From NCBI GenBank assembly GCA_002269645.1, contig NIVC01004916.1:1-31581 (forward strand): 31,581 nucleotides of DNA. Direction: 5' to 3'. This DNA is from Macrostomum lignano. Lineage: Eukaryota. The notes beneath the pieces were generated by a model, which saw only the letters and a program-made list of their open reading frames with translations, had not been told where the DNA came from and searched no databases. Each line of letters begins with the position of its first letter. Positions within the stretch are counted from its first letter, which is position 1. This document shows positions 1-31,581 of this stretch, piece by piece. The translations under genes were made by a program, and so were the position numbers.

Positions 1-340
1 TTTCGATAATTATAACTTGAAGCATTAAGCTGTTCAATCATCTGTTAGGCTAAGTTATTTGTTGATGCTTAACCTTCCACTGCAGTCCCGCCTACTCATG
101 TTCCTGTAATAAACGCTATAAAGTCCATTGCGCACTAAGTAGTTTTGGTACTTATAACGGCATATTTGAATGCACCGCACCATGCTAGTTGCTCAGAGCG
201 TCTGTCCACTTTTATACGCTATAATTTCTTAATTCCTGTCTCATTGCTACTAGCGTCACATACTACTTATATCTTGTGCTAAGTATTGAATAACTCCGCC
301 ATTTGTTTCATGTATGTACCAGCAAAAATAACAAGTAGCT

Positions 341-680
341 TCCTAGATCCCCAGTTGCTGGCCAGCCTCCCAGATTCTCAGTTGCTGGCCAGCCTCCCAG
401 ATCCTCAGTTGCTGGGCCAGCCTCCCAGATTCTCAGTTGCTGGCCAGCCTCCCAGATTCTCAGTTGCTGGGCCAGCCTCCCAGATCCTCAGTTGCTGGGC
501 CAGCCTCCCAGATCCTCAGTTGCTGGCCAGCCTCCCAGATCCCCAATTGCTGGGCCAGCCTCCAGATCCCCAATTGCTGGGCCAGCCTCCCGGATCCCCA
601 GTTGCTAGGCCAGCCTCCCAGATCCCCAGTTGCTGGGCAACATTCCCAGATTCTCAGTTGCTGGGCCAGCCTTCCAGATC
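341..680. repeat. Minisatellite, 27-28 bp unit (CCTCCCAGATCCTCAGTTGCTG[G]GCCAG), about 12 copies
   Basis: Direct tandem repetition. It explains the ORFs 286..705, 437..724 and 460..699. Confidence 0.95.
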
Positions 681-1419
681 CTCGATCCACCGCCAGCATT
701 CCTGATCTTCCCAGGCTAGAGTAGACAATCCAATGAAAAATTTGCTGGCCTAATCATAATTGGTATTTCATAATATATATATTTAACCTAGAAGCAGTTT
801 GTCAAGTGCATATTTTTTGGCTTAGCAGCAGAAATAGTCGGTGACTACTGTCATTACTGTTGAGCAGGCTGGCTCTGAGATTGTCAATGCTGCAACCTAT
901 TTTTCTACGAGTACAAGCATAATATCTCTTTCCACACATTCAATCAGTCGGTTATACTGCGTGCTTATTTTGTGTTAATTCTGCACAGAATTGGAAATTA
1001 TTGTTCATATTGAAAAAAGATTGTTGTGATTTTTTTTAATTTTGTCTCATATCCTCTCCGTATTGGCGTCGCAGTCCCAACATTTTATCTCTTAGCTTCT
1101 TGCTGATTTATTTTATTGCTTAATTGTGGTCTCCCCCGCTAATCCAGTCAGTTAATTTAGTAGCTTTTCTATTATTTTTTTAAGTGAGTTTATGGATTGG
1201 ATTGATTGAATCAGTCGTGAATGCCATAAATATATATTATATGATTATAATCAGCGGCTACCTGTGCTGTCACAGCCTGTTCCGCTTTCCACAACTGGCT
1301 CGTCAATCAACTTATTAGCTATACAGAAATTTTATGTCAAAAAAGCAAGGTCTTCGTCTTGTGTTTAATTTTTAATCAGTCTATCGAAAGTAAATATTAA
1401 TTTTAAAAAATTAACTTTG

Positions 1420-2864
1420 AGGCGCCGTCAGCATATCTTGGATCGCGGGGGGCACACGCCCCGCCAGCGACAGCATCATGGAGCATCAGCATTACTGTAA
1501 ATAATTAGCCAGCATCATCACCTCCATCGCCTCCGTCGTCACAGCCAGCAACACAAGAAGCATCGTCATATCCGAGCACATCACCACCGTCGTCATCAAC
1601 GGATCGAAGCGTCCAACACCAACCGAAGAAGTTAATCACCATGCGCCTATTGCCGAATTTCTTCCGTAGTGCAACACAGGACTCTGTCGACGACTGTCTT
1701 CTAATGCCAACACGGGCTAACCAAGGCCGTTCTACAGAGTTCCATGTGCATCAGCAATCCAGCGTCACCGCATATTTTCCTCCAGCAGCTACCATCCGAA
1801 GTCCGGCCAGCATCATCAGGAAGTCATCACTGCAGAGGCCTTCCACAGGGTCAACGACAACTGGATGATGCGACATGGCCAGCCAACTTATTTCCATCGC
1901 AGCTTCCGGTCTGCCCGTGCGCCCCTCTGCGCTGCCCCAGCCGCAAAGCGACTACCCGCCTCAGATTCCGCGGCGCCTTGTTCGGGAGTCGTCTGTCTGC
2001 ACTTTGGCATTCTCCGCAGGTCGCGCCAGCCAAGCGACAATCCGCCGTTCTGGAGCATCGCAGGAGGACGCAGGAGTAGACCGGCCGTCCGTTCGTCCAT
2101 CCAATACAGCACAACCGACGTCAGCCATTCAGCCAATACAGCAGCATCCGTCTCGTGCGCTTCCCTGCTGGTTCTCTCGGCCACAGAGCAACAGCCCGCC
2201 TCCAGTAGTCCGGTGCACCTTGTCTAGGGTGTCGCCTGTCGGTATCGGCATCCTCACAGTCGGCCACACGACCGATCATATGCCACCGGGAGCGTCAGTC
2301 GAGGACGCGAGCGGATCAGGCACTGCAGCATCCACCACAGACTTTCATCATCCTAGTAGCTACTACTATACCGTTACGCCAACTAAATGCATATCCAATC
2401 CTATTGAATTTTCATAGGGACTCGGTCTTTCGTGGGGGGGGACTGTTGTAGTGACCTTCGCGAAAGTTCGATGCATTAATTATGAATTATTTGTTTCTAG
2501 AAATTTCCCCGTAGAGTGCAAATTAAATTCTCGAAATTTCTTCTCACAGTAACTAATTCTAATACTCGCATTTATAAACATTCAATGTATAATTTATTAC
2601 AGTAAGGCAGTACTACAATTAATGCAAATCTAATAGGAATCAATAATTAATATTTGTTTTGTTATAATGCTCAGAATATTCTAGAAGTTTCCGGCGATGC
2701 TCCTGATGGCTATAAATAAACGGTGCCAACTGCGGATAATCTTTACCTTCTTATTCTCCTTACTTCTACTCCGCTGTCTTTTAACCAAAAAAAATAACAA
2801 CCACCGCCTAGCTCTTTCCCTTTCTTTAATTTATTGAAGTACATTAAATCCTTACAATGACACA
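1420..2864 (+). mobile_element. Probable LTR-retrotransposon 3' remnant: low-complexity S/P/T-rich internal tail, polypurine tract and a single 3' LTR
   Basis: A GC-rich block (1420-2420) with broken S/P/T/Q-rich frames ends in TCTTTCGT-GGGGGGGGAC (G run 2434-2441), directly followed by TGTTGTAG at 2444, the typical PPT-TG junction. Downstream are TATAAATA (~2711), a pyrimidine-rich tract, ATTAAA (2843) and candidate CA ends at 2856 or 2864. No RT/IN motif and no 5' LTR are visible. Confidence 0.5.
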
Positions 2865-3403
2865 ATGAAAAAATCTGTTATATTACATTTATTTGGTATT
2901 TATGCTACAGTGGCATATTCTTAAAATTGCAGAATTTTGTTAAGACTAATCTATACAGCATGTATATGTTGTTGCTTAAAATTAAAATAATTACAATTGT
3001 CATATATATATATAGTAGATAATCATTTGATAATAAACCGTCTAAAGAGTGCAAGAATTGTTCGATTTCTACCGTATTAATCGCACTGGTTAAATTTGAT
3101 TTTGCACAATAATTATTCGTCAACAAAATTTCCGGTGCTACGTGAGACGAAGAAGACTACACCGTATGAAATCGTCAAATTTGTCGACTTTAAAGTAAAA
3201 AACAATCTTAAATCATTTTCTTCGGAAAAAATTGACTGCCAAAGATTTTGCAGCTTCATCGTTAGCTAGCTATTTTGATTTACTTCTTTATTTCGCACTA
3301 GTTCAAAAAAAACATTTTCTAAGAAAGGTTCATCAAATCATGTGTTCTTACGAGCAAGGATAACATTCTGCAGCTTTTGTACCGTTTGGCTAATCTTTAA
3401 CAT

Positions 3404-3557
3404 GTAAGTTTGTTAATTTACTATTCTGCAAAATTTATATAGCTTTGCAGAATTTCGTGGCAAGCATTTTCCTATTTTATTAGGTACTATTTCTGTTTAA
3501 GCTGCAGTCTATGCCATAGTCTACATGTAATGCCACAACCATTTGATACTCTTCCAG
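3404..3557 (+). other. Putative 5'-UTR intron (or trans-splice acceptor) of the kinase gene
   Basis: GTAAGT at 3404 and CTCTTCCAG ending at 3557, 33 nt before the ATG. There is no transcript evidence. Confidence 0.35.
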
Positions 3558-3590
3558 CGCACCATCCGCCGAGAGCGCCTCCGATCCGGC

Positions 3591-11716
<8,126 letters not shown>

Positions 11717-11826
11717 TAAATGACTTTGAAGGACATTTCGAAATGGAACAGTCAATAATTGATTAGTACATGTAAATTATGCAAACAGCCAAGTATTTGC
11801 TGCTCAGTTTGTATCTTGATTTGGTT

Positions 11827-11832
11827 AATAAA
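11827..11832 (+). terminator. Candidate polyadenylation signal of the kinase gene
   Basis: AATAAA 110 nt after the TGA. Confidence 0.45.
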
Positions 11833-12511
11833 TAGAGAAGTGAACCACAGAAGTCAAGTTCTACGATAAGATCGCTGTTCGTGTACGTAGGTATGCATCG
11901 AGCTTTAATAGTGAAGCATTAGTTAAACATAAGTTAGCTGTTGTTTCCTCACTCTGATACTCTAACATGCGTTTAACTTTTATTCATTAGATCAAGTTAA
12001 ACAACCGATGCTATGTGCTTCTGAATTAAATGAATTCAAAGCATTCTGCACCTGTCAACCACAACGCTGTACATGCATATAATCGTTTCTATTATAATAT
12101 AGCTTTCATGATTCGCGGCTTCATTCATAGCGTAGCTATCGGAGTTTTCTAGGATTATCTCAGCAAGCCAGTCTTTTCTAGGAGTCATTTTATTACATGT
12201 ATATAGTTTAAAAATCTGTCAGTATTACGTATCATGTGAGCCCTTGTGTCTGTACCAAAGACGAATGCCTGTGCGTACAAGCATTAATGACGCACGACGA
12301 CGTGTAGCGAAGAAAATAGAGGACACGACGACTAATGAAATAGCGTTGCATGTACGTTAAAGTTAAATACTGACATGTATACAGTAGTAGGTAAAATATA
12401 TTCCTTGGCAAAAAAATGTTTTTTTCTCTATTCCTGAACTCATTGAGCCTTAGGCGCGCCAAGTTCTTTCTACAGTACATGGTTGGTCAGCCGTCATTGA
12501 CTAGTATACAG

Positions 12512-13788
12512 TACAGGGGAAGTAAAAAAGTAATGATAAGTCCCCCCCCAGGGTCAGGCACTTCTCCATGCGGTGTCGCCATCTCTCCAGGCCATACGCG
12601 TGGAACTCAGGAGGCTGTGCAGCAAGCCACAGTACAGTAGCCTTTTTGGCAGCCCCTGTCCTCATGTTGGACTCCTTTGTTCGCTTCCTTCAGCTTGGCA
12701 AACAAAAAAGTCTTAAGGAGCCAAATCAAAGCTATATGGAGGATGCTGGAGGATTTCCCAGCGGAAATCTCGCAGGGCTTCACGGCAGAGCCGAGAAGTG
12801 TGAGCTGGTGCATTGTCGTGGTGAAAGAGAATCCTACGGTGCAGCTTGCCATGTCGCTTTTTGGTCAGTTCGGAGTAAAACTTTTGCAAAATTAGCGACT
12901 CATATTAGGTGGAATTGCTGATAGTCTTCTGGCTTTCCAAGAAGTCCACCATCACCACTCCCTCAACATCCCAGAAGATGGTCGCCCAAGACCTTCGCTG
13001 CAGACCCTTCCGCACGGAACTTCTTGTTGGGGCCCGCTGAACCTCATGGCAGCCACTCCTTGGATTGGACCTTGGACTCGGGATTGTACTAAAATATCCA
13101 TGTTTAATACCCAGTCACTAGCGTTGGTAAAAGTTTTCTGATTCAGCGTCCAAGCAGTTCAGCAGGCTGATGGCGCACTCAGTGCGCTGAACCCGGTGTT
13201 CAGGCCGCAACAGCCGCGGGACCCAGCGGGCACTCAGCTTGCTCAGACCAAGAGTCCGTCACTTAATGGAGTGAGCACTGCCATGAGAGATGTCCACTTG
13301 GTCAGCAATATTGTCTATGGTCACGAGCCAATCCTGCTCAATCACCTGCTGCACAGCTGCAATATTTTCCTCTGTGCGCGATGTTTGTAGGCCTTAACTC
13401 GATCCCTCCACTGCATGGGCGTCCTTATTCGGACTCTCGGCCTCCCTTAAAAGCCTAAATCCAGCAGTAAATTGTTGGATCTGGTGGAGCAGTGTCCCCC
13501 TAGACCTTCTTCAAAGCGTCAATGATTTCAGCTGGCTACCAACTAAGTTTTACAAGAAACTTCACCTTATTGCGAGCTTCGATTTTTTATTTTTCCGTTG
13601 CTGAAAGGGTATACTGTGATTAGAGCGTCGATCATCATGCGCAGACATCAATCACTTTAGAAGAACCAAAACTCTGTCAAATAAATAACAAAAGATATTT
13701 TTCTCAAATGAAACCAGTTGCAGTTCAATACCTCTTATATTTTAGGCGTTACAGCAAACTTATCATTACTTTTTGACTTCCCCTCGTA
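12512..13788 (-). mobile_element. Mariner (DD34D) DNA transposon, full length (~1.28 kb), decayed
   Basis: TIRs are TAC-AGGGGAAGTAAAAAAGTAATGATAAGT (12512-12541) and the reverse complement TACGAGGGGAAGTCAAAAAGTAATGATAAGT (13758-13788), with TA at both ends and a transposase remnant inside. Confidence 0.93.
12535..13648 (-). pseudogene. Mariner transposase pseudogene (multiple stops and frameshifts)
   Basis: Manual minus-strand translation gives LSKLSARWVPRLL, YNPESKVQSKEW, ATIFWDVEGVVMVDFL, HHDNAPAH and HPPYSFDLAP*DFFLF. There are 34 residues between the second and third catalytic Asp. Confidence 0.93.
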
Positions 13789-15237
13789 GCCGTACAGCCA
13801 ATTGGAGTCATTTGAGGGAACCTATCGGCAACACGCATGGAGATAGCCGAATAGCCGTCAAAGATTTTTTCTAAACATATCCATTTTTTAGGAGTAAGGA
13901 ATCTGTGTCATGTCTGATATCTCGGTGGCAGTGCCTCTTGACATTCGTGTTACAAATAGCACAATTACGTATATATACTTTTCTAGCTAAACCTGTAATA
14001 GCCCGAAAATATACAAAGTTTTCAATTTTTAAATATACCTGAAAATATCAAAATTTACAGCAGTGAATTTAAAAAAACAACTAAATTTGTTAAACTGGAT
14101 AGTTTATTTAAACACTCGTCTTTTCCTTTTCTTATGCGGAAATAACAATTCGTAATAATAATAGTGTGATTGGTATACCGTGAGGCGTTTACGGAGCTCT
14201 CGCGACAGTATTTATCTATACAATAGTTGGCATGCTTCATCTTTCCTCAAGATAAGGGCCAGTGGCCTTCCCATATATTACCCTAAGCCCAATATAATGT
14301 GCAAAAAGTATTTTTCTTATCTTCGACATGTGTGAAAACTGAAAACATGTTTTAATTTTTAATTCTACTATAAAAGACCATAGGAGTCAAGACTAAGACT
14401 TTGATATAAGATATAAACTAGACTAAGACTAGGCAGCCCCCCCCCCAAGACTACTACTAACCACCAACACTAACACCAGTCTTTCAAATTCAAAAAACAA
14501 ATTTAATTTAAGTAAAGTCTTTATTCCTATTTCTAGGCTTATAAGAAATAGCATAGAGGCCTAACTTTGTTAAAGCATTATACATGACCCCTAACATAGG
14601 CCTACACTATGTTATAATAAAATTAACAAAGTTAATAGTGGTTATGCCCTTATGGTAACCCAAACAAAAGCTTTTTAATTAAAGCATAGTATATTAATCT
14701 CTATTGATTGTAGCTAATAGCCATTATAGTAGATAGTGTCTAGCATAGATTGGTGCTTAGTGGTATAGGCATAGTCTGGTATACTAGGCTATCTTAGTCT
14801 AGTATAAGAAAGGGGACACCTGGGTCCTGGTATAGTCTAGACCTTGGCTGCAATAGAAATGCATAAAAATCAATTATAAAAATATATAGGCCCTAATTTA
14901 AATAATTAATAATCTATTAATTTTAGACTATTTTGTAAATAAAATTTCAATATTTTTTAATTTCTTTATCATATAAATACCATAGTCTAGAAGGTAGCCT
15001 TTATGCCAAAATTTTCTGGTATATTTTTGCTCTTACTGACAATCTTGGCATGCATTTGGCATATATACGAGGGGTGTTGCAAAAGTTTCTAGACTAATGC
15101 TCTTCATGGTGATAATTTTAGTTTGATTTAGCAAAAAATTTAAATAGACAAACAGGCAACTTGTATTTTATAATATTATAAAAGTTTCAGAAAATTTGGA
15201 GTTGATGGTTAATAGTAATAAGCAATTGTACATTAGA

Positions 15238-18200
15238 TAGAGACTCCGGCGAGCTCCGAGTAGCGTGGTTGAAACTAGAAAAAACGTACATTTAGCACCT
15301 ACTTCAAACAGAAAACTAAGATAGAAAAAATATGACTGTGTAAAAACTGAAATACACAATAAAAAGCACAATAAATGTACTTCAAAATGAGTGCTCAAAC
15401 AGCTTCTAAAGTCGATCAGAGACAAAGTTATGGACAGTTAAAGTTTCATCATTTTTGCATTCCCATGCAAAATGAAGCCTATTTTACGGTAAAAATCGTG
15501 ACTTTGGAAAGTCTAATTTTTAATAACGAAATGACCGTTTTAAACAAAAATAATCAATATAAAAGCAATCTAGGCATAATTAAGTATCATTTTATGTAAA
15601 TTTCAGAAGAAAAAAATATTCCCTGTTGCCTACAGGGGTAGTCCAAATTTTTTTCTTCGATTTCTTTGTATCATCCGATTGCTGCACGGAATTCAAATGT
15701 AAATTTCTTTATTCTTTGTTGCAAGTGGAAGGACATGCAGAAAACCGTTTGGGATTACCTAGTCGCGCATTGCTACTAAGTTGATTCAAAGATCATAGTA
15801 AAATCAAAGTAAATGTCTATTTAAAATATATTTTTTATTTTTTTTGAGAAAAAAAGAGACGCACAAATACAGTTGATATTGACTTTCATACATAATTGCA
15901 TGACAAGTGTGAGGAATGAAAGTTCCTTCTGACAACTGACCGCGCACTTAGAAATATGAGCATCAATATGTTTCAGCGAGATTCAGGTAAACGGCAGGAG
16001 TAACTATGACTTTCAGTGCAAATGCAATTGCATCGTCACCTTATTAGTAGGAAAAATGAACATTTTTAAACTGTATTTTGTAAGTTAATTGCACTATGAA
16101 GTCAATACACACTGTCTTGAAATTCATTTCCATGATAACCATTACAACTGCTGTCTTCAAGATGTGTACTCTTCTATTCTATGTACACATTGTACATGGG
16201 GGTCATATGAGAGGCTTCCGTTGGAAAGCTGCTGGATATCAGACCCCAGCATAGTGATCCCAACAAGCGACCCCTGGCATTCGTCTGGTCAACGATGCAA
16301 ACTCTCAAAAATGTATGGTATGTATGGTACAGAGTACCGTGGAACTGTTGCAATAGGTTTATGCCTGTGCAATAAAAGCAGGTAGGTGATTTTTTATATG
16401 GCATTGAAAAGCAGCCATTTTGTTTGAATGTCTTCTGACTTATGCAGCTACTGAGTTAGCTAGATTCTTCATTGTAATAATGAGTGATTATTTTGGGTGC
16501 AAACTCTGAAGACTTAACATGCAAATACTAGCCTAGGTGCTAATCTGTGTGGGAGATAGTACATAATATGAATCTCAGGCAACTACGTTTTGTGAACAGA
16601 CCAAGCTGTGCTTGAAAAACTTTGTTAAACAATGAATACACTTAGTCATCATCATCATCATAATCGTCATCGTCATCAGAGAGAACATTCAATTCGCCAG
16701 CCAGGTAGTCCTTGTTGAGGTCATAGGTGTACTCCCCTTCAAAATCATCGAACACAACCTTGAACTCCTGGCTGAGAATGTCCCTGCTCTGGCAGGTTGA
16801 TGGCAGTCGCTGGAGGACGTGGCCTGGTATCCAGTCCTCCCCATCTGTGAAGCAGAACTTCATCTCGATTCTTCTGCTCACCAGATCGGGGAGGTTGGCC
16901 AGCGTCCGCTGATTGGTGGTCTCGTCAATGGCGTCGCCCTCATCCTCGTGTCTTCTTCCTCGTCCTCGTCCTCGTCCTCCTCCTTGACCTCGTCCTCCTC
17001 CTTGACCTCGACCTCGTCCTTGACCTCGACCTCGTCCTTGACCTCGACCTCGTCCGCGTCCGCGACCGCCGCCTCGTCCACCAAGGCCAGGCCCAGCTTG
17101 AGCAGCCACAGCTCCTGCATCTTGAATCCGTTGACGACGCTGCAGCCTGTCAGCAATGGCAGTGCGGACTCGCTCCTTGCGCTCGCGAGCATCCAGGAGG
17201 CCGGACGGAGGCACGGTGGGCGCATCGGCACCCTTTTGCTGGTCCTGTAGTTCCACTATCTGCAGAACTTCACGCAGTTGGCTTCGCAGTTGAGGCACAC
17301 TGCGCTTGACACCAGCCGCGGAGAAGTTGAGCAGGCTGGCCTTGTCCTTGGGCAGGTGGATCTCTACAAAATATTACATGAAACATAATTTTCATGCTAA
17401 GCAGTGAGCAAACAGACACATTTTTCTGCCCACACGTACTGGTCGCTTTGTGCAGTTGCAGCTGTGCTTTGATGGCCTTCTCGTGCTGGTCAGGGGCTAG
17501 TTGGTGCAGCACAGCGTCCATCCTGGAGATGGTTGGCCAGAGTCCGCCGTAGGCCTCGATGACACGGAGAATGGATCGGATGCTCTCGGCGTTCGAGTCC
17601 TTCTTGCGCTGCTTTTCAGCTAGCTTGGCGCGGAGAATCTCCTGGCGGCAGCTGCGCAAGGCGTCGGCGCTCTCCTTCCCTCGCTTTTCGAGCTGAGGGA
17701 CCAGCTTCCGTGCCCTGGTAAGAAGGAGGTCCTTCTCGCGCTCCGTCTTGTCGGCCAGCCACTCGGACGTGCAGTTATAGCCGAAGAGCACAAGCGACTC
17801 GCGCGCAAGAGGGCGCATGTTGGGCCTGTCTGCGACGCACTTATCCAGCATCCCGAAGCCTCGCTCGACTGCTACGTTGTCCTTAGGCGCAGATGAGACA
17901 AGCTGGGCAACTTCTGGCGTGAGCTGCCGCAGAGTGCCCCCAGGCAGGTGGTCACGCACCTCTCTCTCTAGCAACACAAGCATGTGTGTCGCCATGATCT
18001 GAAGTGGTGTTTTAAAGTATAAAAGCTACAATCTATACATTCGTTAATGTTCATTGATACTGTACTGTACTTTGTGACTAATCAGCGCATTCATAATTCA
18101 AAACCCATATTTACCTGCAGAGCCTGGCCGACAATCTCGTTCTCCAAGGCTGTCAGCTCAGACGTCAGCGCCGCCCAGATGTCCTGCAGCTGGATGTCCC

Positions 18201-21200
18201 GGAGAACCGTCTGGGCCAGTTCGGGAAATGGGCCAATCATGCTGCTGGCCACAGTAACGCCCTCGGACGATGACAGCTGGCGCAGCCAATTGCAAGCGCG
18301 CTCATAGCGTTCGTTCATGTCCGTGAGGGTCACGTCTCGGCAGCGCAGGAGCACCCACAGTGGCCGGATTAGCAGAACGTCAGCAATTCCGAGTGCACGG
18401 CAGCCACTCAGCAGCAAATCAGATGCCAAGTCAGCCTGCACTGCGATCAGCAGGCGGTTGCTGCAGGTGTACTCAGCCAGGAACTCGGACAGGCGGTCTC
18501 GCTGCCAGAAAATGTTTCCCCCGTTGGGAAATGTGATGTAGGCGCGGTTGCCACGGAAGTCGTCCAAACGAAGGGACGGTGCGCCCTTCGACTCCAGATA
18601 CGTTTGAAGCGGAATCGCAACGCCACACTGTTCACTGCCCAGGGCATGGAACGCCTTGCAGACGGTGCGGATTAGACGCTGCGTGCCAGATTCAGCTTGG
18701 GACGGGCGGAAGCCAGGGAGGGCAGCAGATCCGACGGCCTCTGCAGCCATGCAAGTCTCCCACTCGCGCAGCGCAGCTTCTGCGGCAGCAGCAAGATTTA
18801 CAATCACATGCATGCCGCAGAACAGTGCAGTCACAGGTGGAGGTGGGTTCACGCCTTGCTGGGTTGCCAGCTCCTGCCGCATCTCGTTGAGCAGTACGTT
18901 GAGGCACTTGTTGACCACGTGTCGGTCAGTCATTAGGAAGTTGACGCGTGCCAGTAGATTACACTTCAGGCGGCGTCTCTCTTCGTCGCTCGAGTGGGCA
19001 AGAACTACCGAGCAAAACAGATCGACCAGCTCTTCCACCGAGTAGTCCAGTTCGCGGGCGTAGATGTTCGCGGTGCCACCCTCGACCTCGCGAAGAGAAA
19101 CAGCCATCGGGCGGCTGTCCCCAGTGTCAACCTATGAATGGTGCATATGTAATACAAAGCATATTGTGAATATAAAAGTTCATTCTTATTAACTAAAAGT
19201 TCTCTTTTTGTGAATATTAATAATAATAATTAATTATTAAATTCATTTCCTTCCTTTAAGTCCAATTATTTGTCAATATGCACGAAAATGCATTACTCAA
19301 GTTTACCTGGTAGGCGGCATAGTGTCGGCCCTTCTTGCTGGTAGCATCATGCAAGATCGTTATTGGTCGGTCCTCCTTTGCCCCCTGATGCAGCAGCTTC
19401 TCCATCGCGCTCGCCTTAGCTAGGCAGCTGCCAAGGCTGTAGCTCAAAGCACTGACCTGCGAACGCGACGGAAGCGCCAAGTTGCCGGCGTCGATGCCAA
19501 CGAGGTCCGTGAGGACGCGTCGAATCGCTGGCTTGACGTGCTGCACAGGGACGTGGCAGTCCAGCACCAAGTGCATACAGGTGCTGATGACCTGGTTCGT
19601 GTACTGCTGTCCTCCACTCGGACGTGATGTCTTGGTGATGATGGAGCCCACACTCTGCTGTTGAAGCTTCTCGTTTGCTTCACAGATGAGGCCGTGCAAA
19701 CTGCGGGTATCGGCTCTGAGCTCCTTCACTCTCTCAGTGGCGAGCTGACTTGACTTGCTACGGCTGTTGGCACGCCTCAAGCGCAGGTCACGCCTACGGC
19801 TGGCAGATGATGCAAAGGCCTGCCGCTTGGCATGCTCAGCACGCAGCTTGTCGTATCTGCCTTGTAGCCGTCTGAGACGCTGATTCCAGACGCGAATTTC
19901 AGGCCGCTTGGCTAGCTTAGCCCTCAGTCGCCGGACTTCAGCTTTCTGCTCGGCCAGGGCGGCCTTCAGCTGCGCAACTTTGGCTTTGGCCTTGTGAACT
20001 CGCAGATCAACAATGGCTGCCTCGATGCCGATCTTCTCTTCGACAGAGACACTCATGCCAGACTGCTTCGATTGGTCAAGCCTTGCTGGAGTCGGTGAGT
20101 TCGAGGCCATTGGCATTGGTGATGTTGACAAAGGCACAATCGGCATTGCCATTGGGTTCAACAGCTGTTGCAATGCCGCTGGAGGTTCGAATTCTCGTGC
20201 CAAATGGGCCTCATATGTCGAGATGCCATCACCAGACGCAGCCTCACGAGTGTGACTCTTCAGCAGAATTTGGGCTTCTCTCTCTAAATCCTTAATCCTT
20301 TTCAGGAGTGCCTTCTTCAGATTGTCAGAGACAAACTCCATCAAGTGAGAAGGTAGCCCAACCAGTTTCAGAATCGGCTGGGCCTTGTCAAGTCCTGTAT
20401 GGGCCTGGCTGCTGGACTTGAGATGAGTAATCACCTGGCCATTGGTGACTGGGCGAATGGATGATCTGGACCTGCCACGAAGCCGAAGGTTGGGCTTGGT
20501 CTTGGGTGTGGAGGATGTGGCCATAGATAGTATTGTTTAGTCAGTCAGTACTCCAGTAGTCTACTCCAGTGGCAGCTGGAATGGTAACATATTGATTGAC
20601 TTACTGAGTTACTCAGGTGATTCAGTGCCAAATAAGTATGAATATGTCTCATTATCAATAATGAGACATATAATTTATGTCTCAGTTATCAATAGTTTAT
20701 AATATATTTGTAATATTTATAATAATATAAATAAACTTATAATATATTATTTATTATGATACATTTAATTTTAATTTATAATAATATAATAAATATAATT
20801 TATTATGTTTTTTAAATTTAGTATAATAAATTTATAATAATTTATCAATAAAATCAAATTGTAGCTTTAAAAAGCATATGTATTGCCCCCGTGACCACAC
20901 ACAGTTATCATTTTTCCTATACTTAGTGCAAAATAACTTAAGAAGAAAGGACACCACTGACTTGCCTTGTACATAGCAAGCAAGGCAAGAAAAAAAGCAA
21001 AAAAATGACACCAAGAACAGCAAAATTGGTAATACAAAACGAAAGTTCTTGCTGGTCAACCACGAAAAAAACAAATATTTTGGAAAAAATGATCACAGCC
21101 CATAATGCAAATATCCCATAAGAGAATCCGCAAAAAATGGTCACTAAAATGGCCACAACTTTCTTATTCCTTTACCAAATCTAATAATATAATACTTTTT

Positions 21201-21282
21201 GCAAACAAGAAAGTAAGATCTATCAGATAAGCATAAAAAATCTGTCAGACTTTTAACTTTCAAAATCTCACTGGAGTCCCTA
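15238..21282 (-). mobile_element. ~6.0-kb DNA transposon (hAT-like DDE/CxxH) nested in the 3' UTR of mariner 2
   Basis: 16-bp imperfect TIRs: TAGAGACTCCGGCGAG (15238-15253) and the reverse complement TAGGGACTCCAGTGAG (21267-21282), 13/16 identical. ATTAGA lies at 15232-15237 and 21286-21291. An intact transposase gene lies inside. Exact termini and TSD are uncertain. Confidence 0.65.
16642..20524 (-). CDS. Intact 4-exon transposase-like protein, ~1171 aa: N-terminal helical/coiled-coil region, RNase-H-fold DDE core with CxxH, RG/RGG box, Spin/Ssty-type Tudor-like domain, poly-Asp tail. Exons: 20524-19307, 19131-18115, 17998-17440, 17363-16642.
   Basis: Four consecutive minus-strand ORFs join through GT..AG introns of 175, 116 and 76 nt (phases 0,0,1) with no stop. 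Motifs by manual count: LHDATSKKG (D393), FLMTDRH (D475), FCGMH (C511/H514), KDNVAVERGFG (E790). This layout matches the D..D..CxxH..E arrangement of hAT/P/MULE-type transposases. Confidence 0.85.
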
Positions 21283-21328
21283 CTGATTAGATTATTTATA
21301 GTCATGAAATACAATTTCCAAGTTATAG

Positions 21329-22550
21329 CTACCAATCACTGTCACTGTCGCTTCTATTGCCAGATGCGTCCATAGACTGATTGCTGGCTCGCTCCATGTA
21401 TTCGCCATTTATGGAGATGCATTTTTGGTAGCGCTCAATCAGCTTGTCAAAGCCAGACTCCCAGATTGGCATCTTCATTGGGCCAAAGAGATGAAAATCG
21501 GCAATGGCAAGATCGGGACTATAGCATACGTGCGCAACCTTGGGAATCACCCGGCCATTTCTATTGGCAACACACACATGTAAGTCACTATTGGCTGAGA
21601 GCAGTCACGTGACTACTTTTCTGTCCAATAGTGACATACATGTGTGTGTTGCCAATAGAAACGGCCGAGTGAATCCCAAGGTTGCGCCCAAGCATGGACT
21701 GTAGGCTGGGTAGTTCAGCAGTCAGAAGCCTAGCTCTTCCGCCTTGGCTTGCATGCAAGCGGCAGCATGAGGACACACATTGTCCCAGAGAATGAAGGGT
21801 TTCTGGCACATAATGCGACACTTACTCAGAACGGCATCACGCAGGCGGTGGAGCTGATTGATGACATAGTTGGCATTGATGGTCTGACCTTGGGGCAGGT
21901 GGTCAACCATTAGCACACCACGAGCATCAAACCACATAGTGCACATGACACTCTGCATCCATGCCGACTTCATGGCCTTCTGGTGCAGGTGGCTTCCTTT
22001 TGGGCCCCAATGCATAGTCTGCTGTTTTGTCTGCGTTGAAACATGGGCAGCAGTGTTTCATCCATTGTGATGAGCAGCTCTTTGAACTTGCTGTCACCCA
22101 GTTCGTTCTATAATGCCCAGTTCTCTAGCGAGTAACGCACGCATGCTTTCTTGTGCTCTTCCGTCAGTTCACGTGGCACCCACTTTGCACAAATCTTGGA
22201 GTAGCCTTGGCATTGCAGAATGCGGCACATAGATGAGTAGTGGATTCCAACAAACTCTCCATTTCACGCATGCATGCAGATGGATTTTCTTTCAAATAGT
22301 CAAGCACAGCAGTTGTTTTGTCATGACCTGTGCTCGAGCGAGGATGCCCAGATCAAGAGGCATTAGCGATGTTGGTGACACCATCAGCAGCGAGTCAGTG
22401 ATGCTCAAACACTTAAGTGCAACCCAGGGCATGAACACCGAAAGCAAGACGCACCTCATCAAAGGTCTGTATTGCTGTTTTGCCCTGTTGTTGGCATGCC
22501 ATGATAAAGTGGCGCTGGCTTTCCTTAGACCCAAACTCCGATGGATTCTT
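21329..22550 (-). pseudogene. Mariner transposase pseudogene, interrupted by a MITE and with an internal deletion
   Basis: Motifs seen: YSKICAKWVPRELT, ITMDET, MWFDARGVLMVDHLPQGQTINANY, LWDNVCPH, and YPAYSPDLAIADFHLFGPMK (after removing the MITE), then GFDKLIERYQKC and GEYM. D-D spacing is 34. The segment between FGPMK and GFDKL is shorter than in typical mariners. Confidence 0.92.
21525..21696. mobile_element. 172-bp palindromic MITE with 8-bp TSD (hAT-type)
   Basis: ~63-bp arms with 4 mismatches (GCGCAACCTTGGGAATCACCCGGCC...ATTGG / CCAAT...GGTTGCGC) and CAT...ATG termini. It is flanked by GACTATAG (21517-21524) and GACTGTAG (21697-21704). Removing the insert and one TSD restores YSPDL in frame. 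Confidence 0.88.
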
Positions 22551-24103
22551 CGGTCAACTCAGTTTCGCTCACTTTGGTTTGTGAAAAATCGTGTCAATAG
22601 CTTCAAAGGGTTGCAACTTATTTTGGCCCTGATGTAACCTGTGATTGACTAAGCTGCAAAAATTTTTAGGAAAGGTTTTTTTCTATGGCTGAATACAAGT
22701 ACCATAGACATCAATTTTCAGCCAAATCAAACACGAATTGTCACCAGGATTAGCATTAGTCCAGAAACTTTTGCAATACCCCTTGTATTTAGAATTTTCA
22801 GGTTCTAATGAAATATACACAATTGCATACAAAAATAGCCAAGTTCAAGGCTAATGTAATCATGTAGTAATGTAACCAACCAATATTAAAAGCTCTTTAA
22901 AAACAATCAAAAACTTGATAAAATAGAAAATATTAACTTAATCATAAGAAAAACAAAATTAAAACAAAGAATAGTAGTTTTTAGCAAAAAAATAGCCATT
23001 TTAAGGTTTAGTAAAACAATTAAATTCCTAAAAATATATTTTTTTAAAAAAAATTTTAAACAGTTTTAGGTGTGGTAAAACATTTTTTTATTTTATATTT
23101 GTATAAAATTAAAAAAACATTATTTTTCATTCTGGCATATACCTGCCATAATCCAGACTATGGCATAAATAGAAATTTTTTTAAGGTAAAATATTTGTAT
23201 CATTTATATTAATTTTATTATGCCATTGGTAATGTTATTAAAAATTTAGCAATATTGCAAAAATAACATTTTATCAAATTTTGGCTTATAAGATACCAAA
23301 ATTGACTAAATTTTGGCACAAAGGTAAAACTCTTTCCTAACACATGGTAAACATATTTTTGACCAAAAAAATCAAAGCACAATATGTATATAAGAATTAA
23401 GTCACAAATATAAATATAGCAAACTATAAGCTATATTTATGAATTCTTTCTTAGAAAATATAGTATTTAAATTTCTGCTCAAAGTTATATTTTTGTTTAA
23501 ATGTTCTAAAATCAAATAATATTCTACAAAATAAAAGTTTGTTTTAACTATATCATTTGACAGACATGCTCAACCTCCAAAATTTGGTCGGTTGTGCAAC
23601 TTAGTTTTAACAAAAATGCGACAGTTTTTGGTAAAAATGCAACTTATATAAAAGAAGCCCTAAAGCAAAATTAATGCAACTTTGGGTAAACAGTAGGAGT
23701 AACTTGACTGTCTTATTAAGGCCAAATGCCTCATCATCTACTTAGTACTACTTTGGTATTTATTCAGATAGGCATTTTTGCAACTTACCTTGATTGGCTG
23801 CTAAATTGGTTGGCCGGATCAGCCAACTTGGCCAACTGTTGTGCATGTATGTCATTTGAACTATATAAATAGGAGCCCAGAGTAGGCCAAGTAAATAGCA
23901 ACTTAAGATTATGACAATTTGTCTATTCAACATCTTGCAAGCTTGAGCTAACAAAGTCATTTGCATATTAAATTGCTATTTGCAGTATTTAAAAGACTTA
24001 TTCATTTCTTAGAGCAAAACCCTCAGTTGGGAATATTAGAAATCCACTAAATGCAAGAATCGCCTTGGCATTAATCCCAAATGACAATATTACTGCCAAG
24101 ATT

Positions 24104-27100
24104 ATGAGTTGGCATCAAGCATTGGCACTGGGGCTGCTGCTGGCCTGGCAGTTGGCTGGCACAGCTCTGGCACAGACTGGTACCGGCTGTCCATTCACTG
24201 GAGACGACAGGCGCTACATAATGCCGCTATTCTCAATTGATTCCGGCCAAGACACAACCATGTTCATCACTGACAACACTCTGACCTATAGGCAAGGCTT
24301 CCTGCAGTCATACAAAGCCACTTGCGTCCGCGTGCTCGATAGGAATAGGAAAGAGCCCGAACAGCAGTCCAAGTGGAACATGCTGGTGCTCTATCGCAAT
24401 GACACAACATCCGGGAGCCGGGAGATTTACTTCTGCGCCAAATTCTATTGGCAATCGATTAATATAATCCAGTATCAGCTGAGCGGAGTCTACGCCACCA
24501 CAGCCAGCGATGCCGCTTCCAGGTGCACCATCTTTGAGTCTAATAATCGGTATAGCTTTGCAGTTGTCGGCTTCTCCCAGCAATACCAGATTTACAATTG
24601 TAAAACCATCCTGGAGGGCGTGTTCTGGTTCACTTATCAGCTCAAGGATTCTTCTAGGACGCCGTGCGACGCTCTGACTAATAAGATTAAGGCCTGCCAG
24701 AGGGCCGGCTCGCAGGAGCGAGACAGCTACATTGCTACATTCAACTGGGGCCAGTGCCCCGGCCTGGCGGCGACCAAGGACACAGGCCAGCAGAACTATT
24801 ACTGCTACGGAATGTGGACAGACAATAATAATAATGTTTACGCCGCGGTTGGCATGGACCAGGCCGATACTAAGTTCAAATACCGCTGCCTGGTTACTAG
24901 GAAGGATCAGAACGAGCGTAGTATACTTTACCGCTGGGGCATGACCGTCGATGCCGACTGTTCTACCTTGAAATCGCCAGACGAATCCCCGATGAAGCTG
25001 ATACTGCGGCCTACGCTGGACTCCACTGATCAGGTGCCCCAGCTGCGGCCGGGTTGCAATCTGCCTAAGAATTTCACCGGCGTCTGGTTCCAGCCAGCCG
25101 AGTACCAGACGGACGTGTACATCAATGCCACCACCATCAAGTTGCGGCGTCAGCTGAACCAGTACCAGTGGGAGGAGGTGTACTTTGTCTGCAGACAGGT
25201 ACGACTGGCATCTGCTCACTTTATTTCTATTTATTCCACTGCAGGGGATAGCAGTGCTACTGAATAGCCACAGCAGGGGTAGCAGTGCTACTGAATAGCC
25301 ACAGCAGGGGTAGCAGTGCTACTGAATAGCCACAGCAGGGGTAGCAGTGCTACTGAATAGCCACAGCAGGGGTAGCAGTGCTACTGAATAGCCACAGCAG
25401 GGGTAGCAGTGCTACTGAATAGCCACAGCAGGGGTAGCAATGCTACTGAATAGCCACAGCAGGGGTAGCAGTGCTACTGAATAGCCACAGCAGGGGTAGC
25501 AGTGCTACTGAATAGCCACAGCAGGGGTAGCAGTGCTACTGAATAGCCACAGCAGAGGTAGCAGTGCTACTGAATAGCCACAGCAGAGGTAGCAGTGCTA
25601 CTGAATAGCCACAGCAGAGGTAGCAGTGCTACTGAATAGCCACAGCAGGGGTAGCAGTGCTACTGAATAGCCACTGCAGGGTAGCAGTGCTACTGAATAG
25701 CCACAGCAGAGGTAGCAGTGCTACTGAATAGCCACAGCAGGGGTAGCAGTGCTACTGAATAGCCACAGCAGGGGTAGCAGTGCTACTGAATAGCCACAGC
25801 AGAGGTAGCAGTGCTACTGAATAGCCACAGCAGGGGTAGCAGTGCTACTGAATAGCCACAGCAGGGGTAGCAGTGCTACTGAATAGCCACAGCAGGGGTA
25901 GCAGTGCTACTGAATAGCCACAGCAGGGGTAGCAGTGCTACTGAATAGCCACTGCAGGGGTAGCAGTGCTACTGAATAGCCACAGCAGGGGTAGCAGTGC
26001 TACTGAATAGCCACAGCAGAGGTAGCAGTGCTACTGAATAGCCACAGCAGGGGTAGCAGTGCTACTGAATAGCCACAGCAGGGGTAGCAGTGCTACTGAA
26101 TAGCCACAGCAGGGGTAGCAGTGCTACTGAATAGCCACAGCAGAGGTAGCAGTGCTACTGAATAGCCACAGCAGGGGTAGCAGTGCTACTGAATAGCCAC
26201 AGCAGGGGTAGCAGTGCTACTGAATAGCCACTGCAGGGGTAGCAGTGCTACTGAATAGCCACTGCAGGGGTAGCAGTGCTACTGAATAGCCACAGCAGGG
26301 GTAGCAGTGCTACTGAATAGCCACAGCAGGGGTAGCAGTGCTACTGAATAGCCACAGCAGGGGTAGCAGTGCTACTGAATAGCCACAGCAGAGGTAGCAG
26401 TGCTACTGAATAGCCACAGCAGGGGTAGCAGTGCTACTGAATAGCCACTGCAGGGGTAGCAGTGCTACTGAATAGCCACTGCAGGGGTAGCAGTGCTACT
26501 GAATAGCCACAGCAGAGGTAGCAGTGCTACTGAATAGCCACTGCAGGGGTAGCAGTGCTACTGAATAGCCACAGCAGAGGTAGCAGTGCTACTGAATAGC
26601 CACAGCAGAGGTAGCAGTGCTACTGAATAGCCACAGCAGGGGTAGCAGTGCTACTGAATAGCCACAGCAGGGGTAGCAGTGCTACTGAATAGCCACAGCA
26701 GGGGTAGCAGTGCTACTGAATAGCCACAGCAGGGGTAGCAGTGCTACTGAATAGCCACTGCAGGGGTAGCAGTGCTACTGAATAGCCACAGCAGGGGTAG
26801 CAGTGCTACTGAATAGCCACAGCAGAGGTAGCAGTGCTACTGAATAGCCACAGCAGGGGTAGCAGTGCTACTGAATAGCCACAGCAGGGGTAGCAGTGCT
26901 ACTGAATAGCCACAGCAGGGGTAGCAGTGCTACTGAATAGCCACAGCAGAGGTAGCAGTGCTACTGAATAGCCACAGCAGGGGTAGCAGTGCTACTGAAT
27001 AGCCACAGCAGGGGTAGCAGTGCTACTGAATAGCCACTGCAGGGGTAGCAGTGCTACTGAATAGCCACTGCAGGGGTAGCAGTGCTACTGAATAGCCACA

Positions 27101-29639
27101 GCAGAGGTAGCAGTGCTACTGAATAGCCACAGCAGGGGTAGCAGTGCTACTGAATAGCCACTGCAGGGGTAGCAGTGCTACTGAATAGCCACAGCAGAGG
27201 TAGCAGTGCTACTGAATAGCCACAGCAGGGGTAGCAGTGCTACTGAATAGCCACTGCAGGGGTAGCAGTGCTACTGAATAGCCACTGCAGGGGTAGCAGT
27301 GCTACTGAATAGCCACAGCAGAGGTAGCAGTGCTACTGAATAGCCACAGCAGGGGTAGCAGTGCTACTGAATAGCCACAGCAGGGGTAGCAGTGCTACTG
27401 AATAGCCACAGCAGGGGTAGCAGTGCTACTGAATAGCCACTGCAGGGGTAGCAGTGCTACTGAATAGCCACAGCAGAGGTAGCAGTGCTACTGAATAGCC
27501 ACAGCAGGGGTAGCAGTGCTACTGAATAGCCACAGCAGGGGTAGCAGTGCTACTGAATAGCCACAGCAGGGGTAGCAGTGCTACTGAATAGCCACTGCAG
27601 GGGTAGCAGTGCTACTGAATAGCCACTGCAGGGGTAGCAGTGCTACTGAATAGCCACAGCAGAGGTAGCAGTGCTACTGAATAGCCACAGCAGGGGTAGC
27701 AGTGCTACTGAATAGCCACAGCAGGGGTAGCAGTGCTACTGAATAGCCACTGCAGGGGTAGCAGTGCTACTGAATAGCCACTGCAGGGGTAGCAGTGCTA
27801 CTGAATAGCCACTGCAGGGGTAGCAGTGCTACTGAATAGCCACAGCAGGGGTAGCAGTGCTACTGAATAGCCACAGCAGGGGTAGCAGTGCTACTGAATA
27901 GCCACAGCAGAGGTAGCAGTGCTCTACTGAATAGCCACAGCAGAGGTAGCAGTGCTACTGAATAGCCACAGCAGAGGTAGCAGTGCTACTGAATAGCCAC
28001 AGCAGGGGTAGCAGTGCTACTGAATAGCCACAGCAGAGGTAGCAGCTACTGAATAGCCACAGCAGAGGTAGCAGTGCTCATCTACAAAACACAAGAAAAC
28101 AATTGAATTCCCACAGTCTCAGGAGTCTCGCTACTTAATGGCCGTGGTGACCGAGGGCCGCTGCGACGTGGACTACATCTGCATGCACTTTATGCCTCGC
28201 CACCACAACATCATCAGATTTCGCATGTCCAAGCCCATTAAGCACGATCCAAATCACAATGAGGACAGTAATTATATGAGTAGGCGATTTCGCGAGGCCT
28301 GCGACTGGTTCTCCTTCACTATGGACCAGGTTGAGTGGACCTACGAGTACTTTGTACTCAATCCGCCTGTGCCTATTAACTGTCCTATTCAAGGCCGCTT
28401 TAAATTCAATATGGTTGGCCAGGAGTCCGAGTTCTATTTTACCAAGATTCCTGCCGGAGTGACGCCTCGGCCTCGGTGAGGGCTTCAATGCTTTTGTGGG
28501 AGTTTTATTGGGTCCCAAACACATGTGGTTGGCCTTGATCATCTAGGACATTCCTGACAACTCTTATTGTAGTCAGCCATAGTAATGAAGTTCTATTTTT
28601 TTATTGATTTTTTAGTTAACCTTGAGATTGAGCATGAGAAATCCGAAAAAATTAAGTTCGTGACCTTGAGATTCAGGGGAATCCCTACAAGTAAGTTTGG
28701 GTGACCTTGAGATCCAGGAGAATCCCTACCAAATAAGTTTAGGTGACCCTGAGATCCTGGGTATCCCTACCAAATAAGCGGGTGACCTTGAGATCCGGGG
28801 GAATCCCTACCAAATAAGCGTGGGTGGCCTTGAGATCCGGGGAATCCCTACCAAATAAACGTGGGTGACCTTGAGATCCGGGGGAATCCCTACCAAATAA
28901 GCGTGGGTGACCTTGAGATCCGGGGGAATCCCTACCAAATAAGCGTGGGTGACCTTGAGATCCGGGGAATCCCTACCAAATAAGCGTGGGTGGCCTTGAG
29001 ATCCGGGGGAATTCCTACCAAATAAGCGTGGGTGACCTTGAGATCCTGGGAAATTCCGGAAGAAATCTTAGAAATTCGATTTGAACCAACTGCAGAGTTC
29101 AAGTGGTCTGCGATCAGTACTGGGAGTCCGACATGCACGCCTGCATCGGCGAGAACAAGCAGCTCAGTCTGGACGTTCAACGCTGCATGCGGCTGGATCA
29201 CATCGGCCGGCCGCTGTCCGAGTATGACGTGCCCGACAATATTCTCACCTGCGTCGGCTACTGGATGGAGGATGCCAAATCCTACATGATAACCTTTGAC
29301 CCGGCCGATCCCGTGGTTGGCAATTTCCGCTGCTGGATCTACAGGCGGACCGGCCTGCGCACGTACCGGATGTCGCGCAGCATGGCCTCTAAGTGCATGC
29401 CGGACCAGACCAGCTCCAGCGCCTATCCATCAGAGAGTGCCAGCCTCATGCTCGAGCTGACTGACAACGAGCGGCTATTCGATCAGTGCCCGATGAAATT
29501 CGATTTCGGCAAAGATCCGTACACCAACACCTTCCAATTGGAGGTATTTGCCCACGCTGGCAGGCTTAGCCCGACTATGCGACCGGCACTGCTAGCCTGT
29601 CTGGTTGCCATGGTTACTGCTGCTATGCATTCCATCTAG
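24104..29639 (+). CDS. Secreted, probably GPI-anchored, Cys-rich protein of unknown function, ~665 aa; exons 24104-25198, 28117-28475, 29096-29639
   Basis: Signal peptide MSWHQALALGLLLAWQLAGTALA and hydrophobic C-terminus RPALLACLVAMVTAAMHSI. GT..AG introns of phase 0 and 2 join three ORFs without a stop. There is an internal duplicated architecture (YYCYGMW..KYRCL vs LTCVGYW..NFRCW). From memory it resembles the invertebrate DUF7042/7043/7044 family; this was not checked. Confidence 0.85.
25236..28079. repeat. 31-bp minisatellite (CAGCAGGGGTAGCAGTGCTACTGAATAGCCA), ~91 units, filling intron 1 of the secreted-protein gene
   Basis: Period of 31 measured (25261 to 25292). Three main variants occur (CAGCAGGGG, CAGCAGAGG, CTGCAGGGG). 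Confidence 0.98.
28658..29052. repeat. 41-42 bp minisatellite (GTGGGTGACCTTGAGATCCGGGGGAATCCCTACCAAATAAGC), ~9-10 units, in intron 2
   Basis: Periods of 42, 42 and 41 measured at 28861, 28903, 28945 and 28986. Confidence 0.93.
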
Positions 29640-30564
29640 ACATAACATTAGTAGAACTGTTTCAAATTTCTTTACAAATTTTTTGCCTCGTTTTCGCAAA
29701 TTTAGCAAAAAAATCTCTAAACGGACGCTAGCGTAAGCAGTAGCTGATGCGCGTATTGTTAATATTATTGAATCCGTCTGTGTCGCCGAGCACATTTTAA
29801 TTTTTTTTGAAGTCAGTAGCAGGTAACGAATGTTATATAATAATTGTTATTTGACTTCAACTTTAATAACATCAGAAAAGTTTCTTAATGATAAATGACT
29901 CAGTGTACTTTTTATATATGAGTAATAAGGAAATTGCGTGAGCTGCCCTGAATGAAACGTTTCGTGTACTTGTTTTATGCTGTCTCTCGTGTAAATTTTC
30001 TTTAAAATTTGGAATTTGAATTGCTTTGCTACTTAAAGTAGGATCAACTGCTTTATTGTCAGTAATATCTCATCTACTAACAGTTGGCTTGGAGCTCAGA
30101 ATCTGTTTGAAGCATTCCAAATGTGTTTACCAATATATACAATATCACATTCCTTAATTTAAAAAAAAAATTTTATCGTGTCTTTTTAAATAGCCTGCTC
30201 TACAGCTGATAAGAGTACAAAATTTTTAATTAATCTAACCGTTTTACTATTCTGTACTTTAATAGGCTGTTAATTTATAGTGGAGTACGCTAATCTCTGT
30301 TAGTGTCTGAGTCTGTTTGTGTCTGCAAACAGATAAAATATAAAAATAAACTGCATATTGCTACATGTTTTTTCTACCCCATCAGCTACGTATAGTATTC
30401 AATATTGGCCTTTCTATACAGTCCCCGGTATTTAAGCGCGTAAATTAAAATTCTTGATTTGCATTCTCTTCATAATTCATTTGTTTTATTATGCAGCAGA
30501 ACTCCGTAGGGTGGGCTGTTTATTGATCTGTTTTTTGTAGCCAACAAACACTTGGAGATCGAAC

Positions 30565-31570
30565 AATAATCGACAATCTATGGGATTCGCCAACAATCTT
30601 AAGAATCAACAATCTATGGGAATCGCCAACAATCTCCTTGAGAATCAACAATCTATGGGATCGCCAACAATTTAAGAATCAACAATCTATGGGAATCGCC
30701 AACAATTTCCTTAGAATCAACATCTATGGAATCGCCACAATTTCCTTGAGAATCAACAATCTATGGAATCGCCAACAATTTCCTTGAGAATCAACAATCT
30801 ATGGGAATCGCCAACAATTTCTTGAGAATCAACAATCTATGGGAATCGCCAACAATTTCCTTGAGAATCAACAATCTATGGGAATCGCCAACAATCTCCT
30901 TAAGAATCAACAATCTATGGGAATCGCCAACAATTTCCTTGAGAATCAACAATCTATGGGATTCGCCAACAATTTCCTTAGAGAATCAAAATCTATGGGA
31001 TTCGCCAACAATTTCCTTGAGAATCAACAATCTATATGGAATGCCAACAATTCCTTGAGAATCAACAATCTATGGGAATCGCCAACAATTTCCTTGAGAA
31101 TCAACAATCTATGGGATTCGCCAACAATTTCCTTGAGAATCAACAATCTTATGGATTCGCAACAATTTCCTTGAGAATCAACAATCTATGGGATTCGCCA
31201 ACAATTTTGAGAATCAACAATCTATGGGAATTCGCCAACAATTTCCTTGAGAATCAACAATCTATGGGATTCGCCAACAATTTCCTTGAGAATCAACAAT
31301 CTATATGAAATCGCCAACAATCTCCTTGAGAATCAACATCTATAGGAATCGCCAACAATTCTCCTTGAGAATCAACAATCTATAGGAATTGCCAACAATC
31401 TCTTGAGAATCAACAATCTATAGGAATGCCAACAATCTCCTTGAGAATCAACAATCTATAGAAATCGCCAACAATCTCCTTAAGAATCAACCATCTATTG
31501 GAATTCGCCAACTATCTCTTTGAGAATCAACAATCTATGGAATCGCCAAAATCTCTTGAGAATCAACAGC
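30565..31570. repeat. 39-bp minisatellite (GAGAATCAACAATCTATGGGAATCGCCAACAATTTCCTT), ~26 units with many 1-nt indels, reaching almost to the window end
   Basis: Direct tandem repetition. The 13-aa periodicity explains the ORFs 30801-31308. Confidence 0.95.
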
Positions 31571-31581
31571 TGTACCAGAAT

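Follow-up and report, generated by a model that had tools for sequence, protein, structure and literature searches.

Background

The locus described here raises the question of whether the transposase of an animal DNA transposon can carry its own Spindlin-type chromatin reader. The clearest natural cases of targeted integration come from transposable elements (TEs) that have a chromatin reader of their own, and chromoviruses are the textbook case of such reader-carrying TEs. Among DNA transposons, only a handful of fusions, to chromo or PHD domains, are on record (Grau-Bove et al.).

The window, a 31,581-nucleotide stretch of contig NIVC01004916.1 from Macrostomum lignano (assembly GCA_002269645.1), was the subject of a preliminary description made from its letters. 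It proposed that an intact, hAT-like DDE/CxxH transposase ends in a Spin/Ssty-type Tudor-like domain that follows the pattern of SPIN1 Tudor module 2 and could steer the enzyme to marked chromatin. The SPIN1 residues compared below, with their roles (F141/W151/Y170/Y177, E142, D184 and D189), are taken from PMC3967050, where D184 and D189 are described as acidic residues clamping Ala1 and Arg2 of H3.

Results

Gene structure and protein layout

The window contains, on its minus strand, an intact gene for a protein of 1171 amino acids, assembled from four exons with canonical GT-AG junctions throughout and no internal stops. Exon 1 (19307..20524, minus strand as for all features of the gene; residues 1-406) encodes the N-terminal region, which includes a long coiled-coil-like stretch, and ends shortly after the first of the catalytic Asp residues, D393 (codon 19346-19348, in ILHDATSKKG). 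The second catalytic Asp, D475 (18925-18927, in FLMTDRHVVNK), and the CxxH motif CGMH, C511xxH514 (18808-18819), both fall in exon 2 (18115..19131; residues 407-745). Exon 3 (17440..17998; residues 746-931) supplies the candidate catalytic Glu, E790 (17864-17866, in NVAVERGFGMLD), followed by a helical region. D393, D475, C511xxH514 and E790 are invariant in alignment A2, and the motifs are visible in all full-length relatives. The putative catalytic assignment of the core draws on these motifs and on the behavior of the element.

Exon 4 (16642..17363; residues 932-1171 plus the stop) is formed by a 243-codon open reading frame (ORF) at 16645-17373 on the minus strand. Translation of 16675-16884 (minus strand) yields LVSRRIEMKFCFTDGEDWIPGHVLQRLPSTCQSRDILSQEFKVVFDDFEGEYTYDLNKDYLAGELNVLSD, the C-terminal part of this ORF, which is identical to the peptide quoted in the preliminary description; with an exact translation and four clean exons, its account of an intact transposase with DDE/CxxH motifs and a last exon encoding this peptide is borne out. 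A conserved linker, an Arg-Gly (RG) repeat, the Tudor-like domain and an acidic tail share the single open frame of this exon. The RG repeat GRGGGRGRGRGRGQGRGRGQGRGRGQGGGRGQGGGRGRGRGRR (16951..17079) lies directly upstream of the Spin/Ssty-type Tudor-like domain (16678..16893), which was delimited by profiles, PDB matches and AlphaFold/Foldseek. The strands of the domain are b1 RIEMKFCF, b2 GEDWIPGHVLQR, b3 FKVVF and b4 EYTY, followed by a short helix, LNKDYLA, and b5 LNVL. The acidic tail DDDDDYDDDDD (16645..16677) immediately precedes the stop codon (16642-16644), and acidic tails follow the domain in paralogues as well (NDWDSDD in L001, SDDE in L003). Along the protein, the order is an N-terminal coiled-coil-like region, the catalytic core, a helical linker, the RG repeat, a single Tudor-like beta-barrel and the acidic tail.

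Residues at the exon 3/4 junction align with those of paralogues and of intronless homologues. Public databases hold Macrostomum lignano proteins that are 100% identical to this one, entered as ordinary protein-coding genes. Public models P0001 and P0003 treat an in-frame GT...AG segment of 291 nt (16845..17135, minus strand) as an intron; without it, the protein lacks both the RG repeat and strand b1.

Identity of the C-terminal domain

In a phmmer search of 177,635 PDB sequences with the last 96 amino acids, only Spindlins were matched (E=0.03-0.4), and the alignments fell on their repeat 2. A family profile was constructed from 47 homologous C-terminal domains, none of which was a Spindlin. 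This Spindlin-free profile matched human SPIN1-4 at E=1e-34 (SPIN1, E=1.2e-34), with 60 bits for SPIN1 repeat 2 and a best non-Spindlin match of 1e-4, and vertebrate Spindlins were retrieved at E=2e-12 in a search of 1.84 billion proteins. When flatworm sequences were left out of the family profile, a single one of the 570 six-frame ORFs of the window was matched, namely the domain ORF (42.9 bits, E=5.6e-13). SPIN1 repeat 2 shares up to 42% identity with domains of the family vs 21% with SPIN1 repeat 1.

The C-terminus modeled by AlphaFold from its single sequence was unusable (pLDDT 44), and an alignment-based model was used instead. In this confident model of the domain (pLDDT 80.9), a helix separates four strands from a fifth. 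In a Foldseek search of the PDB, ranks 1-42 were all Spindlin1/2B/4, with SGF29 and SAWADEE next; the Spindlin matches had an rmsd of 2.1-2.5 A over about 70 columns and a query-normalised TM of about 0.6. The structural check proposed in the preliminary description therefore returned a Tudor-like fold with Spindlin1/2B/4 on top. Its claimed likeness to SPIN1 repeat 2 goes beyond chance, given the Spindlin-only PDB matches and the two family profiles.

The accompanying Pfam check gave a divided answer. The window exons and the 70-aa peptide gave no PF02513 match even at E<=10 (gathering score, 25 bits), and the window domain alone lies below every Pfam threshold, single-sequence Pfam being too insensitive for this copy. 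Relative P0149 passes PF02513 (Spin-Ssty) at 47.9 bits against the cut-off of 25, and P0010 and P0154 are sub-threshold at about 18.5 bits. A three-sequence flatworm domain alignment had no matches in a word-indexed protein search. Taking these results together, we regard it as highly probable that the transposase of a transposon is fused here to a Spindlin-type Tudor domain.

Ligand-contact residues

HMMER placed the window domain in register with SPIN1 repeat 2, such that F corresponds to F141, F to Y170 and Y to Y177, with D retained for D184 and E for D189. The preliminary description had named, by eye, F, W (one residue out of register), F and Y as cage equivalents, and the HMMER alignment gives the same residues. 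Of the proposed four-residue aromatic cage, three positions are kept in register (F/F/Y); the W151 position is Ile in the window protein, with a conserved Trp one residue before. The residue in W151 register is I, N or E in the three flatworm lineages, compared with Y/F in 127 of 135 other family members, and on a regular strand the flatworm Trp would face the opposite way. The flatworm cage may therefore be incomplete or have another shape. At the fourth cage position, only 60/135 family members have an aromatic residue, and the L001 lineage has Val. Since the equivalents of F141/Y170/Y177 and of D184/D189 are kept, the H3 N-terminal tail is the leading candidate ligand suggested by the alignment.

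The mobile element

The gene is carried by a proposed full element of about 6.0 kb (15238..21282, minus strand), which is apparently nested in a mariner-like element. Its 5' terminal inverted repeat (TIR), TAGGGACTCCAGTGAG (21267..21282, minus strand), matches both ends of a 2-kb L003 element (L003:17477-19484) at 16/16 positions. A candidate degenerate 3' TIR (15238..15253, minus strand) reads TAGAGACTCCGGCGAG on the plus strand and agrees at 13/16 positions, in the right place and orientation; about 0.01 matches with three mismatches to the 5' TIR are expected per 3-kb in one orientation (an estimate). Similarity in 3' non-coding sequence to the L001 element (window 16197-16307) sets the end near 15300. 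In the window copy, then, the 5' TIR is perfect, the 3' TIR agrees at 13/16 positions and the target duplication is imperfect, because of which we infer its 3' boundary.

Paralogous copies have 16-bp TIRs (TAGGNNNTCCAGTGAG), 7-bp target site duplications (TSDs) and unrelated flanks. One paralogous element is 99.9% identical across 7.3 kb at two loci with unrelated flanks. The perfect 7-bp duplications are CCTATAA and GTATAAT, with TTAAAAG at a non-autonomous relative of 2 kb; clean TSDs were 7 bp in 3/3 cases (L001, L002 and L003-B), and the eighth base matches in one of the three. The window 5' TIR resembles the ends of L001/L002, TAGGCTGTCCAGTGAG, and those of L003-A, TAGGGTGTCCAGTGAG, and further copies would be expected to end in TAGG[GC][ATG][CG]TCCAGTGAG. 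The five insertion sites observed are AT-rich, a sample uninformative about chromatin marks; four are intergenic or within annotated gene spans, and the window copy lies inside the mariner-like element. With TIRs, TSDs and unrelated genomic contexts, the paralogous elements are class II cut-and-paste transposons.

Several other boundaries were considered and set aside. A 79-nt inverted repeat at 15062/22791 proved to be a mariner-type terminus (TA + ACGAGGGGTGTTGCAAAAGTTTC) rather than the TIRs of the element. Mariner transposase remnants are found at 21329-22097, and a second copy of the mariner host element was not found among the loci compared. Ends at 14980/23163, from a brute-force scan for TIRs with 8-bp TSDs, were superseded by the real TIRs from other copies, and an 8-bp TSD for the L001/L002 ends was replaced by 7 bp on comparing four elements. 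For relative P0009, on a 6-kb contig, no TIRs were identified.

Distribution of the fusion

Macrostomum lignano paralogues share 41-58% identity with the window protein, and flatworm paralogues are 40-50% identical in the domain. L001/L002 carry the domain with E=3.5e-16 and L003 with E=2.5e-20. The RG and Tudor part of L001/L002 is shifted to the -1 frame with respect to what precedes it. The domain also occurs in P0009-11, P0141, P0149, P0154 and P0075. The preliminary description had anticipated unannotated homologues in other invertebrates, and the survey bore this out and extended it to a fish: relatives about 30% identical over the core keep the same C-terminal domain, including a priapulid and a sturgeon protein, the latter auto-named 'Spindlin-W'. 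Between the window protein and the non-flatworm relatives P0009-11, identity in the domain (24-30%) is comparable to that over the whole protein (25-28%).

Among single-domain matches, 102/114 end no more than five residues from the C-terminus, and some relatives have two copies of the domain. Transposase sequence lies upstream in at least 54 of the best 150 domain matches, and P0009 is a single intronless ORF with both core and domain. The RG repeat stands at the equivalent place in both divergent Macrostomum paralogues and is absent from non-flatworm relatives. A single genome holds several divergent lineages, and in other genomes related clusters have multiple copies. Judged from these sequence comparisons, transposases of this kind form a metazoan-wide family in which the fusion is ancestral. 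The literature searched contained no description of a Spindlin-type Tudor-transposase fusion.

Superfamily placement

The core resembles hAT transposases (Ac, hobo, Hermes) in its order of D ... D ... CxxH ... large insertion ... E, in a Glu that is embedded in ER-x-F close to the C-terminal end of the core, and in the short TIRs of the family, which begin with TAG. The D/D/E spacings also resemble those of Hermes (D180/D248/E572). The TSD of hAT elements is 8 bp. No hAT dimerisation domain (PF05699), DUF659, DUF4371 or BED domain was found by Pfam in 17 family members at E<=10, and PDB searches at E<=10, by profiles A2 and A6 and by phmmer with P0075, returned no transposase; even a 17-sequence profile gave no match to Hermes. 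A zinc-finger DNA-binding domain was not detectable, and the UniProt label 'DUF659 domain-containing' on P0006 was not reproduced by Pfam. With no Pfam or PDB transposase match and a TSD of 7 bp rather than 8, neither hAT membership nor the 'hAT-like' label is established.

CxxH, like the motif pattern as a whole, is not confined to hAT, being shared with P, Kolobok and MuDR (PMC3706591). Dada elements, as described, have no TIRs, a DxxH motif, N- and C-terminal zinc fingers, small-RNA-gene targets and a 6-7-bp TSD (PMC3706591). The present family has TIRs, CxxH, no zinc-finger motifs and AT-rich non-genic targets, and was rejected as Dada by that description; TSD length alone fits.

Discussion

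As the most likely mechanism, it is hypothesized that the Tudor-like module is a tether that would bind a methylated histone tail. The core would cut and join DNA, and the C-terminal domain may keep the transposase complex on marked nucleosomes, which would bias the integration sites of the element. Chromodomains of chromoviral integrases tether integration in such a way, and steering of this transposase to marked chromatin is proposed by analogy with them. Taken as a whole, the statement that the transposase has a C-terminal Spindlin-type domain which acts by tethering seems to us evenly balanced between being right and being wrong.

The alternatives differ in where they depart from this statement. 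The domain might read methyl-arginine in RG repeats and not histone lysine marks, its targets being either its own RG repeat (for auto-inhibition, or for multimers/condensates in synapsis) or RG-rich PIWI/Sm host proteins. Methylated RG motifs are classical ligands of SMN/TDRD Tudors, and the RG repeat adjoins the domain upstream in all three divergent Macrostomum lineages. In addition, SPIN1 repeat 1 reads H3R8me2a (PMC3967050). However, non-flatworm relatives keep the domain without an RG repeat, which therefore cannot be the family's ancestral ligand, and the domain is nearest to SPIN1 repeat 2, which has the K4me3 pocket, with the D184/D189 equivalents kept; we consider methyl-arginine reading unlikely. 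We judge it just as unlikely, or marginally more so, that the flatworm domain no longer reads any mark and has been left with a purely structural, dimerisation or protein-docking role. The I/N/E residues at the W151 position in all three flatworm lineages and the Val at the fourth position in one of them would fit such a loss, for which there is a precedent in Spindlin repeat 3, described as a non-reader surface docking SPINDOC (10.1101/2021.03.07.432812). Against it, the equivalents of F141, Y170, D184 and D189 are kept in flatworm paralogues whose domains share only 40-50% identity, a pattern expected under selection on the pocket.

Two further explanations concern the gene itself. Its introns, its intact 1171-aa frame, the degenerate 3' TIR and imperfect target duplication of the window copy, and its database listing as an ordinary protein-coding gene could be those of a domesticated host gene, that is, an ex-transposase chromatin factor in place of a mobile-element transposase. 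We find this very improbable in view of the paralogous copy that is 99.9% identical at two loci, where it has TIRs and perfect 7-bp duplications in flanks that are unrelated, the 2-kb non-autonomous element whose TIRs are identical to the window 5' TIR, and the several lineages in one genome, multi-copy clusters elsewhere and invariant catalytic residues. There is even less reason to suspect a gene-model artefact, in which the Tudor-like ORF would belong to a separate transcript or be spliced away from the transposase, and we give it hardly any weight. Such an artefact is suggested by the 291-nt in-frame GT-AG segment, with RG repeat and strand b1, that P0001 and P0003 remove, and by the different frame of the Tudor part in L001/L002; but linker, RG repeat and domain run uninterrupted in one exon frame in both the window and L003, P0009 joins core and domain without introns, and the domain follows transposase sequence in at least 54 of its best 150 matches.

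With a Spindlin-type reader on a mobile-element transposase as the preferred reading, the Tudor domain is a conserved, ancestral part of a widespread animal DNA-transposase family. Because the core has no Pfam model, a screen for co-occurrence of Pfam domains would miss this family. A bolder and rather doubtful reading is that these elements form an unclassified, metazoan-wide superfamily (7-bp TSD, TAGGN... TIRs, and a core that Pfam and PDB profiles do not see) whose ancestral C-terminal reader module was the source of the vertebrate Spindlins; in that tentative scenario, a transposase Tudor domain would have been domesticated and triplicated to give the Spindlins. The reading comes from the position of SPIN1 repeat 2 inside the identity range of the family (up to 42% vs 21%), from the existence of members with two domains in tandem and from a family that spans flatworm, priapulid and fish.

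If the domain does read a histone mark, the fusion would offer a compact natural design, a reader joined to a cut-and-paste enzyme, that could help explain how integration is directed by chromatin and might even be engineered to that end. The flatworm Macrostomum lignano, in which transgenesis is established, could then be used to test target choice by chromatin state, and the closeness to Spindlin repeat 2 would make the origin of Spindlins a testable question.

Among known proteins, the Spindlins (PF02513) have the same fold as the window domain, with four core strands and one extra. Spindlins and the family have in common the pattern x-V/I-E/x-H/M-x-F ... W-x(1,2)-G-x-V ... F/Y-x-V/I-x-F/Y ... 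Y-x-L-x-x-D-Y-x-x-G-D/E-L-x-V/I, and Spindlin F141, Y170, Y177, D184 and D189 have equivalents in the window protein; the W151 position is not aromatic in the flatworm copies. SPIN1-4 are made of three tandem repeats in about 260 aa, a 26-kDa globule, in contrast to the one repeat that ends a protein of 1171 aa here; the three repeats of SPIN1 make one integrated globule (PMC3967050). In chromoviruses (Ty3/Gypsy integrase with a C-terminal chromodomain), a histone reader, of the royal family or another type, is likewise C-terminal on the element's own integrating enzyme, and the hAT-Chromo/PHD fusions of a sponge and cnidarians follow the same proposed tethering logic (Grau-Bove et al.). The present family differs from these chromo and PHD fusions in its Spin/Ssty Tudor reader, its enzyme and its element class. 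Gypsy-10_Ec32 of Ectocarpus, with a C-terminal Tudor domain, was claimed by its authors in 2025 as the first TE on record to carry such a domain (PMC12477816). It is an LTR retrotransposon of brown algae, whereas the family described here is one of animal cut-and-paste DNA transposons and its Tudor domain is of the Spindlin type.

Results

The Tudor-like peptide quoted in the preliminary description is reproduced exactly by minus-strand translation of window positions 16675-16884 and lies in an open frame of 243 codons (16645-17373). Four minus-strand exons with canonical GT-AG junction sequences (20524-19307, 19131-18115, 17998-17440 and 17363-16642) join without interruption to encode a protein of 1171 aa. 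Database proteins of the source flatworm, Macrostomum lignano, agree with most of the model at 100% identity, and paralogues reach 41-58%. Public models of this gene are poor. When compared with window 16642-20524, the public Macrostomum proteins P0001-P0005 are fragmented or chimeric, several being chimeras under the name "ANK_REP_REGION domain-containing protein". Two models, P0001 and P0003, splice away a 291-nt in-frame GT...AG segment (17135-16845), the loss of which would take out the domain's first strand together with the RG repeat. P0002 (1655 aa) is joined to a duplicated downstream stretch bearing a precomputed Pfam match, PF13716. The ankyrin repeat region of the public model names is absent from the window transposase itself.

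As a single sequence, the window domain peptide found no match in Pfam, and phmmer against all PDB sequences returned Spindlin-1/3 only (E=0.03-0.4), with the whole domain aligned to repeat 2; these tests are weak, all pointing one way. Homologues make a strong case for a Spindlin-type Tudor, the identity first proposed. Two divergent paralogous elements, the P0004 element at loci L001 and L002 (40% identity, E=3.5e-16) and another at L003 (50% identity, E=2.5e-20), encode this domain at their 3' ends, and the non-flatworm relatives P0009-P0011 (~30% identity over the core) terminate in the same module. Among 1.84 billion representatives, a five-sequence domain profile found 784 matches at E<=1e-3, the best 150 of which held vertebrate Spindlins (E=2e-12 to 6e-10) and many transposase C-termini. 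A family profile of 47 domains, with zero Spindlins among them, matched SPIN1 at E=1.2e-34 (repeats 1, 2 and 3 at 40, 60 and 17 bits), followed by SPIN2-4, with the next unrelated match at E=1e-4. Rebuilt without flatworm sequences, the profile matched one of 570 six-frame window ORFs, namely this ORF (42.9 bits, E=5.6e-13). Membership of Pfam Spin-Ssty held for a full-length relative, P0149, which clears the curated threshold (47.9 bits vs 25), and not for the window peptide. An AlphaFold model of the domain from the family alignment was confident (pLDDT 80.9), with strands RIEMKFCF, GEDWIPGHVLQR, FKVVF and EYTY, then a short helix and, as fifth strand, LNVL. With this model as query, Foldseek placed Spindlin1, 2B or 4 at all of ranks 1-42 in the PDB (best Spindlin matches at rmsd 2.1-2.5 A over ~70 columns); next came SGF29, an H3K4me3 reader, and a SAWADEE domain. 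The representatives search also matched P0027, P0036, P0067, P0108, P0126 and P0138 (E=1e-18 to 1e-10), which are unrelated proteins bearing 3-7 Tudor/Agenet-like repeats in tandem and are not fused to a transposase; the C-terminal end of P0027 is an AP2-like DNA-binding segment.

SPIN1 contact residues were transferred to the family via HMM alignment. Crystallography assigns F141, W151, Y170 and Y177 to the aromatic cage, D184 to a salt bridge with H3R2 (D184A costs ~90-fold) and D189 to binding of the H3 alpha-amine (PMC3967050). The F141 position is F in the window, in L003 (L001 is not aligned) and in 123/135 of the rest of the family; the Y170 position is F in the window and both flatworm paralogues and Y in 131/135; and the D184 position is D in all three and in 132/135. 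The D189 position is E in the window and D in both paralogues, and the family consensus has a G-D/E-L motif. The Y177 position is Y in the window, V in L001, F in L003 and aromatic in 60/135. The W151 position is I in the window, N and E in the flatworm paralogues and Y/F in 127/135, and a Trp one residue before it is kept in 3/3 flatworm lineages. The one-residue offset noticed earlier is real and a genuine caveat. The ligand pocket therefore appears largely preserved, with one wall uncertain in flatworm copies.

The P0004-encoding element is a 7.3-kb block present in two loci at 99.9% identity with unrelated flanks. The four complete elements in L001-L003 end in 16-bp terminal inverted repeats (TIRs) of the form TAGGNNNTCCAGTGAG, the right ends of the L001/L002 elements having one mismatch (TAGAC...), and three of the four have perfect 7-bp duplications (CCTATAA, GTATAAT and TTAAAAG). 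The last of these flanks a 2-kb non-autonomous element (L003:17477-19484), whose perfect 16-bp TIRs are identical to the window 5' TIR at 21282; these identical TIRs and the perfect duplication suggest that a transposase from the same subfamily as the window's mobilised it recently. A DnaJ gene model that starts at 16370 extends across it. A 13/16 copy of the TIR at window 15238, correctly oriented and spaced, is the candidate 3' end, and the candidate window element therefore spans 15238-21282; its target duplication is imperfect. The insertion of this element seems to have split a mariner-like element (15062-15237 and 21283-22791), whose termini (TA+ACGAGGGGTGTTGCAAAAGTTTCTAGACTAATGC, at 15062 and 22791) are present in exactly two copies in the window, inverted with respect to each other. 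On the minus strand, the mariner transposase persists as degenerate ORFs at 21329-22097. Inside this remnant is a 63-nt inverted duplication (21532-21687, 94% complementary, 30-nt spacer), and a further mariner ORF fragment is located at 12713-12889.

Much of the window outside the Tudor-carrying element is tandem repeat. Two arrays of one 10-mer run in opposite orientations, (TCTGCCTCAC)n at 4437-5811 (~132 copies) and the reverse-complement (GGCAGAGTGA)n at 6766-7810 (~103 copies). With the intervening (TATC)84 array (6214-6545), they make up a satellite palindrome on the kilobase scale, in which GC skew is extreme (-0.64 and +0.60). A 31-bp satellite (CCACAGCAGGGGTAGCAGTGCTACTGAATAG) occupies 25236-28078 (92 copies, 97% identity). 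Others are found at 337-683 (28 bp), 10040-10712 (23 bp), 11204-11440 (21 bp), 28660-29054 (42 bp) and 30568-31568 (39 bp), with (ATAG)160 at 8759-9398.

The transposase core gave zero Pfam and PDB matches, even with a 17-sequence profile or single divergent members; the sole parts to register were the Tudor and an N-terminal coiled coil. Transposase identity rests on mobile-element behaviour and on invariant residues found, in order, in every full-length relative: D393 (ILHDATSKKG), D475 (FLMTDRHVVNK), C511-G-M-H514 and E790 (NVAVERGF). In motif order the core resembles hAT, but the target duplications measure 7 bp where hAT has 8, no hAT domain is detectable, and CxxH is common to the P, Kolobok and MuDR superfamilies too (PMC3706591). 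The hAT-like label originally given is therefore not adopted, and the element is classed here as a DDE transposon of the CxxH group, with its superfamily left unassigned.

Discussion

The finding is real, established in architecture, homology, fold and conservation of most SPIN1 ligand-contact residues, and the central interpretation of the preliminary description is supported. The P0001 and P0003 models might suggest a gene-model artefact, as might L001 and L002 (about 13900-14115), where the frame of the RG repeat and Tudor part is shifted to -1 against that of the coding part upstream, owing either to a frameshift common to both copies or to an indel error in the long-read assembly, and the annotated protein therefore runs into a spurious 90-aa tail. 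An artefact is nevertheless poorly supported. In the window and L003, the conserved linker, RG repeat, domain and acidic tail share one frame and one exon; P0009 is a single intronless ORF with both core and domain; and the domain ends <=5 residues from the C-terminus in 102/114 single-domain matches. A domesticated host gene, for which one might cite the intact frame and imperfect target duplication of the window copy, is likewise poorly supported beside the near-identical copies of the paralogous P0004 element in unrelated flanks.

Co-occurrence of core and Tudor beyond flatworms, anticipated earlier for other invertebrates, was found in a priapulid (uncharacterized LOC106815158) and in sturgeon proteins, one auto-annotated "Spindlin-W", and transposase sequence lies upstream of the domain in at least 54 of the best 150 domain matches. 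Both in size and in spread the family exceeds what had been expected; at the least, it covers flatworms, priapulids and ray-finned fish. Since identity between the window protein and P0009-11 is about equal in the domain (24-30%) and the whole protein (25-28%), the pattern fits a single ancestral fusion better than repeated capture. P0018, P0041, P0043, P0048, P0062, P0091 and P0159 bear two tandem Spin/Ssty-like domains, and these second domains (e.g. P0041 residues 83-153) are the ones that resemble SPIN1 repeat 2 most, with 42% identity. As Spindlin repeat 2 is thus nearer to family members (up to 42%) than to Spindlin repeat 1 (only 21%), a transposon origin of Spindlins, or the reverse capture, would be a testable idea. 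This closeness and the unassigned superfamily add interest to the finding.

In the favoured reading, the domain would anchor the transposase on a methylated histone tail and so bias integration, as chromodomains do for chromoviral integrases; because the D184 and D189 equivalents are kept, that tail would most plausibly be the H3 N-terminal one. The domain might instead read methyl-arginine in RG repeats, including the transposase's own flatworm-specific repeat, which adjoins it in the same exon, or it might now lack reader activity and serve solely for docking or oligomerisation, as the altered W151 wall would allow and the otherwise retained pocket would not lead one to expect.

Our search of the published literature returned no relevant description of Spindlin/Spin-Ssty with a transposase or transposon, although an unpublished repeat-library entry is possible. 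It is well established that transposable elements can carry a reader domain fused to their integrating enzyme, as chromoviruses do; hAT-Chromo and PHD fusions came from a Pfam co-occurrence screen (Grau-Bove et al.), and in 2025 a Tudor on an algal Gypsy element was described as the first on any transposable element (PMC12477816).
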